A DNA stretch of 64,000 bases from Alphaproteobacteria bacterium (GTDB lineage: Bacteria > Pseudomonadota > Alphaproteobacteria > UBA7985). Positions 1 through 64,000 of this stretch are shown here, piece after piece; within the stretch, counting starts at the first letter, position 1, and each line of letters opens with the position of its first letter. The translations under genes were made by a program, and so were the position numbers. Below the pieces are notes generated by a model. The model was not told the DNA's origin. It saw only the letters and a list, made by a program, of their open reading frames with translations, and did no database searches. The DNA lies in the NCBI GenBank assembly GCA_965661545.1, contig CBFIEF010000004.1, positions 1,831 to 65,830 of the forward strand, read 5' to 3'.

Positions 1-63
1 AGACGTCGCAGGCGTCCATGCAGCACGCACCCAAACACTCCCAATGGTTGTATTTGCCCGTCC

Positions 64-1458
64 ATGTCAGAATCCGCCCGCCTATCATCCCGAGCGCTCC
101 AACCCCTCACGCATCAACGCGTGTTCGCCGTCGCGATTCCGGCGTTTCTCAGTGGAATTACGGAGCCTCTGCTGTCTTTGGCAGATGTTGTGATCATGGG
201 CCAGCTTGAGACACAAGGACTTCAAGGCGGCGTAACAGCGGGCAGCGAGATTTTCGTTTTCACTCTTTGGACCCTCGGCTTCCTTCGGCTTTCCACCGGC
301 GGATATGCGGCTCAAGCCTTTGGTGAGCGAAACGAGCGCAAGCTGTTTGCCGTGCTGTGGCGCGGATTGTTGATCGCAGCCGTTGGCGGTGCTGTGATTG
401 CGGCCTTGGCGCCGCTGTTCTGGGGCCTGCTGAACAACTTGATGGGATGGCAGCCTGAACTGCGTCCCGCGTTGGAAGAATATCTGGGCGTCCGTGTTTG
501 GTCCGCACCGGCGGTGCTGTTCAGCTACGTGTGCTTTGGCTGGTTGATAGGGCAGCAGCGGACAGGTCTGGTACTGCTTCTGCAAGCGTTTATCAATCTC
601 TCCAACATTGGTGTCACATGGTGGCTGGTTTTGGGGCTGGATATGGGCGCTGGCGGCGCAGCGCTTGGCAGCGTGATTGCAAGTTACGCTGGCGTGGGGC
701 TGGGGCTGCTGATTTTGCTGATGCTGGGTTTGGCACGTCGGACGTCGTTACAAAGCCTGGAAGGGTTTTGGGAAGCCAAAATCTGGGTCACGCTATTCTC
801 TACTAATTCCAATTTCTTCCTGCGAAGTCTCGCCTTTGCCATCTCCTTCATGATCTTCTTCAAGGCAGCAGACTGGCTGGATCAATCTCAAGGGCTGGCC
901 GGCGTCAACGCCGATACTGTCGCCGTGCTGTGGCAGTATTTGGGGCTGATTGTCTTCGGCCTCGATGCCTTTGCCGTGGCTGCTGAGGCCTTTTCCGGAG
1001 AAGCGATTGGTGCGGGACGTCGGGAGCGCCTGCAAAGGGCGTCTCGCTTAGTGTTCTTTTGGGCCGGGATCAGCGCCATTGTCTGCGCCCTGCTGTCGCT
1101 GACAATCGGCTATTGGGCGTTGCCTTGGATCACGAAACTACCCGACGTGATCGCCCTATCGCGCGCGCTCATGCCCTATCTGGTCATCAGCGGCTTTATC
1201 ATGGCCCCAGCGTTTATGTTTGATGGCCTGTTTCTTGGTGGAACACGATCACTCGAAATGCGGAATTCAGTTCTGCTGGGTGGCGTGGCACAGATCCTGA
1301 CAACGGTCGCGCTGATGCCTTGGTTGGGCATTCATGGTCTGTGGTTGTCACTGGTGGCGTTCATGGTCGTGCGCGGGCTTTACCTGTACTGGCGCTATCC
1401 CGCCTTTGTCGCGTCCGTCCCACTGGCATCCTCAACCGACACAAATGCTAAGGCCTGA
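64..1458 (+). CDS. MATE family multidrug/oligosaccharide efflux transporter (DinF/NorM-like), 12-TM
   Basis: 464 aa hydrophobic ORF; N-terminal motif '…AIPAFLSGITEPLLSLADVVIMGQL…' typical of MATE transporters; 3' end overlaps convergent dusA by about 60 nt. Confidence 0.8.
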   Translation: MSESARLSSRALQPLTHQRVFAVAIPAFLSGITEPLLSLADVVIMGQLETQGLQGGVTAGSEIFVFTLWTLGFLRLSTGGYAAQAFGERNERKLFAVLWRGLLIAAVGGAVIAALAPLFWGLLNNLMGWQPELRPALEEYLGVRVWSAPAVLFSYVCFGWLIGQQRTGLVLLLQAFINLSNIGVTWWLVLGLDMGAGGAALGSVIASYAGVGLGLLILLMLGLARRTSLQSLEGFWEAKIWVTLFSTNSNFFLRSLAFAISFMIFFKAADWLDQSQGLAGVNADTVAVLWQYLGLIVFGLDAFAVAAEAFSGEAIGAGRRERLQRASRLVFFWAGISAIVCALLSLTIGYWALPWITKLPDVIALSRALMPYLVISGFIMAPAFMFDGLFLGGTRSLEMRNSVLLGGVAQILTTVALMPWLGIHGLWLSLVAFMVVRGLYLYWRYPAFVASVPLASSTDTNAKA

Positions 1459-2411
1459 CGCAACACATCCACACCAGCGGTCTTACTGGGCGCGTTTTCT
1501 GAGATGTAGCGCCGCCAGAGCCGCGCACCGGGCTGACTGTTGAACAGCCCCAAGATATGCCGCGTCATGGCATGCAGCGGGACGCCTTCCGAACGCTGCT
1601 CGTCAACGTAGGGCAAGAACGCCTCGATGACTTCATGACGCGTCTGCTGCGGTGCTTGATCGGTCGCGCCAAAGAGCCGCGCATCGACCTGCGATAACAT
1701 CCAAGGGTCTTGATAGGCCGCTCGGCCAACCATCACCGAATCCAGCCCAGCTGAGAGCAAATCAAGCGCTGTATCGAGGTCTTTCACACCACCATTGATG
1801 CCGATGTGCAAGTCAGGAAACTGCTGCTTCAGACGTTTGACGCGCTCATAATCCAGCGGGGGAATATCACGGTTTTCCTTGGGACTCAGGCCCTGCAACC
1901 ACGCCTTGCGTGCGTGCACAATAAACCGCTTACAGCCGCCAATCTCGCTAACCTGCCCGACAAAGTCAGTCAGCGCGGCTTCACTGTCTTGATCGTCAAT
2001 TCCGATACGGCATTTGACCGTCACAGGGATATCAACCGCCCCGATCATCGCTTGAACGTTTTCTGCGACCAAGCCCGGCTCAGCCATCAGGCAAGCCCCA
2101 AACGTCCCACGCTGCACGCGATCCGAAGGACAGCCAACGTTCATATTGATTTCGTCGTAACCCCAGTCCTGCCCCAACTTGGCCGAGGTCGCCATATCAG
2201 CAGGCTCCGAACCGCCTAGTTGCAGCGCCACGGGATGTTCAACAGCTGAGTAATCGAGGTGGCGCGGCACATCGCCGTGCAAGAGCGCGCCGGTGGTGAC
2301 CATTTCGGTATAAAGCAGGGCATGCTGGGTCAGCAGTCGATGGAAGACGCGGCAGTGCCGGTCCGTCCAATCCATCATCGGTGCTACACTGAAACGTGCC
2401 TGACTGGTCAT
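1395..2411 (-). CDS. dusA: tRNA-dihydrouridine(20/20a) synthase DusA
   Basis: Start taken at MTSQARFSVAPMMDWTDRHCR (ATG at 2411); TIM-barrel Dus motifs (…VAPMMDWTDRHCRVFHR…, …NVGCPS…) consistent with the DusA family. Confidence 0.85.
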   Translation of the reverse strand: MTSQARFSVAPMMDWTDRHCRVFHRLLTQHALLYTEMVTTGALLHGDVPRHLDYSAVEHPVALQLGGSEPADMATSAKLGQDWGYDEINMNVGCPSDRVQRGTFGACLMAEPGLVAENVQAMIGAVDIPVTVKCRIGIDDQDSEAALTDFVGQVSEIGGCKRFIVHARKAWLQGLSPKENRDIPPLDYERVKRLKQQFPDLHIGINGGVKDLDTALDLLSAGLDSVMVGRAAYQDPWMLSQVDARLFGATDQAPQQTRHEVIEAFLPYVDEQRSEGVPLHAMTRHILGLFNSQPGARLWRRYISENAPSKTAGVDVLRQALAFVSVEDASGTDATKAG

Positions 2412-2833
2412 AATGCTCACGGGTCGCAAGAGATTTTTGTTTCTGGAGCGCAACCTATCCCCGCTGCGGGCTGGCTGCAATCCTTAGGCAACCTCGCTGA
2501 CTGCAATCGGCCCGGATGCCTTGGTTTTAAGACCGAGACAGAACAATGATGGCCGGGTTGGTTTCGAATCGGGCAAGTGCGGGGAGGAATTGCAGGGTTT
2601 TTGGCGCAGCAATTATACGATAACCCGCACCGGCCCTTCGATATTCGTGTCTTGAGCGACCGCAGAAGTGCGATTTTCAGACACGGATGACCCGTAGGTC
2701 GACCTTTACGCCACCAACTCCGTTTATGTGGCTTAAAGAGCTGGCTTTCATGCACGCGTTGCAGGTGGACAAAGAGCGAGCCAGCCTCTAAACACGGCGT
2801 CTAATTCAAGAAGTCTCCAAAGGGAGCCCAGAA

Positions 2834-3571
2834 ATGGCACATAAAAAAGCAGGCGGTAGTTCGCGGAACGGTCGCGACTCAGAAAGTAAACGCCTCGGCG
2901 TAAAGCGCTACGGCGGCGAGCTGGTAACAGCTGGCAACATCATCGTGCGTCAGCGCGGTACGAAATTCCACCCAGGCACCAACATGGGCTTGGGCCGCGA
3001 TCACACCCTGTTCGCGCTTTCCGATGGTTACGTGAAGTTCCACGTAGGCCAGCGCGGTCGTTCTTTGGTGTCCGTCGTTGACGAGAACCCAAATACGCCA
3101 CCGTCCAGCAGCAAGAAAATTGGTGCGCCAACAGCTTCCGCAAAGGCAGCGGCAGCAGTAGCGGTTGCTTCTGCAGCAGTTTCCACGAAGGCTGAAGCGA
3201 AGAAAGCTGCACCAAAGGCTGAAAAGAAAGCCGCAGAGCCAAAGGCAGAAGCGAAGAAAGCTGAAGCCCCTAAGGCTGAAGAAAAGCCAAAGAAGGCTGC
3301 AGCAAAGAAAGAAAAGTTCGTCACGGACGCTCCAGCGCCGAAGAACCTGCTTTCCGAAGCGCCAGCTGACGTGGACGATCTGAAGAAAATCAAAGGCGTC
3401 GGACCAAAGTTCGAAGGTCTGCTGAACTCCTTCGGTATTTACCAGTACGCTCAGATGGCTGCTTTCTCTGCTAAAGACGTTGAGTGGCTTGCTGCTGAGC
3501 TTGGCTCCTTCCCTGATCGCATCGACCGCGATGAGTGGGTGAAGCAAGCGAAAGACCTCGCAAAGGGTTAA
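2834..3571 (+). CDS. rpmA: 50S ribosomal protein bL27 N-terminal domain fused to A/K/E-rich linker and C-terminal helix-hairpin-helix domain (245 aa)
   Basis: Residues 1-83 ([71 protein letters not shown]…) match canonical L27 almost residue for residue; then about 75 aa AKAAAAV…[25 protein letters not shown] low complexity; C-terminus '[31 protein letters not shown]…' has a GVGPK HhH signature; one uninterrupted frame; no rplU upstream. Confidence 0.8.
3118..3312 (+). repeat. imperfect in-frame tandem repeats encoding the (A/K/E/P)-rich linker
   Basis: 'gaagcgaagaaagctg' recurs at about 3193 and about 3249; repeated gct/gca/aag/gaa codon blocks. Confidence 0.5.
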
Positions 3572-3595
3572 ACCACCCCGCGATACGATATACGC

Positions 3596-3636
3596 AAAAA
3601 GGCCCGCTGGATATTCGATCCAGCGGGCCTTTTTCG
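3596..3636. terminator. bidirectional intrinsic terminator between the L27-fusion gene (+) and the aldehyde dehydrogenase gene (-)
   Basis: aaaaaGGCCCGCTGGAtattcgaTCCAGCGGGCCttttt: 11-bp perfect stem with 7-nt loop, A-tract 5' and T-tract 3'. Confidence 0.75.
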
Positions 3637-3655
3637 TGGCTTGAACTCTGGGCTG

Positions 3656-5107
3656 CTAATACGAGCCCTCAAACTTTGACAGGTCCATATACGTCGAGCG
3701 CACCTCGGTATAGCCCTCTAGTGCGAAGCGGCTGTTTTCACGGCCAAAGCCGCTTTGCTTCGACCCACCAAAGGGCATATCGGGCGGGCAAATGTTGTAG
3801 GTGTTGACCCAAACCGAACCGGACACCAGCTGGACCGCAACGCGGTGCGCGCGGGCGAGGTTGGTGGTCATCAATCCGGCACCCAAGCCAAAGAACGTAT
3901 CGTTCGCCCGGCGAACCGCCTCATCTTCATCATCAAAGACCAAGACCGACATCACGGGGCCAAAGATCTCCTCTCGCACAATCCGCATGTCATCCGTACA
4001 GCCAGAAAACACAGTTGGCTCAACGAAGTAGCCGTTCTCGAACCCTTGCGGAGAAACGCGGTTCCCCCCGGCCAAAAGGGTCGCCCCCTCGTTTTTGCCG
4101 ATTTCGATGTATTCCATAACCTTGTTCAGGTGTTCTTCGGAAATCAGCGCACCCATGTGGACCTCTGGATCCATGGGATCACCGACGCGAATAGTCGCCG
4201 TTCGGCGGGCGACTTCAGCCAGAAACTTATCGGCGATGGAGCGGTGTACGAACACGCGCGTCCCGTTCGAGCATACTTCACCCGACGTATAGAAGTTGGC
4301 CGAAAGCGCAACGCCAACGGCATCGTCAAGATCGGCATCTTCGAAGACAATCAACGGCGACTTTCCACCAAGCTCCAGCGTCACCTTCTTCAGCGTGTCC
4401 GCGGCCTGTTTGATGATGAGTTTACCTGTATCGATACCGCCGGTCAGTGAAACCTTGGCGATGCCCGGATGTTCACAGATCGCGCGACCAATGACATGAT
4501 CGCCCTGAACCACGCTAAACAAACCACTGGGCAAACCGGCCTCGTGCAGTGCATCAGCAACCTCATAGGCCGTAAGCGGCGTCTCCTCGGAGGGCTTGAG
4601 GATAAACGCGTTACCTGCGGCCAATGCCGGTGCAGCCTTCCAGCAGGCGATTTGAGTGGGATAATTCCACGCGCCAATACCAGCGCAAACGCCCAGCGGA
4701 ATGCGCTGTGTAAAGCCTACGGCGCCGGGATAGGTGTGATAGGTGCCGGGCATGTCTCGGGCGATACCGCCGAAGTATTCCAACGCGTCAGGACCAGAAG
4801 GGACATCGCCGCTTTCCGCTTCTGCGATGGCTTTGCCCACGTCTTGCACCTCAACTCGAGCCACCTGCTCGTTGCGGTCTTGAAGGATTTTCGCCGCCCG
4901 TAACAGGATCCGCCCGCGCTCGGTACCACTGGTCGCGGCCCATGCCTTTTGCGCCTCAGCAGCTTCAGCCACGATCTCGTCAAGCATGGCCGGTGAGGTT
5001 GGCTCGATGCGGGCGATGACTTCGCCAGTGGCTGGATAAATCTTGTCAAACGGCTCCATCCCGGAATGCCGTGGTTGTCCACCAACATAAGTGTGCTTCG
5101 TAATCAT
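3656..5107 (-). CDS. NAD(P)-dependent aldehyde dehydrogenase family protein (betaine-aldehyde dehydrogenase-like)
   Basis: 483 aa; ALDH superfamily motifs (…ELGGKSP…, …EEIFGPV…, catalytic Cys in …TSGEVCSNGTR…). Confidence 0.85.
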   Translation of the reverse strand: MITKHTYVGGQPRHSGMEPFDKIYPATGEVIARIEPTSPAMLDEIVAEAAEAQKAWAATSGTERGRILLRAAKILQDRNEQVARVEVQDVGKAIAEAESGDVPSGPDALEYFGGIARDMPGTYHTYPGAVGFTQRIPLGVCAGIGAWNYPTQIACWKAAPALAAGNAFILKPSEETPLTAYEVADALHEAGLPSGLFSVVQGDHVIGRAICEHPGIAKVSLTGGIDTGKLIIKQAADTLKKVTLELGGKSPLIVFEDADLDDAVGVALSANFYTSGEVCSNGTRVFVHRSIADKFLAEVARRTATIRVGDPMDPEVHMGALISEEHLNKVMEYIEIGKNEGATLLAGGNRVSPQGFENGYFVEPTVFSGCTDDMRIVREEIFGPVMSVLVFDDEDEAVRRANDTFFGLGAGLMTTNLARAHRVAVQLVSGSVWVNTYNICPPDMPFGGSKQSGFGRENSRFALEGYTEVRSTYMDLSKFEGSY

Positions 5108-5150
5108 GAAAAAACCGCCCTTCCGACTTTGTCTCAGAGGGGCGGTTTAG
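5108..5150 (-). terminator. intrinsic terminator for the minus-strand gene ending at 5180
   Basis: Minus-strand RNA: aaaCCGCCCctctgagacaaagtcggaaGGGCGGtttttt; it abuts the ALDH start codon. Confidence 0.6.
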
Positions 5151-5179
5151 CATTAGGTCAGAGCCAAAGACAGACGGTT

Positions 5180-5602
5180 TTACGGAACCCGCACAATCCG
5201 CCCAATCCCCCAGCCCAAGCCCAGCAGCACACCACCAAAAGCGGCAACTGTTACCGGCATTTGAAACAGCACGGGACGGACAACATTGAACCAAGGGTCC
5301 GTTGGGTTCGGCAGCCAGAAGAACAACTTTCGCTCAATCAGCACTTGGAACAAGTCCAGGCTGAAATTGTGGGCGAGGTACCAAATATCCATGATCTCCA
5401 GCGTGAGGGCTGTGATCGGGTTAGAGATGAAAATTCCAACCCCATAAGCCACAAGTGCAACGGCAAGGCTGGCAATGCCCACGATCCGCAGCCCCAGCGC
5501 AAGCCAACTCAGACCACGACGCACGATGATGTCGCGGCGGCTGAGTTTCGGTCCTTTGGCGCGGGGTTTTGACTTTGATGCAGGGCGCGATGCAGCGGCC
5601 AT
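5180..5602 (-). CDS. hypothetical small membrane protein (about 3 TM, basic N-terminus) downstream of msrP
   Basis: 140 aa, MAAASRPASKSKPRAKGPK… then hydrophobic segments; 12-nt gap after msrP; lacks the heme-ligand His pattern of MsrQ. Confidence 0.45.
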   Translation of the reverse strand: MAAASRPASKSKPRAKGPKLSRRDIIVRRGLSWLALGLRIVGIASLAVALVAYGVGIFISNPITALTLEIMDIWYLAHNFSLDLFQVLIERKLFFWLPNPTDPWFNVVRPVLFQMPVTVAAFGGVLLGLGWGIGRIVRVP

Positions 5603-5614
5603 GTCTCTGGTTCC

Positions 5615-6586
5615 TTAGAAGAAGACCGAACGGTCAGAATCGCGGCCTGCGTACAGGGATGCAACTTGGTTGGCGTAGCCGTTGTACAGCAGCGTTGGGA
5701 TCTGCTTGCCACCCTGCCCGATGTCACGTTCTTGCGCTTGGCTCCAGCGGCGGTGCGGGACATCTGGGTTTACGTTGGCAAAGAAGCCGTACTCAGACGG
5801 CCCGCTGGCCATCCAGAACGTCGTTGGCATTTCGGAAACAAAGTCGATCCGCGTGATGCCCTTGTTGTGCTTAAAGCCGTACTTCCACGGAACCGCCAAG
5901 CGCATGGGCGCGCCGTTCTGCTTGGGCAGCGGCTCGCCATACAGGCCGGTTACCATGAACGCGAGATCGTTGGTCGCTTCCTTGAGCTCTAAGCCCTCCA
6001 CATAGGGGAACGGCCAGCGGCTGCGGTACTGGTTACGCGCTTCTTCTGGACGATCGAAGGACGTGAGCACCACATACTTTGCATCTGAGGTTGGATCGGC
6101 CAGCCGCACTAACTCCTTGAGCGCAAAGCCGGACCACGGCACGACCATCGACCACGCTTCAACGCAGCGGTGACGGTAGATGCGCTCTTCAATCGGCATT
6201 TTTCGAACCAGCTCTTCGAAATCAAGCGTCATCGGGTTGTTCACCAAACCGCCAATTTCGACCGGCCACGGATCCGTCGTCAGCTTCTGCGCGTTTTTCG
6301 CAATCTTCTTCGACGTGCCGAATTCATAATAGTTGTTGTAGGTCGAAGCCGTCTTGAAATCTGTCAGAGGGCGATTGTTCAGCGTTGTGGCGTAGTTAGG
6401 GTTCCTGCGCGCAGGGTAGAGATCGCTGGTGTCACCAAGAGCCGGCATGGCGCCCGACAGCGCGAGGCCCGCACCGACAGAGCCGATGCCGAGGCCTTTT
6501 AGGATGGCGCGGCGGTTTTGGTACGTTGTTTGGTCAGTCGCTGCGCTCTCTGGCAGCCACCAGTCGGGCCGGATGATTGGCTTCAT
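5615..6586 (-). CDS. msrP: protein-methionine-sulfoxide reductase catalytic subunit MsrP (YedY, molybdopterin, Tat-secreted)
   Basis: Start at MKPIIRPDWW…; Tat-like 'RRAILKGLGIGSVGAGLAL'; sulfite-oxidase-family molybdopterin domain motifs. Confidence 0.85.
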   Translation of the reverse strand: MKPIIRPDWWLPESAATDQTTYQNRRAILKGLGIGSVGAGLALSGAMPALGDTSDLYPARRNPNYATTLNNRPLTDFKTASTYNNYYEFGTSKKIAKNAQKLTTDPWPVEIGGLVNNPMTLDFEELVRKMPIEERIYRHRCVEAWSMVVPWSGFALKELVRLADPTSDAKYVVLTSFDRPEEARNQYRSRWPFPYVEGLELKEATNDLAFMVTGLYGEPLPKQNGAPMRLAVPWKYGFKHNKGITRIDFVSEMPTTFWMASGPSEYGFFANVNPDVPHRRWSQAQERDIGQGGKQIPTLLYNGYANQVASLYAGRDSDRSVFF

Positions 6587-6733
6587 CAGACGTCTCCCCG
6601 TGTTGAACTTGCAGGTATGTCTCCAAAGCCAATGTAGAGCGTTTTTCACGCAATGCGACACACAACGGCAAACAAGTCCTCACGCCTTGGTGACCTGAAG
6701 ACTATTTTTGATGCCAGCGCGAATGCCGGGGGC

Positions 6734-7630
6734 TTAGACTTCGGGGTCGTCCAGCCCCAAAGACCGGTGCGCCGCTGTGAGGGTGTTCGCGAGCAAGCAG
6801 GCAATGGTCATAGGGCCAACGCCACCCGGAACTGGTGTGATGGAACCCGCATGGCCCAAGCACTCGTCAAAGGCTACGTCGCCCACAAGTTTGGTCTTGC
6901 CGTCATCCTTCGGGATCCGATTGATGCCTACGTCAATCACACACGCACCGTCGCGCACCCAATCGCCGCGAACCATCTCAGGACGGCCAACGGCGGCCAC
7001 GAGGATGTCAGCGGTCTTGCAAAGCGCCTGCAAGTCCTTGGTGCGAGAGTGCGCCACAGTAACCGTTGCATTGGCGCCCAGAAGCAGTTGCGCCATTGGC
7101 TTGCCAACAATGTTCGAGCGGCCAACGATCACAGCATTTGCGCCAGAAATATCGCCCAGCGTGTCTTTGATGAGCATCAGTGAGCCCCATGGCGTGCACG
7201 GAATGATCGGCTTGTTGCGGCCTGTTGAGCCAATAGACAAGCGGCCTACGTTGACCTCGTGAAAGCCGTCTACATCCTTTTCCGGGATGATCCGGGCCAA
7301 GATGGAATCGCTGTCGATGTGCGCGGGCAGTGGCAGCTGAACCAGAATGCCGTGGATCTTTGGATCCGCGTTCAGCTCATCGATCAAGCTTTCGAGTTTG
7401 GATTGCTGCGTGTTCACCGACAGCTCGTGGTGGATGGACTCCATACCGGCTTCAGCGGTCTGCTTGACCTTGTTGCGCACGTAGACTTGGCTGGCAGGGT
7501 CTTCGCCGACAATCACAACGGCAAGACCCGGCTTGGCGCCATGGCTGCTCATCAACGCATCAGCGCCGGTTTTCACGCGTCCACGCAGACCGGCTGCAAA
7601 AGCTTTGCCGTCAATCAATTTTGCCGTCAT
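6734..7630 (-). CDS. folD: bifunctional methylenetetrahydrofolate dehydrogenase/methenyl-THF cyclohydrolase FolD
   Basis: 298 aa; [19 protein letters not shown]…[23 protein letters not shown]… is a textbook FolD N-terminus. Confidence 0.9.
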
Positions 7631-7728
7631 GGATCTCGTCCTTGAATGAATAAGTGTCAGTTTCTGGGGCCGACCTTAGCCCCCTGCCCAACAAAAACAT
7701 TCACCAAAACGACAGGCAATTGCAGGCT

Positions 7729-8040
7729 TTAGCCGTTTACGATCTGAAGCGCCCATGTGCTGAGGAACTGACGCAGCAGCCACAGGCCACCGAGAAGCAC
7801 AATCGGGGCAATATCAATGCCACCAAATTGCGTTGGGATCACGCGGCGGATCAGCGACAGCAGCGGGTCAATAAGCGAATGCAGACCCGTGTAGACCTGG
7901 CTAACCACTGGGTTGAAGGCAAAGCCGACATTAAAGACGCGGAGCCAACCAATGACGATGTACACAATGAGGATGAAGTTCAGGATCGAAATGGCAAAAT
8001 CGAGAGCCTGGACGATTGTGAACAGTGCAGCGACGAACAT
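7729..8040 (-). CDS. YggT family membrane protein
   Basis: 103 aa, 2-3 TM, '…LNFILIVYIVIGWLRVF…' resembles YggT/Ycf19. Confidence 0.65.
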   Translation of the reverse strand: MFVAALFTIVQALDFAISILNFILIVYIVIGWLRVFNVGFAFNPVVSQVYTGLHSLIDPLLSLIRRVIPTQFGGIDIAPIVLLGGLWLLRQFLSTWALQIVNG

Positions 8041-8117
8041 AGGTTTTTCCCAGAGCTAAAAGTGTTGCGCCCTGCATATGGGGCAAAACCGTTGGAAATT
8101 CGAGGGTAAATCTTTGA

Positions 8118-9335
8118 CTAGGCTGCCGCGGATAGGCTCAAACGGTCCCACGTCGCTTTCAACGCCTCAACCAGATTATCCATATCTGCGTCCGTGTGCA
8201 TCGGCCCCGGCGTAAAACGAAGACGCTCGGTTCCGCGCGGCACAGTCGGGTAATTGATTGGCTGAACGTAGATGTTGTGATCTTCAAGCAGGATGTCAGA
8301 AGCTTCGCGGCATCGGCGCGCGTCACCAACCAGAACCGGAACGATATGGCTTTCCGACATCATAAACGGCAACTGTGCCGCCCGTAGCTTGCTCTTAAGC
8401 GCCGCTGCCCGTTCCTGAAGCTTCAGGCGCTCTTGCTGGCTGTCTTTAAGGTGTCGCACAGCTTGCAGCGCGCCAGCGGTCAAAGACGGTGGCAGCGCAG
8501 TGGTGAAGATAAACGCCGACGCGTAGGAGCGCACGAAGTCTACAATGTCGCTGTTCGCGGCGATGTAACCGCCCATGCAGCCAAAGGCCTTCGCCAGCGT
8601 GCCCTCGATCACGTCGATCCGGTGCGCCTGCTGATCGCGCTCAGAAACCCCACCTCCGTGCAGACCATAGAGGCCCACTGCGTGCACTTCATCGAGGTAA
8701 GTCAGCGCGTTATATTTCTCCGCCAAGTCACAGATCGTCCCAATCGGCGCAAAGTCGCCTTCCATGGAATAGCAGGACTCGAACGCAATAATCTTTGGGC
8801 GGTCGGGGTCGAGCATCCGCAGCTTGGATTCCAGATCCGCCATGTCGTTGTGCTCAAAGATCACCTTTTCCGCTTTGGACCATCGCATCGCTTCGATCAT
8901 CGAGGCATGATTCAAGCGGTCGGAAAGAACCACGCAATCCTTCAAGTTCGCTGCGAGTGTGCCCAGTGCGGCCAGATTGCTGACGTAGCCAGAGGTGAAG
9001 ATCAAACCCGCTTCTTTGCCGTGCAGATCAGCTAACTCGCGCTCAAGCGCGACATGCAGGTGGTTGGTGCCGGAGATGTTCCGTGTGCCGCCAACGCCAG
9101 CGCCTTGCTCCAAGGCAGCATCCGCCATGGCTTGCTGCACGGTCTCATTCTGTCCCATGCCCAAATAGTCGTTCGAGCACCATACGGTGATCTCTCGCGA
9201 TTGCCCGGTCAGGGGATCACGATACATCGCTTTGGGGTGTTTGCCTGATACACGTTCAAGATTGGCAAAGACGCGATAGCGCCCTTCTTTGTGCAGGGAA
9301 GACAGACTGTCGGCAAAAAAAGAAGCGTAGTCCAC
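8118..9335 (-). CDS. hemA: 5-aminolevulinate synthase (ALAS)
   Basis: 405 aa; [40 protein letters not shown]… matches the alphaproteobacterial HemA N-terminus; PLP-dependent aminotransferase class II; initiation codon is GTG (gtggactac). Confidence 0.9.
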
Positions 9336-9479
9336 GTTCTGGTCTCGTAGCTTTTGCGGTTGACCTTAGATTAAGTGCGTGAGACGGCCCTTACCAGTGC
9401 GTCATTATGCAAGGGAGCTTCTTAGGAGACGCGACCGAGCGTTGAGGACACACGTTTACGGATCCAAGAAGGACAAAAC

Positions 9480-10316
9480 ATGAAGGTTGGATTGGTACAG
9501 TTTTGCGTCGGCCCGGATCCAGAGGCTAACGCCAAGCATCTGGAAACATTGGTTTCCGACGCCATCGACAAGGGCTGTGACTTCGTTTTGACGCCAGAGG
9601 CCAGTAACATCATTCAGCCCGATCGGGCCGAATTGAACCGCATCGTTGGCCACGCTGAAGATGACCCGGTGTTCCAAATGGCACAAAGGGTCGCAGGGCA
9701 AAGCGGACGCTTTATCTGCCTTGGCTCCTTGCTCGTCCAAGGCGGCGAAGAAGGAAAGCTTGTTAATCGGCAAATCCTGCTCGATTCCTCTGGAGCCATC
9801 ATCAACAGCTACGACAAGATTCACCTATTTGATGTCAGCATCGGAGATGGCCAGCACTACGGGGAAAGCGAAATCTTCTCACCGGGCGAAGAGGCGATTC
9901 TATCTGCGCTGCCGGATCAGGTCGCGACTTTGGGTCATACGATCTGCTACGACCTCCGCTTTCCACAGCTGCATCAGACCCTGGCAATGGCCGGCGCGAA
10001 TGTGCTGCTTGTACCCGCTGCGTTTACGCAGAAAACTGGCCGCGCGCATTGGCATACACTGCTGCGAGCACGGGCGATTGAAACGGGGGCTTGGGTGCTG
10101 GCGGCGGGAACCTGCGGCGAGCATGCAGGCGAACGGCGAACCTATGGGCATTCTTGCGTCATCAATCCGTGGGGAGAAATCGTTGCGGAAATTGCGTCAG
10201 AAACCAACGAGGGCCTGATCGTCCATGACCTCGACTTCGACCAAGTGACAGCAGCGCGACAGGCAATCCCCGCTTTGGAAAACGCCAGAACGTTCCATTT
10301 GCCATCTTCCCTCTAG
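9480..10316 (+). CDS. carbon-nitrogen hydrolase family protein (nitrilase/amidase superfamily)
   Basis: 278 aa; catalytic E-K-C triad context (…FVLTPEAS…, …HTICYDLRFP…). Confidence 0.8.
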   Translation: MKVGLVQFCVGPDPEANAKHLETLVSDAIDKGCDFVLTPEASNIIQPDRAELNRIVGHAEDDPVFQMAQRVAGQSGRFICLGSLLVQGGEEGKLVNRQILLDSSGAIINSYDKIHLFDVSIGDGQHYGESEIFSPGEEAILSALPDQVATLGHTICYDLRFPQLHQTLAMAGANVLLVPAAFTQKTGRAHWHTLLRARAIETGAWVLAAGTCGEHAGERRTYGHSCVINPWGEIVAEIASETNEGLIVHDLDFDQVTAARQAIPALENARTFHLPSSL

Positions 10317-10341
10317 CCGCGGGGAAACTTACATAAGGCCT

Positions 10342-10854
10342 ATGATTAAGTTTTCACTCCAATGTTCGAACGGGCACGGTTTTGAGGCCTGGTTCCCGAG
10401 CAATGACAGCTTCGATGACCAGAAAGCGCGTGGGTTTGTCACCTGCCCGCACTGCAATGATGCGTCTGTTGAGAAAACCATCATGTCGCCCAACGTGCAG
10501 GGTGGGAAAGGACGCGCCAGCAAGGGCGAGACTGCAACACCTCCGCCCACACCACCCGCTGCCGCCCCCATTCCGACGCCGCCGCAGCAGCCTGTTCCAG
10601 CGGCTAAACCACCAGAAGCATGGGGCCCCGAGCACGTTGCTGCCGCTCGGCAGTTCCTCCACGTCGTCCGCGCCACGGTGCAGAAGACGCACGAAGATGT
10701 GGGCGAAAAATTTGCCGATGAGGCGCGCGCTATCCATGAAGGAAAAAAGCCCGACCGCGGGATCCACGGCAAGGCTTCTAAGGAGCAGATCGACTCTCTG
10801 CTCGATGACGGGATCGAGGTTATGCCTCTTCCCGACCCAAAACTGGACGGATGA
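10342..10854 (+). CDS. DUF1178 family protein (zinc-ribbon N-terminus, Pro/Ala-rich middle)
   Basis: MIKFSLQCSNGHGFEAWFPSNDSFDDQKARGFVTCPHCND… is the characteristic DUF1178 N-terminus. Confidence 0.65.
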   Translation: MIKFSLQCSNGHGFEAWFPSNDSFDDQKARGFVTCPHCNDASVEKTIMSPNVQGGKGRASKGETATPPPTPPAAAPIPTPPQQPVPAAKPPEAWGPEHVAAARQFLHVVRATVQKTHEDVGEKFADEARAIHEGKKPDRGIHGKASKEQIDSLLDDGIEVMPLPDPKLDG

Positions 10855-11163
10855 TCAGCCCATGCCAACAGCAGCCTTGTAGGTCTCGATCAGGGCTTCT
10901 TGCTCCTGCCGATCACCGGGCTCCATCTTCCGCAAACGCACAATGGCACGCATGATCTTTGGATCAAACCCAGCGCCCTTGGCTTCGCCGTAGACTTCTT
11001 TGATGTCTTCCATCATGCCGGCTTTCTCTTCTTCCAGCCGCTCAACACGCTCAATGTACTGAATCAGCGCTGCTGCCGCTGGCGTGCCCGTCGGAATGGC
11101 CTCGGGCTTAGCGACCGTATCGGCCATGATCTCATCAAGTTCGTTATCAAAGTCGTCGGACAT
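10855..11163 (-). CDS. gapR: GapR-like nucleoid-associated protein (DUF2312/UPF0335)
   Basis: 102 aa; '…IQYIERVERLEEEKAGMMEDIKEVYGEAKGAGFDPKIMRAIVRLRK…' closely matches Caulobacter GapR. Confidence 0.8.
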   Translation of the reverse strand: MSDDFDNELDEIMADTVAKPEAIPTGTPAAAALIQYIERVERLEEEKAGMMEDIKEVYGEAKGAGFDPKIMRAIVRLRKMEPGDRQEQEALIETYKAAVGMG

Positions 11164-11165
11164 TC

Positions 11166-11474
11166 CTATTTCTCCGCTGCGGCGGCCTGCTCAAAGGCCG
11201 CCTTTTGGTTGTCATTTGCTTCAGTCTGATACGTGTCGCGCCATTCGCTGTACGCCATGCCGTAAAAGGCTTCGCGTGCCTCGTCTTTGGACATCTCGAT
11301 CCCCCGCTCAGCAGCGGCTTCGTTGTACCAACGTGATAGGCAGTTTCGGCAGAACCCAGCAAGATTCATCATGTCGATATTCTGCACGTCTGTACGCTCG
11401 GCCAGATGATCGCGCAGCACGCGAAAGGCAGCGGCTTCGAGTTCGGTCTGTGTTGCTTTGTCCAGATCAGTCAT
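11166..11474 (-). CDS. DUF1244 family protein
   Basis: Start at MTDLDKATQTELEAAAFRVLRDHLAERTD…CRNCLSRWY…; small conserved alphaproteobacterial protein. Confidence 0.55.
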   Translation of the reverse strand: MTDLDKATQTELEAAAFRVLRDHLAERTDVQNIDMMNLAGFCRNCLSRWYNEAAAERGIEMSKDEAREAFYGMAYSEWRDTYQTEANDNQKAAFEQAAAAEK

Positions 11475-11476
11475 GG

Positions 11477-12247
11477 TCAGAAAACCTCCTTGATCATTGC
11501 CTCGAGCACAGCACACCAATGGCTGATTTCACTCGGGGTGGTTAACAGGTCCTGTCTAATCTCGAAGGTGATAGCAGGAGCATCGCGATGCAAGCTGTGC
11601 AGAGCATAGGAGCCTGTCATCCGCTCGAACAGGCAATAAGGTTCATTATCGCCCACGGTGTAGTCCGTATGGGTCCGCAGCCAGTTCAGCGCCTCACCGG
11701 CTCGATCGGCGGCGTTATGATGGAGCAACCCAATTTCCCATGGACGCGGCTCATCCGGCTGAGACATCAGGCAATCGGTGAAGGAGTGACAGTGCACAAT
11801 CACCCGGTCCGCATGTCCCGGCTCTTCCGCCAAAAACTGCTCGATTTCAGTGTGGTAGGGGGCGTGAATGGCCTCAATCCGGGCTTGGTACGACGTGGGA
11901 GACAGGTCTATGTTACGCGGCACCTCGATCCCATCGAGAACCGCCCCCGCCATATCCCAATCCGTCGCCCGGCGATTCAGGTCGAGTACAGCGCGCGAAT
12001 AGACCCCTTCGATCAACGAGCCATCGAGCCTTTGCACCAGCTCACGGCCCAGCGCCTCCATCCCCCAATCACCCACGATGTGCTTGGTCCAGTGCTCCGC
12101 AGACAGGCCCAGATCACCAAGCCTTTCGGGCTTGCGAAAACCCGCATGATCGTTCAGCAACAAAAACCGCTTCTGCGGTTCCCGTTTGATCCAGCGAAAA
12201 GGCGCTGGATCGTTGGGGCCGAGAAGCGGTGATGGGTCTGATTGCAT
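11477..12247 (-). CDS. N-formylglutamate amidohydrolase family protein
   Basis: About 256 aa; FGase-family motifs (…LLLNDHAGF…, …VIVHCHSFT…). Confidence 0.7.
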   Translation of the reverse strand: MQSDPSPLLGPNDPAPFRWIKREPQKRFLLLNDHAGFRKPERLGDLGLSAEHWTKHIVGDWGMEALGRELVQRLDGSLIEGVYSRAVLDLNRRATDWDMAGAVLDGIEVPRNIDLSPTSYQARIEAIHAPYHTEIEQFLAEEPGHADRVIVHCHSFTDCLMSQPDEPRPWEIGLLHHNAADRAGEALNWLRTHTDYTVGDNEPYCLFERMTGSYALHSLHRDAPAITFEIRQDLLTTPSEISHWCAVLEAMIKEVF

Positions 12248-12282
12248 GGCGTGGCTACTCCTGTGGCCGCACCTCAATCGGG

Positions 12283-13599
12283 CTATTCGTACGGCGTAAA
12301 CTCTGCTGGCTGACCTACTACGCCAAACCTAAGTGATTCGCTATACAGACGTTTTGCCACGCGTCGCGCATCCTCCAGCGTCACCGCACGGAACAGGTCG
12401 TTGCGGAACTCGGGGAAATCAGACGGCAAGTCCTGAATTTGAATGCCCAACAGATAATCCACCACGTCGTTGGAATTAAGAAAATACGTGGCGTAGGAGC
12501 CGGTGAGGTAAGAAATGGCCTCGTCCAGCTCATCCTGCGTTGGACCGTTTTCGGCGAACTCTTGCCAAACCGCCAAAGTCGCATCCAGTGCTTCGTCCGC
12601 AGCATCGTTGGCCGTGGCAAAGTTGAACGACACGGTGCCGTAGTCCTCGCCCGCCGAATAGCCGCTTCGAATGCCGTAAACCAAACCCAGCTCATTGCGG
12701 ATTTTATCAGCCAGCCGCGACCCCAAACCGCCGCCGCCAAGGATATGGTTCACCACGCGCGCGGCATAGTTGTCTGGGTCGGTTCTTGGGAAGGCGGGGG
12801 CGACGGCAAAGACGATGCTTTGAGTTTGATCAAAGTCGATCTCGATTGGCGCGTCAAAGGTGTTGAAGGTTGGCGGGTCAATCGCCTCAGGCGGCGTTAC
12901 AGTCGGGAGCTTGTCGAGGATCGCCCCCACCCGCATGCGCAACTCATCGGGCGTGATATCACCAACAGCCGCAATCAAGACGTTATTCCGCCCAATCACT
13001 TTGTTCTTTACCGCCATTAAATCTTCGCGCGTGATCGCTGGAATGGTGTCCATGTCACCGCTGAATTCACGGTTGCGCGGCTCCTCAGCGCCCCAAAGCG
13101 CCTCATAGAACGCTTTACCGAGTTGCGCGCCGGGGGAGCGCTCGCGCTGGACAGCGCCGGCCATTGCATCACGGCGCATCCGCTCGACGCCTTCTGGGTC
13201 AAAGGCTGGATCGGTAAGCATGGTTTCCAGCGACTCAAAAGCAAAATCGATAGAGGCTGTTGGCGTCTGGAAGCTCACCGTGGACCACTTGAAACCCGGA
13301 CTTCCAGCCATGGAAACCGCTTCATCCTGCAAGGTACCAAGGAACGCTTCCGCACTCATGCCCCCTGCGCCTTCGTTCAAGGAGCCAAAGGTCAGCGACG
13401 CTGTGCCAGCCTTGTCCGGCTCATCCCAGCGGGAACCGCCTTCAAAGCCAAATTTGAGGGTGATTAGCGGGTTGCTGTGGTCCTCAACCAACCAAGCATC
13501 CACAGTCTCATTGATCTTTACCACCTGAATATCAATCGCAGCTGCAGGCTGGGAGATGGCAAAACCCACGAACGCCAAAGAAATATATTTCCACATAAT
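12283..13599 (-). CDS. M16 (pitrilysin) family zinc peptidase, non-catalytic-type subunit, secreted
   Basis: Signal peptide MWKYISLAFVGFAISQPAAA; M16 fold similarity; no HxxEH motif. Confidence 0.75.
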   Translation of the reverse strand: MMWKYISLAFVGFAISQPAAAIDIQVVKINETVDAWLVEDHSNPLITLKFGFEGGSRWDEPDKAGTASLTFGSLNEGAGGMSAEAFLGTLQDEAVSMAGSPGFKWSTVSFQTPTASIDFAFESLETMLTDPAFDPEGVERMRRDAMAGAVQRERSPGAQLGKAFYEALWGAEEPRNREFSGDMDTIPAITREDLMAVKNKVIGRNNVLIAAVGDITPDELRMRVGAILDKLPTVTPPEAIDPPTFNTFDAPIEIDFDQTQSIVFAVAPAFPRTDPDNYAARVVNHILGGGGLGSRLADKIRNELGLVYGIRSGYSAGEDYGTVSFNFATANDAADEALDATLAVWQEFAENGPTQDELDEAISYLTGSYATYFLNSNDVVDYLLGIQIQDLPSDFPEFRNDLFRAVTLEDARRVAKRLYSESLRFGVVGQPAEFTPYE

Positions 13600-13600
13600 C

Positions 13601-14959
13601 TTAGTTCTCCAGCGGCAAGAGCGACAGCGTGCGGGGCTCGCTGGCTTGCTGCAAAAACAAATCGGCAATCGCGCGCACATCCTCGAGCGTTACCCCGTCG
13701 ATGGTTTCTTCCAACGTTAGGTAAATGCCGTAATCGGACTGGCTTGCCACCACACTTTCAAACGAACTCGCCGGTCCATCGACACTATCGGCAGCGTAAA
13801 CAAGGCCGTTCATCAGCCGTCGCTTTTGCCGGGCAAGGCGCTCCTCGGTCAGGTCGTTGGCCAGCCAGTTCCGCAAGAAGCTTTCTGCCTCGTCCAGCAC
13901 CTCAACGGCATCCAGACCCTCAACCGGTTGAACGTTCAACTGCGCCCAGTCCTGCCCCTCATCCAAAACCATGCTGAACCCCGCGCTCAAAGCGATCTCA
14001 CGCTCGGTTTGGAGGTAACGGGTGAATGGCGCATCCAAGCCACTGGTCAGCATGGACGTGAGCAAACGCGCCGCGTAGCGAGCTTGGAAAGCTTCGGTGC
14101 CGGTTTCGGCTATAACCTCAGGCAAGCGCCATGCACGGCGGGCTGAGGCTTTGGTGATCAACGCATCGGTGACTTCTTCGAAACCCGGTTCGAACGGACG
14201 AACTGCATCAGGACGGATCCGCGCGGGAACATCGCCGGGTTCGAAGATGCCGAAATGTTTTTCCGCCAAAGTCAACACGTCCTCTGGCGTCGCGTCACCG
14301 GATACAATCAACACCGCATTATTCGGCTGGTACCACGCATTGTGAAAGTCGAGCAGGTTCTGCGGCGTCAGCGCACCGAATTCCTCTTCAAACCCAATGA
14401 CAGGGTGGTCGTAGGCCGGTGCGCCCCTAAGTGTCGCGCGCAATTGATGCGATGCACGGGCGGAGGGATTGTTTTCCCAGCGCTGCCGGAATTCTTGCAG
14501 CACCACGCCCTTCTCGTTCTCCAATTGATCGCTGTCAGCGTCCACGCCGTTCATCAGGATTGCGTTCAATTCCAAAAACAGCTCCAGATGCTCAGAACCC
14601 ATCACGCCGTAGTAGCTGGTTACGTTAGCCGAGGTTGAGGCGTTGTCCGTGGCGCCAATGCGGCCCAAAGCGCCATCATACTCACCCGGCGCTAGACCGC
14701 GCCCGCGATGCTCTGGCGACCCACGGAACATCATGTGCTCCAGAACATGGGCGATACCATATTGGCCGGGCTGCTCGTCCAAGGCGCCAACTTTGTACAC
14801 CACGCGCGCATGAACTGCCGGGGCGCGGTCGTTTTCGATGACGATTACGTCCATGCCGTTGTCGAGCGTGAACCAGCGCGCCTGCTCATACAGCGCGGAC
14901 GCCGGGGCAGCGGCCAGCGTGGCAAATGCACCTGAAAGGGCAAATATCAGTCGTTTCAT
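13601..14959 (-). CDS. M16 family zinc peptidase, catalytic subunit (HxxEH)
   Basis: Signal peptide MKRLIFALSGAFATLAAAPASA; inverted zinc motif HVLEHMMFRGS; forms a tandem pair with the upstream M16 gene. Confidence 0.8.
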   Translation of the reverse strand: MKRLIFALSGAFATLAAAPASALYEQARWFTLDNGMDVIVIENDRAPAVHARVVYKVGALDEQPGQYGIAHVLEHMMFRGSPEHRGRGLAPGEYDGALGRIGATDNASTSANVTSYYGVMGSEHLELFLELNAILMNGVDADSDQLENEKGVVLQEFRQRWENNPSARASHQLRATLRGAPAYDHPVIGFEEEFGALTPQNLLDFHNAWYQPNNAVLIVSGDATPEDVLTLAEKHFGIFEPGDVPARIRPDAVRPFEPGFEEVTDALITKASARRAWRLPEVIAETGTEAFQARYAARLLTSMLTSGLDAPFTRYLQTEREIALSAGFSMVLDEGQDWAQLNVQPVEGLDAVEVLDEAESFLRNWLANDLTEERLARQKRRLMNGLVYAADSVDGPASSFESVVASQSDYGIYLTLEETIDGVTLEDVRAIADLFLQQASEPRTLSLLPLEN

Positions 14960-15043
14960 GGTCTCTCCAAAAACGTCAAAATACGTTCGTGCGGTCCCAA
15001 CAGACCGGCACGGTACCAAAAGCTTGAACAGGAATATGGTGCT

Positions 15044-15724
15044 TTAGCGCTGTAAAACGACCGGCGCGCCGACAACAGTCACGCCTTCTGGAAGAGATGT
15101 GACCAGTGGCGCTGTATTTGTTGCTGCGACCACCGGTGCCAAGTTGGTTACTGGCGCTCCAATCGCCAAAGCCGACAGCGCTGCAGCGTCTTCTGCGCTC
15201 AGGACAACAACGCCTTCACCCAGTCCAGCGCTTTCTGCCGGTGCGCCCAGCGGGACCGGCGCCAAGTCCGGCGAAATGGTCATTGCCGGAGCGCTAGCAG
15301 GCTCACTGAACACCGGGAACAAAGAACCAGCCGCGTTGGTTTGCGGTGAGATGAATTCCTGCGAGGCTGCACCATTTGAGCCGCTCGCGACGATCCGGCC
15401 AATGGGCTGATATTCGGGAACTTCGCCCGTGACCACTGTCATCGGCACGTATTCGGGCTCCGGCTCCGGCTCCAACGTGAACATCAGCGATTCGATCTCG
15501 GACTGCGACGGCAAACTGGCCGTAACGTCCTGTGGGTTCAGCGGTGTTGGCAGGCGGGAAAAGTCAGTTGGGACCGCCAGTCCTCGGTTTTGCGGGATCG
15601 AGTACTCGTCAACCAAGCCCTCACTGGTCACACCACCCAGTCCGCGCGTCAAAGCTCCGCAGCCTGTAACAAGCAGGCTGCTGGCCAAGAGAACCAGAAC
15701 TGAAACGAAGCGCGATAGCTGCAT
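15044..15724 (-). CDS. lipoprotein, Pro/Ala/Ser-rich (possibly DUF3035-like), downstream of lspA
   Basis: Lipobox LLVTGC at residues 18-23; low-complexity PA-rich C-terminal half. Confidence 0.5.
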   Translation of the reverse strand: MQLSRFVSVLVLLASSLLVTGCGALTRGLGGVTSEGLVDEYSIPQNRGLAVPTDFSRLPTPLNPQDVTASLPSQSEIESLMFTLEPEPEPEYVPMTVVTGEVPEYQPIGRIVASGSNGAASQEFISPQTNAAGSLFPVFSEPASAPAMTISPDLAPVPLGAPAESAGLGEGVVVLSAEDAAALSALAIGAPVTNLAPVVAATNTAPLVTSLPEGVTVVGAPVVLQR

Positions 15725-15735
15725 TGGTGTGTCTT

Positions 15736-16236
15736 CTACTCCGGAGAAATCGTTTTCCGCTTACCCGACAGAAACATCATATCAATCAGAATTAGGGCAA
15801 CGCCAAGGACAATTGCTGAGTCCGCCACGTTAAATGACGGCCAATGGGCAGTTCCGATGTGGAAATCAAGGAAGTCCACGACGGTCTGCCGCAAGGGATT
15901 GAGGCGGTCCATGGCATTGCCAACCGCGCCACCCGCGATCAAAGCGTAAGCAGCGATGACGATCCGTTTGTCCGTCTTTGACCCCAAAAAGACCAGAACG
16001 CCTGCCACGACAAAGGCGAGGATGCCGATGAAGTAGCGGCCACCGTCATTGAAGTTGCCGAGCGAGAACGCAATCCCCGAATTCCGAACATGCCAAATGT
16101 TGAAGAATGGCGTGATCTCGCGGATGTCGAGATTGCCCGCATAGGACTGGTCAACAAAAGCCACGATCATGAACTTGGTTGCCTGATCCAAGGCAAGCAC
16201 CAGCAAAGCGAGAAGAATACCCCAGCGAAACATCAA
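15736..16236 (-). CDS. lspA: lipoprotein signal peptidase II
   Basis: 166 aa, 4 TM; …NSGIAFSLG…, …FNVADSAIVLG… LspA motifs; ribF-ileS-lspA order. Confidence 0.85.
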   Translation of the reverse strand: MMFRWGILLALLVLALDQATKFMIVAFVDQSYAGNLDIREITPFFNIWHVRNSGIAFSLGNFNDGGRYFIGILAFVVAGVLVFLGSKTDKRIVIAAYALIAGGAVGNAMDRLNPLRQTVVDFLDFHIGTAHWPSFNVADSAIVLGVALILIDMMFLSGKRKTISPE

Positions 16237-19101
16237 TTAGCCTTTCGATGCAGAAACTGCGGTCTCACAGCGTCCACAAATGCCTTGGGGATTGGCTGCG
16301 ACTTCTGGCAGCACCTGCCAACAACGCTGACACTTCTGGCCCTCCGCCAACGTCGGCTCGACCGACACACCGGCAATGTCTTCCACACGCACAGCCGAAG
16401 CCGGACCGTCGCCTTCGGTGATCGTAACGCCAGAGACAATGGCGACTTCGGTGAAATCGACACTGGCTACAGCCGCATGGAGGTCGCTGGACAAATGCAC
16501 CGTTGGCGCTGCTTGCAGGCTGGAGCCGATGGTCTTTTCTTGACGAAGCGGCTCGAGCGCAGACGTGATGACCCGGCGCACAGCAAACACCTTGGACCAC
16601 TTTTCGGCCAATTCAGCGTTAGCCCATGCCTGCGGGATTTCGGGGATGGTGCGCAGGTGTACAGAGTCCGTATCAACCAGCTTTTCCGGCAGATCTTTTT
16701 CGTCTTCCGCCCGTGTCATCCACGCTTCTTCTGCTGTGAACGACAGGATTGGCGCAAGCCATGCGGTCAGGCAGGAGAAACACTCGGCCAAAACCGTGCG
16801 AGCGGCCCGCGCGCGCAGCCTATCTGCTGCGTCACAGTAAAGCGCATCCTTGCGGATGTCGAAGTAGAGCGACGATAGATCCACGGCGCAGAAGTTGTGC
16901 AGCTCAGTATACAAACGGTGGAAGTCGTAAGCCTCAGCAGACGAACGCACCAAAGCGTCAAGCTCACTCAACCGGTGCAGCACCCAACGCTCAAGCTCAG
17001 GCAGGTCTTCGTAAGGAACTGCCTGCGACGGCTGGAAAGAGCCCAAATTTCCGAGTGTAAAACGCAAGGTATTTCGGAAGCGACGGTAAGCGTCTGCAGA
17101 ATGCTTCAGAATCGCCGGGCCAATGCGCAGATCATCACTATAATCCGAAGCCACGACCCACAGCCGCAGAATATCGATCCCGAACTGCTTGGCGACGTCA
17201 TCCGGTGCGGTGACATTGCCCAGCGACTTGGACATCTTGTTCCCTTTCTCATCCAGCACGAAGCCGTGAGTAAGAATGGAATCGTAAGGAGCACGCCCGC
17301 GCGTTCCAACGCCAACCAGCAGGGATGAGTGGAACCAGCCGCGATGCTGATCCGAGCCTTCGAGATACAGGTCAGCAGGCCATTTCAGCTCTGGACGCCG
17401 TTCCAGGACAAACGCATGCGTCGCGCCACTGTCGAACCAGACTTCAACAACGTCCTTGCCTTGCTCAAAATCGTCGGGATTGTAGTCGCTACCCAAGAAC
17501 CGCGATGCCGGGCTGTTAAACCACGCGTCCCCGCCTTCGAGTTCATAGGCCTGGGCAATGCGCTCGATCACGGCCGGATCGCGCAAGGGCTGACCATCGG
17601 ACTTACGCACGAAAATTGGCAGCGGAACGCCCCAAACGCGTTGGCGAGAGACACACCAATCCGGACGGGATTCAATCATTGAGGTGATGCGGTTTCGGCC
17701 TTGTTCCGGGACAAAACCCGTTTCGCTCAGCGCCTTTAGCGCGCCATCACGCAGGCCTTTTTCTTCCATCGAAATGAACCACTGCGCCGTATTCCGGAAG
17801 ATGAGCGGTGCTTTCGAGCGCCAGGAATGCGGATAGGAGTGCTCAAGCTTGCCCTTGGCCAGCAAACCGCCAGCCTCAATCATCGCCTTTAGGATCGGAC
17901 CAAGCGCCGTGCCGTCTTTGCCCTTTTGGTTATAAACCGTCAGGCCGGCAAACAGCGGAACGTGGTCGTAGAAGCTGCCGTCTTCAGCGACGGTCATCGG
18001 CACTTCGATGCCATGCTTTACCGTCGCCAGCTGCCAGTCATCGAAACCATGCCCCGGCGCGATGTGAACCAAGCCCGTGCCCTGCTCCGTGGTGACGTAG
18101 TCGCCGTGGAACATGGGTACGTCATAGTCATAGCCTTGACCGTTCAGCGGGTGCTGGGCGATGACGCCCGTGAGGTCAACGTTGATGTCTTCGCGGGTCC
18201 AGGACTCCACTTTAGCCGCCTGTGCGGTGGCTTCGGCGGTCTCATCCGCGATGATCAGTCGCTCACCCACTTGCGCCAGCGACCCTTCGGCCACGGCATC
18301 AACGCGGTACACGCCATATTTGATGTCATCATGGAAAGCCATGGCCCGGTTACCGGGGATGGTCCACGTGGTGGTAGTCCAAATGACGGCCTTTGCGCCA
18401 ACAAGCTCAGCTTGCGGCGCTGCTGTGATCGGGAACTTAACCCAGATGGTGACGGACTTGTGCGGGTAGTACTCGACTTCGGCATCAGCCAGAGCCGTCT
18501 TCTCAACCACCGACCACAGCACGGGCTTGTTGCCCTTGTATAGCTGCTCGTCGAGCAGGAACTTGCCCAGCTCGCGCACAATCTGCGCCTCAGCATCGTA
18601 ATGCATGGTCAAGTAAGGCTTTTCCCAATTGCCCATCACGCCCAAACGCTTGAACTGGCGGGTTTGCTCTTCGACCCAGCCTTGCGCAAAATCGCGGCAT
18701 TCGCGGCGGAATTCGATGACGTCGACGTCGTCCTTATCCTGCCCTCGCTCGCGGTACTGTTCTTCGATCTTCCATTCAATCGGCAAACCGTGACAATCCC
18801 AGCCCGGCACGTAGTGCGCGTCCTTGCCCATCATCTGGTGGCTGCGGTTGATCACGTCCTTCAGGATTTTGTTCAGGGCGTGCCCAATGTGCAGGTTGCC
18901 GTTTGCATAAGGCGGGCCATCGTGCAGGACGAATTTGGGACGTCCTTTGGACTCTTCCCGGATCCGGTCAAACAGGCCCATTTCCTCCCATTTCGCCAAC
19001 CATTCAGGCTCGCGGGTCGGCAAATTGCCGCGCATGGGAAAAGCCGTTTCCGGTGTCGTCACTGTGTCTCGGAAATCGCGGGCGTTATCAGTGTCGCTCA
19101 T
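16237..19101 (-). CDS. ileS: isoleucine--tRNA ligase
   Basis: 954 aa; HIGH (PYANGNLHIGHA) and KMSKS (KMSKSLGN) class I motifs; C-terminal zinc-finger CxxC…CxxC. Confidence 0.95.
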   Translation of the reverse strand: MSDTDNARDFRDTVTTPETAFPMRGNLPTREPEWLAKWEEMGLFDRIREESKGRPKFVLHDGPPYANGNLHIGHALNKILKDVINRSHQMMGKDAHYVPGWDCHGLPIEWKIEEQYRERGQDKDDVDVIEFRRECRDFAQGWVEEQTRQFKRLGVMGNWEKPYLTMHYDAEAQIVRELGKFLLDEQLYKGNKPVLWSVVEKTALADAEVEYYPHKSVTIWVKFPITAAPQAELVGAKAVIWTTTTWTIPGNRAMAFHDDIKYGVYRVDAVAEGSLAQVGERLIIADETAEATAQAAKVESWTREDINVDLTGVIAQHPLNGQGYDYDVPMFHGDYVTTEQGTGLVHIAPGHGFDDWQLATVKHGIEVPMTVAEDGSFYDHVPLFAGLTVYNQKGKDGTALGPILKAMIEAGGLLAKGKLEHSYPHSWRSKAPLIFRNTAQWFISMEEKGLRDGALKALSETGFVPEQGRNRITSMIESRPDWCVSRQRVWGVPLPIFVRKSDGQPLRDPAVIERIAQAYELEGGDAWFNSPASRFLGSDYNPDDFEQGKDVVEVWFDSGATHAFVLERRPELKWPADLYLEGSDQHRGWFHSSLLVGVGTRGRAPYDSILTHGFVLDEKGNKMSKSLGNVTAPDDVAKQFGIDILRLWVVASDYSDDLRIGPAILKHSADAYRRFRNTLRFTLGNLGSFQPSQAVPYEDLPELERWVLHRLSELDALVRSSAEAYDFHRLYTELHNFCAVDLSSLYFDIRKDALYCDAADRLRARAARTVLAECFSCLTAWLAPILSFTAEEAWMTRAEDEKDLPEKLVDTDSVHLRTIPEIPQAWANAELAEKWSKVFAVRRVITSALEPLRQEKTIGSSLQAAPTVHLSSDLHAAVASVDFTEVAIVSGVTITEGDGPASAVRVEDIAGVSVEPTLAEGQKCQRCWQVLPEVAANPQGICGRCETAVSASKG

Positions 19102-19212
19102 GGGTCTAAGGCTACTCAGTCAACGGTGAATCAATAAGGTACGCAATACAGGTACGCAGCGTTAAACGCGAGTGTGACAGGCGCAACGCGGCTAACCAGC
19201 TGGAACGTAGAT

Positions 19213-20172
19213 TTAAGGCGCCAAACGGCGGCGCGCTTCATCACAGTCTTCAGCGATTTGGACTTTCAGCGCTTCCAGACCTTTGAACTCCAAATCTGGA
19301 TGGATGAAACTGTCGAACCAAAAGCGCACATGTTCGTCGTAAATATCGCCAGACCAGTCAAGCAAATGCACCTCAAAACGCTCCTCAACACCGTCTACAG
19401 TCGGGCGCGTTCCGAGGTAGGAAACGGCGGGCAATCGCTCGCCACCGTTCACGGCAGCCCAGCCGGCGTAGACCCCGAAATGCGGACGAAGTTGAAGCGA
19501 AGGCCAGCTCAGATTGGCTGTGGGAAAGCCCAACGTACGGCCAATTTGGTCACCGTGCTCAACAACACCTTCGGCGCTCCATTGCCGCCCAAGCAGGCGA
19601 TTTGCGGTTGGAACATCTGCGTCTGTCAGCGCTTGACGCACGCGAGAGGAAGAAATCACCCCGCCTTCGGCATCGTCATGGCGCAGCGGAACCGCTGAAA
19701 CGCCAAAGCTCATATCCTGACCCCAACGCCCAAGCTGCAGCATGTCCCCTCCGCGCTTGTGTCCGAAACGGAAATCAGGACCAGCAAGCACGTGCCTTGT
19801 CCCTAAATGGGTTGCTAGAATATCCAAGGCAAAGGCTTCGGCCTCAACGCTGGAAAGATCGTCGTTGAAAGCCAGTTCGACCATGACATCGACCAGCCCG
19901 GTCTCACCCAGCAACTCGACCCGCTGCTCAACACCGCGCGTCAGCAAAAACGGTGGCTTGTCCGGCCCAGCGAAGTACCGGCGCGGATGCGGCGCAAAGG
20001 TCAGGACGCCAGCCCGGCACCCCAGCTCATCCGCCTTGGCGCGCGCGCCTTCGAGCAAGGCATGATGCCCGCGATGAATGCCGTCGAAGTTGCCAACAGC
20101 AAATACGACATCGTTAAATTTTCGATCCCACGTCTTGAGTGTCTCAAGTGGGACGGAGGGATACCATTTCAC
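19213..20172 (-). CDS. ribF: bifunctional riboflavin kinase/FMN adenylyltransferase
   Basis: 319 aa; …[18 protein letters not shown]… FAD synthetase N-terminus plus riboflavin kinase C-terminus. Confidence 0.9.
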
Positions 20173-21278
20173 TGCGCCAGCGCCGCCTCGATCTTCTCTG
20201 CTTCGTCCTCAATCAATCCAACGAAATGATCTACCATTTCGGCGTCACTCACATTGTGATCAGGACGTCCGTTCATGTACACTTTATGGCGTCCGTTGCC
20301 ACCACCCGTCAGCCCCAAAACAGTTTGCGCCGCCTCGCCCGGTCCATTAACCACGCAGCCGAGCACAGAAACATCCATCGGCGTGCTGATGTGGGCCACC
20401 CGCTGCTCAATTTCTGTGACGACATTAATAACGTCAAAACCCTGCCGCGAGCATGAGGGGCACGCGATGATGTTCACACCTCGGTGCCGCAATCCCAGCG
20501 ACTTGAGCAGATCGAAGCCAACGTGAATTTCCTCCACCGGGTCAGCCGACAAGCTCACACGGATGGTGTCGCCAATCCCCGACCACAGCAGGTTCCCCAG
20601 CCCAACTGCGCTCTTTACCGTGCCCAGCCGTGCAGGACCGGCTTCGGTAATGCCAAGGTGGAAGGGGTAGTCGCAGGCATCCGCCAAACCGGCATAGGCA
20701 GCCACTGCCAGAAACACATCGCTGGCTTTGACCGAAATCTTGATATCGTGAAAATCACAGTCTTCGAGCAGCTTTATCGAATCCAGCGCGCTCTCAACCA
20801 ACGCTTCAGGACAGGGCTCGCCATATTTTTCAAGCAGATGCTTTTCCAGCGAACCGCCGTTGACGCCGATCCGAATGGAACAACCGTTGGCCTTCGCCGC
20901 GCGAACGACCTCGGCCACGCGCTCTTTACTGCCGATGTTACCCGGATTGATCCGCAAGCACGCCGCGCCCTTGTCCGCCGCTTCGAGCGCTCTTTTGTAG
21001 TGAAAGTGGATATCCGCGACGAGGGGAACGGACACGGCTTTGACGATTTGGTCAAAGGTGGCCGTGGATGCTTCATCAGGGCAAGACACGCGCACAATGT
21101 CCGCGCCGGCTTCCTCAAGCGCGCGGATTTGATTGATCGTTGCTTGCACATCCGGCGTCGGCGTGTTGGTCATCGACTGAACGGTGATGGGAGAATCGCC
21201 ACCGACGGGAACGTCACCGACCATCACTCGTCGGGTTTTCCGCCGTTCGATGTCTCTCCACGGTCGTATGGATGACAT
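20169..21278 (-). CDS. ispG: 4-hydroxy-3-methylbut-2-en-1-yl diphosphate synthase (flavodoxin)
   Basis: Start at [39 protein letters not shown]… with AGGAGG RBS; C-terminal [4Fe-4S] Cys cluster …IACPSCSRQ…. Confidence 0.9.
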
Positions 21279-21524
21279 ACGGTTGTCCTCCTGAAGCATA
21301 ATTATGCCTGATTGGTGTCGGAAAGCCTCAATGTACGATAACAATAACGTATAAACGTGTCTGGTTTTCGTTTACGAGTTTCCAATCTGTAGTGTCAGGA
21401 TAAATGTGGGCGTATCGTGGATGCGTGTCACGGGCTTAGAACGTAAAGGGCGCATGCGCCTTTGACATGCTCGAAGCCGAAAGAAGAAGCAAGACAGCGA
21501 AAAAATCGCTGCAGGTGCGAATAA

Positions 21525-22898
21525 ATGTATGAGTCGAGGTTTGGTTTCATGGACCGCTGGTTTTCCTTAGCAAGGCCACTTTTGATCGGGTTGAGCTTCC
21601 TGTCCTTGGGTGCTTTCACTGCGTGTGTTGAAACGACATACGCGACGATGGACGCAGAGGTCACGACGACCACTCAGACGGAATCAGCCTATCGCATGAT
21701 TATGACGCCCAACGGTTTGCGCGTCATCACGCCAGAAGGCTACCTGATTGACCCACAGCAAACGCCTGCGTCCGTCGACGTGACCCAGCTGGAGCCCGCG
21801 AAGCCCCCTGTGATCGCGATTTTGCTACCGCTAACCGGTTCTTTGGCCGAAATCGGCGAAGCAATGAAAAACGGGGCGGAGCTTGCTATTAAAGACAAAG
21901 GCATTGCCGGCACCTTTGAAACCCGTATCTACGACACCCGCTCCGACAATTCTGGGGCTCAGGCTGCAGCCGCAGAAGCATTGCGCGACGGAGCAAAATT
22001 GATCCTTGGCCCCCTGCGCGGTGACGCCATTTCCCCCGTATCCCGGATGGCCGCGCGTCAGCGCGTTAACGTGGTTAGCTTTAGCAATGACATCACGCGC
22101 GCTACGCCAAACGCTTATATCATGGGCATTACACCGGAAGCCGTAACCAAGCGCGTGCTTGAATATTCCGCACGTCGTGGTCAGCGGCGCATTGCTATCG
22201 TTGCGCCAGCTGACACCTATGGCCAGGCTGCTGCAGATGCAGCAAACGGTTTGGCACGCTTCGTTGGTGCTGAAATTGCGCTGACCGAAACCTACCCTTC
22301 CGATCCTCAAGATCGACCAGGCCGAACGGCAGTTGCGCAATCAGTGGGCCAGCGTGCTGATATCTTTGATGCAATCTACCTGCCCGATACCGCCGAGGCA
22401 GGTGATATGGCGTCACTCCTTTACTTCTACGGTGTAGATCCAAGTCGGGTGCGCTATCTGGGCGTGCCGATTTGGGACCAGCAAGCCAACCAACTCATTT
22501 CCGAACAAGCACTGCTGGGCGCAGTTTATGCGTCACCCGCCGAACGGGGGTTTGGAGCTTTCCAGGCGTCGTTCAAGTCTGTATTCAATAAAGATCCTCA
22601 CCCGCTGTCCTCTGTCGCCTATGACGGCGTCGCGATGGCGCTTGAACTGGCGGCACGCGGACCAGCGGTCCAGTACTCGACCTCTGAGCTAGAGCGGCCA
22701 CAGGGCTTCAACGGTGTTGACGGTCCATTTGCACTGCGCTTTGACAAGCGTGTCGAGCGAGGAATGGCCATCAAGCGCATTAGCAGCGTCGGTCTGGAAT
22801 TGGTGGAAGATGCCCCGGCAACTTTGTACCGCAGCACCGCTTCAGCGATGGCCGTTCAACAGCAAACCACCACTTCCCAATCACTCTTTAATCAGTGA
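21525..22898 (+). CDS. periplasmic-binding-protein type I fold lipoprotein (penicillin-binding protein activator / LivK-like family)
   Basis: Lipobox LGAFTAC; Peripla_BP_6-like region (…AILLPLTGSLAEIGEAMKNGAELAI…). Confidence 0.5.
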   Translation: MYESRFGFMDRWFSLARPLLIGLSFLSLGAFTACVETTYATMDAEVTTTTQTESAYRMIMTPNGLRVITPEGYLIDPQQTPASVDVTQLEPAKPPVIAILLPLTGSLAEIGEAMKNGAELAIKDKGIAGTFETRIYDTRSDNSGAQAAAAEALRDGAKLILGPLRGDAISPVSRMAARQRVNVVSFSNDITRATPNAYIMGITPEAVTKRVLEYSARRGQRRIAIVAPADTYGQAAADAANGLARFVGAEIALTETYPSDPQDRPGRTAVAQSVGQRADIFDAIYLPDTAEAGDMASLLYFYGVDPSRVRYLGVPIWDQQANQLISEQALLGAVYASPAERGFGAFQASFKSVFNKDPHPLSSVAYDGVAMALELAARGPAVQYSTSELERPQGFNGVDGPFALRFDKRVERGMAIKRISSVGLELVEDAPATLYRSTASAMAVQQQTTTSQSLFNQ

Positions 22899-23353
22899 AT
22901 GGCCGTTGCCGCGGAACAGGCCGTGCAAGCCCCCACGCACGCAGGTTATGCGACCAAGCGTCTGATGCGTGACATCAGAGCTTTTTGAGTTCTCACGCCC
23001 CCAAATTTTGACCAAAAACGGCAACATTGTGAGGCTTAAATTAAGGCACTTGGGACATTCTGACGGCCTTACCCTCAGTTTCCAGAGCTTTTGTCTATAA
23101 ACGGGAAAACACATGAAGGCTGGATTTTCGTTAAAATTGTTCGTAAAATTTTAAAAACGATGTTTTCCAATAGGTTAAATCAAATTCTTCTTGCATGAGT
23201 TTAAACCCTTAGGTACATACCGTCGTAATAGCGCGACGTTTTAAGCGTCCAGCGAGTAATTTTATATCCCTACAGGGACGCCTGATCGAACTGATACCTC
23301 AATTTTCGGGGTGGATTTCAGGCAGAGCTGTAAATCGATTTGGAAACGAGAAT

Positions 23354-26044
23354 ATGCATTCGATTTTAAATGCCAAAAGCGAATTTACGCCCAAAAAGCG
23401 TTCCCTTTTAAGAGCAGGACTTTACTCCGCTGTCGCTGGAAGTGCCTTCATTGGTAGCGAAGCACTCAGCCACACAGTTACGCTAAACGCTGACGGCTCG
23501 ACGGCAAGCGGTCCTTTATATGGAGGTGACTCCGGCACCTCTGTCCCGCACGTTCACCCAGGCTCTAATGCCGAAATCAGCAGCGCTAGCTTCAGCAGCA
23601 GCACGAGTGGTTTCAGCAACCTCGAAGCACTGCCCACCACACGGGGCAGCGCCGAGCCGGGCGTCGTGAACTTCATTGGTGAGCTTGAGCCAATTACACC
23701 AATTACTGAAGTGCAACGTTGGGCCTCTGGCCAGACTGCGTCGACTTCACCCATTTATTTCCCAACGCAGCAAACCCAAACGACCCAAGTGACCCTGCTC
23801 AATCCTGAGCAGCAGGTACAGATTGGTGACGTCGAAACCAGCGTTGAGACTAAGAACTTCCGCAACATTCAAACCGCTGTGGAAAGTACCGAAAAACTCG
23901 ACGACGGCAGTTTGTCTCTGACGTTGAAAAGCGGTGAACTCATGACCGCTGCGGCCGGCGACTACGCCTTTAACGGCGGCGATGTTTGGCTCGCATCCAA
24001 CATTGCGGGCGATCTTGGTACAATCACCGAAACAACCTCTGTGCTTTCTCGTATCTACGGCGTTGGCGGTGGTTGGGGTCTCCCCGTTGCAGAAGGCATT
24101 TTGGGCGTTAGCGCTCTGGGCCTGGGCGCAGCCGCGGCGACCGGTAACCTTTCCAACCCATTCGCTAACGATGGTGAAGACGGAGCTGATGGCGCAGACG
24201 GCGCCGATGGAGCTGACGGAGCAGACGGCTCCGGCGGCGATGGCGACGGCAGCAGTGACGGCGAAAGCGGTGATGGAACCGGCGATGGCTCAGATGACGG
24301 CACTGGCACGGGTGACGGCACAAGCGGCGAGGACGGCGAAGACGATTTCATCGACGACGGTAGCGATCCTGATTTTGAAGTGACCAACACTGATCCAGAG
24401 AACCTGGGCCCAACGGCCCTGACTTTCAGTCAGTTCAGCAACGCTAGCGGAAGTTTCGATCTCTTTGAAGCTGACAGCGCAGTTGGGGTACTGAGCGCAA
24501 GCGATCCGGAAAACGATGACCTGATGTACCGCATCGAGTCTCAACATCTTGGTTCTGAGATCACGAACATCTTCGAAATCAACGAAGATGGTCAGCTTAT
24601 CATTACCGAGCGGCTGGATTACAGCCAGCCCGGAAACGATGCAGATGGCACGCGGTTTGACCAGAACACAGCAACCGTTATGATTGAAGTTTCCGATGGA
24701 TCCGCACTGACAGACTTCCGTACTTTTGAGTTTACGATCAGCAACTCAACAGACGACGATGGTCCGTTAGAGTACGTTCGCGAAGCCAACATCACCCGTT
24801 TGAAGTTCAATGGCCTCAACAGCACCAGCTCCGGCGCCGCTGACAGTACCGACTGGCTCCCATTCATGGACGAGGCCGAATACCACCACAATTTGGATGG
24901 TGGCCAGGACATGATCGCGTCTTTCCACTCCGAAACCGAACATGCCTTCTCCGTTCACGAATTAACGGGCACGGGCGGTTTCTCGAACACACAAAACTAT
25001 TCGACCAACAGCACCGAGATTGATGCTGAGTACCGCATTCATGAGGTTCGGGCGCTCGACATGGATGACATTGACGGCGATGGCTACACTGACATCGTTG
25101 TTGCTGGCAGCGGCGGCACCAACGGTACGGACTCTGTGGTGCAGATTTGGGAAGTGGGTAAGTCAGGTGAATTCACCTTTAAGGCCGCAGACAAGGATTC
25201 TGAACCTTCACAGGTAGAAGACGTCGTGATTGGCCATTTTAATTCAAACAATGCGTCCAAAGAAACCTCCGCAACAAACATGAAAAAGGTCATGGTTATC
25301 GGCGGCGGAAACGACGACACCGCAGCCGAAGATGCCTTGTATTCGGTTTACTACGACGATCTTGAATATGCCTTCAACTCGGAGCAGCTCCAGGGCGGAT
25401 GGAACTTTGGCGAAGTTGAGAGCATCATGATTAACGACACTGAATACGCTGTTGGTACGTACGGCACCAACGGTGGTGACGGTATCAGCATGGTATTCTT
25501 GGGCGAGGGTGACTCGCAGGACGGCATCGTGAGCGCAGGCACGGGCATTAGCCACAACGACGTTGCGGTCATTGGCAACGTCGTGTTCACGGCGACCGAT
25601 AAGGGCGTTTACTACAGCAAGGCCTTCCACTCTGGCCTCGATGCCCCTGAAGCGCTGTCGATCACCAATGAAGGCCTGCACATCGCGGATATCAAAGCGA
25701 GCCAGATTGAGGCGGGTAACTTTGACGGGGATGATGATCTGGAGCTAGCGGTCCTCGACGTTCTGGATCAGACGCCGATCATTCGCTTCTTCGATGTCGA
25801 CTTGACCAACCCACAGGTTGTCACCCAGATGTTCGTCTCTGAGCCTGTTCCAGGTGCTGTTGAGCTGCAAGTGATCCCGAGTTCGATCGAATTGGCTGAT
25901 CGCGATGATGGTAACATCGATGCGGACGAGCTGCTGGTTGGTATAAACGAAGCCGGTACGGCGTCTTACCTCAATAGTGACGGTGAGAGCATTTCACAGA
26001 CGTGGAACGGCTCTATCATCTTCTATGATGATACGTCCCTCTAG
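23354..26044 (+). CDS. large surface/secreted adhesin-like protein with acidic (GAD)n tract, cadherin-like domain and FG-GAP/VCBS repeats
   Basis: 896 aa; cadherin-like '…ASDPENDDLMYRIESQ…INEDGQLIITERLDYSQ…'; FG-GAP 'DMDDIDGDGYTDIVVAGSGG', 'GNFDGDDDLELAVLD'; preceded by a 450-bp AT-rich leader. Confidence 0.75.
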   Translation: MHSILNAKSEFTPKKRSLLRAGLYSAVAGSAFIGSEALSHTVTLNADGSTASGPLYGGDSGTSVPHVHPGSNAEISSASFSSSTSGFSNLEALPTTRGSAEPGVVNFIGELEPITPITEVQRWASGQTASTSPIYFPTQQTQTTQVTLLNPEQQVQIGDVETSVETKNFRNIQTAVESTEKLDDGSLSLTLKSGELMTAAAGDYAFNGGDVWLASNIAGDLGTITETTSVLSRIYGVGGGWGLPVAEGILGVSALGLGAAAATGNLSNPFANDGEDGADGADGADGADGADGSGGDGDGSSDGESGDGTGDGSDDGTGTGDGTSGEDGEDDFIDDGSDPDFEVTNTDPENLGPTALTFSQFSNASGSFDLFEADSAVGVLSASDPENDDLMYRIESQHLGSEITNIFEINEDGQLIITERLDYSQPGNDADGTRFDQNTATVMIEVSDGSALTDFRTFEFTISNSTDDDGPLEYVREANITRLKFNGLNSTSSGAADSTDWLPFMDEAEYHHNLDGGQDMIASFHSETEHAFSVHELTGTGGFSNTQNYSTNSTEIDAEYRIHEVRALDMDDIDGDGYTDIVVAGSGGTNGTDSVVQIWEVGKSGEFTFKAADKDSEPSQVEDVVIGHFNSNNASKETSATNMKKVMVIGGGNDDTAAEDALYSVYYDDLEYAFNSEQLQGGWNFGEVESIMINDTEYAVGTYGTNGGDGISMVFLGEGDSQDGIVSAGTGISHNDVAVIGNVVFTATDKGVYYSKAFHSGLDAPEALSITNEGLHIADIKASQIEAGNFDGDDDLELAVLDVLDQTPIIRFFDVDLTNPQVVTQMFVSEPVPGAVELQVIPSSIELADRDDGNIDADELLVGINEAGTASYLNSDGESISQTWNGSIIFYDDTSL
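24182..24350 (+). repeat. in-frame 9-bp tandem repeats (GGNGCNGAY)n encoding GADGADGADGADGADG followed by a degenerate G/D/S/T-rich tract
   Basis: ggagctgat ggcgcagac ggcgccgat ggagctgac ggagcagac … seen directly. Confidence 0.7.
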
Positions 26045-26068
26045 GACGAATGCAGGTGTGAGCTGCGA

Positions 26069-26530
26069 CTAAACCTTGTAGCCCATCCACTTTTTGACGG
26101 TGCGAAGGATCAACTTTGACTCGATTCGTGTCACGCCGGGCATATGGGCGATTTGGCGGTGCACTTCTTCATAGTGCGCCGTATCCCGAGCCGACACTCG
26201 CAGGGAAAAGTCTGCTTGGCCCGCCATCAAATAGCACTCCAAAACCGATGTATTATTCCCAGCTGCGCGTTCAAAAGTTTCGAGGTCTTCTTCGGCTTGA
26301 GAATGCAGAGACACATCAACGATAAAGTGCAGGTCCAAACCAAGCGATTTGGCATTAAGCCGCGCCGCATAGCCTTCGATGACGCCAGCGGTCTGCAGCT
26401 GCAAGACGCGGCGGTGGCAGGCGGACGAAGACAGGCCAACCTTTTCGCCCAACTCCGCCATGGATAACCTGCTATCCTTCTGCAGGGTCGACAAAATAGC
26501 GCGATCAATTTGATCTAAATCGGCTGTCAT
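26069..26530 (-). CDS. Lrp/AsnC family transcriptional regulator
   Basis: Start at MTADLDQIDRAILSTLQKDSRLSMAELGEKVGLSSSACHRRV…; HTH plus RAM domain. Confidence 0.85.
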   Translation of the reverse strand: MTADLDQIDRAILSTLQKDSRLSMAELGEKVGLSSSACHRRVLQLQTAGVIEGYAARLNAKSLGLDLHFIVDVSLHSQAEEDLETFERAAGNNTSVLECYLMAGQADFSLRVSARDTAHYEEVHRQIAHMPGVTRIESKLILRTVKKWMGYKV

Positions 26531-26590
26531 CCCAAAACCTCTCCCATTTCCGGCGGACCTTCGCAGATTTTCCCGCAACATGGCAAGGTA

Positions 26591-27430
26591 TTAACCGGGG
26601 AAGACCTTCCAAAAGGCGCGGATTGCCACGAGGATCAGGAATGCACTGAATAATTTCTTCGTTAGTGCTCCCGGCAAACGGTGCGTAAGGCGGGCGCCAA
26701 TCGGAGCCATGAAAACCGTAAAGGGGATCAAAAAGGCCACTGCGAGAAGATTGACGTAGCCAATGGAAAGTGGGGGAAGGTCGCCTTTGCCCAGTCCGAT
26801 GACCATAAAACCTAAGGCGGCCGGAATGGAAATCAGCACCCCTACGCCGGCTGACGTTGCTATGGCCCGTTTGATATCAGCGCCGTTGAGCGTCATGAAC
26901 AGATTGTTCACCACCCCACCGCCAATCCCCATCAGCGTTGAAATCGTTCCGAAAAACAGTCCTGCGCCTTGGGCAATTGGCGTTCCCGGAACAGTCTTAG
27001 CCAGCTGTAGGCTCGGCGACGCGACCAGCTGATACACACCCACGATCAACGCTATAGCCCCAAACACAAGCCCCAAAGCATCCGCGTTCATCACTGTCGC
27101 CAAAAACAGGCCCAGCAGCACGCCGATGGGGACAAAAATCACGTAGCGCCGCAACAGGTCCATGTCCATTTTGCCGGAATCATAGTGGGTTCGTGCTGAC
27201 CGCAGAGACGTCGGAATGATAATCGCCAGCGACGTCCCGACCGCCAAGTGTTGGGCGTAAGACGCATCTGATCCGCCAAGTCCCAACGCAAACACCTCAG
27301 TTAGGATGGGCACCATGACGATCCCTCCACCAACCCCAAACAACCCGGCGATAAAACCAGCAATCATGGCACCGCCGGCGACCAGGGCGGCAAACATCAT
27401 GAACTCGGCGATAGAAATACCTAGGATCAC
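26591..27430 (-). CDS. sulfite exporter TauE/SafE family membrane protein (DUF81)
   Basis: 279 aa polytopic protein; duplicated …FGVGGGIVMVPIL… / …GIGGGVV… motifs. Confidence 0.8.
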   Translation of the reverse strand: MILGISIAEFMMFAALVAGGAMIAGFIAGLFGVGGGIVMVPILTEVFALGLGGSDASYAQHLAVGTSLAIIIPTSLRSARTHYDSGKMDMDLLRRYVIFVPIGVLLGLFLATVMNADALGLVFGAIALIVGVYQLVASPSLQLAKTVPGTPIAQGAGLFFGTISTLMGIGGGVVNNLFMTLNGADIKRAIATSAGVGVLISIPAALGFMVIGLGKGDLPPLSIGYVNLLAVAFLIPFTVFMAPIGARLTHRLPGALTKKLFSAFLILVAIRAFWKVFPG

Positions 27431-27434
27431 AGAC

Positions 27435-28451
27435 TTAGTCCTTTAGATGAGCGTCAAAGAAGGAAACCAGCGACAAACGATACTCAGACGGGCGATCCCA
27501 CAGGGTCGCAACGTGCCCTATTCCATCCGCCACAAAAAAGGTCTTTCGGTCGTTTGAGGCCACAGCGTCGCGCGCCATCTCTGCATGATGGAAGCCGACG
27601 GTTTCATCAGCGGTTCCGTGCACCCAAAAGATTGCCTGTTCGGGCCGTTCGACAAGCCCATCAAGGGGGGTAACGGTGGTGAAATCGTAGTTGCGCCAGA
27701 GGCTAACGGCGCTGCTGATGATGTCGATCGTCCAACGTGGGACGGAGGCTCGATCGGAATTGTCCTTCATCACCAACTTGATGTCCGCAAAGGGCGCATC
27801 AAGAAACAGGGGGCCGAGGTCTTCGTGGGTGTTGGCAATCAGGGTTGTCGCGCCGCCCATACTTTCCCCCCAGAAGCCAACCTCCGAGGGTGCTAGACCC
27901 AGGGTATGAATCGCATAGTCTCGCGCGCCCAGTACATCACTGAATTCATCACTGCCCAAAGCCGCTACGCCATCCAAAACCGTGGACTCGCCGTGTTCTC
28001 GCAGGTCGATTGCCAGCACCCCATAGCCAGCGCTCGCAAGAATGCCAATAATCGACAGGCCATGCTTATGATGCTTGCAGCCGGTAAAACCGTGGGTCGC
28101 GATGACCAGTGGGCCGCCCGCAGGCGGTGGACTGAGCAGTCCGGCGACCTCCACTTTGCCATCGCGGGACGGGAACGAAACCGATTGGACGCGGCTATAA
28201 ACAGTCGGATCGATTTGGTGGGCGAGCGGGTTGCTGGCAACGGTTAGCTTGGCAGAATCTGCGGTGAAAAGCGGAGCATCGTGGCAAGCCGGATCGACCT
28301 TGAGGGTTTCGCCATAGATGTCGTTACCGATCCAGCTCACCCCGAATGCCAAAATCGCAACAACACCAGCCAGCACCAAACCCAAAATCCGCATTGCATC
28401 GCTCCATTCAACCAGAGCTCTCTGTATAGAGCCGCCCGCGATCGAGGTCAC
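27435..28451 (-). CDS. alpha/beta hydrolase (S9/dienelactone hydrolase-like) with N-terminal membrane anchor
   Basis: GxSxG nucleophile elbow 'GESMGG'; …HGFTG…; start may instead be MRILG (28394). Confidence 0.7.
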   Translation of the reverse strand: MTSIAGGSIQRALVEWSDAMRILGLVLAGVVAILAFGVSWIGNDIYGETLKVDPACHDAPLFTADSAKLTVASNPLAHQIDPTVYSRVQSVSFPSRDGKVEVAGLLSPPPAGGPLVIATHGFTGCKHHKHGLSIIGILASAGYGVLAIDLREHGESTVLDGVAALGSDEFSDVLGARDYAIHTLGLAPSEVGFWGESMGGATTLIANTHEDLGPLFLDAPFADIKLVMKDNSDRASVPRWTIDIISSAVSLWRNYDFTTVTPLDGLVERPEQAIFWVHGTADETVGFHHAEMARDAVASNDRKTFFVADGIGHVATLWDRPSEYRLSLVSFFDAHLKD

Positions 28452-28477
28452 GGGCAGACTCTTAACAGATGTACGGA

Positions 28478-29461
28478 TTATCTAACGCGGCGAGGACGGA
28501 ACAGGCGGCGCACGATCGACTGACGACGCTCACCCTCACGATAGAGGACGAATAAGCCAGAGAGCACAATAATCGACATGCCGATCAGCGTGAGCGCATC
28601 AGGGTACTGGCGGAACAACACAATACCCCACACCAGATTGTACCCCATTAAACAGTACTCAAACGGCGCAGCAAACGACGGCTCAAGGTTACGGTACGCC
28701 GCCGTTAGCATGATGAACCCGATTGCTGAACCCAAGCCGATCCCGACCATAATCAATACGTCATTTCTTGTCGGCCAGACCCATGCCTTGAGCAACACTT
28801 CCAACCCCGCAGGCGCGTGATCCACGGCCCAGCCATCGCCAAAGACCGCCCAGAACACAGCGCCAAAGAACAAGTTCATGATGACAAACGTAATGGACTG
28901 TACGGTCGTGGACTCAGTTCGGCCAAGCCAGTTGGTCATCAGTGCGGAAAGCGAGTAGAAAAAGGCCGAACCCACCGCCATCATTGCTGGCAGCAGCGGA
29001 ATATCACCCGCGCCTGGCTTGACGATGAACAACACACCGATGAAACCAATCAACACGCCCATCAGGCGACGCCAGCCAATCGGCACGCGCGTTGTCACCC
29101 AACTCAGGAACGTGATGAACAGCGGTGCGGTGAAGTACAGAGCTGTTGCTTGCGCAAAATCCAGCCCCGCCAGCGCTAGATAATAGCAGGTGTAGGACAG
29201 CGATAGCAGTGCGCCCCGAAGGAACAAAAACCAGAACTTAGTCACCTGCATGTTCTTGCCTTGGTCAAAGGCAAAACTCAGCAGGATCAGCGGCCAGATG
29301 TTCACCAGCGACCGAATAAACACGATTTCGTGCACCGGGTAGCGCTTGGTCAAATCCGAGATCAGCACGTCCTGTATCGAAAAGAGAAACAAGGCCGCCA
29401 ACAGCATCACCAAAGGGATGGTTGGACGGCTCGTATCGACCGTACTTGTCATTACCCACAA
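28478..29461 (-). CDS. DMT superfamily (EamA-like) transporter
   Basis: 327 aa, about 10 TM, two EamA-like halves. Confidence 0.75.
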   Translation of the reverse strand: MWVMTSTVDTSRPTIPLVMLLAALFLFSIQDVLISDLTKRYPVHEIVFIRSLVNIWPLILLSFAFDQGKNMQVTKFWFLFLRGALLSLSYTCYYLALAGLDFAQATALYFTAPLFITFLSWVTTRVPIGWRRLMGVLIGFIGVLFIVKPGAGDIPLLPAMMAVGSAFFYSLSALMTNWLGRTESTTVQSITFVIMNLFFGAVFWAVFGDGWAVDHAPAGLEVLLKAWVWPTRNDVLIMVGIGLGSAIGFIMLTAAYRNLEPSFAAPFEYCLMGYNLVWGIVLFRQYPDALTLIGMSIIVLSGLFVLYREGERRQSIVRRLFRPRRVR

Positions 29462-29641
29462 CTCCCGCGCAACGCTCTATGTGGTGGGGCAAAAGAGCGT
29501 CATATGAGAACCGGGAAGCTCGCCTGTTGGTCGACGCATTTGGACTGCGTTTGAAGGTCGGCTTCGAGACCTGCCAATGCGCCGATTAATAGAGCGTGGC
29601 TAGTGCAGAAACGACGGATCAGACCTTCGCGCGTCATCGCG

Positions 29642-31000
29642 TTAGAGCGAGGCTGCGCCCGAGGCTGGAAAAGCACGATATTCGCAGTGAGAGCGGGGAC
29701 AAAGTCGGCAGTTTGTCCCAACAGGCGAGGGCGTCACGTTCCGCAAGGAATCAGCGTAAATCACTTGGTCCGCATGCTCGAACGAACACCCAAGAACCAC
29801 GGTCAAACGCCGCTGCGGGCGCCCAGCGAGCGGCACGCCTTTGCGGATGGATTTCGCGAGTGAGAGAAACTCGCCACCCTCAGGCAATTGGACTTTATCG
29901 ACGCCCAAGTTCCCCGGATGTCGAGGCGCGTTAACGATGGACCATGCCGGGCAGGCTCCACCGTATCGAGAAAAGGAAAATCCGCCCGCGCTGAACCGCT
30001 TAGATACGTTGCCCGCGGCGTCCATGCGCAACAAAAAGAAGGGCAGCGCGCGCGTGCCGGGTCGCTGAAGCGTTGTGAGCCGGTGGGCCACTTGCTCGAA
30101 ACTGGCGCCAAAGCGGGCCTGGAGAATATCGATGTCGTGCCGGGTCTCTAGCGCAGCTTCCGTGAACCGAGCGTAGGGCATCATTAGCGCGGCGGCGAAG
30201 TAGCTCGTGAGCGTGGTTCGCAGCATCGCCTCACTCGCGGGTTCGCGCAATGCCGTCGCCGCGATGATTTCGTTGATCTCGTCCCGCAACCGCAGATCCG
30301 CCACGATCTTACCCAAAGCGAAAACACGCGTTTCGGGCGGAGCCAGTTCGTTGAACAACACGCGTTTGCCGTGAAAGTCGTGGCGGTAAGGCGTTGTCTC
30401 CATCACGCGCGCCGGCATGGAGCGGACGACGTGACCATGGGCCTCGGCCAGATGCCGGCTCAATCCCGTCTCTAGCGCGCTCTGTCGCAAACCGGCTTCG
30501 TCGGACAAGTCTTCAGCTGCTGTTTCCAGCATGGGAAAATGGTTCTGGCGGGCCTCGAGCACATCGAGCAGTTCATCGACCTCCGCGGGACGCCCCAGAA
30601 CAGCCTCTCCCACAGCCCGACTTTCTACCCCACTCCCCTGCTGCAGTCGGCTGTAAACCAGCTGCAAAGCTTCAACGACCATGGGCACCCGCTCCACAGC
30701 ATCACGCAAATCTTGGCGCGTGAGGTCCAAACTGGCGAACAGCGGGTCGGCGAGGACTTCTTGCAGGCGAGACGACTGCGTGTCGGTGTCATCAATGGCG
30801 AATTCCTGAATGTTCACGCCAAAGGCATCGCCCAAGCGCAGCAGGACATTCACGGTGATTGGACGTTGATTGTGCTCGATGAGATTCAGGTACGCGGCGG
30901 AGATGCCCAGATCGTGCGCCATCTGGGCTTGAGTCACGCCTTCTTCGCGCCGCAAGCGGCGCAATTTGTGACCGATGAAAAGCTTACGTTCCGCAACCAT
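29642..31000 (-). CDS. XRE-family HTH regulator with C-terminal DUF2083 domain (ScfR/RamB-like short-chain fatty acyl-CoA regulator)
   Basis: N-terminus 'LRRLRREEGVTQAQMAHDLGISAAYLNLIEHNQRPITVNVL' XRE HTH; 452 aa; divergent from isocitrate lyase as in RamB/ScfR loci. Confidence 0.75.
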   Translation of the reverse strand: MVAERKLFIGHKLRRLRREEGVTQAQMAHDLGISAAYLNLIEHNQRPITVNVLLRLGDAFGVNIQEFAIDDTDTQSSRLQEVLADPLFASLDLTRQDLRDAVERVPMVVEALQLVYSRLQQGSGVESRAVGEAVLGRPAEVDELLDVLEARQNHFPMLETAAEDLSDEAGLRQSALETGLSRHLAEAHGHVVRSMPARVMETTPYRHDFHGKRVLFNELAPPETRVFALGKIVADLRLRDEINEIIAATALREPASEAMLRTTLTSYFAAALMMPYARFTEAALETRHDIDILQARFGASFEQVAHRLTTLQRPGTRALPFFLLRMDAAGNVSKRFSAGGFSFSRYGGACPAWSIVNAPRHPGNLGVDKVQLPEGGEFLSLAKSIRKGVPLAGRPQRRLTVVLGCSFEHADQVIYADSLRNVTPSPVGTNCRLCPRSHCEYRAFPASGAASL

Positions 31001-31157
31001 GTTTGACGTATAACACAGTTAATAATTTACACGCAAACACGCATTTTGTTTGTAAATCTTTTCAATCCAACACGGCCACGTCGGACAGGCGCAAAGACTT
31101 GCGGCATTTTGTCTTCACCTCTTTCTCCAACTCCAAACCTATCCGGGAGACAACAAG

Positions 31158-32483
31158 ATGTCGAAGACTCGCAAGGAACAAATCGCAGAACTCCAGCAGG
31201 ACTGGGCTACCAACCCACGTTGGGCCAACGTAAAGCGCGGCTACACCGCTGAAGACGTTGTTCGGCTGCGCGGCTCCAAAAACCGCGAAAATACCCTCGC
31301 TCGCGATGGTGCCCGCAAACTGTGGGAATTGATCAATCGCACCGGCGACGACAAAGCCGTTCGCTCGCTTGGCGCACTGACCGGCGGTCAGGCTGTACAG
31401 CAGGCCAAAGCAGGCATCGAAGCCATTTATCTTTCCGGCTGGCAGGTTGCTGCTGATGCCAACACCGCCCCAACAATGTACCCGGATCAGTCCCTGTACC
31501 CGGTGAACTCTGTGCCAGCGGTTGTTGAGCGCATCAACAACGCCTTTATCCGCGCGGATGAAATCCAGTGGGCCAAGGGCACAGAAGCGGGCGAAGAAGC
31601 GTTTATTGACTACTTTTTGCCGATCGTTGCTGATGCCGAAGCGGGCTTTGGTGGCGTTCTCAACGCTTTTGAGCTGGCCAAAGGTCTGATTTCTGCCGGC
31701 GCCGCAGGCGTCCACTTCGAGGATCAACTCGCGTCGGTAAAGAAGTGTGGCCACATGGGTGGCAAGGTTTTGGTTCCGACCCAAGATGCGGTTCAAAAGC
31801 TAATTTCGGCGCGCTTGGCGTCTGACGTTCTGGGTACTGACACCATCATTCTCGCCCGAACCGATGCCAACGCAGCGAACCTTGTGACGTCGGACGTTGA
31901 TCCGTACGACGCGCCGTTCATCACCGGCGAGCGCACCACCGAAGGCTTCTTTGAAACCCGCGCGGGGTTAGATCAAGCGATTTCCCGTGGTTTGGCCTAC
32001 GCGCCTTACGCTGATTTGGTTTGGTGCGAGACCGCAAAGCCAGACCTGGATGAGGCCCGCCGTTTTGCTGAGGCGATCAAGAAGGAATACCCGGACCAGC
32101 TGCTGTCTTACAACTGCTCACCGTCCTTCAACTGGAAGCGCAACCTCGACGACGCGACCATCGCCAAGTTCCAAACCGAGCTTGCAGCCATGGGTTACCG
32201 CTACCAGTTCATCACCCTGGCGGGCATCCACTCCATGTGGAACTCCATGTTCCGTCTGGCGAACGACTACGCTCAGCGCGGCATGTCCGCTTACGTGGAG
32301 CTACAGGAGCAGGAATTCGCTGATGCTGAGAAGGGCTACACCTTTGTATCCCACCAGCAGGAAGTGGGCGCTGGCTACTTTGACGATGTGACAACCACCA
32401 TCCAGGGTGGCACGTCTTCTGTGACGGCACTGACCGGCTCGACTGAAGAAGAACAGTTCGACGTACAAGCCGCCGCTTCCTAG
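31158..32483 (+). CDS. aceA: isocitrate lyase
   Basis: 441 aa; signature K-K-C-G-H (…[16 protein letters not shown]…); N-terminus typical of ICL. Confidence 0.92.
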
Positions 32484-32527
32484 GCGCTTCGATCATATCG
32501 GAGCCACTTACCACCAAGGCTCCAGAC

Positions 32528-32559
32528 AGAGGGGGGCCAACAGGCCCCTCTTTTTGTTT
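32528..32559 (+). terminator. intrinsic terminator after aceA
   Basis: aGAGGGGGGCCaacaGGCCCCTCtttttgttt. Confidence 0.7.
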
Positions 32560-32624
32560 AATCCGAACCCATCTCAACTCCGACCCCATCTTTACCCACC
32601 TAACTCAGCAATGGAGAACGAACC

Positions 32625-32897
32625 ATGTCAGCTACAGGACCAGCAGAAACTGCATCCGCCACCGAAGCCCGTCCCGCCACGACGTTCTTCTACGTGATCG
32701 GGGGTGAATTCACCGATACATCCTTTGAGTCTGTATTAACGCGCTCGAACCAGATCCACGGTCCTTTCAAGACCCACGACGAAGCACTCAGCAAGTGGCG
32801 GTCCCTGTCCTTTCAGGAAACCGGAAACGCGCAAGTTCGTTACGAGATTGCTGAAGTGGCCCATCGTATGGATCGCCGGACGATCCTGCTGGGCTAG
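32625..32897 (+). CDS. DUF4170 domain-containing protein
   Basis: 90 aa; '…FFYVIGGEFTDTSFESVLTRSNQIHGPFKTHDEALSKWRSLSFQETGNAQVRYEIAEV…' fits the remembered DUF4170 pattern. Confidence 0.5.
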   Translation: MSATGPAETASATEARPATTFFYVIGGEFTDTSFESVLTRSNQIHGPFKTHDEALSKWRSLSFQETGNAQVRYEIAEVAHRMDRRTILLG

Positions 32898-32944
32898 ACC
32901 CGTCCGCCACTAAGACGACGCGGGGTTCCTGCTTGTGTTGGGCT

Positions 32945-33442
32945 TCAGGAACCCTGCTCTTTGCTGGCGCATTGATCATCGCGCATTTCGCGCTGGCGCA
33001 TGGGCATGCCATCGATTTGCGGGTAGATGGCATTGACGTTGTCCGGCAATAGTGACCGTCGCTTTTCCCAGCCATCCTTGCCGACCAAAATAAGCGCAAA
33101 GCCGCTTTCGACGTTGAAAGCTTGCCGAAGATCAGCGTTAGAGGCTGTTTCCAAAGGCGCTTCTTCCACACCTCCCCCACCGAACCAAACGCCTGTCGCC
33201 GTCACGGGCTGATCCGCGTAGATTTCCAGCAGCAAGAGATCACGATTGTTGAAGTCACAGCGGTCTTTAAGCAGGTCGAGCCGCTGCGCATAGGCCCAAG
33301 GGTCCGCCGCCTGGTCCGCAAACAGCAGCAGCACGCGCCGTTCCCACTGAAAGGGGTCAAGCGGTCCGCTTTGTGCTTGCGTGGTACCACTGACCATGGC
33401 GGCAATCAGCGCCAGCAGACTAACGGCGACCTTAGCTCTCAT
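32945..33442 (-). CDS. secreted hypothetical protein (possibly DUF4174)
   Basis: Signal peptide MRAKVAVSLLALIAAMVSGTTQA; 165 aa. Confidence 0.4.
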   Translation of the reverse strand: MRAKVAVSLLALIAAMVSGTTQAQSGPLDPFQWERRVLLLFADQAADPWAYAQRLDLLKDRCDFNNRDLLLLEIYADQPVTATGVWFGGGGVEEAPLETASNADLRQAFNVESGFALILVGKDGWEKRRSLLPDNVNAIYPQIDGMPMRQREMRDDQCASKEQGS

Positions 33443-34475
33443 TTCCCGTCACTGAGGTCCGCTCCAGCGCCTCAATAAAGGTGTCGGTCGCCGCTTCCCA
33501 CGAGAAACCTTCTGCGTAGGTTCGGGCGTCCTCGGACTTCAGATCCAATGACGTCAGGCACGCTTCCTGCAAATCGTCGCGCAACGTTCCAGCGCGAGGG
33601 TCCGTGATCACGTCCTTCGGGCCCGTTACAGGGTAGGCCGCAACCGGAGTTCCAGCAGCGCAGGCTTCAAGCAGAACCAAGCCAAAGGTGTCAGTCTTGG
33701 ACGGGAAGACAAATACGTCAGCATCGGCATAGGCCGCCGCCAACTCATCACCATGCAGGGGACCAGTGAAGACTGCTTCGGGATATTTAATCTTTAGCGA
33801 TTCCAGCGAAGGACCGGAGCCAACGATCATTTTCGTACCGGGCAGATCGAGCTTGAGGAAAGACTCAATGTTCTTTTCCACCGCCACACGGCCAACATAG
33901 ACAAAGACGGGACGAGCCAGATCTGCGACGTGGCTCGACGGCTTCTTCGAAGGGTGGAACTGCTCGAGATCGACGCCGCGCGGCCACAAGTGGGTGTGCT
34001 TGATCCCAAAATCAGCCAACTCGTCGGCCATGCCTTGATTGGTCACGAGAACGCGCTGCGCGGGACGATGAAACCACTCCAGCCAACGCCACAACCACTC
34101 TGCCGGAACGCCGGTGCGCTCGTTGATATATTCAGCGAGTTTGGTGTGGAACGACGTGGTGAATGGGATTTTGTTACGTTGACAAAAAGAGCGCGCCGCC
34201 ATGCCCAACGGGCCTTCGGTCGCCACGTGTATGGCGTCAATTGCGCCATTTTCGTCGATGATCTTCTTGATCCGCCGACTGACTTCACCCGGCCAGAACA
34301 GCGCGAGGCCGATCTCCTGATACATGGGCATCGGCATGTTGATATCAAACAGGTCCGGCGTAATCCGGCTGAACGTATGCCCTTTGTCCTCGACGATTTT
34401 GCGGGTGGTATCGAGCGTGCGGACCACGCCGTTGATTTGCGGATACCAAGCGTCACTGACCAGAAGAATATGCAT
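33432..34475 (-). CDS. glycosyltransferase family 4 (GT-B, group 1) protein
   Basis: MHILLVSDAWYPQINGVVRTL… N-terminus and C-terminal EX7E-like region typical of GT4. Confidence 0.75.
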   Translation of the reverse strand: MHILLVSDAWYPQINGVVRTLDTTRKIVEDKGHTFSRITPDLFDINMPMPMYQEIGLALFWPGEVSRRIKKIIDENGAIDAIHVATEGPLGMAARSFCQRNKIPFTTSFHTKLAEYINERTGVPAEWLWRWLEWFHRPAQRVLVTNQGMADELADFGIKHTHLWPRGVDLEQFHPSKKPSSHVADLARPVFVYVGRVAVEKNIESFLKLDLPGTKMIVGSGPSLESLKIKYPEAVFTGPLHGDELAAAYADADVFVFPSKTDTFGLVLLEACAAGTPVAAYPVTGPKDVITDPRAGTLRDDLQEACLTSLDLKSEDARTYAEGFSWEAATDTFIEALERTSVTGNES

Positions 34476-35245
34476 CAGGCCACGAACTCCTTTTCATCAA
34501 CCAAGCCTGAGTCTGACCAGTACAGCAGACTCAGAGTGCCAGTTTTATCTTCAACCAAGGCGGTACACGATTCCACCCAATCCCCACAGTTTGCGTAGGT
34601 AAAGCCGTCCTTGGTGTTCAAGGCTGGACGGTGGATATGCCCCGCGATGGCACCTACCGCGCCCAGAGCTTGCGCTTCGCGCCTCAGTCCGCGCTCAAAA
34701 GCGCCTTGGGGTTGGAATATCCGCTTGGACAAACTCTTTACCCGCGCAGGCATAGATCGCGCCCATCCAAAGCCCGGTACTCTGGCAAGTTCCCGCATCA
34801 TAGCAGTGTACCCTTCGTACAGCACATGACCGAACTTGGACAACCACTCCATATTTTGCGTCACAGCATCAAACTGATCGCCGTGCGAGACATAAAACAG
34901 TCGGCCATCGGCAAGGGCGTGGGTGTCGTTCAAGCGCAGATCCACGCCGCGATAGCGCTCAACATCCAGCACGCGCCGCACCATATCGTCGTGGTTGCCG
35001 GGAATGTAGATCACACGCGTACCGGTGCTGACCAGCCGATCAATCTCAGCCAGCACAGCATCATCAGTCTGCGACCAATGCCAATGCCGCTGCAAGGCCC
35101 AGCCGTCGATCATGTCGCCGACCAGATACAGCGTCTCGCACGAAAGGGTCTGGAGAAAAGACAGCAGGGTCCGACTGCGGACTCCCGTCATTCCCAGGTG
35201 CACGTCAGAGATGAACACGGTTCGAAAGGCAGGTGTGGCTGTCAT
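34475..35245 (-). CDS. calcineurin-like metallophosphoesterase, LpxH-like (UDP-2,3-diacylglucosamine diphosphatase family)
   Basis: FISDVHLG…GDMIDGW…GNHDD motifs (D-X-H…GD…GNH[DE]); ATGA overlap with the GT4 gene. Confidence 0.7.
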   Translation of the reverse strand: MTATPAFRTVFISDVHLGMTGVRSRTLLSFLQTLSCETLYLVGDMIDGWALQRHWHWSQTDDAVLAEIDRLVSTGTRVIYIPGNHDDMVRRVLDVERYRGVDLRLNDTHALADGRLFYVSHGDQFDAVTQNMEWLSKFGHVLYEGYTAMMRELARVPGFGWARSMPARVKSLSKRIFQPQGAFERGLRREAQALGAVGAIAGHIHRPALNTKDGFTYANCGDWVESCTALVEDKTGTLSLLYWSDSGLVDEKEFVA

Positions 35246-35402
35246 GCCGTAGAGATATTCTCGCGTAACCAAAAAAGTGCCTCCTTTTACGAGCCAGAGG
35301 GAAGCGCGCCTAGGCCCAAAAAGGCATGTCCCCCCGTCATCCCGCATCGACAAGGCGCGTCAGGTGGGTAAAGTCATCTCGTTAATGGGAGAGGAGAAAC
35401 AC

Positions 35403-36191
35403 ATGCGGCCCAATAAAATCCGTCAAATCTGGAAAAACGGCGGTGCCGTTGCCAACGGCTGGCTGGCTACGCCGGCGGCCTTTACCGCTGAAGTGATGGC
35501 GCATTGTGGCTGGGACAGTGTGACTGTCGACATGCAGCACGGCCTGATCGACTACCAAGTAGCCGTTTCTCAGTTTCAAGCGATCTCGACCACAGATGTG
35601 GTGCCGTTTGTGCGCGTGCCTTGGCTGGATGCGGGGTTGATCATGAAGGTGCTAGACGCGGGCGCTTATGGGGTGATTTGCCCCATGATTAACAACGGCG
35701 ACGATGCCCGCTTGTTTGCGCACTACGCCTCCTACCCGCCCGTTGGCACCCGATCCTTTGGCCCCGTTCGCGCATCGATTTATGGCGGCGCTGATTACAC
35801 CGACAAAGCCAATGACGAAATCATCCGCATGGCCATGGTGGAGACCAAAGAAGGGCTGGAGAAGGTGGACGAGATCGTCAACACCGACGGCATCGACGCC
35901 ATTTACGTTGGCCCCAATGACCTCGCCAACGCACTGGGCCAGCGCCCGACGCTGGATACAGAAAACGAGGTCGTACTAAAAGCCTTCGAGACCATCATCA
36001 CCGCTTGTCGGAACGCAGGAAAACCCGTGGGACTGCATAATGGTTCAGCGGCCTACGCGGTCCGTATGATCGAGATGGGCTTCCAGTTTGTGACCGTTCA
36101 ATCGGACGCCGGCATCCTGAAGAACGCTGCAACCTCGATTGTTGCGGAGATCAAAGGCGGCGCTGCGAAAGTGGACACGTCCTCTTACTGA
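35403..36191 (+). CDS. HpcH/HpaI aldolase/citrate lyase family protein
   Basis: MRPNKIRQIWKNGGAVANGWL…TVDMQHG… matches HpaI-type aldolases. Confidence 0.8.
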   Translation: MRPNKIRQIWKNGGAVANGWLATPAAFTAEVMAHCGWDSVTVDMQHGLIDYQVAVSQFQAISTTDVVPFVRVPWLDAGLIMKVLDAGAYGVICPMINNGDDARLFAHYASYPPVGTRSFGPVRASIYGGADYTDKANDEIIRMAMVETKEGLEKVDEIVNTDGIDAIYVGPNDLANALGQRPTLDTENEVVLKAFETIITACRNAGKPVGLHNGSAAYAVRMIEMGFQFVTVQSDAGILKNAATSIVAEIKGGAAKVDTSSY

Positions 36192-36195
36192 TCCG

Positions 36196-37209
36196 TTACA
36201 TCCAGTCCATGATAACCGGCACCAGCGGCACGTCCGCTGGTGGCATTTCCAAGTCACGCAGCTCAAACTTTGAGACCCACTTGAGCGCTTGTCCTTCTCG
36301 ACCCGTTGGCTCGCCTGTCCACTTGCGCGCCGCATAGACGGGCATCATCAGGTGAAACTTGGGATAAGGGAAACTGGCAAAGGTCAGCGGGGCAAGGCAC
36401 CCGATCCCGACGTCGATCCCGAGTTCTTCCTGCAATTCGCGGATCAGCGCGGCCTCTGGCCCTTCATTGGGTTCCATTTTACCACCAGGAAACTCCCACA
36501 AGCCTTCCAGCGCCTTACCCTTGGGCCGCTGAGCGACCAGCACCTGATCGTGCTCATTGAACAAAGCAGCGGCGACAACCCAAACCACAGGCACCCGCCG
36601 ATCCAGCTGCGGCTGCATCGTACAACCGCCGGAAAACACAAACTCATCGAATTCAGTCCGCGCCATGGTGGTGTCCAGATGCTGCTGCTTGCCGGCGTGG
36701 AGCGTCTCAATCGTGCCTTCGGACCAGCCATCGAACCCGCACTTTTCCAGCACCCGCTTCGACGCTGGATTGCCAATCAGAACGCCGGACTCAATGACCG
36801 GAAGCTCCATGTACCAATAGCCAAAGGTAAGCGCATGAAACGCCGCCTCCGTCGCGACGCCGCGACCCCAAGCATGCGGAGCAAACCAGTAGCCGATGTG
36901 CCATCCGCCGCGCTGCGAATCCAAACCCACGAACCCCAACGGCTCCCCGCTGACACGATCCTTGACCACCCAGCGCACAGCTTCACGTGCCTTGAAGGTG
37001 GCTTGTGACAGATCCAAGAACGTCTGCGCGCCGTCTTCGGGATAGGGATGCGGAACCCGCGCCAGCCACTGTGCAACCTTCCTCTCCGCCGCATAGCGCT
37101 GGACGAAATCGAGGTGTGCGGGGCCAAAGAGCTCCAGCGTCAGATTGGGCGTACTGAATTCAGCCAACTGAGCGGTGTCCGGGAACCACTTGGGCGCAAC
37201 GTCACTCAC
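36196..37209 (-). CDS. bifunctional GNAT N-acetyltransferase / NUDIX (MutT-like 8-oxo-dGTP diphosphatase) fusion protein
   Basis: N-terminal half is a RimJ/L-like GNAT; C-terminal half carries the Nudix box 'GGKMEPNEGPEAALIRELQEELGI'; GTG start overlaps the argJ stop. Confidence 0.75.
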   Translation of the reverse strand: MSDVAPKWFPDTAQLAEFSTPNLTLELFGPAHLDFVQRYAAERKVAQWLARVPHPYPEDGAQTFLDLSQATFKAREAVRWVVKDRVSGEPLGFVGLDSQRGGWHIGYWFAPHAWGRGVATEAAFHALTFGYWYMELPVIESGVLIGNPASKRVLEKCGFDGWSEGTIETLHAGKQQHLDTTMARTEFDEFVFSGGCTMQPQLDRRVPVVWVVAAALFNEHDQVLVAQRPKGKALEGLWEFPGGKMEPNEGPEAALIRELQEELGIDVGIGCLAPLTFASFPYPKFHLMMPVYAARKWTGEPTGREGQALKWVSKFELRDLEMPPADVPLVPVIMDWM

Positions 37210-38408
37210 GAGCGGTAATCTCCGTTGATGGTGATATAGCCGTGGGTCAGGTCACAGGTCCGCACGCGCGCCTGCCCGGTGTTCAACCCCAATTCAACGC
37301 GAATGGTGATCTCGTCGCCCTGCATATAGGCGGATACGGTTTCCTCATCATAGGCCATGTCGCGCAAGCCGTTTTCGGCGACGCGGTGCGGGCCGAACCA
37401 GATGCTTAGCCGATCGCGATCAGCCGGTTCACCTGCCTTGCCTACGGCCATGACCACCCGGCCCCAGTTCGCGTCTTGCCCCGCTACAGCGGTTTTGACC
37501 AGAGGCGAATTTGCGATGGATAGCCCGATGATTTTAGCTGACGCGTCGCTCTGTGCGCCTTCAACTTCGATGGTGATAAGCTTGGATGCGCCCTCGCCAT
37601 CTCGGGCCAGCATTTCGGCCAGTTGGTCGCAAACATCAAAGATTGCTGCGCCGACGGCTTGCAGGTTGTCAGGGGCCGCACCGCCGCCCAGGGCGAAGGC
37701 GAGAACAGTATCGCTGGTAGACGTATCGCTATCAACGGTGATGCTGTTGAAGGTCTTTTCCGCCACTTCCGACAATGTTCGTTGCAGCCAGTCTGCGGGG
37801 AGCGGCGCGTCGATTATGATGTAGCCCAGCATGGTCGCCATATCTGGCGCAATCATGCCCGAGCCTTTGCAGATCCCTGTCACCGTCACGCCGCCTGCTT
37901 TCGCAACAGCCCACTTGGGGAACGTGTCAGTGGTCATGATGGCCCTTGCCGCGCCCTCAAGGCTTTGTTCCGATGCCTGCTCGGCCAATAGGCCCGCAGC
38001 CGCTGAGATTGCCTCAGCCTCCAGCGGTTCGCCGATCACGCCGGTCGAAGACAGCAACACGTCCTTCGCTGCGCAGCCCACCGCCGCCGCTACGGCCTGT
38101 GCCGTTGTCTCACAGGCCGCGACGCCAATAGCGCCAGTAAAGGCGTTTGCGTTGCCTGCGTTGACCAACAGTGCCCGCGCCGTGCCGTCCTGCACAGCCT
38201 TGCGCGACCAATCAACAGGGGCACCGGGGCATTTAGACTTGGTGAAAACCCCCGCGACTGTGGTCCCCTCAGGGAAAACCGCCAGCGTGACGTCATCGCG
38301 CCCTTTATAGCGCGTTCCGGAGTTCCCTGTGGCCAGCTTCAACCCGGATACAGGCTCAAGCGTCGCCAACGTTTGTGGCTTTAACGGGGAGACAGGCAGT
38401 TGATCCAT
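37206..38408 (-). CDS. argJ: bifunctional glutamate N-acetyltransferase / amino-acid N-acetyltransferase ArgJ
   Basis: 400 aa; autoprocessing site context …ATMLGYI…; conserved ArgJ N-terminus. Confidence 0.9.
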   Translation of the reverse strand: MDQLPVSPLKPQTLATLEPVSGLKLATGNSGTRYKGRDDVTLAVFPEGTTVAGVFTKSKCPGAPVDWSRKAVQDGTARALLVNAGNANAFTGAIGVAACETTAQAVAAAVGCAAKDVLLSSTGVIGEPLEAEAISAAAGLLAEQASEQSLEGAARAIMTTDTFPKWAVAKAGGVTVTGICKGSGMIAPDMATMLGYIIIDAPLPADWLQRTLSEVAEKTFNSITVDSDTSTSDTVLAFALGGGAAPDNLQAVGAAIFDVCDQLAEMLARDGEGASKLITIEVEGAQSDASAKIIGLSIANSPLVKTAVAGQDANWGRVVMAVGKAGEPADRDRLSIWFGPHRVAENGLRDMAYDEETVSAYMQGDEITIRVELGLNTGQARVRTCDLTHGYITINGDYRS

Positions 38409-38509
38409 TCTTCACATTCCATTGCTCTTGCGCGCACCGGTCTTGAGCTTCAGTGCATCCTGTGGTTTGTCCCAGCAAATCACGGAACGCGGATCAGGAG
38501 AACTGCGAG

Positions 38510-39070
38510 ATGCAGACACGACCCTTGTTGAACCGTCTAGGCGGTGTGTTGGTTTTGATGGTGGCGGGACTCGCCTGGTATCTCAACCAACAAACCGCAC
38601 AGGCTGTTGATCTTGAAAACTACCAGCAGCGCGAAGCTTCGTCGAAGGTTTGTGGCTATGACCTTGGTCTCGATGGGCCAGAAGTGGAAACGTTGGTGGC
38701 GTTCGGAGAAGAACAGGGGGTCCGCTTTCCCTATGCTTTCGCACAAGTCACCGCGTATCTGTGGCTGATAGGTGAGCTGCCAGACTGCTACATGACCAAG
38801 AGCGTCGCGCGCGGACAAGGTTGGAAAAGCGCCGGAACAACCGTCGATGATATCAACATCGATGGGGCCATCGGCGGGGATACCTTTGGCAACCGCGAAG
38901 GCCGCCTGCCCCAGCGCCCCCGCAACCGCTACGCCGAAGCGGATCTGGATTACGTGCGCGGCAATCGCGGCGCAGCCAGACTGGTTTACGACCGTGAATT
39001 GACAGATCGCGGGTTCATTTGGGTCACTGTTGACCACTACGACAGCTTTCAGCGCATTCCGGAGTTATGA
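38510..39070 (+). CDS. secreted barnase-like guanyl-specific ribonuclease (RNase N1/T1/Ba family)
   Basis: Signal/TM MQTRPLLNRLGGVLVLMVAGLAWYL; C-terminal domain aligns with Bacillus barnase: YMTKSVARGQGW (YITKSEAQALGW), GGDTFGNREGRLP (GGDIFSNREGKLP), YAEADLDYVRGNRGAARLVY (WREADINYTSGFRNSDRILY), VTVDHYDSFQRI (KTTDHYQTFTKI); catalytic Lys/Glu/Arg/His all present; RBS ggagaa 8 nt upstream. Confidence 0.8.
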   Translation: MQTRPLLNRLGGVLVLMVAGLAWYLNQQTAQAVDLENYQQREASSKVCGYDLGLDGPEVETLVAFGEEQGVRFPYAFAQVTAYLWLIGELPDCYMTKSVARGQGWKSAGTTVDDINIDGAIGGDTFGNREGRLPQRPRNRYAEADLDYVRGNRGAARLVYDRELTDRGFIWVTVDHYDSFQRIPEL

Positions 39071-39348
39071 GCATGAAACACCCCATCAAGCGTGCCGTGA
39101 TCAATGACTTGGGCGCGAGCGATAGTGTGACGCAGATCAAGCGCCTGTACGAACAGCTAGGGATCGCCGCAGGCTTGAACCTCGATGCCCTCGCTGACGT
39201 GCTGACAGATCCAAACTGGCTACAAGGCCCAACTGTGATTTGCTGGCTGGCTTGCCCCAAAGCTCGCTCTGGCTGGCACAAGACGCTATACGACACCCTC
39301 GAAGAAGCAGCAGGTGTGCGCGACGATTTGACTTTTGTTGTGCGCTAG
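39067..39348 (+). CDS. barstar-like ribonuclease inhibitor (immunity protein)
   Basis: …KRAVINDLGASDSVTQIKRLYEQLGIAAGLNLDALADVLTD… parallels barstar [43 protein letters not shown] (barnase-contacting Asp conserved); ATGA overlap with the barnase stop. Confidence 0.7.
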   Translation: MSMKHPIKRAVINDLGASDSVTQIKRLYEQLGIAAGLNLDALADVLTDPNWLQGPTVICWLACPKARSGWHKTLYDTLEEAAGVRDDLTFVVR

Positions 39349-39379
39349 ACCTGACTTTTCACCCCTTCAACCCACCTGA

Positions 39380-39589
39380 GTGGCTATGAAAACATTCTTC
39401 CTTATTTTGACAGTCGTTTTCCTGATCGGAACACTCGTCACCATGCTGCTCGGGGCCTTTTCAATGGGCCGGGGCGGGGACTTTAACCAGAAGTACGGAA
39501 ACCTGCTCATGCGGGCACGGACAGTCTGCCAGGGTGGCACGATCGCCTGCTTGCTGCTGATGTTTCTAACCAGTCGATCCGGAGGCTGA
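39380..39589 (+). CDS. twin-transmembrane-helix small protein (HIG1-domain-like)
   Basis: 69 aa, two TM helices separated by a short polar loop; stop overlaps/abuts the pduO-type gene start. Confidence 0.5.
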   Translation: MAMKTFFLILTVVFLIGTLVTMLLGAFSMGRGGDFNQKYGNLLMRARTVCQGGTIACLLLMFLTSRSGG

Positions 39590-39591
39590 AT

Positions 39592-40164
39592 ATGGTCGAA
39601 TTGACACGGATCTACACCAAGGGTGGTGATCGAGGGAAAACCAGCCTGTCCACAGGCACGCGTGTGGCGAAGTACGACTTGCGTGTCGATGCTTACGGCA
39701 CAGTTGACGAAGCCAACGCTGTTCTTGGTCTGGTCCGGATGCACCTCGAAGACTTTCCAGACTTGGATAAGATCGTGGCACGGGTTCAAAATGACATGTT
39801 CGATCTGGGCGCCGACCTCGCGACACCGCTGGATGCAGAATTGTCCTACGAGCCTCTACGGATAACCGAAGGCCAAGTGGACAAGCTTGAGCGTGACATT
39901 GACCTTTATAATGACCGGCTCGAGCCCTTGAAGTCTTTCATTCTGCCCGGCGGCAGCGCAGCGGCAACACAGTTCCATCTGGCGCGAACAGTGGTGCGAC
40001 GTGCAGAGCGTCTGACGGTGGAGCTGGGCGATAAAGTCGATATCAACCCAGAATCAATCCGCTACCTCAACCGTCTGTCTGACCTGATGTTCGTGTTGGC
40101 GCGGATTTGTAATGATGACGGCAAGGCTGACGTGCTTTGGGTTCCCGGGGCTTCCCGCGAATAA
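39592..40164 (+). CDS. ATP:cob(I)alamin adenosyltransferase, PduO-type
   Basis: MVELTRIYTKGGDRGKTSL…DAYGTVDEAN… is the PduO-type signature N-terminus. Confidence 0.85.
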   Translation: MVELTRIYTKGGDRGKTSLSTGTRVAKYDLRVDAYGTVDEANAVLGLVRMHLEDFPDLDKIVARVQNDMFDLGADLATPLDAELSYEPLRITEGQVDKLERDIDLYNDRLEPLKSFILPGGSAAATQFHLARTVVRRAERLTVELGDKVDINPESIRYLNRLSDLMFVLARICNDDGKADVLWVPGASRE

Positions 40165-40181
40165 TAGCCAGTCCAGCAGCA

Positions 40182-41384
40182 CTACGCAGCGATGGGCGCT
40201 TTGGCTTCCCGGTACGACAGTCGTTGCATTTCCATCAGTCGAGATTGGGTCCGTAGGAAGGGTTGCATGTCGTGCTCTTCCAAGTTCACCAATTCCGCAA
40301 TCGGCGCAGCAGCACGGGCATAGATGCTCGTGCCCGCTTCGTAGAAAACATCGATCATAATCCGGAACCGCTCACCGCTATCTCGCGTGTTGTAGCGGAT
40401 TTGCGGAATGTCATCGACGAAAACGCGGTCAAAGGACTGTGCAATCAGCAAGTAGTCATCTCGTCCCAGCGGCTGCTCACACAGGTCGGCATAGCGAAAC
40501 CGAGCGGTGCGTCCCGCCGCTTCAGGCACATTGACCGAACGTCCCAAGACCGATAGCTGCGCGGGCTCCCCGCGCACAACCTTGGCTTCACGCTCAAAAA
40601 TTGTTTGGAACGCCTGCGCCGTCTTTGCACCCAGCGGAGATACCCACGCTTCCGTCTCAGAACCGTGGCGGAGGCGATAGTCCTGTGAGTGATCCAGATT
40701 GACGACATCAAATTCGCGCTCAATCAGCTCAATCGTCGGCAGAAACAACTCGCGCTTTAAGCCGCCAGTGTACAGATCGCCCGGTGCTTCGTTCGAGGTG
40801 GTCACGACCGTAACGCCCTCTTCCATCATAACAGACAGCACGCGCCCCAGCAGGGTCGCATCGGCGATGTTGTTGACGAAGAATTCATCAAAGCACAGGA
40901 CTTTGGCCTTTCGCGCCTGTGCGCGGGCAAAGCGGGCAGCGGTGTCACCGCGCGTGTCGCCCTTGGACCGGCGCGCATGGATATCGGCATGCAGGTCACT
41001 CATGAACTCATGGAAATGACGGCGCTGCGCCAATTGTGGACCCATCGCGTCGTAAAACAGGTCCATAGCCGTCGTCTTACCCCGTCCAACAGGGCCAAAG
41101 AGGTACAAGCTACGGCGAACTTCTTTTTCCGCCGCGCCCGCGTTTGGTTTCCCGCCTCGACCAAAGAGGCGACCAATCCATCCCATGACGCCACTGGCTT
41201 CTCCCTGCTTCGCGGAAGTAGCGCGTGCGCGTTTGCGCCGGAGCGCGGATGGAGACAAAATTAGTTCCTGATAGAGCCCATCCAACGCCTCCACCGCCCG
41301 CCGTTGGGCAGGTTGTGGACGCAACTCGCCAGAAGAAAGCGCGCGTTCGTAAAGTTCGAGGGGTGAGGCGATCGTGGTGGACAT
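40182..41384 (-). CDS. zapE: cell division protein ZapE (AFG1-family ATPase)
   Basis: Walker A 'GPVGRGKT'; AFG1/ZapE length and motifs. Confidence 0.85.
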   Translation of the reverse strand: MSTTIASPLELYERALSSGELRPQPAQRRAVEALDGLYQELILSPSALRRKRARATSAKQGEASGVMGWIGRLFGRGGKPNAGAAEKEVRRSLYLFGPVGRGKTTAMDLFYDAMGPQLAQRRHFHEFMSDLHADIHARRSKGDTRGDTAARFARAQARKAKVLCFDEFFVNNIADATLLGRVLSVMMEEGVTVVTTSNEAPGDLYTGGLKRELFLPTIELIEREFDVVNLDHSQDYRLRHGSETEAWVSPLGAKTAQAFQTIFEREAKVVRGEPAQLSVLGRSVNVPEAAGRTARFRYADLCEQPLGRDDYLLIAQSFDRVFVDDIPQIRYNTRDSGERFRIMIDVFYEAGTSIYARAAAPIAELVNLEEHDMQPFLRTQSRLMEMQRLSYREAKAPIAA

Positions 41385-41446
41385 GAACGTTTGTTAGCCT
41401 GAAAACAAAAATGGGGGAAGTCACCTTCCCCCGCTTCTTTTGCGCC

Positions 41447-43741
41447 TTAGAACGGCAGAGGAATCTCCAGGCCATTGATGTTGAGCGCCTCACCCGCAGG
41501 AATATCGATCACAAACTCCAGCGCACCGTCATCGGTCGGCGTGCCAAACATCGACGCGCCAAACAAGCCCTCAAGCACTTGCTCGATTGTTTGCGCAGTG
41601 CCAGGGAAGGCATCAACTTCGCCACTTTCAATCGCCATCATCAACTCGATAAGGTGCGCCTGCGCTTCCGCGACGCCCAACATCGTCATCGTGATCGAGC
41701 CAACCGAGTAATTCGGCGGCAACATTGGATTGATGGCCACGGTCCCGGACGCTGTCGCCTCAACCTTGCCGCCACTGATGTACGAGGGCTGCACAACCAA
41801 CGAAGGCGGGGACGCCAAAATCGGAGAAATCAGCGCCGCGCCGGCCAGCAACAGCGATGACGGATCAAAATCCGGGTCTAGCATTGTGTCCACCGGCGGC
41901 AGCGGAACATTGCCCGCGATGGCCAAAATCATCGCCATGGGAATATCCGCAAGTTCGATCGTAAGACCTGCGTCCGTCGGTAAGAACCCCGGCTTGTCGC
42001 TACCGAGCACCAACTCGACCAGCACAGGATCAGCCACCTCGTCTTCGATCTCAGCCTGAAGGCCTGCGAATGATACGTGTTGCCGGATTTTAGCCTGATC
42101 GGTCAGCATATCGTGTGTTGTAAAGCTGATATCGGCAGCAGCTAAAGCCCCAGAAATCTCGCCCGTGTCAGCCGCAGTATTGGCGTAGAAAGACGCGTCT
42201 TTCAAACCCACCCTCAAGCTGGGTAAGTAGCTGCTGAGTGCAAACCGAAGCGCGTCAGCCAGCGTGAGATCATCGTTCTCCAAGCCCAGCACAATCTCCG
42301 TGATGCTGGTCAAGCTGTCGCGGATACTGTAGCCGGCGGAAAGCTCACCAAACGAGAAACCAATTTCCTCTGGCAATTCAACGTTAAACCCCAAGAGCCG
42401 CGCTGTCAGATCCTGCACGTCGCTGTCTGGTTCAAAGTTAAAGCTGGTCCCCAGCTCAGCGCCTGACATCGAAACTCTCAGCCGTTCGTCATCGCTCTCT
42501 GGCAGTTCAAGGCTCGCACCATCGAGCCTCAGCGCAAAATCACTGGCCGTGAGAACATCCGCACTCCATGCCAGTATCTTCCCACCAACACTCAGGTACA
42601 TGTCGATCAACACATCTTCGGGCTGGTAGAAATCTTCAGCCTCCATCATCCGCACTTGCGCAGACAGATCGGCGAGTGCGTCCGCTAGGGGGTCTAAGCC
42701 ATAGTCCGGTGTATAGGTGGTGCTGCCAGACAGCGATCCACCTTGCATATCCAAGAGACTGAATTCTCCGCCCGCACCAGACCAGTGGTCATAAACAATC
42801 AGCTGCAACTGCCCCAGCATGCCGGTCGTACTGGCTATTTTCGCTGCGTGGTCATAGGCCGTTTCAATCGAAAGGCCATCGAATTCCAGTCGTCCGTCAA
42901 AGTCCAGCAAGTCCACATCGTTCAAGGATAACTTGCCCATCTCAATGCTAGAATTGAGATCCTGCAATTCAGTGTCAAACAGGGGAATAAACCGGTCAAT
43001 CAGGTTTGCCGCGGCGTCCGCTGGCGAGGTGATTCCGGCTTCAAACATCGCGAACTGCTTGAAACCTTCATTGATTTCACGCTGCAAAAACCAATCTGGC
43101 GTGTTCACTGTTTCAAAGGAAAACCCAAAGCTCTCAAGGGATCCAATCTTTGCCCCATCAATCGCGGCAGAGAGGTCCATAATCGTAAAGTCAGCTCCAC
43201 TAAGCGGGTTCTGTTTCCGCTCATCAAAGAGGAAGTTGAGCGCGCCAACCTTTACATAATTTGCTTCTTCTGCGCCTGACTCTGCGAACAGCAAATCCTG
43301 AATGGTGAGTTCAAACCGTTCGGTCGCCTGCGCCTCCGGGTTGATGGTCATGCTGAGCTGAAACTCGGCAACTTCGAATGTTGTCCCTAATTCTGGGAGA
43401 AGTTCGATCAGCAGCTGTGCGAGATCCGTTGTCAGATTCAAGGAACCGTTTTCTGCTTCCGTGGCCTCAAAGGACAGATCACCCAGCGGCAACCCGTCGA
43501 TATTGGCGTCGGCCATCACCACGTCGAAAGCAGCCCCATCTCCGTCACCGTCTAACACCGTGAGCGTTTCATATTCGATGGGCAGCCCAAACAACAGAGG
43601 AACGGGCAGATCCTCCATGGACGTTAAAACCGTCGCGACTTGCGCCGCGGTCATGGTTTGAGACTGGGCTTGCGTGGCAAACGACGTCCCAAAAGCGGCG
43701 ATACACATCAACGCTTTAAGGTGTTGGAATGGCTTTTTCAT
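41447..43741 (-). CDS. large secreted acidic hypothetical protein (paralog A; possibly DUF2125-like)
   Basis: 764 aa; signal peptide MKKPFQHLKALMCIAAFGTSFATQAQS; Leu/Asp/Glu/Gly-rich; C-terminal '…LEFVIDIPAGEALNINGLEIPLPF' resembles the C-terminus of the downstream paralog. Confidence 0.6.
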   Translation of the reverse strand: MKKPFQHLKALMCIAAFGTSFATQAQSQTMTAAQVATVLTSMEDLPVPLLFGLPIEYETLTVLDGDGDGAAFDVVMADANIDGLPLGDLSFEATEAENGSLNLTTDLAQLLIELLPELGTTFEVAEFQLSMTINPEAQATERFELTIQDLLFAESGAEEANYVKVGALNFLFDERKQNPLSGADFTIMDLSAAIDGAKIGSLESFGFSFETVNTPDWFLQREINEGFKQFAMFEAGITSPADAAANLIDRFIPLFDTELQDLNSSIEMGKLSLNDVDLLDFDGRLEFDGLSIETAYDHAAKIASTTGMLGQLQLIVYDHWSGAGGEFSLLDMQGGSLSGSTTYTPDYGLDPLADALADLSAQVRMMEAEDFYQPEDVLIDMYLSVGGKILAWSADVLTASDFALRLDGASLELPESDDERLRVSMSGAELGTSFNFEPDSDVQDLTARLLGFNVELPEEIGFSFGELSAGYSIRDSLTSITEIVLGLENDDLTLADALRFALSSYLPSLRVGLKDASFYANTAADTGEISGALAAADISFTTHDMLTDQAKIRQHVSFAGLQAEIEDEVADPVLVELVLGSDKPGFLPTDAGLTIELADIPMAMILAIAGNVPLPPVDTMLDPDFDPSSLLLAGAALISPILASPPSLVVQPSYISGGKVEATASGTVAINPMLPPNYSVGSITMTMLGVAEAQAHLIELMMAIESGEVDAFPGTAQTIEQVLEGLFGASMFGTPTDDGALEFVIDIPAGEALNINGLEIPLPF

Positions 43742-43848
43742 CGGTCGGGACCTTTTTCAATACAGCCGTCAGTGTGAACGATTTCTCTCCGCAGTTCAAA
43801 AGTACTGCGAATGCAGGGGCTTTAAACGATAAAGTCAGGTCCGCCCAA

Positions 43849-45693
43849 TCAGCGCTGATTGAGCGGTGCGCCGTTGAGGTTTATCTCACCGAACTGTGTC
43901 AGCTCGAGCACGTACGTCTGCTCGTCTGCATTTGAAGCTGTGCCAAGATCGCGCAACCGCTCGGCCCATCCGGCGATGCGGCGGCCATAGTCTGCTAGAC
44001 CCTGCGCGTCCTCACCACCACTGGTCAAAGCGGCCTCTGTGGTTGTATCGGCGCGGCGCTCTACTTTGGTCAGGCCCTTCACACTCGCGGTGAAACTGCC
44101 AAAACCGAACAACGGCGGAATGGGCATGACCTGATGTTCACCAACGATGGTCATGGTGTAGTCATCGGCCACGACCTGGGCGTCTGTGACGCTGACACGA
44201 GGGGGCTGGATCAGGAACGGCGTGACCATACCCAGCGCACCGCCGACCAGCGAGCGGGCGAGAACACTGGGTTCGTTCACTGATCCGGCGCGTGGCAAGC
44301 TTTCCAACGTTTGACGCAGGTTCGCCATTGGCAAGCCGGTGACTTCAACGGTGCCTTCAAATTCGTTGGGAACCAGACTTTGTGACAGGGGGTCAAATCG
44401 GATCAGACGACCGCCCAAAGCCGGGACGATGCTGGGGATCACAATCGGCTCTGGCTCAACACCCTTTGGCGATTCCATTGCGCGCAAATCGATACCGTTT
44501 GCTTGGCCACGCAAGGTGATGAATCCGCCATCAATCCGCATGTCCGTCAAACCCAAGGCGCCCTGTGCCTGCTCCATCGACAAGGAGAATAGGCGGTCCG
44601 GCAGCGCAAAGACCAAGTCTTCCGCCATCCCCTCGAAACCAATGGTATCAAAGAAAAGCAGTGTATCGGCCAAAACAGACCAATTCGCACCAGCCTCAGC
44701 TGGTTTAAACAGCGAACCAAGTGCCAACGCGAAGCCTTCGACATCAGCGCCATTCAGATCAATGTTCAGCGCGCCGCGCTTCATCCCGGCAAAGTCTTCG
44801 CGGCGGCGGATATCCAAACCATCGAACACGATGTTGACCATCTGGGTTTTAAGGGCGTCGCCCTGTGACGACGCAGGCAAAGAGAAACCGTCGAGTGCGA
44901 CTTCAAGATCCTGCGGGCCATAGAATGCGTTTAGGCCTGTGACCTGTAAATCGGTAAACGATGAAGCCGCCGGCAGATAGAGGTTTTCAAGGTGAACCAG
45001 AGTGGCGCCCAGCAGGCTGTCATTCCCCTCATTTCTTGCGTCGAGAAACCGGAAATCAAACGAGCGTCCGAGACTGGCATAGGGCGCACCCGCCGCGCTG
45101 CCTGTCCAGCGCCCATCGTAAATGATGTTCTCTATCGCAAAGGCGTAACTGGTGTCTGGGTCGCCTTCTTCCGCTGGCTTTGCGCCGCCGGAACCAGTCA
45201 GGTTTGACAGGCGCAGCGAATAGCCACTTTCATCTGCGCGCATGACCACTTCACCCGCACCCAGCCGAAGACCATTGGGCGCGGCAAGCGCTAAATCGGT
45301 GATGCGATATTCGAGCCGTTGATACCCTTTAATCGCATCGTTCCATTCGCCCGCAAAGTCCCACTGTGCTGCTTGCACGCCGGATCCGTCAGGGTTGGTG
45401 ACGCGCGTCGGCATTTCAATGCTTTTCACGTCGAAAATACTGTCGCCCAAGGCGCGAATATCGATGCTCACCAACCCCACGGGAACAGAGCCGTAGCTTG
45501 CGTCTTTCAGCGAGACGGTGTTGCTGCGCACAAACACGTCCTCAGCATCAAATGCCAACGGACCAAAGAGGCCGAAGTTGTGCCCTAACTCGGACCGAAC
45601 AACCTGCTCCACGCTTTGCGCTGAAACGCTTGAAACAGTAACCAGTGTGATGAACGATGCGGCGGCAAGTTTGCCAAGGCGAGAAAGGAACAA
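43849..45693 (-). CDS. large secreted hypothetical protein (paralog B; possibly DUF2125-like)
   Basis: 614 aa; signal peptide MFLSRLGKLAAASFITLVTVSSVSAQS; C-terminal '…YVLELTQFGEINLNGAPLNQR' similar to paralog A. Confidence 0.6.
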   Translation of the reverse strand: MFLSRLGKLAAASFITLVTVSSVSAQSVEQVVRSELGHNFGLFGPLAFDAEDVFVRSNTVSLKDASYGSVPVGLVSIDIRALGDSIFDVKSIEMPTRVTNPDGSGVQAAQWDFAGEWNDAIKGYQRLEYRITDLALAAPNGLRLGAGEVVMRADESGYSLRLSNLTGSGGAKPAEEGDPDTSYAFAIENIIYDGRWTGSAAGAPYASLGRSFDFRFLDARNEGNDSLLGATLVHLENLYLPAASSFTDLQVTGLNAFYGPQDLEVALDGFSLPASSQGDALKTQMVNIVFDGLDIRRREDFAGMKRGALNIDLNGADVEGFALALGSLFKPAEAGANWSVLADTLLFFDTIGFEGMAEDLVFALPDRLFSLSMEQAQGALGLTDMRIDGGFITLRGQANGIDLRAMESPKGVEPEPIVIPSIVPALGGRLIRFDPLSQSLVPNEFEGTVEVTGLPMANLRQTLESLPRAGSVNEPSVLARSLVGGALGMVTPFLIQPPRVSVTDAQVVADDYTMTIVGEHQVMPIPPLFGFGSFTASVKGLTKVERRADTTTEAALTSGGEDAQGLADYGRRIAGWAERLRDLGTASNADEQTYVLELTQFGEINLNGAPLNQR

Positions 45694-45875
45694 TCAACTA
45701 ACCTCACGTTATTCGCGGAAGCGCAGTGCGTGGAACCTTTGTGCTTACCGTTAATCAGCAAAGGCCAAGTGGCGCATAATTGAAACACAAATGCAGCAAT
45801 TTCGCGATCAAGCCAACGATAACTTCATCCAAAACCTACAACTTGAGCGGATTTTCACCCCTCGTCGGCGATGAA

Positions 45876-46625
45876 TTAGCCTTTGGGCGTTGCGGGATCG
45901 ATCTGAGCGGACTCAAAGCCCTCTGGCAACAAGGCCAAGGATGCGTCTTCAATTGCGTCTGAAACCTGGTTCAAGAATTCTCGCTTGGCCAAGCCGGGCA
46001 TAATAGGCGGCTGGATGGCAACCGTGATCTTGCCCGGCTTAAGCCCCTTGAAGCCCCGATCCCAGTACACACCGCTGTCCGTGCCAACAGGCACAACCGG
46101 CAGTGCCAGCTTTTCGTACATCGCAGCGACGCCGGGGTGGTAGCGCCCTCGGACACCGGGAACCGTTCGCGTTCCTTCTGGAAAGATGATCACCGGCATA
46201 CCTGCTTCGGCTTTGGCAGCAGAATCAACCAACAGCTTCCGCAGCGATGACAGCCCGGCTGATCGGTCCAGTGCGACGATATCCAAGTGACGGATAAACC
46301 AACCAAAAATAGGCTGCGTTAGCAGTTCTTCCTTCATCACATAAGCTGCATTTGGGATCAAAAGCGACCAGATGGCAGTATCAAAAAAGGATTGGTGCTT
46401 GGAGGCGAGGATGTAGGGAGCCTCTGGCAAGTGTTCCAGACCTTCGACTTTCCAAGTCACGCCCGCGAAGATCCGCGAAATCGCGAGAACGCCCTTGGCC
46501 CAAAACAGCCCAAAGGCAAAAGTCGCACGCTTGCCAAAGAAGACCACCGGCCAGCAAAGAGCCCCCAGCACACCCGTCCAGAGATATCCAACCAGTTTCG
46601 CAATCGTCGAACGAAAAATCGTCAT
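45876..46625 (-). CDS. lysophospholipid / 1-acyl-sn-glycerol-3-phosphate acyltransferase (PlsC family)
   Basis: HxxxxD-box region '…ILASKHQSFFDT…' and 'FPEGTR' motif. Confidence 0.8.
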   Translation of the reverse strand: MTIFRSTIAKLVGYLWTGVLGALCWPVVFFGKRATFAFGLFWAKGVLAISRIFAGVTWKVEGLEHLPEAPYILASKHQSFFDTAIWSLLIPNAAYVMKEELLTQPIFGWFIRHLDIVALDRSAGLSSLRKLLVDSAAKAEAGMPVIIFPEGTRTVPGVRGRYHPGVAAMYEKLALPVVPVGTDSGVYWDRGFKGLKPGKITVAIQPPIMPGLAKREFLNQVSDAIEDASLALLPEGFESAQIDPATPKG

Positions 46626-46720
46626 GGAAAGTTTGCACCCCTTTGAGCCGCATGATTGAACGACTGCATACCTTTGTCCGCGCACACCCTAACGACCTCA
46701 GGCAAAGGTTCAAGTCTAAG

Positions 46721-47635
46721 CTAAAATGTCCGTTTTAGTTTTCGAAGGACATTCCCTCTCGCAGAGATAACGGCAACAGCAACCAGCAACGTTACGACCA
46801 GAATCATCACTGGAACCTGCAAGGGCAGAATGACGCTCGGCTCCCGAAAAATCCGAGGCCAATACAGCGCTTGAAGCAACCAACCCGCCAAACAGCCGAA
46901 CCCGATCCCCATCATCGCACTGCGCAGCGCGAAGCCAACGAACTGTGACAGGATTAGCCGATCAGGCGCGCCCGAAATATACAGGACATGAATGACCTCG
47001 GTTTGCAGATCAACCGACTGTCCGATGACCAAAGCCGACGTGATGCTAACGACGATAAAGACAGCAGCAATTAGACCGAAACCTTTGGTCAGCTCGGTCA
47101 ATCGGGCGGATTGCAAGTGCTGCCGCTGCGCCTGATTATCATCAACCATGGCACCGGGAGCTGCGCGATCCAGATTGGCCCGGAGGTTGGCAACGTCCAG
47201 ATCAGGGCGGCGCGTGCGCTTGATCGATATAATGGTCGGCAACGGCACTTGCGCGGTTACGGCATTGCCAAGCGCTTTCTCGACAAGCAGCTGGGTCTGT
47301 TGCCGGTCCAGAACCTCTATCCGTCCCAACCCTTCGGTATTCTGCAAAGCGTCCATCGCGCGATTGACTGCTGGATCAGTCAGGCTCGGGGTCAAACCCG
47401 GCGTCGAGGGCACGAAGACTGTTAGCTCACTGTTTGCAAGCCCGATGGACTCCTGTAGCTCGAACAGCCTTTGCGTGGTTTGCAGGGCAAAGAAGACCGC
47501 AAGCGATGCCATAAGTCCCAACACCAATGGCAGCAACATTGCCACGTTCTGTCCCCGAAACACCATCAGCGGTTCTTTCGGTGCAATCAGGTCTTGGACT
47601 GGGCGACGGCGTGTTTTTGGTTGGTTCTGGCTCAT
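46721..47635 (-). CDS. ftsX: cell division ABC transporter permease FtsX-like
   Basis: 304 aa; TM1, large periplasmic loop, 3 C-terminal TM; directly downstream of ftsE with 4-nt overlap. Confidence 0.8.
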   Translation of the reverse strand: MSQNQPKTRRRPVQDLIAPKEPLMVFRGQNVAMLLPLVLGLMASLAVFFALQTTQRLFELQESIGLANSELTVFVPSTPGLTPSLTDPAVNRAMDALQNTEGLGRIEVLDRQQTQLLVEKALGNAVTAQVPLPTIISIKRTRRPDLDVANLRANLDRAAPGAMVDDNQAQRQHLQSARLTELTKGFGLIAAVFIVVSITSALVIGQSVDLQTEVIHVLYISGAPDRLILSQFVGFALRSAMMGIGFGCLAGWLLQALYWPRIFREPSVILPLQVPVMILVVTLLVAVAVISARGNVLRKLKRTF

Positions 47636-48303
47636 CCGATTGCGGGCTCGCGCGATGCCAGCTGTCCGCGATCCAAGCGGATTTCCGGATAATCAAAGCG
47701 CTGCAGCAAGCTCTCGCTATGCGTTGCAACAACAACGGTGGTGCCCAACTTGTTCAATTCTTCAAAAAGCCGAATGAGTTTGAGTCCAATGCCGTCATCG
47801 ACATTGCCGGTCGGCTCATCAGCCAAGAGCAGCGCCGGGCGATTGATCACAGCGCGGGCGATGGCCGCTCGCTGCTTCTGCCCGCCGCTGAGTTCTTCGG
47901 GCTTGGCCTTGGCGTAATCGCCCAACCCGACCCAATGCAGCAGTTCCTGCACGTAATCCCGCTCGCTCGTGGTGTCCTTGCCCGTCACTCGCAGGGGCAA
48001 GGCAACGTTGTCATAGATGCTCATATGATCAATCAGCCGGAAATCTTGAAACACCACGCCAAGCCGAGACCGCACATAGGCCTTTTGATCCCGCGAGAGA
48101 TCGTAGGCGTTGCGTCCAAAAATCTGCAATCGCCCTGCCGTTGGCTTTAGCCCAAGAAACATCAGCTTCAGCAGTGTCGTTTTCCCCGCGCCACTGGGTC
48201 CGGTCACAAAGGAGAATGAACCCGCCGGCAAGTTTAAGGACACGTCCCGAATGATTCCGGGGCGCGCGGGGTAGTCGACGGTAACCTGATCCATTCGTAG
48301 CAA
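47632..48303 (-). CDS. ftsE: cell division ATP-binding protein FtsE
   Basis: Walker A GPSGAGKTT, ABC signature LSGGQKQR, Walker B LLLADEPTGNVD. Confidence 0.9.
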   Translation of the reverse strand: MLRMDQVTVDYPARPGIIRDVSLNLPAGSFSFVTGPSGAGKTTLLKLMFLGLKPTAGRLQIFGRNAYDLSRDQKAYVRSRLGVVFQDFRLIDHMSIYDNVALPLRVTGKDTTSERDYVQELLHWVGLGDYAKAKPEELSGGQKQRAAIARAVINRPALLLADEPTGNVDDGIGLKLIRLFEELNKLGTTVVVATHSESLLQRFDYPEIRLDRGQLASREPAIG

Positions 48304-48529
48304 CGCTGGAACCCTTCACTCACCAAGACAGTTTGCGTCTTATGATAGATAATCTAGGCGCATAGTCTTGGAAGTTATACTCATAATGTGCAGATTATGA
48401 TGCAGTTTAAGTCCAGATGGCACTCCCATTTTTCGCACTTCCGTGTTTAAAGAGGGTCAGCTTTCGGGATTCGCGACTCGAACCTCATCGGGTGCGATCG
48501 TTCTTTTGCATGAAAGGTCCGACGAACCA

Positions 48530-49309
48530 ATGCGCGTCGAATGTCCAAATTGCAGCACCACGTACGAAGTGCCGGCGGTTCATTTCGTGGACGGTACCCG
48601 TCGCCTGCGCTGCACCCAGTGCGGCTATCGGTGGAATCAATCGGCGAGCGAGGCTGACTTAAACGACAGCAAAAAGTCGACCCCGCTGTTGGACATGCTT
48701 GAACCAGCGATGAATATGGAGGCTTCGGCAGCGGTCAACGTGGACATCGTCGATGATGGCGACAACGAAGCTCGGACCTTTGCCGCAGAGCTTGACCCGC
48801 AATCAGCCGAAGATGCTTTTGACGCCATCGACGACGCCCTCGCGCCGTTTCCTGTGCCAACGGCTGAGGAAGAATTGGAAGCCGCTGGACGACGTTGGCA
48901 ATGGGGACTTGGCCTTGTCGCAGCGACGATCATCGTCTCGCTGATGATTTTGGGACGGGAGGCAGTCGTGAGCGCCGCGCCCTTTACTCAAGCGCTGTAT
49001 CGCACAGCGGGCTTGGAACCGTGGAGCGATCTTCGTCGCTGGGATTTGTGCGCCACTGGGGTCGATGCCTCTGACATCCGCTACACTCTGACCAACAAAA
49101 GCGCATTCAGTCGCTCTGTTCCTGACCTCTACATTACCGAAGCCGCCGGTGGTTTCGTGCGGATCGACGGACCTTCGGGTTCAATGCGCGCGGGTGAAAC
49201 AGTGCGCGTCCGTGCAACAAATCCGGGTCTGGAGATCACCAGCCCAGCGACGTTATCTTTGTCGACACAGGCCGATCAGTCCGACGCGCGAACCTTCGCA
49301 GACTGCTAG
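48530..49309 (+). CDS. MJ0042-type zinc-ribbon domain protein (DUF3426-like), single TM
   Basis: MRVECPNCSTTYEVPAVHF…RLRCTQCGYRW zinc ribbon; acidic linker; TM; C-terminal periplasmic domain. Confidence 0.6.
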   Translation: MRVECPNCSTTYEVPAVHFVDGTRRLRCTQCGYRWNQSASEADLNDSKKSTPLLDMLEPAMNMEASAAVNVDIVDDGDNEARTFAAELDPQSAEDAFDAIDDALAPFPVPTAEEELEAAGRRWQWGLGLVAATIIVSLMILGREAVVSAAPFTQALYRTAGLEPWSDLRRWDLCATGVDASDIRYTLTNKSAFSRSVPDLYITEAAGGFVRIDGPSGSMRAGETVRVRATNPGLEITSPATLSLSTQADQSDARTFADC

Positions 49310-49311
49310 CC

Positions 49312-49572
49312 TCAGGAACTCTGAAGCAGTGCGTCGAGTTTGCCATCTGCTTCAAGCGCGAACAGATCGTCACTGCCGCCAACCAAAGCACCGTTTACGA
49401 AAATCTGTGGAACCGTGCTGCGACCACCAGAGCGCTGCACCATCTCCTCTTTCGCGCCATCAACTTCCCAGATGTTGATGCGACGATATTCTACGTTCTT
49501 GGACTGCAACAGGCGGTCTGCGCGGGCGCAGAAACCACAGAAATCGCGGTAGTACATCTCGATATCGACCAT
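49312..49572 (-). CDS. grxC: glutaredoxin 3
   Basis: MVDIEMYYRDFCGFCARADRLLQSKNV… CxxC active site (CGFC), TVPQIFVNG, GGSDD motifs. Confidence 0.85.
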   Translation of the reverse strand: MVDIEMYYRDFCGFCARADRLLQSKNVEYRRINIWEVDGAKEEMVQRSGGRSTVPQIFVNGALVGGSDDLFALEADGKLDALLQSS

Positions 49573-49582
49573 GACTGTCTTT

Positions 49583-50389
49583 CTACTCCAGTTCGAATTC
49601 CTGTTTGAAATGGGTATGACTGACGACGCGTGCGACCACAACCACGCCAATACGTGCTACGCCACAGGCGCGTAGCTCAGCGCTCAATTCTTCGATGGTG
49701 GCGCCAGAGGTGTAAACGTCATCGACCAAAACAACGCGTTTTCCTTGCAGTTTTTCGCGTTTTCTCTCGTCCACAGAAAACGCTCCCTTTACGTTAGCGG
49801 CGCGTTGCTTCCGAGTCATGGCCTTCATCGGCGGTGTGTTTCTGACGCGCGTGATCCAATCTGGCGCATACTGACCCGCGGTTCGTTGTGCGAGCGCCAT
49901 CGCCAAAGCAGCCGATTGATTGAACCGCCGCGCCAAGTGCCGCCGCCAGTGCAAGGGCACAGGCATAATAACGTCACCGGGCTCAATTTTGGCTGAGGCC
50001 ACACCCGCAATCCAACGGGCCAGCGCCGGCACAACGTCCAACCGATCCTTGTATTTCAACGCCAAGATCAGCGACCGGCTGGCGTCATCATAGGCAAAGG
50101 CTGCACGCATCCAGTCGTAGGCCGGTGCGTACGTGAGGCAGGGGGCGCAGACGGGGCTGGTTTCCTTAACGGAGGTCGGCCTGCCGCAGCAATCACACAA
50201 AGGGTCCGAGAGGAACTGCATGGACTGAAAACACCCACTACAAAGCCCTGCTGCACCACTAATCATCGTGCTACACAGCGCGCAGCGTGGTGGCAGCACC
50301 CAGTCCATAGCGGCCTGCGCACCGCGCTGAACCCTGCGAAGGGGCAGCGGCAGTCCGGCTGAGGGAAGAGCAGCGCTGGCGTCCTGCAT
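49583..50389 (-). CDS. ComF family protein (phosphoribosyltransferase domain)
   Basis: N-terminal Cys-rich zinc-finger (…CALCS…CSGC…CDCCG…); PRTase motif VVLVDDVYTSGAT; start uncertain (50389/50428/50521). Confidence 0.7.
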   Translation of the reverse strand: MQDASAALPSAGLPLPLRRVQRGAQAAMDWVLPPRCALCSTMISGAAGLCSGCFQSMQFLSDPLCDCCGRPTSVKETSPVCAPCLTYAPAYDWMRAAFAYDDASRSLILALKYKDRLDVVPALARWIAGVASAKIEPGDVIMPVPLHWRRHLARRFNQSAALAMALAQRTAGQYAPDWITRVRNTPPMKAMTRKQRAANVKGAFSVDERKREKLQGKRVVLVDDVYTSGATIEELSAELRACGVARIGVVVVARVVSHTHFKQEFELE

Positions 50390-50477
50390 GCGCTGTTGGG
50401 AGTTGCGAAATCGACGATCCTTATCCATATCGCCAAGGAATAGAGTGAAATACACACAACTCAACCAAAGCGATATT

Positions 50478-51353
50478 ATGGTCGATTCATTCGCGCCAAA
50501 CGTGTTTGATACAAGCACCAAGCAAAAGCAGATCCGGCGCGCCGTTCAAAGCCCCGCAGACCACCATTTCCTGCACGCGGAAACAGCGATGCGGTTGAGT
50601 GATCGGCTGCTCGATTTGGACCAGGACTTCGCGACGGTTGCTGTTTTGGGGTGGTGGCCGACGGATGTTCGCGCGCTTGTGCCGGGAAAGCTGGATCAGG
50701 CCCGTATCGTCGATCTGAGTTTTAACCGCCCGCAAGCCCAAGCTGATCTCGAGTTCCTGCCTCTGCGCGCGCAGTCGTTTGACCTGATTATCTCAAACAT
50801 GGCTCTGCACTGGGTCAACGACTTGCCCGGCATGCTGGCGCAGATTCGAACGGCCCTGAAACCCAACGGCGTTTTCATGGGCAGCGCACTTGGTGGCGAG
50901 ACCCTGCACGAGCTACGCGCATCGTTTGTCGAAGCGGAAACACAGATCAGCGGTGGCTATCATCCGCGTGTCTCTCCGGTAATGGACCTGCGCGATGCCG
51001 CGGGATTGCTGCAGCGGGCCGGGTTTAACCTGCCGGTTGCAGATATCGACCGGATCAATGTCGCATATGAAAACCCGCTCACGCTGCTGCACGACTTGCG
51101 CGGCATGGGCCAAACCAACGCCGTGATTGGCCGAAAAAAGACGCTGACGTCGCGCACAGTTTTGTTTGGGGCCATAGAACGGTATATCCAAGCCTTTGTG
51201 GATGACACCGGCGCTGTGCCCGCAACATTTGACTGCTTGTATCTTTCCGGCTGGTCGCCACATGAGTCCCAGCAGAAGCCCCTGCGTCCGGGGGAGGCAA
51301 CCAAGAGCCTCGCCGAAGCCCTCGACGCAACGGAGCACCCTCTTAAAAGTTAA
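50478..51353 (+). CDS. class I SAM-dependent methyltransferase (Methyltransf_11-like)
   Basis: …FDLIISNMALHWVNDLPGMLAQIRTALKPNGVFMGS… matches the methyltransferase post-I/II motifs. Confidence 0.75.
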   Translation: MVDSFAPNVFDTSTKQKQIRRAVQSPADHHFLHAETAMRLSDRLLDLDQDFATVAVLGWWPTDVRALVPGKLDQARIVDLSFNRPQAQADLEFLPLRAQSFDLIISNMALHWVNDLPGMLAQIRTALKPNGVFMGSALGGETLHELRASFVEAETQISGGYHPRVSPVMDLRDAAGLLQRAGFNLPVADIDRINVAYENPLTLLHDLRGMGQTNAVIGRKKTLTSRTVLFGAIERYIQAFVDDTGAVPATFDCLYLSGWSPHESQQKPLRPGEATKSLAEALDATEHPLKS

Positions 51354-51381
51354 ATCACTGAAGTAAACAGAGAGACCGACC

Positions 51382-53256
51382 TTGACGACTGAAACCCATA
51401 CCTTTCAGGCAGAAACCGCGCGCCTCCTCAACCTGGTCGCGACCGCCCTCTATTCCGAACGAGAAGTGTTTCTGCGCGAGCTGATTTCCAACGCCTCCGA
51501 CGCTTGTGACAAGCGGCGCTTTTTAGCCCAGCAGCAAGCCGAACTGCTGGACAGTGACGAGAGCCTGAAAATTCTGATTGCGGCCAACAAGGAAAGCGCG
51601 ACACTGGCTATCACCGATGGCGGCGTCGGGATGGACCACGCCGACTTGATGGCAAACCTCGGCACCATCGCCAAGTCTGGCACGGCTGATTTTGCTGCGG
51701 CTATGTCCGAAGCCAAGGACGCGAGCGCGTTGATCGGTCAGTTTGGCGTGGGCTTCTACAGCGCCTTTATGGTCGCTGACCGCGTGGTGGTCGATACGCG
51801 CAAGGCCGGCAGTGATGGCGCCTTCCGGTGGGAATCCACCGGCGACGGCACCTTTACCATTACGGAAATCGATGCCGAGACTGCGCCAATCGGAACCACC
51901 GTTCTGCTGTACCTCAAGGACGAAGCACACGAGTTCTTCGAATCTTACCGGCTTGATTCTTTGGTGCGTCGCTATGCGGACCACCTGACCTTCCCTGTCA
52001 GCCTGCTGACCGAGGACGGTGAAACTCAGCAAATCAACGAAGCCCAAGCGCTCTGGCTGCGCTCCAAGTCTGAGATTACTGCCGAGCAGCATAAGGAGTT
52101 TTACAACCACGTTGCCGGGACTTTTGATGAGCCGTGGGAGACACTGCACCTGAACCTCGAAGGGCAGCTCGAATACACCGCGCTGCTCTATATTCCAACT
52201 GAGCGCCCCTTTGACCTGTTCCAGCCCGAGCGCCGGTGCCAGCTCAAGCTGTTTGTCCGCCGCGTTTTCATCACTGATGATGCGCCAGAGCTGATGCCTG
52301 CTTACCTGCGCTTCGTGCGCGGTTTGGTCGACAGCCAAGATCTGCCACTCAACGTCAGTCGGGAAATGCTTCAGAATGCTCCTCAGCTGCACGTGATGAA
52401 CAAGCAACTCACCAAGCGCATTCTATCCGCTCTCGCAAAGCGCAAGAAGGACGATGCCGAAGGCTATGACCGGTTCTGGGACGCCTTTGGGGCGGTGCTT
52501 AAGGAAGGTCTTTACGAAGACCGCGACCGGGGAGAGGACATTTTGCCTTTGGTCAAGTTCAAGACCACCACCACAGACGGGCTGTCCGATCTCGATGCCT
52601 ACCTTGGGCGGATGAAGGACGGTCAGGACCAAATCTTCTACGCCACTGGCGAAACGGAAGCAGCCATTCTGGCCTCTCCACACTTGGAAGGTTTCCGCGC
52701 ACGCGGCATTGAGGTTCTCATCGCCTCTGACGCTGTTGATGCATTCTGGATCCCGACCGCAGGGGCCTATGAGGGCAAGCAGTTCGTCTCCGTTACCCAC
52801 GGTTCGACGGACCTGTCACAGTTCGACGACGACCTAAGCGACAAGCCGGACGAAGCAGCCGATACTGCACCGCAAGATACCGACGCCTTGGTTGCTTGGC
52901 TCAAGACACGCTTTGGCGACAGTGTTGCCGACATTCGCACCACCAACCGGCTCGCCGATAGCCCCGCGTGCTTTGTCGCCGCGGAAAACAGCATGGACAT
53001 GCAGCTTTCCAAAATCCTGAAAGCAAGCGGGCAGGATGCGGGGCCGGATAAGCGGATCCTGGAAATCAACCCGAGCCATCCCCTGGTCGCAGCGCTTGGC
53101 ACCGAGGTTCAGGCGCAGGCTGGATCGTCCAAAGCCGAGCAAGTGGCTGAACTGCTGTTCGATATGGCTTTGATTGTCGAAGGCGAAGCACCCCGCAATG
53201 CGGCTGGGTTCGCGAAGTCCATGACGCTCATGATGAACGATAGTTTGCTCGGCTAG
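51382..53256 (+). CDS. htpG: molecular chaperone HtpG (Hsp90)
   Basis: 624 aa; …YSEREVFLRELISNASDACDK… GHKL ATPase N-terminus; TTG initiation codon at 51382. Confidence 0.92.
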   Translation: MTTETHTFQAETARLLNLVATALYSEREVFLRELISNASDACDKRRFLAQQQAELLDSDESLKILIAANKESATLAITDGGVGMDHADLMANLGTIAKSGTADFAAAMSEAKDASALIGQFGVGFYSAFMVADRVVVDTRKAGSDGAFRWESTGDGTFTITEIDAETAPIGTTVLLYLKDEAHEFFESYRLDSLVRRYADHLTFPVSLLTEDGETQQINEAQALWLRSKSEITAEQHKEFYNHVAGTFDEPWETLHLNLEGQLEYTALLYIPTERPFDLFQPERRCQLKLFVRRVFITDDAPELMPAYLRFVRGLVDSQDLPLNVSREMLQNAPQLHVMNKQLTKRILSALAKRKKDDAEGYDRFWDAFGAVLKEGLYEDRDRGEDILPLVKFKTTTTDGLSDLDAYLGRMKDGQDQIFYATGETEAAILASPHLEGFRARGIEVLIASDAVDAFWIPTAGAYEGKQFVSVTHGSTDLSQFDDDLSDKPDEAADTAPQDTDALVAWLKTRFGDSVADIRTTNRLADSPACFVAAENSMDMQLSKILKASGQDAGPDKRILEINPSHPLVAALGTEVQAQAGSSKAEQVAELLFDMALIVEGEAPRNAAGFAKSMTLMMNDSLLG

Positions 53257-53265
53257 CGCCCAGCC

Positions 53266-53961
53266 CTAGTCCATCGCAACCAACGTCGCCAGAATAGTCC
53301 CTTCGTCGCGGTCCTGAACCATCAGGGCCACGCCGAAGCGGCGCTTTTCTGGCCAGCCAACTAGGCGCTCTTGACCGCGCCAATCGCCCAGATACTGCAC
53401 TTCCCGTACCACGTGGCGATAACCAAGCTCGCGGCCCGCATTCTCACCCTTGGTGATTTCAGTCTTATGGTGCTCATCAAAGTGAACCACCCACACGTCC
53501 GCTGGATTGGCCAATTCGTTGGTCAGGGGCATCACAATCCCCGCATCGGTCACTTTTAGCATGACCTGCGCCTGCGGCGGTCGAATCGCGTCTCGGTCGA
53601 TCAGAGACCCACTAGAAGGATCCGGCGAGACGTCGCCGCCGATCACGAATTGCGGGGTAAAGATGTATCGATTTCCCAATACATGGCGGTAATACTTTTG
53701 CCGCTTGGTCGAGACGGCGGTGGCGAAGGGATCTTCCCAGCCAATGTAATCCCAGTAATCGACGTGATAGGCCAAACCCAGCACACCCGGAATGTCGGCG
53801 AGTTGGTCCAAAACAAGATCAGCAGGGGGACAACTTGAGCACCCCTGGCTGGTGAACAGCTCGATCACCAGCGGGTTCGTTTGAACCGAAGCCCAAGGCT
53901 TAGCGTCGTCGGCCTGCGCGGCACCCGCAAGTGCCAGCATCAGAGCCCCGAAAGCCCGCAT
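53266..53961 (-). CDS. DUF1223 domain-containing secreted thioredoxin-like protein
   Basis: Signal peptide MRAFGALMLALAGAAQA; '…ELFTSQGCSSCPPAD…' is the conserved DUF1223 motif. Confidence 0.7.
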   Translation of the reverse strand: MRAFGALMLALAGAAQADDAKPWASVQTNPLVIELFTSQGCSSCPPADLVLDQLADIPGVLGLAYHVDYWDYIGWEDPFATAVSTKRQKYYRHVLGNRYIFTPQFVIGGDVSPDPSSGSLIDRDAIRPPQAQVMLKVTDAGIVMPLTNELANPADVWVVHFDEHHKTEITKGENAGRELGYRHVVREVQYLGDWRGQERLVGWPEKRRFGVALMVQDRDEGTILATLVAMD

Positions 53962-54337
53962 AGCGATATGTTGCAGCAAAAGGTGCATTATGTTGTGTCC
54001 CGTATCCGCCTAAAATCAGACGGGTCGTCCCGAATGGCCCAAAGGATGAAAGCCAGCACCATCTTGGTGCCGCACCTGCATTCCCTGTCTCTCGCAAAAT
54101 AAATACCGGCTTATGCCGATCTTCGCCATTCACAAGGTCCTGCGCGCCAGTCGCATTATAATGATCTCGCCGTCCAGAGTACGGATGAATTCACCATCTG
54201 CGGCAAATTTTCAGTGAGTTCTTCTTTTCTTACGAGAACGCATTGAGAAACAGATAAATTCTTTTCATATTGAGGAATATTTTAAGAGTCGGCGCTCGTA
54301 TTCCAGCGTCACAAATTTTTTAAAGAATTTCATATTT

Positions 54338-55003
54338 TTGGGAGCAGTCACCATGAGAATCATGGGTGCAATTTCAACGCTCGCCGCCCTGCTTTTTGGC
54401 ATTCAGGCACAGGCACAAACGCTGACCTATTCGATTTCGCCAGAAACCATCAAGGGCTACGCAAAGGTATCGCTCAACACCACCTTCCAGCTGAATCTGG
54501 AGGAAAATGAAGGCGGAATGATCTCAACAGCTGAGGTTGACCCCGGCTTGGGTATTTCAGCCGCCGCCGGGCTTGCCCTGCTGCCGGAAGTCGACGGCGA
54601 ATTGGAAATATCCAGTTACACCGGCGACGTTGACTATCGCTCTGTCGCTGGTGTGCCTGTGTTATCGATTCCAGCGGATGAAGTGCAGCTGCTTTCCGTC
54701 TTTGCCAACGCGTATTACAAATTCCGTCCGGCGACGAATGCCCGCTTCAAACTGGGTGGCGGCTTGGGTTATGGTCAGTACACGCTAAAAGACAGCACCG
54801 GCCTAAAGCATCGCGGCTCTGGCATTGTTTATCAGGTCAAAGGCGTGGGCGAGTACGACTTTGGCAGTAACATTACGTTTCTTGCGGAAGCCGGATATAT
54901 CGGCACAACAGACATCGACGTAGACATCATTGCATCGAACACAGTTCGAGACACAGCACTGACCGGGATTACATTTGGACTGGGCGCCAAGGTAAAGTTC
55001 TAA
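54338..55003 (+). CDS. outer-membrane beta-barrel protein (OmpA-like/OmpW-like small porin family)
   Basis: Signal peptide …AISTLAALLFGIQAQA; alternating amphipathic beta-strands; C-terminal …GLGAKVKF ending in Phe; AT-rich promoter region upstream. Confidence 0.55.
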   Translation: MGAVTMRIMGAISTLAALLFGIQAQAQTLTYSISPETIKGYAKVSLNTTFQLNLEENEGGMISTAEVDPGLGISAAAGLALLPEVDGELEISSYTGDVDYRSVAGVPVLSIPADEVQLLSVFANAYYKFRPATNARFKLGGGLGYGQYTLKDSTGLKHRGSGIVYQVKGVGEYDFGSNITFLAEAGYIGTTDIDVDIIASNTVRDTALTGITFGLGAKVKF

Positions 55004-55033
55004 AACAACAGAATTGGGGGCCTACAGCAGCGC

Positions 55034-56482
55034 TCAGTAGGCCTCTTCTTTGAACACGCGATGAATATCGCCAGCCCATTCGCCTTCAAATTTTGCAATC
55101 AGGCGATCCGCTGGCGACTGGCCGGAATCCAGCCATTCGAGGATTGGGTCGAGGTACTCAGTTTCGTCTGAGGACACCTTGCCGGCCATAGCGCGATTTT
55201 TCAAACCGCCCTGCGATAGCTTGGTGATCTGACGCGCCACGTCCAGCACCGATCGGCCCGCGACCTGCCCCTTGAGACCATCTTTGGGCACATTCAAAGC
55301 AAGTAAACGCCGGTCTTCCGGGGACCATTGCCGAACCAGATCCCACGCCGCATCAAGAGCACCCGCATCATACAGCAGGCCAACCCAGAGCGCAGGCAGC
55401 GCAAAAATATTTTCCCGCGCGCCACCATCAGCTCCGCGCATTTCCAAGAACGACTTCAGTCGAACGTCCGGGAACAGCGTGGTCAGGTGATCGTCCCAAT
55501 CTGTTTTCATCGGCATCTCACCCGGACGCAGTGGCAGCTTCCGATCCATGAAGTCGCGGAAAGACTGACCGGTTGCGTCCAGATAGGCGCCATCGCGGTA
55601 AAGGAAATACATGGGAACATCGAGGGCGTAGTCGACATAGCGCTCGAAGCCCATGCCGTCTTCAAAAGCAAATTCCAGGGCCCCTGTCCGGTCTGGGTCC
55701 GTATCTTGCCAAATGGCAGCGCGGAAGGATTGGTAGCCGTTGAGCTTGCCCTGAGTGAAGGGCGAATTCGCGAAAATCGCAGTAACGATTGGCTGCAGCG
55801 CCAGTGACACCCGCAACTTCTTCACCATGTCGGCTTCAGAAGAAAAATCGAGGTTCACTTGAATCGTCGTGGACCCCTTCATCATGTTCAAGCCAAGCTG
55901 GCCCATTTTCTCCATATATGCGCCCATGATCTTATACCGGCCTTTGGGCATCCACGGCGTCTGCGCGGGCGTCCAAAGTGGTTGAGCACCCAGACCCAGC
56001 ATCCCGACATTAAGCGGGCGAGCGATGGTCTCGACTTCATGCAGATGCGTATAAACCTCGTTACAGGTCTGATGCAGGCTCTCTAATGGCGCGCCGGAAA
56101 GCTCAAATTGACCGCCGGGCTCAAGCGAAACATTGGCGCCGTCCTTGGTCAAAGCGATGACGTTCTCGCCTTCGAGCATAGGCGTCCAGCCGAAGTTCAG
56201 AACGAGGCTTTGCAGCAGATCGCGTACACCACCCTGCTCCGGCGACGTTTCTTCGTAGGCAATAGGTCGGTGATCGTTGAGAGAAAAGGGGAATTTCTCG
56301 TGCTCAGTACCAATTCGCCATTGATCCTTTGGCTTTGACCCTTTTTCAAGGGCATGAACCAGATCATCACGCGACTCGATTGGCGTAGACTTCCCAGAAG
56401 GCGGTGCAGACACCAGCGTTCCTCTCACTCCATTTGTTCTCTGCAAATGGGTGGAGACCCGAGTTTGGTCAAGCAAAACCAA
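55034..56482 (-). CDS. gshA: glutamate--cysteine ligase, plant/alphaproteobacterial type (GCS2)
   Basis: …PIESRDDLVHALEKGSKPKDQWRIGTEHEKF… matches alphaproteobacterial GshA; true start probably internal to the ORF. Confidence 0.85.
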   Translation of the reverse strand: MVLLDQTRVSTHLQRTNGVRGTLVSAPPSGKSTPIESRDDLVHALEKGSKPKDQWRIGTEHEKFPFSLNDHRPIAYEETSPEQGGVRDLLQSLVLNFGWTPMLEGENVIALTKDGANVSLEPGGQFELSGAPLESLHQTCNEVYTHLHEVETIARPLNVGMLGLGAQPLWTPAQTPWMPKGRYKIMGAYMEKMGQLGLNMMKGSTTIQVNLDFSSEADMVKKLRVSLALQPIVTAIFANSPFTQGKLNGYQSFRAAIWQDTDPDRTGALEFAFEDGMGFERYVDYALDVPMYFLYRDGAYLDATGQSFRDFMDRKLPLRPGEMPMKTDWDDHLTTLFPDVRLKSFLEMRGADGGARENIFALPALWVGLLYDAGALDAAWDLVRQWSPEDRRLLALNVPKDGLKGQVAGRSVLDVARQITKLSQGGLKNRAMAGKVSSDETEYLDPILEWLDSGQSPADRLIAKFEGEWAGDIHRVFKEEAY

Positions 56483-56494
56483 CGTCTCAAAAAG

Positions 56495-57259
56495 CTATTC
56501 TGGCCCTCTAAAATCGGGAAGCTTGTGCCAATCGCCCTTCAACGCCTGATAGATGGACACCAAAGCTATTCCAGCAGTCTCTGCTTTTAATATCCTTGGC
56601 CCCAAGCCAAGACCAACAACTTTGGGCTGCTTGGTAAGCCATGCTATCTCATCGGCGCTAAAACCACCCTCGGGCCCAACCATTAAGCCTTGAAACGACT
56701 CAACGTGATCCAGCACGCCACGCAAGGGTTTGAATTCGCTGGTTTCCAAGGCAGCACCAACAGAACCGTCAAAGCCCTCAACCGCCATTTTGAGCGGCAT
56801 TGCATCGTGAAAAGTTGGTACTGTCAGCCGTTCGCACTGCTCCGCAGCCTCAACTGCAATCGACACCAATCGCTCAATCTTCATCCGTTCGGACTGCGTA
56901 TGCTCCATTAAAACAGGCTGGAAGTCCGTGATCCCAAGCTCCGTCGCCTTGGCAATCAACAGCTCCATCGGCGACCGCTTGATCGGTGAGAACAGCAAAG
57001 TCAATCGGTCCACCGGTTCAAAGGGCGCAACAACCGCTCCCAAATCGACCTCAACGGCCTTCTTACCCACCTTCGCCACTGCCGCCGCATACTCAGGCGA
57101 GCGACCATTAAACAGGCCAATGACATCACCCGCGCTTTTGCGCATCACATTGCGCAAGTAGTGCGATGGTGCCTCCGGTAAAACGAGGGACTGCCCTTCA
57201 ACCAATTCCTCTTCTACGAAGACGCGGACTGTGGGACGTTTAGGCTTGGTCATGGCCAC
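56495..57259 (-). CDS. rsmE: 16S rRNA (uracil1498-N3)-methyltransferase RsmE
   Basis: 254 aa; PUA-like N-terminus plus SPOUT C-terminus (…GPEGGFSADE…). Confidence 0.85.
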   Translation of the reverse strand: MAMTKPKRPTVRVFVEEELVEGQSLVLPEAPSHYLRNVMRKSAGDVIGLFNGRSPEYAAAVAKVGKKAVEVDLGAVVAPFEPVDRLTLLFSPIKRSPMELLIAKATELGITDFQPVLMEHTQSERMKIERLVSIAVEAAEQCERLTVPTFHDAMPLKMAVEGFDGSVGAALETSEFKPLRGVLDHVESFQGLMVGPEGGFSADEIAWLTKQPKVVGLGLGPRILKAETAGIALVSIYQALKGDWHKLPDFRGPE

Positions 57260-57297
57260 TCACTTAGGCAGGTCTGGAACAAAGGGATCGCGTTCAG

Positions 57298-58269
57298 ATG
57301 GCAAACAATCCGTCACAAGAAAAGACGGCTTATACGGATATACAAGCCTCAACTTGGTTTGATTGGGTGCTTCCCAAGGCAACACGACCTTATACCCGAT
57401 TGATGCGGCTGGATCGCCCCATTGGGGCCTATCTGCTGTTCATTCCCGGTCTTTGGGCGGTTCTGCTTGCTGCTATCATGAACCCAGACACCTCGACGAT
57501 GCGCGTTGCAATGGTCATCGGGCTGCTCTTTGTGGGCTCCTTTGTCATGCGCGGCGCAGGTTGCGTCATTAATGACATGTGGGATCGCGATCTAGACCGC
57601 CAAGTTGAGCGCACCCGCGGTCGCCCCTTGGCATCAGGCGCAGTATCCATGGTCCAAGCCGGACTGTTTCTCGCCGCCTTGCTGACTGTCGGAATGCTAA
57701 TCCTTTTGCAAATGAAGACCTTGGGTATCGTTCTAGGGCTGATTTCGATCGTCCCAGTCATCCTTTACCCCCTTGCAAAGCGCGTGACCGACTACCCACA
57801 GGCTGTTCTGGGCCTCACCTTTAATTTCGGTTCATTGATCGGTTGGGCGGCGATTTCCGGACAGTTTCAGTGGCCGATGCTCCTGCTCTATGCAGGCTGT
57901 ATTGCGTGGACATTTGGCTACGATACCGTCTACGCGCACCAAGACAAAACCGATGATGCCATCGTTGGGGTCCGCTCCACAGCGCTCAAATTTGGTGACG
58001 GTAGCAAGCGCGCAATTAGTGTTTCTTATATCATTGCAGTATTTTTTTGGTTTTTTACCCTGCTTTCAATCGGATTTTCGGTTTTTCTCTCTATCAGCCT
58101 CGTGGGACTCCTTGTCGTCACAGGGCGCATGCTGTTGCAGCTTTGGCGAACGGACCTCAACGATCCAGCCGACAGTCTCCGGACGTTCAAAGGCGAACAA
58201 GCCACCGGTTGGATCTTTGCGGGCTTTCTGGCCGTCGCGTGGTTACTCGGACGCGCTCTGGGCAGCTAG
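57298..58269 (+). CDS. ubiA: 4-hydroxybenzoate polyprenyltransferase
   Basis: NDMWDRDLDRQVERTRGRPLASG (UbiA motif 1) and second Asp-rich motif …YDTVYAHQDKTDD…. Confidence 0.9.
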   Translation: MANNPSQEKTAYTDIQASTWFDWVLPKATRPYTRLMRLDRPIGAYLLFIPGLWAVLLAAIMNPDTSTMRVAMVIGLLFVGSFVMRGAGCVINDMWDRDLDRQVERTRGRPLASGAVSMVQAGLFLAALLTVGMLILLQMKTLGIVLGLISIVPVILYPLAKRVTDYPQAVLGLTFNFGSLIGWAAISGQFQWPMLLLYAGCIAWTFGYDTVYAHQDKTDDAIVGVRSTALKFGDGSKRAISVSYIIAVFFWFFTLLSIGFSVFLSISLVGLLVVTGRMLLQLWRTDLNDPADSLRTFKGEQATGWIFAGFLAVAWLLGRALGS

Positions 58270-58388
58270 ATCGTTACATTCTGAATACTTTTGACCGCAT
58301 ATTTAGGTTTTTTCGACTAAAGACATTCAAGTGGCAGGACAGTTGCACGATGAAGATGAAATTCTCATAATCATTTCCTCTTTTCGAT

Positions 58389-59147
58389 GTGAGCTCGCAC
58401 TTTATGCCTTTGATCCGCGCTCTGTTTCGCTCATCAATTTTTCTGCTTTCGTGCCTCCTTGTGCTGACACTTTCAGCTTGCGGAGAATCCAGCGACGATG
58501 ATGCTTCCGGCTGCGCTCGGTCATTCGCGCCTGTATGTGCCTATGTCGAACCCACCTATTGCGGCTTGGGGCCCGGTCAATGTGGCAGCTTCCGCCAGAC
58601 GTTTGATAACGCCTGCTGGGCGCGAAAAGCTGGAGCGACAGACCTTCAAAGCGGCGCCTGCCGACCAACGGGGCAAGGCGCCGTGCCGGACCCACGAGAT
58701 GGCCCTTATGCCGCTCCGCAGCTTGGCTTTCAGTCTCCGGTACCACCCGCTGGCTTTTGGCCGGCCGGCAACCCCTACGATGAAGCTCGGCTTGGAGAGA
58801 TGTTCACACGGCAAGAGGACGGCCTAAGAGTCACGGGCGCACACGTGGATACCCGTGCCGCCTGGAATGGCGACCCAGAAATGATCCTGATCATTTCTGG
58901 TACCCACGTCAGTGGGTGCAAGCAGGTCGTGCTCACGCAGTCTGCCCGGATTGACAATACATTTGGCATCGCCGTTCGAAGCCTTGATTTACAGGAATTG
59001 GGTCAATCGTGTGGACCCGTGAAAGCCTTCACCAAGTCCCTGAAACTTGATCCGGGACCACAAGCGTTTGGGATCGGGGATCGATACGACATAGTGGTGA
59101 ATGGTCGCTTAGGCCAGTTCACCGTTCTTAAACCGGCTGGCAGCTAA
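58389..59147 (+). CDS. lipoprotein with N-terminal Cys-rich Kazal-like module
   Basis: Lipobox LTLSAC; 'GCARSFAPVCAYVEPTYCGLGPGQCGSFRQTFDNACWARKAGATDLQSGAC' has six Cys in Kazal-like spacing (C…PVC…TYC…C…NAC…C); alternative ATG start at 58404. Confidence 0.5.
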   Translation: MSSHFMPLIRALFRSSIFLLSCLLVLTLSACGESSDDDASGCARSFAPVCAYVEPTYCGLGPGQCGSFRQTFDNACWARKAGATDLQSGACRPTGQGAVPDPRDGPYAAPQLGFQSPVPPAGFWPAGNPYDEARLGEMFTRQEDGLRVTGAHVDTRAAWNGDPEMILIISGTHVSGCKQVVLTQSARIDNTFGIAVRSLDLQELGQSCGPVKAFTKSLKLDPGPQAFGIGDRYDIVVNGRLGQFTVLKPAGS

Positions 59148-60109
59148 GTTCGCTGATACGCCAACCGCGCAGCGACGAGATCTTCAATCGCGGAACCGCA
59201 ATTCTTGAACAGGGTAATCTGGTCATAGAACCGGCGACCATCCCGCTCACCTTGTGTCAGATCAAAGAGATCGGCGGCAACATCGTCTTTGGTGATCAAG
59301 CCTTTGTTCATCGGGATGATGAGGTCGCCGGCTTCAGCCAACGCGCCGGTCCGCGTGTCAACGAACAGCCGAGCTTTCTGGATCAGCTTATCATCCGATT
59401 CCCGGTTTTCCGGAGAAAACGCCCCCACCAAATCAATGTGGGTGCCGGGTCGGACCCAGTCGCCGAATATCACTGGCTCACTGCTGGAGGTCACGCAGGT
59501 AACGATATCAGCGCCTTCCACAGCCGCTTGCAAGTCCTCCGTCACGCTGATGCTTTTTAGCTCCTTGGCGTCGTCTTGCAGGCGGTAATTCGCCACGAGC
59601 TCCTGAGCCCGCTTTGGAGTTCGGTTCCAGACGAGCACATCTTTAATGCCGCGCACGGCACGGTGCGCATCAATAAAGTGACGGGCCAGCGCGCCCGCTC
59701 CCACGACCAGCAAGCGCTGCGCATCGGGGCGCGATAAATAACTCGATGCTAAAGCAGAAGCCGCCGACGTGCGCTTCGCGGTAATGGATTCTGCCTCCAA
59801 AACGCCCCGCATCTTTCCGGTACTTGCATCCATGAAGATATAAATGCCCTGCACCAACGGGAGCCCCTTGGCTGGGTTTCCTTCGTTGACAGTCACCAAC
59901 TTCACGCCGAGATCACCGTCGATTTGCCACGACGGCATGTTCAGCAAGATTGTTGGCTGCTCGTGAACGTTTTCCACGAGAAACCGATTCCGCAAAGGCG
60001 CTTGATACGGACGCGCAGTAGCACCCATTCGAAACGCCCGGCGCAGCGCCTCAATCAGGCTTTTCTGATCGAGGGCAATTTCTATCTCGGCTGCTGATAC
60101 AATACGCAC
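59144..60109 (-). CDS. ornithine cyclodeaminase / mu-crystallin family protein
   Basis: 321 aa; Rossmann 'VVGAGALARHF'; OCD/mu-crystallin N-terminus. Confidence 0.8.
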   Translation of the reverse strand: MRIVSAAEIEIALDQKSLIEALRRAFRMGATARPYQAPLRNRFLVENVHEQPTILLNMPSWQIDGDLGVKLVTVNEGNPAKGLPLVQGIYIFMDASTGKMRGVLEAESITAKRTSAASALASSYLSRPDAQRLLVVGAGALARHFIDAHRAVRGIKDVLVWNRTPKRAQELVANYRLQDDAKELKSISVTEDLQAAVEGADIVTCVTSSSEPVIFGDWVRPGTHIDLVGAFSPENRESDDKLIQKARLFVDTRTGALAEAGDLIIPMNKGLITKDDVAADLFDLTQGERDGRRFYDQITLFKNCGSAIEDLVAARLAYQRT

Positions 60110-60114
60110 GATGT

Positions 60115-60507
60115 CTAGATCGCAGGTAAGGGCTGGAGTTGGACCTCTTCAGCCGGTTGGTCGATGGTTTTCATGGCGGCAATCTGCTCCTCTAGACGCT
60201 CAATCTCGGCTTCCCGGTCCGACATATCAGCGCGCAAACGTTCCAATTCGTCTTGGGCCTTGGTCAGCGTCCGGGTGGTTTTACGCAGCGCAGAGCGGCG
60301 CGAACCAGCTTGAAGCCAAACGAATACAAAACCCAAGAGAAAGCTAACAAGAGAGGTAGCCGTAATCCAGACAGCCATTGGCTGAACCAAGCCTTCTGGC
60401 GCGACAATCGCGAGACGCAGTGTGGCGGTTTGGGTGTTGGACACGACAAACCAGATAAGAACAGCCACGAAAAACATGGCGATGATGGAAGATACAAAAC
60501 GGATCAT
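60115..60507 (-). CDS. LapA-family (DUF1049) inner-membrane protein with C-terminal coiled coil
   Basis: MIRFVSSIIAMFFVAVLIWFVVSN… two TM then 'DELERLRADMSDREAEIERLEEQIAAMK'; downstream of ihfB as in many alphaproteobacteria. Confidence 0.6.
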   Translation of the reverse strand: MIRFVSSIIAMFFVAVLIWFVVSNTQTATLRLAIVAPEGLVQPMAVWITATSLVSFLLGFVFVWLQAGSRRSALRKTTRTLTKAQDELERLRADMSDREAEIERLEEQIAAMKTIDQPAEEVQLQPLPAI

Positions 60508-60692
60508 TGGGGTCGATCTCCTGAGGTGGTGGGCGCAGCACGAAGGCGCGCTTGGAGTGGCTCTTCCCGTAAGCCCGCAAGCATGGTGGTGCTTGCTCGT
60601 TTTCCTACTCGTAAAATGACAGATAAACCGGACGGTTGCAAAGGCTTCAATCCAAGTCACTGCCGATAGCGCCCCCCTTGGCGCCCAGCATA

Positions 60693-60725
60693 AAAAAAGG
60701 AGACCGAAGTCCCCTTTCCCAAAAA
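60693..60725 (-). terminator. intrinsic terminator downstream of ihfB
   Basis: Minus-strand RNA GGGGAC-UUCG-GUCUCC (one G·U pair, UUCG tetraloop) followed by UUUUUUU. Confidence 0.55.
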
Positions 60726-60739
60726 ACACTTCTGCTGGC

Positions 60740-61033
60740 TTAGTCTTCTGCTTCGCTGTCGTTCAAGCGCTCGTGGAGTTGCTTGCCCGTTTTGAAGTAG
60801 GGAATAGCCTTTTCAGAAACCTCAACCGGCTCACCCGAACGCGGGTTACGGCCAGTTCTTGCCTTGCGAACCTTCACAGAGAAAGCACCAAAACCACGCA
60901 GCTCGATGCGGTCGCCTTGGGTCAAACCCTCAGTAATCTCATCAAAAACCGTGTTCACGATTTTGGTAATATCCCGCAGATAAAGATGCGGGTTATCCGA
61001 AGCGACAAGTTGGATCAGCTCAGATTTTGTCAT
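60740..61033 (-). CDS. ihfB: integration host factor subunit beta
   Basis: [72 protein letters not shown]… matches IHF-beta. Confidence 0.85.
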
Positions 61034-61139
61034 GGTGTCCCCCAAACTCTCTGGCAGTTGCCCTGCTAAGCCTGCCGCATCATGCGGCGCAAAAAACCCC
61101 TGTTGCGCCGCATGTTTGCGATAGAACTTTAGACCCGTG

Positions 61140-62816
61140 TTAGCTGCGGCTGTTCTTGAGCGCTTCGCCCAGAATGTCGCCCAAGGATGCGCCGGAATCA
61201 GTGGAACCGTACTCGGCCATTGCCTCCTGTTCTTCCTCGGTTTCACGTGCCTTAATGGACAGAGAGATCTTGCGTGTCTTGGAGTCGATGGCGGTAATCT
61301 TCGCATCCACCTTCTCGCCAACTGCAAAACGATCGGTCCGCTGGTCATCACGGTCACGTGCCAGATCAGAACGACGGATGAAGCCCGTCACACCGTCAGT
61401 CACCTGAACCTCAATACCATTGTCCTGAACCTGCGTAATCACGGTGGTAACCACCTGACCGCGCTTCAGGCCGTCTATTGCGTTTGCAAACGGATCGTCT
61501 TCGAGCTGCTTGATGCCCAAAGAGATACGCTCTTTCTCAACATCAACGTCGAGGACCTTGGCCGATACAGACTCGCCCTTGGTGTAATCCTTGACAGCTT
61601 CTTCGCCAACGCGGTTCCAGTCGATGTCCGACAAGTGAACCATGCCGTCGATGTCGCCTTCGAGGCCAACGAACAGACCGAATTCGGTGATGTTGCGAAT
61701 TTCGCCTTCGATGGAAGAGCCAACAGGGTTGCTGTCCAAGAACGCTTCCCATGGGTTCTGCATGGTCTGCTTGAGACCAAGGGAAATGCGACGCTTCGAG
61801 GTATCCACATCGAGGATGACAACTTCAACTTCTTGCGAAGTGGAAACGATCTTACCCGGGTGTACGTTCTTCTTTGTCCATGACATCTCGGAAACGTGCA
61901 CCAGACCTTCGATGCCCGGCAGCAATTCAACAAATGCACCATAATCGGTGATGTTGGTAACGCGGCCGTTGAACTTCGTACCAACTGGGAACTCAGCCGC
62001 AACCGTTTCCCAAGGATCGGTTTCGAGCTGCTTCATGCCCAGCGAGATACGCTGTGTTTCGCGGTTGAACTTGATCACCTGAACTTCGACGGACTGACCA
62101 ACAGTCAGAACCTCGGACGGGTGATTGATGCGGCGCCACGAAATGTCGGTGACGTGCAACAGGCCGTCTACACCGCCCAGATCAACGAATGCACCGTAAT
62201 CGGTGATGTTCTTAACAACACCCTGCAGTACGCTACCCTCTTCGAGGTTCTGGATAAGCTCCTGACGCTGTTCAGCGCGCGCTTCTTCCAGAACGGCACG
62301 ACGAGAAACAACGATGTTGCCGCGCGCCTTGTCCATCTTCAGAATCTGGAATGGCTGCGCATTGTTCATCAGAGGAGCGACATCGCGCACGGGGCGGATA
62401 TCAACCTGTGAACCGGGCAAGAACGCTACTGCACCACCCAGGTCGACTGTAAAGCCACCCTTGACGCGGTTGAAGATAACGCCTTCCACGCGAACGCCGT
62501 CGTTGAACTTCTTTTCCAGCTCAACCCAAGCTTCTTCGCGGCGCGCCTTGTCACGAGACAGCATAACTTCGCCGTCTTTGTTCTCATAGCGCTCCACGAA
62601 CACTTCTACGGTGTCGCCGGCTTTGATGGTCGGCTCTTGGCCGGGCATCGTGAATTCTTTAAGGGGTACGCGACCTTCAGATTTGAGGCCAACATCGATG
62701 ATCACCAGATCATTTTCGATGTTCAATACGGTACCGGAGAGGACGGACCCTTCGAGGGTGTCGCCCATTGTTTCGTTGAGGAGATCCGCGAAGGACTCCA
62801 TGGCGGCTTCTGCCAT
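61140..62816 (-). CDS. rpsA: 30S ribosomal protein S1
   Basis: Six S1 domains; start taken at [17 protein letters not shown] (alternative start 62801); rpsA-cmk-aroA gene order. Confidence 0.95.
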
Positions 62817-62989
62817 TCTGTTAGATTTCCTGTAAATGATATCCAACCCGAGGGCTGGACTTTGGCGCGGCCCTGCGAACAGGATCACCCCAAGGGTTTG
62901 GGTTTCAGTTGAAATCCGGACGTGCCACGGATCAGCAAAAAGCTTCTCCAATCGACCCATCCGGCCTCAGATTTTCGCAAACCGAGGTA

Positions 62990-63616
62990 TTAAGATGCAA
63001 CGACCGAAAGCGCCTGCTCAAACACCTGATCGGCGGTAAGCATTGACGTGTCGATCAACGTTGCGTCTTGAGCCGGTCTTAGAGGCGAATCTTCTCGAGT
63101 TTCATCGCGTCTATCTCGAACAACCAAGTCGTTGAAAACACGGTCGTATATAACGCTCGGGTCTTTTTCCCGCAACTCCAACCAACGGCGTTCTGCCCTG
63201 ACATTTCGGTTGGCCGTAATGAACAGCTTGCAAGTCGCATAAGGACAAATAACTGTCCCAATATCACGCCCGTCGAGCACGGCACCGGCTTTTTCCCCAG
63301 GGGGCGAGTCGGCGAAATTACGCTGAAAATCCTTTAACGCCTCTCGAACAGGGGTCAAAGCAGCAACGAGAGAGGCCGCTTCACTGACCGCTGGCGTCCG
63401 CAAATGAGGGTGCGCCATGTCCTCCCCAATCAGCCCTGAAGCCAGCATCACAAGCCCGTTGATGTCATCCAGGTCAACCGACTGATCCAGCGCTTTTGCC
63501 CCAACGGCTCGATAAAGTGCGCCACTATCGAGATAGGCAAAGTCGAAGTGCGCGGCTAATCGACGGGCCAAGGTGCCCTTTCCCGCAGCAGCCGGTCCGT
63601 CGATCGCGATAATCAT
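62990..63616 (-). CDS. cmk: (d)CMP kinase
   Basis: MIIAIDGPAAAGKGTLARRLA… P-loop; 208 aa. Confidence 0.9.
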   Translation of the reverse strand: MIIAIDGPAAAGKGTLARRLAAHFDFAYLDSGALYRAVGAKALDQSVDLDDINGLVMLASGLIGEDMAHPHLRTPAVSEAASLVAALTPVREALKDFQRNFADSPPGEKAGAVLDGRDIGTVICPYATCKLFITANRNVRAERRWLELREKDPSVIYDRVFNDLVVRDRRDETREDSPLRPAQDATLIDTSMLTADQVFEQALSVVAS

Positions 63617-64000
63617 GCGAGCTTCGCGCCCAATCCGTTGAACAAATCAACGAAGGTGGGGAAGGAGGTTAGAATGCAGTTCTTGTCGTCTACGGTCATG
63701 CCTTTATCCGACACCATGCCGAGCACAAGCGTAGACATGGCGCGGCGATGATCGAGTTCGGTTAAGACCTCACCGCCACCGGGCACCGAGCCACCCATGC
63801 CGTCAATTTCCAACCAGTCTTCGCCGCTGCGTGTGGTCACCCCGGCTGCGGTCAGCATGTCGATGATGCCTTGCAGGCGGTCGGATTCCTTAACGCGCAA
63901 CTCTTCTAAGCCTTCCATCCGGGTCGTGCCCTCCGCCACAGCAGCGGCAACGGAGAGGATGGGGTATTCGTCAATCTGTGACGGCGCTCGCGCGGCTGGG
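63613..64000 (-). CDS. aroA: 3-phosphoshikimate 1-carboxyvinyltransferase, C-terminal part (gene continues beyond window end)
   Basis: …LRVKESDRLQGIIDMLTAAGV…DHRRAMS… EPSP synthase C-terminal motifs; the ORF runs to the window edge. Confidence 0.85.
   Translation of the reverse strand, partial: PAARAPSQIDEYPILSVAAAVAEGTTRMEGLEELRVKESDRLQGIIDMLTAAGVTTRSGEDWLEIDGMGGSVPGGGEVLTELDHRRAMSTLVLGMVSDKGMTVDDKNCILTSFPTFVDLFNGLGAKLA

Follow-up and report, generated by a model that had tools for sequence, protein, structure and literature searches.

Long forms of ribosomal proteins L21 and S2 in Alphaproteobacteria, represented by NCBIfam models NF008915 and NF008916 (PRK12278) and NF008966 (PRK12311), respectively, end in a linker rich in Ala, Lys, Glu and Pro that is followed by a helix-hairpin-helix (HhH) core of ~65 aa. 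In these systems it is L21 or S2 and not L27 that carries the module, and their rpmA gene is short and adjacent to rplU. A module of this kind, set on a similarly long and flexible linker, is also found in long NuoE (NF009040, PRK12373) and in the RC-LH1 component Urf1/protein-O/protein-3h (PDB 9WQV, 8YY9, 8YZ2), where the hosts are membrane or respiratory proteins. The authors of the protein-O structure noted that its C-terminal domain is also present on NuoE and other proteins, called its function ‘obscure’ and did not resolve it in their map (PMC12079452). In Rhodovulum sulfidophilum, cleavage of Urf1 inside the linker yields the mature protein-3h, which thus is without the module (PMC13066640). 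Caulobacter crescentus PhaH (NF045508) is organised in the same manner, with an N-terminal ‘cargo’ domain, a linker and a homologous HhH C-terminus. To our knowledge, it is the only member of the family with a tested function. According to an account of Salinas et al. 2023 (PMC13052382), the N-terminus of PhaH binds PHB granules while the C-terminal HhH domain binds DNA non-specifically, and the protein distributes PHB granules along the nucleoid. The C-terminal extension of Cereibacter CrtA is possibly analogous to the module.

The linker and HhH module

The locus described here encodes a bL27 protein with a C-terminal tail of this type. It lies in a stretch of 64,000 nucleotides, referred to below as the window, to which all coordinates refer. 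When the 65-aa core of the tail was compared with NCBIfam models, the best match was to long NuoE (NF009040, E=2e-23), followed by long L21 (NF008915 and NF008916, E=6e-17 and 7e-15, respectively), long S2 (NF008966, E=1e-13) and, as the weakest of the five, phasin PhaH (NF045508, E=4e-10). All five matches align to the last about 65 positions of the model, that is, to the extreme C-terminus. A PDB search with the domain only returned R. sulfidophilum Urf1 (9WQV) and Dinoroseobacter shibae protein-O (8YY9, 8YZ2) at E about 1e-18, with 54–56% identity over the core; together with long NuoE, these proteins are the closest sequence relatives of the window tail. The layout is the same as well, a long, disordered, low-complexity linker being followed by the core at the extreme C-terminus.

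The domain is abundant. While a word-indexed search that used only this domain as query yielded 6 short fragments, the exhaustive HMMER search that was used instead found the domain in 11,709 representative clusters. It often occurs in tandem, with up to 25 copies in one protein of 3,033 aa. The five NCBIfam models listed above were matched by all 86 sampled representatives, and Pfam HHH_5 by 67 of the 86, with others matching further HhH-clan models. Judged by its sequence, the tail of the window protein is thus a member of a large, promiscuous family of ‘flexible linker + HhH’ modules. NCBIfam contains no model for the L27 form of the fusion, and a literature search on L21 and L27 carrying HhH domains or extended C-termini found no paper that describes the module on either protein.

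The tailed bL27 gene and its product

The host can be placed from the isoleucyl-tRNA synthetase encoded in the window, which is 88% identical to that of an ‘Alphaproteobacteria bacterium’ MAG and 61–65% identical to those of Kiloniellaceae/Pelagibius, Nisaea and Azospirillum; by this comparison, it belongs to the uncultured marine Alphaproteobacteria and is related to Kiloniellales/Rhodospirillales. GapR, a nucleoid protein of Alphaproteobacteria, is also encoded in the window. The bL27 gene is an intact ORF at 2834–3571 on the + strand that begins with ATG and encodes a product of 245 aa in three parts: bL27 (residues 1–83), a disordered linker (~84–161) and a five-helix (HhH)2-type domain (~162–245). 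The features of the locus are as follows:

2766–2794, + strand: putative sigma-70-type promoter with -35 TGGACA (2766–2771), a 17-nt spacer and -10 TAAACA (2789–2794), read from the sequence and located inside a conserved block of ~97 bp
2822–2826, + strand: Shine-Dalgarno sequence GGGAG, spaced 7 nt from the start codon, read from the sequence and conserved in the relative L007
2834–3082, + strand: bL27 domain, residues 1–83, from Pfam PF01016, TIGR00062 and a pLDDT of about 90
3083–3316, + strand: disordered linker rich in Ala, Lys, Glu and Pro, residues 84–161, from pLDDT and composition
3212–3293, + strand: imperfect tandem DNA repeat within the linker, period about 30 nt, 3 copies (Tandem Repeats Finder score 74, 69% matches)
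3317–3568, + strand: five-helix (HhH)2-type domain, residues 162–245, its core running from a 12-residue stretch to W235
3569–3571, + strand: stop codon TAA, read from the sequence
3597–3637, no strand assigned: intrinsic-terminator hairpin with a 16-bp stem, an A-run before and a U-run after it, from RNA folding

The first part of the protein is an ordinary bL27. Pfam PF01016 (Ribosomal_L27) matches residues 2–81 with E=7e-39 and 132.1 bits (cut-off 20.5), covering model positions 1–79 of 79, and TIGR00062 matches residues 1–82 with 130.5 bits (cut-off 90.35), covering positions 1–83 of 83. The N-terminal tail of bL27 (AHKKxxGS...NGRDS) reaches the peptidyl-transferase centre. Identity of the window domain to E. 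coli L27 is 72% over 85 aa, the 15-residue N-terminal tail included, and all 55 aligned fusions share M1, A2, H3, K4, K5, G8, S9, N12, G13 and R14. The L27 domain has a dN/dS of 0.047 between the window and L007, and within the close clade its identity is 95–100% as compared to 49–62% for the HhH core. These values argue for strong purifying selection on the L27 domain. Codon usage, taken as a test for high expression, gave only a weak shift against a reference set of two genes.

In the predicted structure residues 89–161 have pLDDT below 50. Residues 84–175 consist of 30% Ala, 22% Lys, 11% Glu and 11% Pro and have a net charge of +9. An initial, sequence-only reading of the locus described this segment as histone-H1-like, a label that does not carry over to the family: among the homologues linker length is 51–104 aa (n=54), with the frame kept in all, and net charge ranges from -18 to +13 with a median of +2 (55 fusions). 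A consistently basic Lys/Ala/Pro tail of the histone-H1-like or AKP-repeat type is thus not what we find, the window linker itself combining its charge of +9 with 11% Glu. DNA-binding tails of the AKP-repeat type, such as those of PhaM, PhaF and AlgP, are basic, whereas the linkers of the L27 fusions have no conserved basic character.

The C-terminal ~85 residues, when modelled alone, form five helices (pLDDT 92.9, pTM 0.82), and this architecture together with a G-x-G hairpin is that of an (HhH)2 domain. D182, L183, G188, G190, G201 and W235 are invariant. The window domain itself falls just short of Pfam HHH (23.7 bits against a cut-off of 24) and further short of HHH_5 (21.9 against 27), while its L27-HhH homologues P0081, P0073 and P0017 pass HHH_5 with 28.7–32.1 bits; at the superfamily level, the C-terminus agrees with HhH models. 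With a dN/dS of 0.17 against L007, and 0.11–0.30 overall, the HhH domain is also constrained. Its net charge is -2 in the window, and it is mildly acidic in nearly all fusions, with a median of -3. The anatomy originally proposed, a bL27 fused via a low-complexity linker to an HhH-type domain, is confirmed.

Upstream, the dus gene starts at 2411, leaving a gap of 422 bp to rpmA. What had been taken for a leader of 350 bp is mostly the relic of an M10 peptidase gene (~220 bp at 2509–2730; 31% identity over 74 aa, two in-frame stops, E=0.002), followed by ~97 bp of promoter-proximal sequence that is 86% identical to L007; the M10 peptidase gene is intact at the same position in L007. The promoter read in this block is plausible, but putative: a consensus scan for sigma-70 promoters and terminators, which accepts only -10 hexamers ending in T, called no promoter and also missed the terminator. 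The terminator hairpin is very stable, with -37.4 kcal/mol and z=-6.4, and none of 200 shuffled sequences folded as stably. It lies between the bL27 gene and a convergent aldehyde-dehydrogenase ORF, which ends at 3656 on the minus strand, and is probably bidirectional. As the hairpin follows the stop codon, the tailed L27 gene is monocistronic. The conserved promoter-proximal block, the strong Shine-Dalgarno sequence and the strong terminator all support a functional rpmA. A structured autoregulatory leader RNA was considered but is not supported: Rfam gave no match at gathering thresholds anywhere in the 64-kb window, the upstream sequence is conserved only in close relatives, and ~220 bp of it is the gene relic.

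What the tail may do

With moderate confidence, we interpret the gene as a functional, monocistronic rpmA whose bL27 product enters the 50S subunit and whose tail most likely tethers 50S subunits or ribosomes to the nucleoid through non-specific DNA binding. The canonical bL27 part would be incorporated into the 50S, and the C-terminus would act as a disordered tether of ~80 aa bearing the (HhH)2-type domain of ~85 aa. The domain belongs to a family that is appended to parts of large assemblies (L21, S2, NuoE, Urf1/protein-O and PhaH) and, as in PhaH, would bind DNA non-specifically, so that ribosomes or their 50S subunits are loosely held at the nucleoid. By analogy, nucleoid tethering via DNA binding is the best-supported reading and our leading hypothesis. 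The cargo differs, however: it is a PHB granule in PhaH and a ribosome in the case of the tailed bL27, where DNA binding is proposed by analogy only. What we infer, as distinct from observe, is that the protein enters ribosomes, that the genome has no other L27, and what the module binds and does.

An indication of where such a tail would leave the ribosome is provided by the chloroplast. In the large subunit of the spinach chloroplast ribosome, the C-terminal extension of bL27c emerges at the solvent side close to PSRP6 and the H38 protrusion; bL21c is in turn contacted by PSRP6 (PMC5071890). Similarly to the window protein, bL27c is a C-terminally extended L27, although the extension is short, not of the HhH type and not homologous to the module. 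By this placement, the tail would project from the solvent side of the 50S near the base of the central protuberance, and an L21 tail would leave from the same neighbourhood, which would explain why the module is found on L21 or L27 and not on both. The chloroplast chains are the only solved L27s with a C-terminal extension in the PDB. A PDB profile search with the full alignment returned ordinary L27 chains only, and in solved bacterial ribosomes the length of L27 does not exceed about 96 aa; together with the weak codon-usage signal, this weakens the proposed explanation.

Several properties of the tail itself also count against a nucleoid tether. The HhH domain is mildly acidic and the charge of the linker is not conserved, which leaves nucleic-acid binding plausible but not assured, and the module is also present on membrane complexes, for which a link to the nucleoid is not so evident. 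In addition, the closest folds include protein-binding ones. The best structural matches of the HhH domain are the acidic-repeat (AR) domains of NusA, although the likeness of AR1 and AR2 is at the level of the (HhH)2 fold, sequence identity to the window domain being only 15–17%. The NusA AR domains bind proteins, namely the RNA polymerase alpha-CTD and lambda N, and not DNA. It is therefore possible, albeit on balance doubtful, that bL27 is functional and the module is a protein docking or clustering domain, acting as NusA AR does on the alpha-CTD or through SAM-type self-association; ribosomes would thereby be joined to one another, to RNA polymerase or to another scaffold. The RAD51 N-terminal domain and the HhH domains of Pol X and Y-family polymerases are similarly close in fold to the window domain, however, and the G-x-G hairpin with its flanking lysines, typical of DNA-binding HhH motifs, is conserved in the alignment. 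Furthermore, PhaH is reported to bind DNA via this very domain (account in PMC13052382).

Gene neighbourhood, spread and status of the fusion

The absence of rplU upstream of the gene, pointed out in the sequence-only reading, holds for the whole 64-kb window, in which neither rplU nor obg is present. At the loci examined in the close clade of the window, rplU is likewise not found beside the tailed gene. In both the window and its 67%-identity relative P0030 (locus L007) dus and MatE are located upstream; the downstream aldehyde-dehydrogenase gene is kept in L006 but not in L007, and the P0065 locus has a different gene context. P0068 is located just upstream of rpoB, and P0073 between rplJL and rpoBC. 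The situation is different in distant fusions on long contigs, Lewinellaceae (a 3.9-Mb contig) and Anaerolineae among them, where the tailed L27 gene directly follows a plain rplU in 5 of the 5 sampled, with a gap of 10–50 nt. Detachment of rpmA from rplU is thus particular to the clade of the window. The arrangements at the loci examined were as follows:

Plain L21 then plain L27: 74 loci
L21 + module then plain L27: 6 loci
Plain L21 then L27 + module: 3 loci, or 6 with three further fusions
L27 + module with no L21 nearby: 12 loci
Module on both L21 and L27: 0 loci

Among these loci the module is therefore carried by L21 in 6, by L27 in 15 and by both in 0 of 21. Loci with L21 + module followed by plain L27 come from Hyphomicrobiales-type, Citromicrobium and Granulosicoccaceae MAGs.

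These arrangements bear on whether the tailed protein could be an extra L27 paralogue, with a canonical rplU-rpmA pair elsewhere in the genome and the tailed copy being accessory, moonlighting or reserved for specialised ribosomes. The fact that in the clade of the window the gene is never beside rplU and its context is variable is in line with this proposal, as are related Rhodospirillales-type genomes that have a plain, adjacent rplU-rpmA pair. An accessory copy would, however, be expected to diverge more than an L27 domain that is near-consensus, evolves at the low dN/dS given above and remains nearly identical throughout the clade. In other phyla, moreover, the tailed gene itself sits in the rplU-rpmA operon: occupation of the canonical slot in all five distant fusions indicates that a fused L27 can be the housekeeping L27, and in these five the tailed gene is evidently the housekeeping rpmA. 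The relatives adjoining rplJL and/or rpoBC, P0073 and P0068, also support a functional rpmA. On the basis of the window and the loci compared here, we therefore consider a paralogue unlikely. The rplU-adjacent distant fusions, combined with the much higher conservation of the L27 domain than of the HhH core, make us lean towards a functional ribosomal L27 in the window.

It could also be that the linker is cleaved after translation or assembly, yielding a mature L27 of normal size, with the module serving transiently in targeting or assembly or being released. The cleavage of R. sulfidophilum Urf1 in the equivalent linker, with the N-terminal part alone present in the mature LH1-RC (PMC13066640), is a precedent and also weakens the tether as best explanation; the tail of D. 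shibae protein-O is similarly invisible or lost (PMC12079452), and a long, disordered linker is accessible to proteases. At the same time, the linker contains no conserved cleavage motif, its sequence and length vary freely, the Urf1 result is explainable by loss during purification, and PhaH, as described in PMC13052382, works as an intact two-domain tether. Taken together, we regard a removable tail as rather improbable. That the fusion is an artefact, a frameshift, lost stop or chimeric join connecting rpmA to an unrelated HhH gene, can be dismissed: the linker DNA is repetitive, which can be error-prone, and nothing else was found to speak for it, while at least 23 contigs, which derive from independent samples and different assemblers, carry an identical 245-aa ORF, more than 100 clusters share the architecture with linker length varying in frame, and both flanking domains are under purifying selection.

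These at least 23 contigs come from independent marine metagenome assemblies (TARA and others), and on all of them the neighbours are dus and the aldehyde-dehydrogenase gene; accordingly, there is no frameshift or stop between the L27 and HhH domains. The more than 100 clusters of the same architecture were recovered by a homologue search at ~100% query coverage and 38–100% identity, and come from several phyla. Some are annotated in public databases, NCBI included, as ‘50S ribosomal protein L27’, for example in Anaerolineae, Lewinellaceae and Limisphaerales MAGs, where the proteins have the same three-part architecture at 38–50% overall identity to the window protein. The fusion is thus not the rarity that it was first taken for, nor is the appendage unusual in kind, the module being known from L21, S2, NuoE, PhaH and Urf1/protein-O. 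The HhH cores of the distant L27 fusions are 42–52% identical to that of the window, below the alphaproteobacterial Urf1. This greater proximity of the window core to Urf1 suggests that the distant L27-HhH fusions arose independently or within their own lineages.

The finding is best filed as an architecture that is already present, uncharacterised, in public databases, with L27 as a further host in a type of fusion known before. Directly supported by observation are the intact gene, its architecture, the homology of its domains, the recurrence of the fusion, purifying selection and the detachment from rplU; what is particular to the window is this detachment of rpmA combined with a tail close to the Rhodobacterales Urf1 and NuoE modules. 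In practical terms, the window has modest value: L27 joins the known hosts of the module, the gene serves as a clean example equipped with a putative promoter and a terminator of its own, and in its clade rpmA has moved out of the rplU operon.

The domain content of bacterial ribosomal proteins is generally regarded as fixed. Against this background, it is of interest that in many lineages bL27 carries a conserved and folded additional domain, apparently interchangeable with one on L21. Were the module a docking or clustering domain, it would represent an unrecognised way of organising large complexes. If it tethers ribosomes to the nucleoid or the transcription machinery, it would bear on the spatial organisation of translation outside E. 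coli and on its coupling to transcription. More speculatively, and in our view doubtfully so far, the module could be a general ‘nucleoid-anchoring tag’ for large, abundant machines, namely ribosomes (via L21, L27 or S2), complex I, RC-LH1 and PHB granules. In the case of bL27, 50S subunits or ribosomes engaged in translation would be held at chromosomal DNA or at RNA polymerase, and the alternation between L21 and L27 would reflect a single exit point on the 50S. If real, such a tag would physically connect translation with the nucleoid as an inherent feature of these bacteria.

The dus–rpmA interval and neighbouring genes

In the long intergenic region between dus and tailed rpmA (the gene encoding bL27 with a disordered linker and a C-terminal HhH domain), the 3′ end of a peptidase gene of the M10/serralysin type survives as a decayed relic. 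At the equivalent position of L007, the locus of a 67%-identity relative, the peptidase gene is intact (3977–5890, 637 aa).

Features around tailed rpmA
64–1458, plus strand: MatE gene, convergent with dus
1395–2411, minus strand: dus, convergent with the MatE gene
2509–2730, plus strand: peptidase relic (31% identity over 74 aa, E=0.002, two in-frame stops)
10855–11163, minus strand: gene for the nucleoid-associated protein GapR (NF052541, NF010247)

The 3′ ends of the MatE gene and dus overlap by 64 bp (window 1395–1458), and this overlap is kept in related loci. The GapR gene, which adjoins the DUF1244 and DUF1178 genes and is separated from tailed rpmA by about 7 kb, marks the host as an alphaproteobacterium.

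A different context is found in one sub-clade, comprising loci L011 and L012 (protein P0073), L095 (P0068) and L094 (P0071): here, the rplJ–rplL pair on the minus strand is followed by tailed rpmA and then by rpoB–rpoC on the plus strand, with a fatty-acid desaturase gene sometimes intervening in the same interval. This placement of tailed rpmA is an unusual break in the rplKAJL–rpoBC cluster, which is normally co-directional.

Other open reading frames in the window

Elsewhere in the window, alignments of all S1 models to the rpsA product begin only at residue ~45–53; either the true start lies downstream or S1 carries an N-terminal extension of ~45 aa. Three large ORFs have no NCBIfam match at E≤1e-10.

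Further ORFs
61140–62960, minus strand: rpsA (S1), 605 aa, matching S1 models
23354–26044, plus strand: 896 aa, no such NCBIfam match
41447–43741, minus strand: 763 aa, no such NCBIfam match
43849–45693, minus strand: 613 aa, no such NCBIfam match

The HhH domain on other proteins

The same ~70-aa HhH domain is present in 8–25 tandem copies in giant proteins of 1,300–3,100 aa (P0127–P0133), and other representatives combine 3–4 HhH copies with coiled-coil regions (matches to Pfam Filament, crescentin-rod and SMC-like models). The NF009401 model (PRK12766, 50S ribosomal protein L32e) is also matched by 10 of the 86 sampled proteins that bear the module, that is, the linker plus HhH domain. The model represents a haloarchaeal L32e with an HhH region; this would be a possible counterpart, in archaea, of the fusions between ribosomal proteins and HhH domains.

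Placement of the module on L21 or L27

At six loci (L019, L028, L033, L050, L066 and L088) the module is on L21 and a plain L27 is next; at L008–L010 and L096–L098 it is on L27, preceded by a plain L21. None of the loci examined carries the module on both proteins. This either-or placement suggests that the L21 and L27 positions of the module are functionally equivalent on the 50S.

Follow-up and report, generated by a model that had tools for sequence, protein, structure and literature searches.

The open reading frame at positions 23354-26044 of the window, as we call the whole 64,000-nucleotide stretch of DNA analysed, probably encodes a lineage-restricted, Sec-exported, Ca2+-type binding protein of the cell envelope, which would be vertically inherited and expressed from its own promoter with a structured 5' untranslated region (UTR). 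According to this explanation, the gene would have been inherited at a fixed chromosomal position in an uncultured marine alphaproteobacterium and form its own transcription unit under a sigma-70-like promoter some 135 nt before it. The 5' UTR of ~127 nt is expected to fold as the conserved nested hairpins P1-P2-P3, most likely controlling translation or mRNA stability. The protein would be exported by Sec with a cleavable signal peptide, and a family-specific N-terminal module would follow. A glycine-zipper hydrophobic helix may then tether the protein in the membrane or drive oligomerisation. A flexible poly-acidic (Gly-x-Asp)n stalk of strain-dependent length and one cadherin-like Ig domain would lead to a distal, seven-bladed, degenerate FG-GAP (integrin-alpha-like) propeller, which is the likely ligand-binding head.

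The gene and the architecture of its product

The following features were assigned in the coding region:

23354..26044, + strand: coding sequence, 896 aa, pI about 4.05, 17% Asp+Glu, no Cys, dN/dS 0.02-0.2
23354..23470, + strand: signal-peptide-like N-terminus, aa 1-39, by n-h-c layout and hydrophobicity
23471..24058, + strand: N-terminal module, aa 40-235, by alignment and AF2
24059..24145, + strand: internal hydrophobic glycine-zipper helix, aa 236-264, GGGWGLPVAEGILGVSALGLGAAAATG, by hydrophobicity and alignment
24146..24364, + strand: acidic low-complexity stalk, aa 265-337, hypervariable in sequence and length
24365..24754, + strand: cadherin-like Ig module, aa 338-467, with the motifs SDPENDDLMYRI, LDYS and NSTDDDGP
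24755..26041, + strand: predicted degenerate FG-GAP-type beta-propeller, aa 468-896 (strands at aa ~507-890), by profiles, AF2 and Foldseek

The 896-aa reading frame had been pointed out in an earlier note, and all the protein strings quoted there were found in its translation. It is a real gene under strong purifying selection. Its position was syntenic throughout the 15+ contigs from related marine Alphaproteobacteria, and the order IleRS-RibF-IspG, LppC, this gene, AsnC-TauE-EamA was kept at every locus examined, including those of orthologues down to 55-60% identity.

The N-terminus, which the earlier note had found only weakly signal-like, reads as a reasonably good Sec-type signal peptide. 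Five Lys/Arg residues are present among the first 20, with an Ala/Gly/Ser-rich h-region and an A-L-S/H site, and the remote relatives P0059 and P0060 have the same layout with AQA/H or VQA/E. Its approximate dG of about +6 is signal-peptide-like and not TM-like; the hydrophobicity values behind the dG estimates are presumed to be those of Hessa et al. 2005. The N-terminal module begins with a Ser/Thr/Gly-rich, poorly conserved part that contains an invariant PHVHP (aa 65-69, 23546-23560), and continues with a conserved beta-rich domain at aa ~141-235. AF2 gave a pLDDT of about 75 in this module for aa 167-222 only. The module had no PDB, Pfam or homologue matches outside the family, and a profile of the N-terminal part gave no match against PDB sequences.

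The "Gly/Ala-rich region" of the earlier note is present and is better named a conserved hydrophobic glycine-zipper helix. In all members of the family it exceeds every other segment in hydrophobicity. Within the window's clade the helix is only marginally hydrophobic (approximate dG about +2 to +4.5), and in the alignment it corresponds to LLLALGLAGMTGLAAMVLF of the remote relatives, which is clearly TM-like (approximate dG -1.4). Its flanks lack Lys/Arg, and the C-terminal side is acidic. Transmembrane glycine zippers, of which the N-terminal GxxxG region of VacA is an example, resemble it in that it is a ~26-aa Gly/Ala-rich hydrophobic segment with 5-7 small-xxx-small spacings in a protein predicted to be exported by Sec. 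However, the segment is internal here and not N-terminal in the mature protein, and the likeness is compositional only.

In the stalk, (GAD)5 (aa 277-291, DNA 24182-24226) passes into a G/D/S/T/E tract. This repeat degenerates as the earlier note had claimed, but it is not a perfect 9-bp DNA repeat: the synonymous codons of the five units differ (GGA GCT GAT / GGC GCA GAC / GGC GCC GAT / GGA GCT GAC / GGA GCA GAC), and TRF reported 73-88% matches. The suspected length variation between strains was indeed observed. Linker alleles of 52, 53, 56, 60 and 64 aa occurred in proteins that otherwise showed no more than 4 differences, and the stalk is the gene's main strain-level polymorphism among near-identical proteins. 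Other instances of length variation in the tract were seen as well. A natural in-frame deletion allele without the stalk and the cadherin module was also found. The tract does not have the make-up of a phase-variable contingency locus: on/off switching is not expected, because the repeat is made of codon-degenerate units and all the variants seen change its length by multiples of 3 nt, in frame. By functional analogy, it may be compared with the Ser-Asp repeat stalks of the staphylococcal Clf/Sdr proteins, which are likewise acidic, low-complexity and codon-degenerate, lie between anchor and head, and vary in length in frame. The two are not homologous, however. The unit here is a Gly-x-Asp or Gly-x-Gly-Asp tri-/tetrapeptide instead of a Ser-Asp dipeptide, the stalk has a far smaller length of 52-70 aa, and it belongs to a protein of a Gram-negative host that lacks an LPXTG sortase anchor.

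The earlier note had assigned cadherin-like and FG-GAP domains, and had named a domain search returning neither as evidence against this assignment. Taken literally, this was the outcome for the window protein, which matched no Pfam model of Cadherin, FG-GAP or VCBS, failed every curated threshold of Pfam and NCBIfam, and gave nothing at E<=10 with Pfam FG-GAP and FG-GAP_3. Evidence from orthologues, profiles and AF2 nevertheless supports the domains, and the assignment is right in kind through remote homology. The best Pfam Cadherin score among the orthologues was position-consistent but sub-threshold (22.8 bits; cut-off 28.8), as were those for FG-GAP (20.6 vs 22.1 bits) and FG-GAP_3 (21.9 vs 26.9). 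When a profile of aa 338-896 was searched exhaustively against 1.84e9 proteins, aa ~361-467 matched true Cadherin/Cadherin_4/Big_9 repeat proteins with E down to 1e-17. Among them, P0019, P0022, P0023 and P0028, which carry Cadherin at 34-533 bits, were matched in this region at E 1e-17 to 1e-10. At the level of profiles, homology of the module to bona fide Cadherin (PF00028) and PF17803 and PF17963 members was thus detected, and AF2 modelled it as a 7-strand Ig-like sandwich (pLDDT 55-79).

The same search linked aa ~553-633 to true FG-GAP proteins, and the strong FG-GAP_3/FG-GAP proteins P0039, P0042, P0043, P0046 and P0047 were matched at E 1e-5 to 1e-3. P0020, a remote global relative, passes FG-GAP_3 at 33.8 bits, and four motifs of the window protein align with its canonical FG-GAP loops in a global alignment. 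The remote relatives P0058-60 also support this assignment, and remote homology is shown for the second C-terminal module as well; the remote family is named "FG-GAP-like repeat-containing protein" by NCBI. Relatives of 26-29% identity in a different genomic context have the same architecture end to end: signal peptide, HxH region, hydrophobic helix, acidic linker, cadherin-like module, FG-GAP region and ...FYDDTSL.

The cadherin-like module resembles bacterial cadherin-like domains (Cadherin, Cadherin_4, Big_9) in its 7-strand Ig-like sandwich and in its acidic motifs of what we take to be the cadherin type (xDPExDxLxYxI, LDY/RE-like, and DDDxP at the domain end). Such domains are found as extender repeats of giant adhesins and as the CHDL domains of Rhizobium Rap lectins. 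It differs from them in being a single copy below the curated threshold and not a tandem array, in a ~14-aa insertion (QPGNDADGTRFDQN), and in being dispensable in the natural deletion allele.

The propeller fold is supported with moderate confidence. The AF2 model of the C-terminal part (pLDDT 65.9, pTM 0.63, with pLDDT 70-87 in many blocks) contained about 28 strands, as would be expected for 7 four-stranded blades, a blade count read from the strand list and likewise of moderate confidence; the full-length model was poor (pLDDT 32.8). Foldseek gave 304 PDB matches at E<=1e-3, and the best 50 of the 304 were essentially all beta-propeller-containing chains. The top matches were 7-bladed propellers, and the FG-GAP-type CRTAC1 was among the propeller matches (TMq 0.43). 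Ca-loop-like motifs lie at aa 569-585, 626-652, 787-802 and 852-864. The canonical DxDxDGxxD loop occurs only at aa 572, with degenerate ones at aa 627, 789 and 852, and these loops may bind Ca2+. In the model, the closing strand is probably that of the conserved C-terminus, IIFYDDTSL (26015-26041). As in the seven-bladed FG-GAP/FG-GAP_3 (VCBS-type) propellers of the integrin alpha head, CRTAC1/ASPIC and bacterial FG-GAP-like repeat proteins, the region of ~430 aa has a predicted 7x4 strands, and its DxDxDG-type loops precede hydrophobic strands (DMDDIDGDGYTDIVVAG, GNFDGDDDLELAVLD). Unlike in these, the window protein and its orthologues score below the Pfam gathering level, and the motif is recognisable in only about 4/7 blades and canonical in one. 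The order is inverted relative to integrin alpha, since the anchor helix, stalk and Ig-like domain come first and the propeller ends the protein. UnbV/ASPIC, thigh and calf domains are all absent.

The upstream spacer and the leader

The features upstream of the gene were as follows:

22899..23162, no strand: distal spacer, unconserved (identity to orthologues 0.18-0.52, at or below third-codon-position identity)
22961..22988, + strand: terminator-like hairpin (22961-22979; 7-bp stem, 5-nt loop) and T-run, with the tail GCTTTTTGAG
23163..23178, + strand: conserved upstream box TTTTCCAATAGGTTAA (consensus TTTTaCAGnnggTTAa), by conserved alignment columns
23191..23219, + strand: promoter-like motif TTGCAT-N17-TACATA, with invariant TTG.AT and fixed 17-nt spacing in all orthologues
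23227..23353, + strand: predicted 5' UTR, about 127 nt (125-129 nt in all orthologues), by identity compared with third-codon identity
23280..23323, + strand: nested hairpins P1 and P2, by RNAalifold, pair counts and independent MFE folds
23280-23285 with 23318-23323, + strand: P1, GCCTGA with TCAGGC, enclosing P2
23295-23300 with 23308-23313, + strand: P2, TACCTC with GGGGTG, with the conserved loop AATTTTC (23301-23307)
23331..23342, + strand: P3, 4-bp hairpin TAAA-TCGA-TTTG, by RNAalifold (95% paired, one pair changed on both sides)

As the earlier note had remarked, the interval 22899-23353 is AT-rich: its GC is 0.41, compared with about 0.565 on average, and no other 450-bp bin of the window is as low. 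It is not exceptional, however, because the other true intergenic spacers have a GC of 0.43-0.47, and only its length (455 bp) is unusual. About 110 bp of this length derives from a C-terminal tail lost from the upstream gene in this subclade, and part of the distal spacer stands where that 3' end was. Instead of the single 450-bp leader proposed earlier, the spacer consists of an upstream terminator-like hairpin, ~170 nt of unconserved DNA, and a proximal ~190 nt to which the conservation is confined. The hairpin lies just past the LppC/LpoA-like upstream gene (stop at 22898) and is predicted to separate two transcription units. The alignment shows a canonical GC-rich terminator at the corresponding place in the L005 orthologue.

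The conserved box lies ~12 nt upstream of the -35-like hexamer and is a candidate UP element or activator site. A generic promoter consensus scan missed the promoter-like motif on account of the A at position 6 of its -10 hexamer; the other clade has TTGTAT-N17-TAnAnn. Judging from conservation, we infer that the promoter and a transcription start are located here. The identity of the downstream UTR exceeded that of third codon positions (0.94, 0.67, 0.66, 0.54 and ~0.46 vs 0.63, 0.46, 0.39, 0.41 and ~0.33, respectively). In the hairpins, 95% of cells were paired, compared with 86% in shuffles and 25-58% when the pairing was slid. Both sides were changed in 4/6 pairs of P1; this covariation was observed among 9-10 distinct sequences from about 3 clades, whose relatedness may inflate the signal. 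The P1/P2 structure reappeared in the independent MFE folds of 6/9 distinct orthologues, and it was assigned to the + strand RNA because of its G-U pairs. P3 abuts the Shine-Dalgarno-like GGAAACGAG (23342-23350) on its upstream side. The UTR probably has a regulatory role. The leader RNA element is specific to this gene: the model R1 scored 72-84 bits in every orthologue, and all else in 313 kb scored <=15 bits. No Rfam covariance model matched at gathering level anywhere in the window, and the sole match at E<=1 in 22850-23450 was a chance CRISPR-DR (20 vs 35 bits).

These observations bear on two other readings of the locus. A reading that takes up the suggestions of the earlier note would make the gene a horizontally acquired adhesin, with the AT-rich leader as a xenogeneic silencer target or curved DNA and with a slippage-prone perfect repeat causing phase-like variation. 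The low GC of the spacer and the strain-dependent tract length are in line with this, but the spacer composition is that of other spacers, the repeat units are codon-degenerate with all variants in frame, and the leader is conserved only in its proximal part, where it appears to act as an RNA structure with G-U pairs. Moreover, the comparison of the gene with the rest of the window revealed no deviation (GC 0.543 and GC3 0.604 vs 0.567+/-0.020 and 0.636+/-0.040 for the window's 52 ORFs, i.e. within about 1 SD), and neither deviant composition nor a patchy, non-syntenic distribution was found, synteny being identical in all loci and kept clade-wide with dS above 1. This reading is very improbable and already largely refuted; the gene is a lineage-specific variant of known adhesin-like proteins, and neither a foreign origin nor silencing is supported. 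The leader elements might alternatively act as DNA, providing a transcription factor, for instance the adjacent AsnC/Lrp regulator, with operator half-sites, since an AsnC/Lrp-family gene lies directly downstream at every locus and the box 23163-23178 and the P1 arms are inverted repeats. However, the P1 arms are ~32 nt apart and show compensatory substitutions while the arm sequence itself is unconserved, the G-U pairs (in 4 sequences for P1, 5 for P2 and 5 for P3) would be tolerated only on the + strand RNA, and P1-P3 are all downstream of the promoter-like motif. We give this alternative little credence and prefer a structured RNA leader.

Export and topology

The acidic character of the protein (pI about 4), its DxDxDG loop and its lack of Cys are of extracytoplasmic character. 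The earlier note was correct that T1SS and T5SS genes are not adjacent: none was found within +/-6 kb or among the window's large ORFs, and the same neighbourhood and ORFs contained no secretion or anchoring partner genes. The protein has no RTX nonapeptides (GGxGxDxUx) and no Pfam/NCBIfam match to Autotransporter or IAT_beta.

Under standard Sec rules, when an internal hydrophobic helix comes after a signal peptide, the C-terminal domains would remain cytoplasmic. The protein could accordingly be a type I bitopic protein with a periplasmic N-terminal module (aa 40-235), the helix as stop-transfer, and the stalk, cadherin-like module and propeller as a cytoplasmic scaffold or signalling part. 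The clearly TM-like helix of the remote relatives is compatible with this, as are their His/Met/Pro-rich N-terminal regions, which are typical of periplasmic metal sites. Contrary to the positive-inside rule, however, there is no Lys/Arg cluster past the helix and its C-terminal flank is strongly acidic; the helix is marginally hydrophobic in the window's clade; and wherever cadherin-like and FG-GAP Ca2+ modules have been characterised, they are, to our knowledge, extracytoplasmic. We consider this topology unlikely. A T1SS RTX-type adhesin, or an (inverse) autotransporter whose N-terminal module is an outer-membrane anchor threaded by the hydrophobic segment, with partners encoded elsewhere, is quite improbable. 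An acidic Ca-type protein with an Ig-like extender and a head domain, the strongly conserved C-terminus ...IIFYDDTSL common to the remote family, and the beta-rich conserved N-terminal part would suit such a protein. Against it stand the missing nonapeptides, secretion genes and autotransporter matches noted above, the small size of the folded N-terminal part, whose roughly 95 aa would not suffice for a monomeric barrel, and the modelling of the C-terminal motif as a propeller strand. The N-terminal signal peptide is also contrary to T1SS substrates, which, as far as we know, lack one. Compared with T1SS RTX adhesins of the LapA, MpIBP and FrhA type, with which it shares an acidic Ca2+-type composition and Ig-like/cadherin-like modules plus a distal binding domain, the protein differs in its lack of RTX nonapeptides and linked T1SS genes, in its predicted signal peptide, in being far smaller, and in having a single Ig-like module. 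We retain the reading as a Sec-exported envelope protein, in which the export, the outward orientation of the helix and an adhesion or ligand-binding role are presumed from the architecture.

It is conceivable, if rather doubtful, that both parts of the locus are new, P1-P2-P3 as an undescribed cis-regulatory RNA and the protein, with the P0059/P0060 family, as a new class of envelope receptor. If so, the RNA element, whose AAUUUUC loop is invariant, could act as a temperature sensor or as a binding site for a ligand, a protein or an sRNA, and would serve one surface-protein gene in one marine alphaproteobacterial clade. The proteins would then be "inverted integrin-like" receptors, in which a signal peptide and a zipper helix without charged flanks would carry the head, made of cadherin-like module and propeller, out of the cytoplasm along a route that matches no standard topology or secretion system.

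Distribution and inheritance of the gene

The ORF of 896 aa described in the earlier note was recovered at 23354..26044 on the + strand, and the peptide strings quoted there were present. The protein matched only nine clusters among 5.8 billion, all from marine metagenomes and none of them named, and a metagenome scan gained only two further loci. One orthologue is on deposit as 'Uncharacterised protein [Rhodospirillaceae bacterium]', and a literature search returned nothing specific to the protein family. The host MAGs, species-representative genomes labelled Alphaproteobacteria, Rhodospirillaceae or Geminicoccus sp., belong to uncultured marine Alphaproteobacteria. Gene order was identical at every locus: IleRS, RibF and IspG (-) are followed by an LppC/LpoA-like gene and the target, and on the 3' side by AsnC/Lrp, TauE and EamA (-), then isocitrate lyase. 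The dN/dS ratio of the target gene was 0.02-0.2 with dS saturated, and its GC (0.543) and GC3 (0.604) were within ~1 SD of the window's 52 ORFs. Hence, the foreign or silenced adhesin suggested in the earlier note, with a horizontal origin and xenogeneic silencing, is not supported by the conserved gene order, the dN/dS ratio and the normal composition. The target is a genuine core gene, passed on by vertical inheritance.

Only 24 bp (26045-26068) separate the stop codon of the target from that of the convergent AsnC/Lrp-family gene (26069-26581, -). A scan found no terminator-like hairpin in this interval, and the two transcripts may overlap. Elsewhere in the window, two adjacent ORFs at 41447-43741 (-) and 43849-45693 (-) encode acidic proteins of 764 and 614 aa (pI 4.05 and 4.47) that begin with classical signal peptides and match nothing in Pfam at 1e-5. 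The two are weakly paralogous to each other (22% identity over ~110 aa), unrelated to the target, and are probably further unannotated envelope proteins.

Divergent cadherin-like and predicted propeller domains

When the window protein was searched against Pfam and NCBIfam, no Cadherin, FG-GAP or VCBS domain was found, which is literally the outcome named in the earlier note as speaking against its own labels. The only matches were a sub-threshold BBS7 beta-propeller and YccE/XAC2610 noise, and only one canonical DxDxDGxxD loop was present. The orthologues gave sub-threshold matches at homologous positions, namely to Cadherin (22.8 bits, cut-off 28.8, aa ~358-434), FG-GAP (20.6 bits, cut-off 22.1) and FG-GAP_3 (21.9 bits, cut-off 26.9, at the DIDGDG region).

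A profile of aa 338-896, from which the low-complexity linker was left out, matched only 40 proteins at E<=1e-3 among 1.84 billion representatives. The equivalents of aa ~361-467 matched large multi-repeat proteins with strong Pfam Cadherin/Cadherin_4/Big_9 arrays, and those of aa ~553-633 matched strong FG-GAP_3/FG-GAP proteins. The remote relative P0020 aligned globally with the window protein at 34% identity, exceeded the FG-GAP_3 threshold and has the window protein's C-terminal motif at its own end. Four degenerate loops of the window protein (aa 569-585, 626-652, 787-802 and 852-864) lined up with the canonical FG-GAP loops of P0020.

AlphaFold2 was run on aa 338-896 using the alignment to which three further remote relatives (P0058-P0060) had been added. 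The model (pLDDT 65.9, pTM 0.63) showed a seven-strand Ig-like sandwich and then ~28 strands, a number compatible with 7 four-stranded blades. A Foldseek search of the PDB returned 304 matches at E<=1e-3, and essentially all of the 50 matches listed were beta-propeller-containing chains, including aldos-2-ulose dehydratase, PLL lectin, Ski8, LGI1-EPTP and the FG-GAP-type CRTAC1. The full-length AlphaFold2 model from 10 sequences was unusable (pLDDT 32.8), and Foldseek with it gave no match below E = 0.095. No relatives emerged from profile searches of PDB sequences, whether the alignment was full-length, C-terminal or N-terminal. Taken together, the sub-threshold matches, the profile links and the propeller model suggest that the cadherin and FG-GAP labels were right in kind, as remote homology, and that the protein is a divergent relative of these families, not a member by curated criteria.

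Acidic stalk, internal helix and predicted export

The (GAD)5 run (aa 277-291, DNA 24182-24226) continues as a Gly/Asp/Ser/Thr/Glu tract to aa ~337. It had been described as a perfect 9-bp tandem repeat; the five units in fact differ (GGAGCTGAT, GGCGCAGAC, GGCGCCGAT, GGAGCTGAC and GGAGCAGAC), with TRF matches of 73-88%. The sequence and length of the tract differed in every orthologue, and one MAG contig ends inside it. The length variation proposed for the repeat was indeed observed: linker alleles of 52, 53, 56, 60 and 64 aa occurred within one species-level cluster, in proteins with <=4 differences at 824 other positions. The loci L001 and L009 (99.4% DNA identity) are one 9-nt unit apart, and L003 and L011 (97.9%) differ in length by 24 nt. 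In a clade with an acidic but non-repetitive linker, the length was uniform. All variants were in frame and the repeat units were codon-degenerate; the variation is a spacer length polymorphism, not phase variation. A natural 750-aa allele, found in two independent assemblies (P0008 and P0009, the latter at L008 4939-7191), has, on comparison with L012, lost 393 nt cleanly and in frame at a 16-nt microhomology (GGCAAT..CAGAYGGC), and with them most of the stalk as well as the cadherin-like module; the DNA on either side was 99.5-99.8% identical. The stalk alleles and the domain-deletion allele suggest that a surface structure is under diversifying pressure, for which recognition by phages or grazers, or attachment to particles, would be plausible sources.

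The N-terminus resembles a Sec signal peptide: 5 of the first 20 residues are Lys/Arg, the core is rich in Ala, Gly and Ser, and there is an A-L-S|H site. We rejected a Tat signal, as the twin arginine was not conserved and reads R-P in one clade. Within the N-terminal module (aa 40-235), the PHVHP motif is invariant and a beta-rich part (aa ~141-235) is conserved; a search with the profile of the module yielded only fragments from this family and no other detectable relatives.

The segment previously called a Gly/Ala-rich region exists (aa 236-264), and is better read as a conserved hydrophobic helix; in all family members it is the stretch of highest hydrophobicity. P0059 and P0060, remote relatives (26-29% identity) whose genes have other neighbours, DUF3179 on one side and pyruvate kinase on the other, share the arrangement of the window protein. 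Behind a signal-like N-terminus with its AxA|H site come a low-complexity region rich in His-x-His, a helix that is clearly TM-like (LLLALGLAGMTGLAAMVLF), a short linker of acidic character, the cadherin-like module, the FG-GAP region and ...FYDDTSL. The N-terminal regions of this remote sister family (loci L019-L023) abound in His-x-His motifs, Pro, Met and Ala, and in composition they recall periplasmic copper sites.

Approximate insertion free energies were calculated with scale values after Hessa and colleagues (2005). They were ~-1.4 for the helix of the remote relatives, ~+2 for that of the orthologues and +4.5 for that of the window copy with E247; the N-terminal segment gave ~+6, which is signal-peptide-like. 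Neither flank of the helix contains Lys/Arg, and the C-terminal one is strongly acidic. A type I topology, in which the signal peptide and a stop-transfer helix would leave the Ca-type domains cytoplasmic, we consider unlikely. Secretion by a T1SS or T5SS is another rival explanation; against the T1SS RTX reading, no RTX nonapeptides were found in the window protein. A modestly novel feature, conserved in two distant families, is the combination of a predicted signal peptide and an uncharged internal helix; it poses a small but concrete puzzle of topology and secretion. Over aa 242-247 (24077-24094), the window copy has Glu247 inside the helix, and L017, 99% identical, has Ala247 but Arg242; each strain thus bears a single charge within or beside the helix, which the other orthologues do not.

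Upstream spacer and a candidate RNA element

The AT-rich leader claimed in the earlier note (22899-23353) was confirmed as the lowest-GC 450-bp bin of the window (0.41 vs ~0.565). The other true intergenic spacers do not differ from it in composition (GC 0.43-0.47), so that only its length, 455 bp, is unusual. A long AT-rich spacer (317-459 bp) is present in all orthologues; in the window it has the following features.

22961-22979, terminator-like hairpin of the upstream gene
23163-23178, conserved box upstream of the promoter-like motif
23191-23219, promoter-like TTGCAT-N17-TACATA
23280-23285 with 23318-23323, predicted helix P1
23295-23300 with 23308-23313, predicted helix P2, with a conserved AAUUUUC loop
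23331-23334 with 23339-23342, predicted helix P3
125-129 nt across orthologues, predicted 5' UTR

Conservation was confined to the proximal ~190 nt, where identity far exceeded that at third-codon positions of the same gene pairs (0.92 vs 0.63, 0.72 vs 0.46, 0.67 vs 0.39 and ~0.48 vs ~0.33). The ~170 nt beyond the hairpin were unconserved, and part of them exists because the window subclade lost ~45 C-terminal codons of the LppC-like gene. In this window/L001 subclade the gene (21525-22898 +) is without a ~45-aa Thr-rich tail and the GGWIGxGENRVWVP motif kept in other orthologues, which accounts for ~110 extra spacer bases (22899-23010). A small direct repeat in the distal spacer (23127-23150, TTCGTTAAAATTG x1.9) is probably insignificant. 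A sigma-54 reading of TTGCAT was rejected because there is no GG 10 nt upstream. Two ORFs were rejected as genes because they are not conserved: a minus-strand ORF (22881-23114) and a 13-codon uORF (MAPRRYTSFFNDL*), probably not coding, in the other-clade leaders L002, L006, L008 and L016 (about -115 to -75 from the ATG). The uORF start reads ATT in L012, and the uORF is absent from the window's clade.

P1-P3 were supported by RNAalifold and pair counting on leader alignments A3 and A10; the MAFFT alignments A6 and A9, with P1 out of register, were left out. Across 9-10 distinct leader sequences from about three clades, 95% of cells in the three helices were paired, vs 86% in shuffles and 25-58% with partners slid, and both sides had changed in 6 of the 13 pairs. 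Single-sequence shuffle tests of P1 were not significant (7-85% of shuffles were as good), and support for P1 was taken from column covariation, with the single-sequence test dropped. We consider the support for P1-P2-P3 reasonable. The covariance model R1 scored 72-84 bits in every orthologous leader and nothing >15 bits elsewhere in 313 kb. It had no match at the loci of the remote family, and Rfam had no match to the leader. The genes for P0059/P0060 also lie behind a ~280-320-bp spacer, without this element. In the orthologue at L016 (6001-8641, MAG JAYQIC010000007), one P1 pair is disrupted and the reading frame is broken (630-aa ORF); it is either a pseudogene or an assembly/polishing error. 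Pairing of the loop with the Shine-Dalgarno sequence ('kissing') is kept as speculation, its complementarity being inconsistent across clades.

DNA-level operators are the rival to RNA structure as an account of the conserved leader. The G-U pairs speak against them, placing the predicted structure on the sense RNA. A second modestly novel feature is this structured, gene-specific 5' UTR, a candidate new regulatory RNA element; both the transcription start and the regulatory role are inferred.

The protein would be a Sec-exported Ca2+-type envelope binding protein, with a propeller head and one cadherin-like module borne by an acidic, variable stalk rising from a glycine-zipper helix. The gene would be expressed from its own promoter, and the structured UTR would give post-transcriptional control. 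We regard this overall picture as fairly probable, with much lower confidence in the helix orientation and the ligand. The finding of the earlier note is real and partly confirmed: the target is a lineage-specific variant of familiar adhesin-like domain types, and holds no major surprise for specialists. An 'Uncharacterised protein' is revealed as a divergent cadherin-like and FG-GAP propeller protein missed by curated models. It makes a good starting seed for a new family model and is one of many unannotated envelope proteins in uncultured marine Alphaproteobacteria.

Follow-up and report, generated by a model that had tools for sequence, protein, structure and literature searches.

Gene content of the locus

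The 64 000-nucleotide stretch analysed here (the window), from an uncultured marine alphaproteobacterium, carries a barnase-family RNase gene whose stop codon overlaps the start of a barstar-family inhibitor gene, followed by genes for a small membrane protein and a cobalamin adenosyltransferase (Table 1). The original prediction had named the RNase and inhibitor ORFs, and both are found on the forward strand; the motifs that it had quoted (YMTKS, GNREGRLP, RGNRGAARLVY, and DHYDSF) all lie in the RNase ORF. The profile searches that it had proposed, against the Ribonuclease and Barstar families, both score above the curated cut-offs.

Table 1. Features of the RNase/inhibitor locus, in window coordinates
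Feature	Position	Strand	Basis
Shine-Dalgarno sequence of RNase gene, AGGAGAAC	38496-38503	+	Read from sequence; ATG 6 nt further on
Barnase-family RNase gene, 186 aa plus stop	38510-39070	+	ORF list, Pfam PF00545
Predicted Sec signal peptide, residues 1-32	38510-38605	+	Hydropathy, AXA motif
N-terminal extension of predicted mature protein, residues 33-73	38606-38728	+	AF2; lineage-specific
Cys48 in N-terminal extension	codon 38651-38653	+	Sequence
Barnase-like catalytic core, residues 74-186	38729-39067	+	Alignment with barnase and 50 homologues
Cys93 (barnase Asn23 position)	codon 38786-38788	+	Alignment
K97 (barnase Lys27)	codon 38798-38800	+	Alignment
D124 (barnase Asp54)	RNase core	+	Alignment
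N128/R129/E130 (barnase Asn58/Arg59/Glu60)	38891-38899	+	Alignment
E143 (barnase general base Glu73)	codon 38936-38938	+	Alignment
R153 (barnase Arg83)	codon 38966-38968	+	Alignment
R157 (barnase Arg87)	codon 38978-38980	+	Alignment
H176 (barnase His102, general acid)	codon 39035-39037	+	Alignment
Y177 (barnase Tyr103)	RNase core	+	Alignment
ATGA overlap, RNase stop TGA/inhibitor start ATG	39067-39070	+	Sequence
Barstar-family inhibitor gene, 93 aa plus stop, no signal peptide	39067-39348	+	Pfam PF01337
D40 (barstar Asp35)	codon 39184-39186	+	Profile alignment
D44 (barstar Asp39)	codon 39196-39198	+	Profile alignment
E80 (barstar Glu76)	codon 39304-39306	+	Profile alignment
HIG_1_N small membrane protein; downstream, outside RNase/inhibitor mechanism	39380-39589	+	Pfam
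PduO-type cobalamin adenosyltransferase; downstream, outside RNase/inhibitor mechanism	39592-40164	+	Pfam

The RNase

The RNase ATG and its Shine-Dalgarno sequence do not vary across the seven relatives aligned, the Val subclade described below among them, and homologues are called with the same length as this ORF; together these argue against the GTG at 38453 as an alternative start. The protein matches Pfam PF00545 (Ribonuclease, the barnase and microbial guanyl-specific RNase family of the N1/T1 superfamily) at 53.2 bits against a gathering score of 24 bits, with residues 90-183 aligned to profile positions 13-97 of 98; NCBIfam gave no model match. In phmmer searches it aligns to residues 7-109 of barnase and binase with E-values of 6e-19 to 1e-16, the solved structure nearest in sequence being binase 1BUJ (E 5.6e-19). 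The AF2 model (pLDDT 89) has the barnase alpha+beta fold, and Foldseek places it on barnase and binase chains with TM scores of 0.82-0.88 (target-normalised) and an rmsd of 1.7-2.1 Å over ~110 columns. The barnase assignment of the original prediction is thus borne out by a profile score above cut-off, phmmer values around 1e-18, and structural superposition. Against its relatives the gene has a dN/dS of about 0.10, the same as for ArgJ, indicating purifying selection.

A predicted signal peptide and a 41-residue extension precede the core, and the RNase domain is the only one that Pfam finds. The N-terminus has an n-region with R4 and R9, a hydrophobic stretch from L10 to L25, and then A-Q-A before V33; hydropathy peaks at 2.6 over residues 10-22, an AXA motif occupies -3 to -1, and AF2 models the segment as a helix over residues 7-26. 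This n-h-c pattern is compatible with a cleavable Sec signal, for which the (-3,-1) rule would put cleavage before V33; alternatively, the N-terminus may stay uncleaved and serve as a membrane anchor. A Sec signal takes the proteins of a Gram-negative cell to the periplasm; ‘extracellular’, the label given to this enzyme in the original prediction, is unproven.

The extension comprises two helices (35-43 and 57-69) with a net charge of -6, and AF2 renders it as a confidently modelled block (pLDDT 89-97 for residues 31-70) that none of the solved structures retrieved by Foldseek covers. Cys48, in the extension, and Cys93, in the core, tend to occur together: among the aligned homologues 20 have both, 22 have neither, and 1 has a single cysteine, and among the representatives, which served to gauge from sequence how widespread the extended architecture is, the corresponding counts are 23, 120, and 3. 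The two cysteines probably form a disulfide linking the extension to the barnase core.

Residues were mapped through a position table built from the alignment of the RNase with barnase and 50 homologues, with functional roles taken from work on barnase (PMC9321962 and PMC8837141). Conservation extends to each of the ten catalytic and recognition residues examined; the catalytic and substrate-binding residues are invariant within the clade of the window RNase, and H176 is invariant across a 43-sequence alignment. The guanine loop is intact (F126, N128, R129, and E130, equivalent to Phe56, Asn58, Arg59, and Glu60), its sole difference from barnase being Gly in place of Ser57, as in nearly all homologues. 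One functional assignment has to be revised: the Glu of GNREGRLP had been taken for the general base, whereas it is E130, the counterpart of Glu60 in the guanine-recognition loop, and the true equivalent of Glu73 is E143, within RYAEADLDY.

The inhibitor

The original prediction had also noted the ATGA overlap of the second ORF and called this ORF barstar-like, pointing to the motif LDALAD; the motif is present, and the assignment too agrees with our results. The inhibitor scores 34.3 bits against Pfam PF01337 (Barstar; cut-off 23.4), and pairwise phmmer comparison with Bacillus and PDB barstar is weak (E about 0.08). Its AF2 model (pLDDT 82) has a beta-alpha-alpha-beta-alpha-beta order, and in a Foldseek search of the PDB the best 27 matches are all barstar (TM 0.71-0.78, probability 1.00), the next match falling to E 3e-2. 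The gene has a dN/dS of 0.16-0.30.

The 4-nt overlap with the RNase gene recurs in the distant relatives L001, L006, and L089, which identifies the overlapping start as the conserved one, and in homologues P0058, P0060, and P0061 the first ATG supplies the sole Met available as a start. The second ATG, at 39073, has a GGAG 8 nt upstream and is favoured by many gene callers, giving 91 aa; it is the less likely start because several homologues have the first Met alone and because the overlap recurs. The arrangement suggests translational coupling of RNase and inhibitor.

Of the barstar residues that define the interface (PMC8837141), the helix-2 DxxxD motif and Glu76 are kept as D40, D44, and E80, the two aspartates being invariant in 12 inhibitor homologues, and their barnase-side partner residues are kept in the RNase. 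The aromatic interface residues of barstar, sought by profile alignment, are absent: Tyr29 and Tyr30 fall in a 2-residue gap and Trp38 corresponds to Ala43; in the same alignment Glu80 corresponds to Val84. Membership of the barstar family nonetheless stands, since Tyr29 and Trp38 are traits of the Bacillus prototype, not of the Pfam family. With these two hot-spot residues absent, binding energetics probably differ from those of the prototype.

Genomic setting and inheritance

A gap of 31 nt separates the inhibitor gene from the HIG_1_N gene, and one of 2 nt lies between the latter and the PduO gene; there is no terminator-like site between the genes, and the HIG_1_N and PduO genes are probably co-transcribed with the RNase/inhibitor pair. 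Scans for promoters and terminators gave nothing above shuffled expectation, and Rfam searches of the operon for a cobalamin riboswitch or other structured RNA gave no notable match.

The pair had been described as inserted among core genes. A recent horizontal insertion is contradicted by its GC content (0.54-0.60, inside the range of the flanks), by a dN/dS of about 0.1, by relatives with identical synteny in which RNase identity tracks ArgJ identity, and by the HIG-PduO linkage in distant lineages, where the RNase-(barstar)-HIG-PduO order is found again with RNases only 41-44% identical. A search for plasmid association found no close relatives, the distant ones matching the catalytic domain alone and coming mostly from Bacillus. 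PADLOC matched neither protein to its anti-phage defence models, and we have accordingly set aside a role in anti-phage defence. Nor is the pair easily missed by automated annotation, as had been supposed: in NCBI annotation, close homologues already carry the names ‘ribonuclease domain-containing protein’ and ‘barstar family protein’. The module is genuine and ordinary, systems of this sort being known and recognised by standard annotation, and our analysis corrects the earlier reading on three details, namely the general-base motif, the insertion, and the annotation.

Linkage of the general base and barstar across relatives

The RNase-then-barstar order is present at 74 of the 81 dereplicated loci that retain the general-base Glu, and all 74 barstar-linked RNases sampled keep that residue. 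Glu73 is replaced by Val at L088, L094, L095, and L099 (the Val subclade) and by Ile at L178 and L179, and barstar is absent at all of these; the Val and Ile substitutions are confined to barstar-less loci, an association that comprises two lineages only, and the RNase gene there is under purifying selection. Two further substitutions, Glu to Ser (L176) and Glu to Ala (L177), lie on contigs that end 55 and 77 nt past the gene. The pattern matches laboratory findings that blocking or replacing Glu73 removes activity, toxicity, and the need for barstar (PMC8299518, PMC6439198), and it lends comparative support to a toxin/inhibitor logic. An absent inhibitor is not proof of a dead enzyme, because adjacent barstar is also absent at seven Glu-retaining loci (five clusters) and Bacillus species with active binase-type enzymes likewise do without barstar (PMC8837141).

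Searches of the Val-subclade gap, by tblastn and by profile search of six frames, found no barstar remnant, and local nucleotide alignment of the gap with the barstar CDS was no better than with shuffles (z about 0). An apparent barstar match there by MAFFT covers just the spacer before the HIG gene, and a 100-aa ORF that precedes the Ile-variant RNase gene, considered as a displaced inhibitor, has no barstar similarity. Purely on parsimony, barstar would have been lost in the Val subclade rather than gained elsewhere, since the outgroups L091, L119, and L125 carry it.

In the Val and Ile lineages, which lack both the general base and an adjacent barstar, the RNase remains an exported-type protein, and its gene keeps its conserved place ahead of the HIG_1_N and PduO genes. 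It is conceivable, if rather unlikely, that the barnase fold in this alphaproteobacterial subfamily is becoming a non-nuclease. In that case the two-helix, disulfide-tethered extension, together with the RNase-HIG-PduO linkage, would be the sign of a periplasmic role not yet characterised, one without catalysis or with catalysis of another kind. The window's active-looking enzyme and its inhibitor would then represent the ancestral state, and the lineages together would offer a natural series in which to follow an enzyme/inhibitor pair as it breaks up and leaves a pseudo-enzyme behind.

Proposed mechanism

With the family membership, residues, predicted folds, gene order, and selection pattern observed here, we consider it very probable that the RNase is a metal-independent endoribonuclease of barnase type with a preference for guanine and that the second protein is its cognate inhibitor, of barstar type; export, the disulfide, activity, inhibition, and co-translation are what we infer for it. 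The RNase would be made with an N-terminal Sec signal and cross the inner membrane to the periplasm, possibly beyond, where the Cys48-Cys93 disulfide would probably pin the two-helix extension onto the barnase core. In catalysis E143 would serve as the general base and H176 as the general acid, with the phosphate held by K97, R153, and R157 and guanine read by the F126/N128/R129/E130 loop. The inhibitor, having no signal peptide, would remain cytoplasmic, and we propose that it is made together with the enzyme because its start overlaps the RNase stop. It would protect the cell's own RNA by blocking the active site of RNase molecules that have folded ahead of export; the plug would be helix 2, with D40 and D44 joined by E80, set against K97, R129, R153, R157, and H176. 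The original prediction of an exported RNase with a coupled inhibitor for self-protection is supported by the profiles, the residues, the predicted folds, and the gene order at 74 of 81 loci. Ecologically, the enzyme could scavenge RNA for nucleotides and phosphate, or it could harm competitors.

Alternative readings and simple barnase-barstar pairs

The pair might instead be an interbacterial weapon, a polymorphic-type toxin/immunity pair in which the RNase is delivered into competitors and the barstar-like protein shields sister cells. The order of toxin then immunity gene would suit such a system, as would an N-terminal extension without an assigned function, and barnase domains and Imm-Barstar are found in polymorphic toxin systems (PMC3482391). 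The same survey, however, sets ‘simple barnase-barstar pairs’ apart from fully developed polymorphic systems, and the hallmarks of polymorphic toxins (a large multidomain toxin, trafficking or repeat domains, a variable C-terminal cassette, and polymorphic immunity) were not found for this 186-aa protein: the RNase carries no delivery or repeat domain, the neighbourhood holds no secretion-system genes, and in place of polymorphism there is vertical inheritance with the neighbours and a dN/dS of about 0.1. The inhibitor, moreover, lacks a signal peptide and would therefore be unable to neutralise an incoming toxin in the periplasm. We judge the weapon reading very unlikely.

Simple barnase-barstar pairs in RNase-first order are widespread (Zhang et al. 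2012, PMC3482391). The window pair resembles them in its toxin-then-immunity order, its lack of delivery domains, and its lack of polymorphism; in Geobacter metallireducens, for example, Gmet_2616/2617 (PMC2700814) are a stand-alone secreted barnase-domain protein with a barstar-family gene directly downstream. The 2012 survey listed Tox-Barnase in beta, gamma, delta, and epsilon-proteobacteria and did not list alpha (PMC3482391), whereas the window pair is alphaproteobacterial and a stable neighbour of HIG_1_N and PduO genes. It adds a well-supported barnase-barstar pair from an alphaproteobacterial lineage barely represented in earlier surveys of the module.

It is also highly improbable that the RNase is a former nuclease, repurposed to bind RNA or nucleotides in the periplasm or at a membrane anchor, and that the barstar-like protein is its partner or chaperone instead of its inhibitor. 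In its favour, the enzyme is acidic, unlike known basic secreted RNases, and the sister lineages without the general base keep the RNase gene under purifying selection, from which it follows that the barnase fold has selectable value beyond catalysis. In the window RNase, by contrast, the catalytic and substrate-binding residues are all intact and invariant in the clade, the inhibitor retains the Asp/Asp/Glu triad that plugs the active site, and barstar is kept only where the general base is kept. Two tightly coupled genes for an RNase and an inhibitor might suggest a type II toxin-antitoxin addiction module of the classical, cytoplasmic kind; this is extremely improbable given a toxin that has a predicted export signal at its N-terminus and a conserved pair of cysteines of the sort typical for exported proteins, a toxin-first gene order where antitoxin-first is usual, an inhibitor predicted to be a plain barstar fold with no DNA-binding domain, a composition unlike that of a mobile element, stable synteny, no close plasmid relatives, and no PADLOC match.

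Comparison with characterised enzymes and inhibitors

The barnase-barstar pair of Bacillus amyloliquefaciens (PDB 1BRS, 1A2P, and 1X1W) belongs to the same two families as the window RNase and inhibitor, whose predicted folds are the same. The window RNase shares with barnase Lys27, Glu73, Arg83, Arg87, and His102 and the guanine-loop residues Asn58, Arg59, and Glu60, at a core identity of about 37-41%, and the inhibitor shares with barstar the acidic triad Asp35, Asp39, and Glu76; the exported enzyme and cytoplasmic inhibitor of Bacillus also match what is predicted for the window pair. The window pair differs in having a Gram-negative alphaproteobacterial host, genes that overlap by ATGA, an enzyme with the 41-residue two-helix extension and likely Cys48-Cys93 disulfide (barnase has no cysteines) and with a 4-5-residue insertion after the Ser92 position, and an inhibitor in which Tyr29 and Trp38 are not conserved. 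The charges differ as well: the window enzyme is acidic (pI 4.7, versus 8.9 for barnase) and the inhibitor near-neutral (6.0, versus 4.7 for barstar), so that long-range electrostatic steering is probably weaker than in barnase and barstar.

Of modest use to protein scientists may be this natural variant of a textbook electrostatically steered interface, with an acidic barnase and a near-neutral barstar lacking Tyr29 and Trp38; the subfamily whose N-terminal extension is structured and probably held by a disulfide; and the sister lineages that have kept the RNase gene although the inhibitor gene and the general base are both gone. Binase-type enzymes are secreted guanyl-preferring RNases with the fold predicted for the window RNase; their hosts have no barstar gene (PMC8837141), whereas a predicted cognate inhibitor is present and conserved here. 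The inhibitor model also matches the enterobacterial barstar homologues 5F4C (Salmonella) and 2CX6 (TM 0.75-0.77, identity about 19-20%), showing that the barstar fold has an established place among Gram-negative bacteria.

RNase, inhibitor, and their proposed joint action

The first ORF of the pair aligns with barnase and gives the profile match that the original prediction expected, scoring 53.2 bits against Pfam PF00545 (Ribonuclease; gathering score 24), and phmmer against all PDB sequences returned binase and barnase (E 6e-19 to 1e-16), aligning residues 77-183 to barnase 7-109. Its AlphaFold2 model (mean pLDDT 89; 43-sequence input alignment) can be overlaid on chains of barnase and binase at 1.7-2.1 Å, with target-normalized TM-scores of 0.82-0.88. 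Alignment with barnase and 50 homologs mapped every functional barnase residue and found the catalytic set intact: K97 (barnase Lys27), D124 (Asp54), F126/N128/R129/E130 (Phe56/Asn58/Arg59/Glu60), E143 (Glu73), R153 (Arg83), R157 (Arg87), H176 (His102), and Y177 (Tyr103). In barnase, Glu73 and His102 carry out catalysis while Lys27, Arg59, Arg83, and Arg87 serve in binding (PMC9321962, PMC8837141). The Glu of GNREGRLP, previously taken for the general base, belongs to the guanine-recognition loop, where it corresponds to Glu60; the role of general base falls to the Glu in RYAEADLDY.

The second ORF scores 34.3 bits against PF01337 (Barstar; threshold 23.4). Because it matched Bacillus barstar weakly in pairwise comparison (E about 0.08), we examined its fold. 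The AlphaFold2 model (pLDDT 82) is beta-alpha-alpha-beta-alpha-beta, and its best 27 PDB matches, among them a Salmonella barstar homolog, are all barstar chains (TM 0.71-0.78, probability 1.00), followed by a sharp fall. Aligned to a profile of about 80 natural barstars, the protein has D40, D44, and E80 at the positions of Asp35, Asp39, and Glu76, the acidic triad that opposes barnase Lys27/Arg59/Arg83/Arg87 (PMC8837141), in line with the proposed barstar likeness and barnase-binding Asp. Relative to barstar, Tyr29/Tyr30 are deleted, Trp38 is replaced by Ala43, and Glu80 by Val84. The inhibitor has no N-terminal hydrophobic segment.

The ORFs share the tetranucleotide ATGA, as had been read from the sequence, and this 4-nt overlap recurs even in the distant related loci L006 and L089. 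Gene callers frequently choose the second ATG (39073) for the inhibitor, yet conservation favors the overlapping start, since some homologs (P0058, P0060, P0061) have the first Met as their sole start and the overlap recurs. For the RNase, we set aside a longer reading from a GTG at 38453 because the Shine-Dalgarno and ATG at 38510 are unchanged across seven related loci and homologs are called with equal length.

Features of the window and counterparts of the RNase region in related loci
Feature	Sequence	Coordinates	Strand	Remarks
GNAT-NUDIX fusion	window	36196-37209	-	Pfam
ArgJ	window	37206-38408	-	Pfam
Shine-Dalgarno AGGAGAAC	window	38496-38503	+	before RNase ATG
RNase ORF	window	38510-39070	+	186 aa
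Inhibitor ORF	window	39067-39348	+	93 aa
HIG_1_N small membrane protein	window	39380-39589	+	Pfam
PduO-type adenosyltransferase	window	39592-40164	+	Pfam
AFG1-type ATPase	window	40182-41384	-	Pfam
ORF without Pfam match	window	41447-43741	-	764 aa; signal-peptide-like N-terminus
Val-subclade locus	L088	2590-3374		counterpart of window 38510-39380
Val-subclade locus	L094	3236-3995		counterpart of window 38510-39380
Val-subclade locus	L095	3876-4635		counterpart of window 38510-39380
Val-subclade locus	L099	454-1207		counterpart of window 38510-39380
Ile-lineage locus	L178	2501-3269		
Ile-lineage locus	L179	1116-1884		

Within RNase residues 1-32, two arginines and a hydrophobic stretch of 16 residues (hydropathy peak 2.6) are followed by A-Q-A just before V33, a pattern that by the (-3,-1) rule fits a cleavable Sec signal. 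A Sec signal in a Gram-negative cell leads to the periplasm, the predicted destination of this RNase. We hold it highly probable that the pair works in the classical way: the exported enzyme would be a guanyl-preferring endoribonuclease, and molecules in the cytoplasm would be neutralized by the co-expressed barstar-type inhibitor, whose helix 2 would enter the active site. The proposed self-protection by RNase and antidote is supported, with three corrections concerning the catalytic Glu, recent insertion, and annotation. Its ecological purpose could be RNA scavenging for nucleotides and phosphate, or antagonism. A repurposed, non-catalytic role is unlikely for the window RNase given its intact catalytic residues. 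A type II toxin-antitoxin module is likewise improbable, as the RNase has a predicted signal peptide, the toxin gene comes first, and the inhibitor is a plain barstar fold. A contact-dependent or polymorphic toxin is unlikely too: delivery domains are absent from the RNase, inheritance is vertical without polymorphism, and the immunity protein is cytoplasmic.

Such pairs are already known in kind (Zhang et al.), and a similar one is annotated in Geobacter metallireducens (PMC2700814). Nor are they easily missed by automated annotation, as had been supposed, since the NCBI pipeline names near homologs of both proteins (P0008, P0057). Exhaustive RNase search gave 1,300 clusters (50% identity) at E <=1e-3 and 592 at <=1e-10; the window RNase's own branch is sparsely sampled, with 7 clusters at <=1e-30. 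Plasmid relatives are distant, chiefly from Bacillus, and consist of the catalytic domain only, and PADLOC returned no defense-system match for either protein. The window pair presents modest lineage-specific variations on a known system, and the freshest question lies with relatives that have neither general base nor inhibitor.

Relatives without general base and barstar

In the subclade sister to the window RNase (P0010-P0013), the general base is replaced by Val, with the remaining catalytic residues all intact in the alignment. Four independent contigs (L088, L094, L095, L099) conserve the NUDIX-ArgJ/RNase-HIG-PduO order without barstar; the RNase-HIG gap is only 140-170 bp and holds no detectable barstar remnant at the protein or DNA level. 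The dN/dS of these RNases ranges from 0.09 to 0.13, indicating purifying selection, and in the single unsaturated pair (dS 0.41) it is 0.13, near the 0.10 of ArgJ, so the gene is not decaying. Its product could represent a naturally occurring pseudo-enzyme, or catalysis could proceed by an altered mechanism.

We scored 88 dereplicated metagenomic RNase loci, retrieved with patterns that excluded the Glu73 position. Barstar lies directly downstream in 74 of 81 assessable Glu-retaining loci versus 0 of 4 Val loci (Fisher p = 1.6e-4, an overstatement given that the Val loci are one cluster). The seven Glu-retaining exceptions, from five clusters (L104, L114, L128, L129, L137, L141, L143), have the full catalytic set and no detectable barstar within 2.5 kb; their inhibitor is either unlinked, unrelated to barstar, or unneeded. 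A second lineage without the general base is represented by P0115 (Glu73 to Ile, 37% identical to the window RNase), whose locus again runs RNase-HIG-PduO, has a 13-nt gap, and carries barstar nowhere on the contig. Its nearest relative, L104, keeps the Glu and also misses the adjacent barstar.

Catalytic-residue loss recurs among barnase-family relatives: across 146 representative clusters, Glu73 is gone in 7 (Ala or Ser in P0079, P0081, P0085, and P0018) and His102 in 3 (P0066, P0097, P0196). All 74 barstar-linked RNases sampled keep the general base, and its loss was found only without adjacent barstar (5/5 assessable loci, two lineages). With Glu73 caged or replaced, barnase loses activity and toxicity and can be expressed in the absence of barstar (PMC8299518, PMC6439198), laboratory results that the natural pattern mirrors. 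The converse, that lack of barstar implies a dead enzyme, fails because Bacillus binase-type enzymes are active although their hosts have no barstar (PMC8837141). For the Val and Ile relatives, repurposing as non-catalytic proteins is a live possibility.

Neighborhood and inheritance

Among reference genomes, an unclassified alphaproteobacterial MAG is closest (ArgJ 82% identical); the others returned, mainly Hyphomicrobiales, have ArgJ identities <=59%, and near homologs of RNase and inhibitor are metagenomic in almost all cases. Recent insertion of the pair among core genes, as originally suggested, is unsupported: GC over the pair is unremarkable (0.54-0.60; flanks 0.55-0.64), RNase identity parallels that of ArgJ in relatives with identical gene order (both 74-82%), and the RNase-(barstar)-HIG-PduO order is found even where RNase identity is 41-44%. 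The dN/dS is about 0.10 for the RNase, 0.07-0.13 for ArgJ, and 0.16-0.30 for the faster-evolving inhibitor, most pairs being synonymously saturated. None of 79 more distant alphaproteobacterial argJ loci has RNase, barstar, HIG, or PduO genes beside argJ, so the arrangement is lineage-specific, yet old. RNase and barstar travel together, since a 52%-identity relative has the pair within an unrelated neighborhood.

The order RNase-(barstar)-HIG_1_N-PduO-type cobalamin adenosyltransferase (window 38510-40164) is shared by L104, L113, L118, L119, L125, L127, L140, L150, and L178, with RNases just 37-44% identical. We saw no functional reason for this linkage, and it may simply be synteny passed down by inheritance. 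Directly after the RNase, L128 and L137 encode a membrane protein of roughly 485 aa. The neighbor first described as mutT-like does have a NUDIX domain (residues 211-329) but fused to GNAT (residues 23-159), and its gene overlaps the argJ stop. The fusion looks largely specific to the window's lineage, because tblastn matches at the 79 other argJ loci mostly extend over about 350-500 nt, which corresponds in length to the NUDIX half. The 764-aa ORF, in a lower-GC stretch (0.50-0.55), is fast-evolving, being 37-38% identical in relatives versus 72-92% for neighboring genes.

Lineage-specific features of the proteins

Between predicted signal peptide and barnase core the RNase has 41 residues, modeled as two helices (35-43, 57-69; block pLDDT 89-97) rather than a floppy propeptide; no solved structure covers this extension. 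Cys48 lies within it, and Cys93 is at the position of barnase Asn23. Both cysteines occur in 20 of the first homologs, neither in 22, and one in 1; across 146 representative clusters that could be evaluated, these numbers become 23, 120, and 3, with the signal mostly from one clade. This co-occurrence fits a disulfide formed after export. Compared to barnase and barstar (pI 8.9 and 4.7), the window enzyme is acidic (computed pI 4.66 for the mature protein, 38606-39067; 5.3 for its core) and the inhibitor near-neutral (6.0; 39067-39345). Local charge complementarity is kept at the interface, but the pair probably lacks the prototype's global electrostatic steering.

Some relatives (P0018, P0019, L091:2541-3197) have an extra C-terminal YCG(P/A)SVCD, a second cysteine pair absent from the window RNase. 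In many more distant homologs (P0029, P0031, P0032, P0035-P0044), the N-terminal hydrophobic segment is immediately followed by a Cys (e.g. ...LLIAGCS, ...LLSCT), which suggests lipoprotein-anchored barnase-family RNases; in P0039, P0042, and P0044, a PF09479 domain precedes the RNase domain.

Follow-up and report, generated by a model that had tools for sequence, protein, structure and literature searches.

What are the two large, adjacent open reading frames that separate plsC from zapE in this alphaproteobacterial genome, and does their place beside cell-division and lipid genes say what they do? ORF614 and ORF764, as we call them here, had been described in the initial annotation of the window (the whole stretch of 64,000 nucleotides that was analysed) as a tandem pair of secreted proteins, possibly of the DUF2125 family, for which the neighbouring genes hinted at an envelope, lipid or division role.

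Organization of the locus

The two same-strand frames, of 764 and 614 aa, lie exactly where they had been placed, on the minus strand (Table 1). Their neighbours had also been named correctly: ZapE scores 334 bits against NF040713 (cut-off 140), FtsE scores 256.7 bits against TIGR02673, slightly under the cut-off of 264.85, and Pfam recognises the FtsX-like permease and the PF01553 acyltransferase, for which the NCBIfam matches are generic only. The direction needed correction, however: the pair had been put upstream of plsC and ftsEX but is in fact downstream of them, because the transcription order on the minus strand is ftsE, ftsX, plsC, ORF614, ORF764, zapE.

Table 1. Features of the locus, in coordinates of the window
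Feature	Coordinates	Strand	Description	Basis
zapE, downstream neighbour	40182..41384	-	AFG1-like ATPase	PF03969, E 4.8e-87
Intrinsic-terminator-like hairpin	41403..41432	-	GGGGGAAGGTGACTTCCCCC + T-run	Terminator scan
ORF764, downstream paralogue	41447..43741	-	764 aa, ATG start; exported protein, faster-evolving	ORF listing
ORF764 C-terminal module	41459..42163	-	~residues 527-761; SPILASPPSLVV motif, end NINGLEIPLPF	hhalign, BLASTP
ORF764 N-terminal module	43217..43639	-	~residues 35-175; homologous to ORF614 N-terminal module	hhalign
ORF764 predicted signal peptide	43667..43741	-	Residues 1-22/25, MKKPFQHLKALMCIAAFGTSFATQA, then Q	Read from sequence
ORF614, upstream paralogue	43849..45693	-	614 aa, TTG start; exported beta-rich protein	ORF listing
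ORF614 C-terminal module	43858..44595	-	~residues 367-612	hhalign vs ORF764; AF2 secondary structure
ORF614 N-terminal module	45226..45612	-	~residues 28-156; amphipathic helix, then beta-meander	hhalign
ORF614 predicted signal peptide	45619..45693	-	Residues 1-25, MFLSRLGKLAAASFITLVTVSSVSA, then Q	Read from sequence
40-nt element in plsC-ORF614 spacer	45786..45825	-	AAGTTATCGTTGGCTTGATCGCGAAATTGCTGCATTTGTG	Alignment of six orthologous spacers
plsC, upstream neighbour	45876..46685	-	PlsC-family lysophospholipid acyltransferase	PF01553, E 3.3e-21
ftsX + ftsE, upstream neighbours	46721..48303 (ftsX 46721-47635; ftsE 47632-48303)	-		Pfam FtsX, ABC_tran

ORF614 and ORF764 are exported paralogues

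ORF614 and ORF764 are true paralogues, and the likeness of their C-termini, already noticed in the initial annotation, is homology and not chance: BLASTP aligns them with E 4e-6 over 111 residues, and profile-profile comparison (hhalign) gives E 3.7e-6, improving with a deeper alignment to E 6e-10 (probability 96.6%, 234 columns). The N-terminal ~130-155 residues are collinear as well (hhalign, E 2.5e-5 to 5.9e-5). The pairwise alignment proposed as a check thus delimits the duplicated parts as this N-terminal region and the C-terminal ~235 residues; the middle regions do not align to each other. Common to both proteins are an N-terminal amphipathic helix with a meander of 12-15-residue strands and, after the variable middle, a C-terminal module that combines a hydrophobic Pro-rich motif with a helical hairpin and with a terminal beta-hairpin closing on xINGxPxP. 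In the C-terminal module of ORF614 the motifs GRLxRFDPLSQSLVP and TPFLIQPP are invariant in the alignment columns, and the AlphaFold (AF2) model shows two hairpins there, one helical and the other a terminal beta-hairpin that closes with INLNG.

Read from their sequences, both proteins begin with the n-region/h-region/A-x-A pattern of the Sec signal peptides that had been annotated, with predicted cleavage between VSA and QS in ORF614 and between TQA and QS in ORF764. Since a short h-region followed by A-x-A and then Q occurs in both proteins and is kept in all aligned relatives, cleavage is suggested, and the pattern suggests export of the two via a cleaved Sec-type signal peptide. Their acidic, Leu/Gly/Asp-rich composition was borne out (ORF614: L 11.4, G 10.9, A 10.5, D 7.1%, mature pI 4.43; ORF764: L 13.7, A 11.1, D 8.7, G 8.1%, mature pI 4.05), and neither mature chain contains Cys or an additional transmembrane-like segment.

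Distribution, relatives and synteny

Both genes are genuine and conserved, and they always lie next to each other. A protein identical to ORF614 is present in the public database (P0005), orthologues occur in 10 MAG species at 47-87% identity, and the TTG start and GAGG Shine-Dalgarno of ORF614 are kept at the orthologous loci. An ORF764 orthologue, with identity from 73% down to 28%, lies directly downstream of every ORF614 orthologue; both genes are present in 12/12 related loci, as far as the contigs reach, and the pair is also found in a much more distant lineage. Rates of change are unequal, identity at equal divergence being 51% for ORF614 vs 28% for ORF764. The superfamily itself is a very small orphan, confined to uncultured marine Alphaproteobacteria: among 1.84 billion representative proteins it has 21 members, every one from a marine alphaproteobacterial MAG. 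A synteny survey had been proposed for the Rhodobacterales; the relatives' MAGs are instead named Alphaproteobacteria bacterium, Rhodospirillaceae bacterium or Geminicoccus sp.

Single-copy relatives in other lineages (590-710 aa) have both modules, are located after folD or elsewhere, and match the N-termini of ORF614 and ORF764 and the C-terminus of ORF764; by tblastn, P0044 and P0047 match the N-terminal module of ORF764, and P0043, P0044 and P0047 its C-terminal module. Distant relatives match the N-terminal module of ORF614 (profile positions 3-210).

Could the pair consist of DUF2125-family envelope proteins acting with FtsEX, PlsC or ZapE in envelope remodelling at the division site? 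The order ftsE-ftsX-plsC-X-X'-zapE (X and X' being ORF614 and ORF764) is kept throughout the window's clade, down to 50%/28% identity, the distant locus L019 also has zapE next to the pair, the terminator directly ahead of zapE suggests that transcription is coupled, and one relative has a sub-threshold DUF2125 match. In spite of these observations, we consider such a role highly unlikely: (i) neither ORF614 nor ORF764 matches DUF2125 (PF09898), even at E<=10; (ii) in the next lineage out, represented by L019, the order is folD-X-X'-zapE, the relatives at L016-L019 lack the ftsEX/plsC adjacency, and the ftsEX loci of Azospirillum and Methylobacterium contain no ORF614/ORF764-like genes; (iii) LytM, EnvC-like, SPOR or other divisome-related domains were not found; (iv) single-copy relatives do not lie beside zapE, the one exception being a locus with zapE on the opposite strand at a distance of 3.4 kb. 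An FtsEX-coupled partner of the EnvC/LytM type is not supported either, there being no LytM or coiled-coil activator domain and ftsEX synteny in the window's clade only. The ftsEX/plsC adjacency, from which an envelope, lipid or division role had been surmised, is specific to the clade: farther out, the relatives are found after folD. The place of the pair beside genes for cell division and lipids looks like an accident of this lineage, and nothing indicates that it is functionally tied to FtsEX or PlsC.

Relationship to known protein families

As the initial annotation had held, no motif of a characterised family is found in either protein: there was no relevant Pfam family at E<=10, a single chance-level NCBIfam match at the same limit (E 0.53), and no match to PADLOC or PDB sequence profiles. 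The suggested DUF2125 membership (PF09898, gathering score 24.2 bits) is not supported, given the absence of a match reported above. Among 9 ORF764-type orthologues and 8 distant relatives, PF09898 has no match except in P0047, a distant single-copy relative aligned C-terminus to C-terminus with 18.3 bits (E 1.8e-3), below the 24.2-bit threshold; tblastn of P0047 against plasmids gave no match. Membership of DUF945 (YdgA; PF06097, gathering score 26.8 bits) is not supported either, neither ORF614 nor ORF764 having a match at E<=10. Sub-threshold DUF945 matches do occur in P0044 (21.9 bits, E 1e-4, the two C-termini aligned to each other), in 3/11 ORF764-type proteins (best E 0.0046), and in the L004 orthologue (12.5 bits). 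In hhalign, the superfamily alignment (A4) gave E 0.05 against YdgA alone and E 0.2 against an alignment of four DUF945 sequences (E. coli, Klebsiella and Proteus YdgA/YihF), neither of them significant, with the alignment limited to the final 14-22 columns. The link to DUF945 and DUF2125 is a hint only, because hhalign against these four enterobacterial proteins is not significant; most plausibly, ORF614 and ORF764 would be very remote relatives of these two uncharacterised groups of exported proteins.

The DUF945 proteins, E. coli YdgA and YihF among them, resemble the pair in being exported or membrane-targeted and uncharacterised. YdgA, judged from its sequence against the ORF614 model, has the same layout (a targeting segment at the N-terminus, followed by a helix, a beta-rich body and, C-terminally, a helical hairpin and a beta-hairpin) and a similar ending of the form G-x-hydrophobic-x-hydrophobic-NG, which reads YANGQITLNGQKM in YdgA, FGEINLNGAPL in ORF614 and GEALNINGLEIP in ORF764. 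However, there are also differences: (i) YdgA seems to have an uncleaved N-terminal anchor, MNKSLVAVGVIVALGVVWTGGAWYTGKK, where ORF614 and ORF764 have A-x-A cleavage motifs; (ii) ORF614 and ORF764 come as a heterologous pair in tandem, and their length exceeds that of the DUF945 members (450-570 aa) by 20-50%. DUF2125 is likewise alphaproteobacterial, exported and uncharacterised, and the C-terminal module of P0047 aligns to its C-terminal third (HMM positions 221-314 of 319). In contrast to this family, whose model has ~320 positions, ORF614 and ORF764 are two to two-and-a-half times larger, and no member of the window's clade, the window proteins included, matches it.

Predicted structure and nature of the pair

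The AF2 model of ORF614 (pLDDT 67.6) consists of a helix and then a long beta-strand meander, with pLDDT >80 across residues 30-200 and long helices within the chain at residues 203-238, 318-347 and 541-583; that of ORF764 is poor (pLDDT 38), with the same secondary-structure pattern. The fold of the C-terminal module is uncertain, because the most conserved motifs fall in low-confidence parts of the model. Foldseek found no significant structural neighbour for the ORF614 model, and neither sequence nor structure searches gave a significant neighbour that would back any biochemical role for the pair.

The explanation that we favour, at somewhat less than an even chance, is that ORF614 and ORF764 belong, as tandem duplicates, to a very small orphan superfamily whose envelope proteins are Sec-exported, acidic, beta-rich and free of Cys, and that the two act jointly. 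With their signal peptides cleaved, they would cooperate either in the periplasm or at the outer membrane in an elongated, heteromeric beta-sheet element of structural or bridging function, of which ORF614 would be the slowly and ORF764 the fast-evolving subunit. A heteromeric periplasmic beta-sheet component of the envelope is our best, weakly supported guess, the sole basis for the heteromer being that the two proteins co-occur.

AsmA/TamB/BLTP-like "beta-taco" bridges, which move phospholipids between the inner and outer membrane, are an unlikely alternative that deserves discussion. AsmA-like proteins keep their N-terminal membrane anchor uncleaved. Like the envelope proteins AsmA, TamB and YhdP, and the eukaryotic BLTP1/LPD-3 and VPS13, the ORF614 model shows a meander of long strands (12-15 residues) broken by helices, and plsC adjoins the pair in the window's clade, although not in more distant relatives. 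The search for an AsmA/TamB-like fold proposed in the initial annotation gave the bridge-like lipid transfer protein BLTP1/LPD-3 (9cap_A) as the best PDB match, but without statistical significance (E 0.021, probability 0.33, TMq 0.22, rmsd 23 Å), so that the likeness is statistically at noise level. The AsmA, TamB, DUF748, DUF3971 and Chorein_N models gave no Pfam or NCBIfam match at E<=10, the conserved A-x-A motifs point to a cleavable-type signal peptide and not to an anchor, and TamB and YhdP are much longer than ORF614 and ORF764. By HHpred, DUF2125 is weakly similar to the Chorein-N-like N-terminus of DUF2993 (Levine 2019, PMC6791001). The DUF2125 link of the present proteins is, however, sub-threshold and C-terminal.

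BAM-inserted outer-membrane beta-barrels are very improbable, even though the pair is acidic, Cys-free and equipped with predicted Sec signal peptides, the C-terminus of ORF764, IPLPF, has an alternating hydrophobic pattern and Phe as its last residue, and Foldseek returns many weak matches to BamA, TonB-dependent receptors, FadL, porins and LptD. All these matches have TM 0.08-0.15, rmsd >20 Å and probability <=0.15, and the several long in-chain helices of the ORF614 model are atypical of barrels. Nor is the terminal Phe conserved: P0051 ends in LDMN, P0050 and P0052 are extended C-terminally, and ORF614 ends in PLNQR. With no significant fold match and no conserved C-terminal aromatic beta-signal, membership of this class is not supported.

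It is quite unlikely that the two are released or cell-surface proteins (adhesin-like, surface-layer-like or abundant exoproteins) instead of periplasmic ones. Large, very acidic, Cys-free, beta-rich proteins with signal peptides, evolving fast (ORF764 above all) and limited to one marine lineage, would suit such a location, and the top hit in BFVD, albeit not significant, is to a phage tail fibre. However, no secretion-system gene or anchoring motif was seen nearby in the window or related loci, no internal repeats were found in either protein, and the synteny of this housekeeping region is stable across deep divergence. A DUF2125 protein has been detected among the released proteins of Asaia (PMC12502724), but neither ORF614 nor ORF764 matches the model of that family.

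Transcription of the pair

ORF614 and ORF764 would form the distal end of an ftsEX-plsC-X-X' gene string, and the terminator scan found no terminator-like site on the coding strand between plsC, ORF614 and ORF764. The 40-nt element in the plsC-ORF614 spacer, which has no Rfam match, contains the near-palindrome AATTGC-N-GCAATT; this pattern is found solely at the plsC-ORF614 spacer in L003-L007, and in the window its only exact match is the spacer site, three more having one mismatch (one of them the same site on the opposite strand). We regard the element as a candidate for the pair's promoter or operator and, because it is conserved, a regulated promoter of their own is probable for ORF614 and ORF764. 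Downstream, the terminator-like hairpin lies 15 nt past the ORF764 stop and ~19 nt ahead of the zapE ATG, and from this spacing alone zapE would probably be expressed at a lower level, via read-through. The hairpin, its T-run and the TTTTCAGGCTAACAA after them are kept in L002 and L004-L007.

Features of and sequence support for a tandem pair of exported paralogues

Coordinates of the features discussed in the text
Feature	Position in window (nt)	Strand	Remarks
205-aa ORF	38453-39070	+	overlaps the 93-aa ORF
93-aa ORF	39067-39348	+	
zapE	40182-41384	minus	AFG1_ATPase E 4.8e-87; NCBIfam ZapE 334 bits, cut-off 140
Terminator hairpin	within 41385-41446	minus	between ORF764 stop and zapE
ORF764	41447-43741	minus	ATG start
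ORF614	43849-45693	minus	TTG start
40-nt block	45786-45825	minus	candidate regulatory element
plsC	45876-46685	minus	PF01553; generic lysophospholipid acyltransferase
ftsX	46721-47635	minus	FtsX-like permease
ftsE	47632-48303	minus	TIGR02673 256.7 bits, just under cut-off 264.85
Zinc-ribbon membrane protein	48443-49309	+	MJ0042 type
folD	6734-7630	minus	34 kb from the pair

ORF614 and ORF764, the upstream and downstream members of the pair (614 and 764 aa), are conserved tandem paralogues, both exported, acidic and rich in beta-structure, and belong to a superfamily that has very few members and is confined to one lineage. Both lie on the same strand, with exactly the limits that the initial annotation had assigned to them, and the TTG start of ORF614 is kept in the orthologous loci together with the GAGG that precedes it. 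Each begins with an n-region, an h-region and an A-x-A motif, indicative of the Sec signal peptides originally proposed (predicted TQA/QS in ORF764 and VSA/QS in ORF614), and this pattern is kept in every aligned relative. The mature proteins are acidic, as had been described (pI 4.05 for ORF764 and 4.43 for ORF614), rich in Leu, Ala, Gly and Asp and free of cysteine, with no hydrophobic segment of transmembrane strength beyond the signal peptide.

The likeness first noticed between the two C-termini reflects homology, and it extends to the N-termini. The BLASTP match (E 4e-6) was confined to ~110 C-terminal residues; comparison of the ORF764-type profiles A1/A3 with the ORF614-type profile A2 aligned 227 columns (E 3.7e-6), and a deeper ORF764-type alignment, built from the orthologous loci, aligned 234 (E 6e-10, probability 96.6%). 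The N-terminal ~130-155 residues of the two families also align collinearly (E 2.5e-5 to 5.9e-5), while profile comparison gave no alignment for the ~250-350-residue middle and self-comparison found no internal repeats in either protein. Judged from these alignments, the two are paralogous over their full length, with ends that are conserved and a centre that has diverged.

The family is small. By word-index search ORF764 had 4 matching clusters and ORF614 had 28; every one of them came from marine metagenomes or MAGs and lacked any Pfam domain. A second such search, with an 11-sequence ORF764-type profile, gave the same four proteins only. When the ORF614 profile was run exhaustively with HMMER against 1.84 billion representative proteins, just 21 reached E<=1e-3. 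ORF614-type genes occur in 10 GTDB species, all of them MAGs titled Alphaproteobacteria, Rhodospirillaceae or 'Geminicoccus sp.', and an ORF764-type gene lies 3' of the ORF614-type gene in 12 of 12 related loci, as far as the contigs reach. At equal divergence identity is 51% for ORF614 versus 28% for ORF764, which implies a roughly twofold higher evolutionary rate in the downstream copy. More distant relatives (P0044, P0047, P0050 and P0052; 590-710 aa) are single-copy, carry the same N- and C-terminal modules and match by tblastn the N-termini of both ORFs and the C-terminus of ORF764. Since these relatives have both modules, the pair is best read as a putative tandem duplication of such a single-copy ancestor.

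In one long-read MAG (JAYQIC010000007.1) the orthologous pair is broken into several ORFs by apparent frameshifts, with two tblastn pieces per gene; this is probably an assembly error rather than pseudogenisation.

Relationship to known families

The initial annotation recognised no characterised family in either protein, and our searches agree: the Pfam scan (E<=10) and the PADLOC scan (E<=1) matched neither ORF, the NCBIfam scan (E<=10) gave nothing for ORF614 and only a chance-level match for ORF764 (NF002137, E 0.53, 10.2 bits, cut-off 94), and PDB sequence-profile searches with A2 and A3 produced a single chance match (E 0.97). Membership of DUF2125 (PF09898), also suggested at that stage, was not borne out: the only signal among all relatives scanned came from P0047, below threshold (18.3 bits, gathering score 24.2) and aligned C-terminus to C-terminus. 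Searched by tblastn against plasmids, P0047 had no match. With DUF945 (the YdgA family, PF06097), P0044 scored 21.9 bits against a gathering score of 26.8, again C-terminus to C-terminus, and 3 of the 11 ORF764-type proteins gave signals (best E 0.0046; one aligned middle to middle); all are positionally collinear and all fall below the gathering score. Comparison by hhalign with YdgA/YihF from E. coli, Klebsiella and Proteus was not significant (E 0.05-0.2) and aligned only the terminal 'G-x-x-x-x-NG' hairpin.

A remote, unproven kinship to the DUF945/DUF2125 group, short of membership, is plausible from these profile signals, and the pair would at most be a duplicated and distant form of the uncharacterised YdgA/DUF2125-like proteins. 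Literature searches found no functional study of DUF2125, DUF945 or YdgA. DUF2125 has been called 'unstudied', the one connection reported being a weak HHpred similarity to Chorein-N-like regions (Levine 2019, PMC6791001), and a DUF2125 protein is among the released proteins of Asaia (PMC12502724).

Gene neighbourhood and its history

On the coding strand the order is ftsE, ftsX, the PF01553 acyltransferase gene (plsC), ORF614, ORF764, zapE. The neighbours had been named correctly, but their orientation was reversed: the pair lies downstream, not upstream, of plsC and ftsEX. This string holds across the clade of the window, including its 50%/28%-identity subclade (locus L001). The next lineage out, that of P0034 (ORF614-type match, E 1.6e-63), carries folD followed by both paralogues and zapE; the single-copy P0044 and P0047 directly follow folD, making three more distant lineages (L016, L017 and L019) in which the homologue, single or paired, is directly 3' of folD, and P0052 is located elsewhere. 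The ftsEX loci of Azospirillum (plsC divergent from ftsE-ftsX-ydcF) and Methylobacterium (ftsE-ftsX-DUF218) replicons contain no gene related to ORF614 or ORF764. Because of this folD context in distant relatives, and because Azospirillum and Methylobacterium have no such genes there, the plsC/ftsEX adjacency is a clade-specific rearrangement. The block formed by the two paralogues and zapE is older, and the pair appears to have moved from a folD to a plsC context with zapE kept downstream.

The adjacency is thus weak evidence for function and should not be read as functional evidence, and the envelope, lipid or division role first hinted at from it is not supported. The idea that the two proteins are FtsEX partners is contradicted by the different synteny in distant relatives, and neither protein has any divisome-type domain.

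The genes 3' of folD in the window encode an MsrP-like molybdopterin oxidoreductase and an aldehyde dehydrogenase; a third paralogue at this position was considered and rejected, the gene there being MsrP-like and tblastn giving no further matches.

Conserved elements flanking the pair

A conserved element of its own precedes the pair, and a conserved terminator follows it, adjoining zapE. Fifteen nt 3' of the ORF764 stop, a terminator scan found a GC-rich hairpin, GGGGGAAGGTGACTTCCCCC, followed by a T-run; both, together with the TTTTCAGGCTAACAA leader that comes immediately after, are conserved in five other loci (L002 and L004-L007). Between plsC, ORF614 and ORF764 the scan found no terminator-like site on the coding strand. 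Only ~19 nt separate the T-run from the zapE ATG, leaving no room for a promoter, and from this spacing zapE expression probably relies on partial read-through past the pair's terminator. A GGCTAAC leader motif also precedes zapE in L001 and L009-L011, whose hairpins differ.

The 182-nt spacer between plsC and ORF614 holds a 40-nt block, present too upstream of the ORF614 orthologues in L003-L007, that hardly varies among these six genomes, at protein identities of only 62-87%. Its core, TCGCGAAATTGCTGCA(T/A)TTG, includes the near-palindrome AATTGC-N-GCAATT. Neither the 50%-identity subclade nor any other locus retrieved has the block, an Rfam scan of the locus, block included, gave no match, and the block does not fit the sigma-70 consensus. 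A sigma-70 promoter scan was at background level. By its conservation and position, it may be a promoter or operator of the pair.

Predicted structure

The AlphaFold model of ORF614 (23 sequences; pLDDT 67.6, above 80 at residues 30-200; pTM 0.58) has an N-terminal part with a short helix and then ~11 meander strands of up to 15 residues each, a middle in which helix pairs (203-238 and 318-347) divide further four-strand blocks, and a C-terminal module of three strands, a long helical hairpin (541-583) and a terminal beta-hairpin. The ORF764 model, limited to 5 sequences because the second word-index search gave the same four proteins, is unusable (pLDDT 38), with a secondary-structure order similar to that of ORF614. 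The most conserved motifs of ORF614, the invariant GRLxRFDPLSQSLVP and G..GM.TPFLIQPP (residues 410-432 and 460-495; window ~44209-44464), sit in the lowest-confidence segments of its model, and sequence conservation is far lower in the N-terminal beta-meander, which is predicted well. Speculatively, these motifs would be compatible with partner-binding or membrane-interacting elements.

An AsmA/TamB-like or other lipid-binding fold had been put forward as worth looking for; Foldseek gave no match at E<=1e-3 against PDB and BFVD. The most attractive alternative, that the pair is an AsmA-like lipid bridge, draws on a fold match at noise level and is opposed both by the cleavable-type signal peptides and by the non-conserved plsC linkage. 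Outer-membrane beta-barrels are contradicted by the helices interspersed in the ORF614 model and by a non-conserved terminal Phe. Like the FtsEX-partner idea, each of these less probable readings lacks a defining feature.

Possible role of the pair

What was first observed here has thus been confirmed and extended, and its interpretation borne out only in part: the two are real, conserved genes for hypothetical exported proteins. With low confidence, we infer that ORF614 and ORF764 would work jointly, forming a heteromer with an elongated beta-sheet shape in the periplasm or outer envelope. A far-reaching version of this, which we consider improbable, is that they make up an unrecognised two-subunit periplasmic device, with one conserved and one fast-evolving subunit and a new elongated beta-sheet fold, coupled to ZapE through an attenuating terminator and offering a first handle on the function of the DUF945/DUF2125-like group. 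Such a device might, for instance, span the periplasm as a lipid or envelope bridge that division requires, and would be specific to an abundant, uncultured, marine alphaproteobacterial lineage. The present evidence does not point to a new mechanism.

If the pair does form a functional envelope complex, it would be a lineage-specific part added to the envelope of uncultured marine Alphaproteobacteria, and could offer a first hint of what the uncharacterised YdgA/DUF945 and DUF2125 proteins do; for now, it counts as one among many conserved hypothetical exported families in MAGs. The most useful results are the negative ones: no DUF2125 membership at any threshold, no significant structural neighbour, and an uninformative position next to ftsEX and plsC.

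Other features of the window

The MJ0042-type zinc-ribbon membrane protein gene is divergent from ftsE, with the same layout in L001 (PF13717), and would seem to be stably associated with ftsEX in this lineage. The overlapping 205-aa and 93-aa ORFs lie between a PduO-type adenosyltransferase gene and argJ; genes at orthologous positions in L001 and L002 match Ribonuclease (PF00545) and, in L002, also Barstar (PF01337), and from these Pfam matches the two ORFs look like a candidate secreted barnase-like RNase and its immunity protein.
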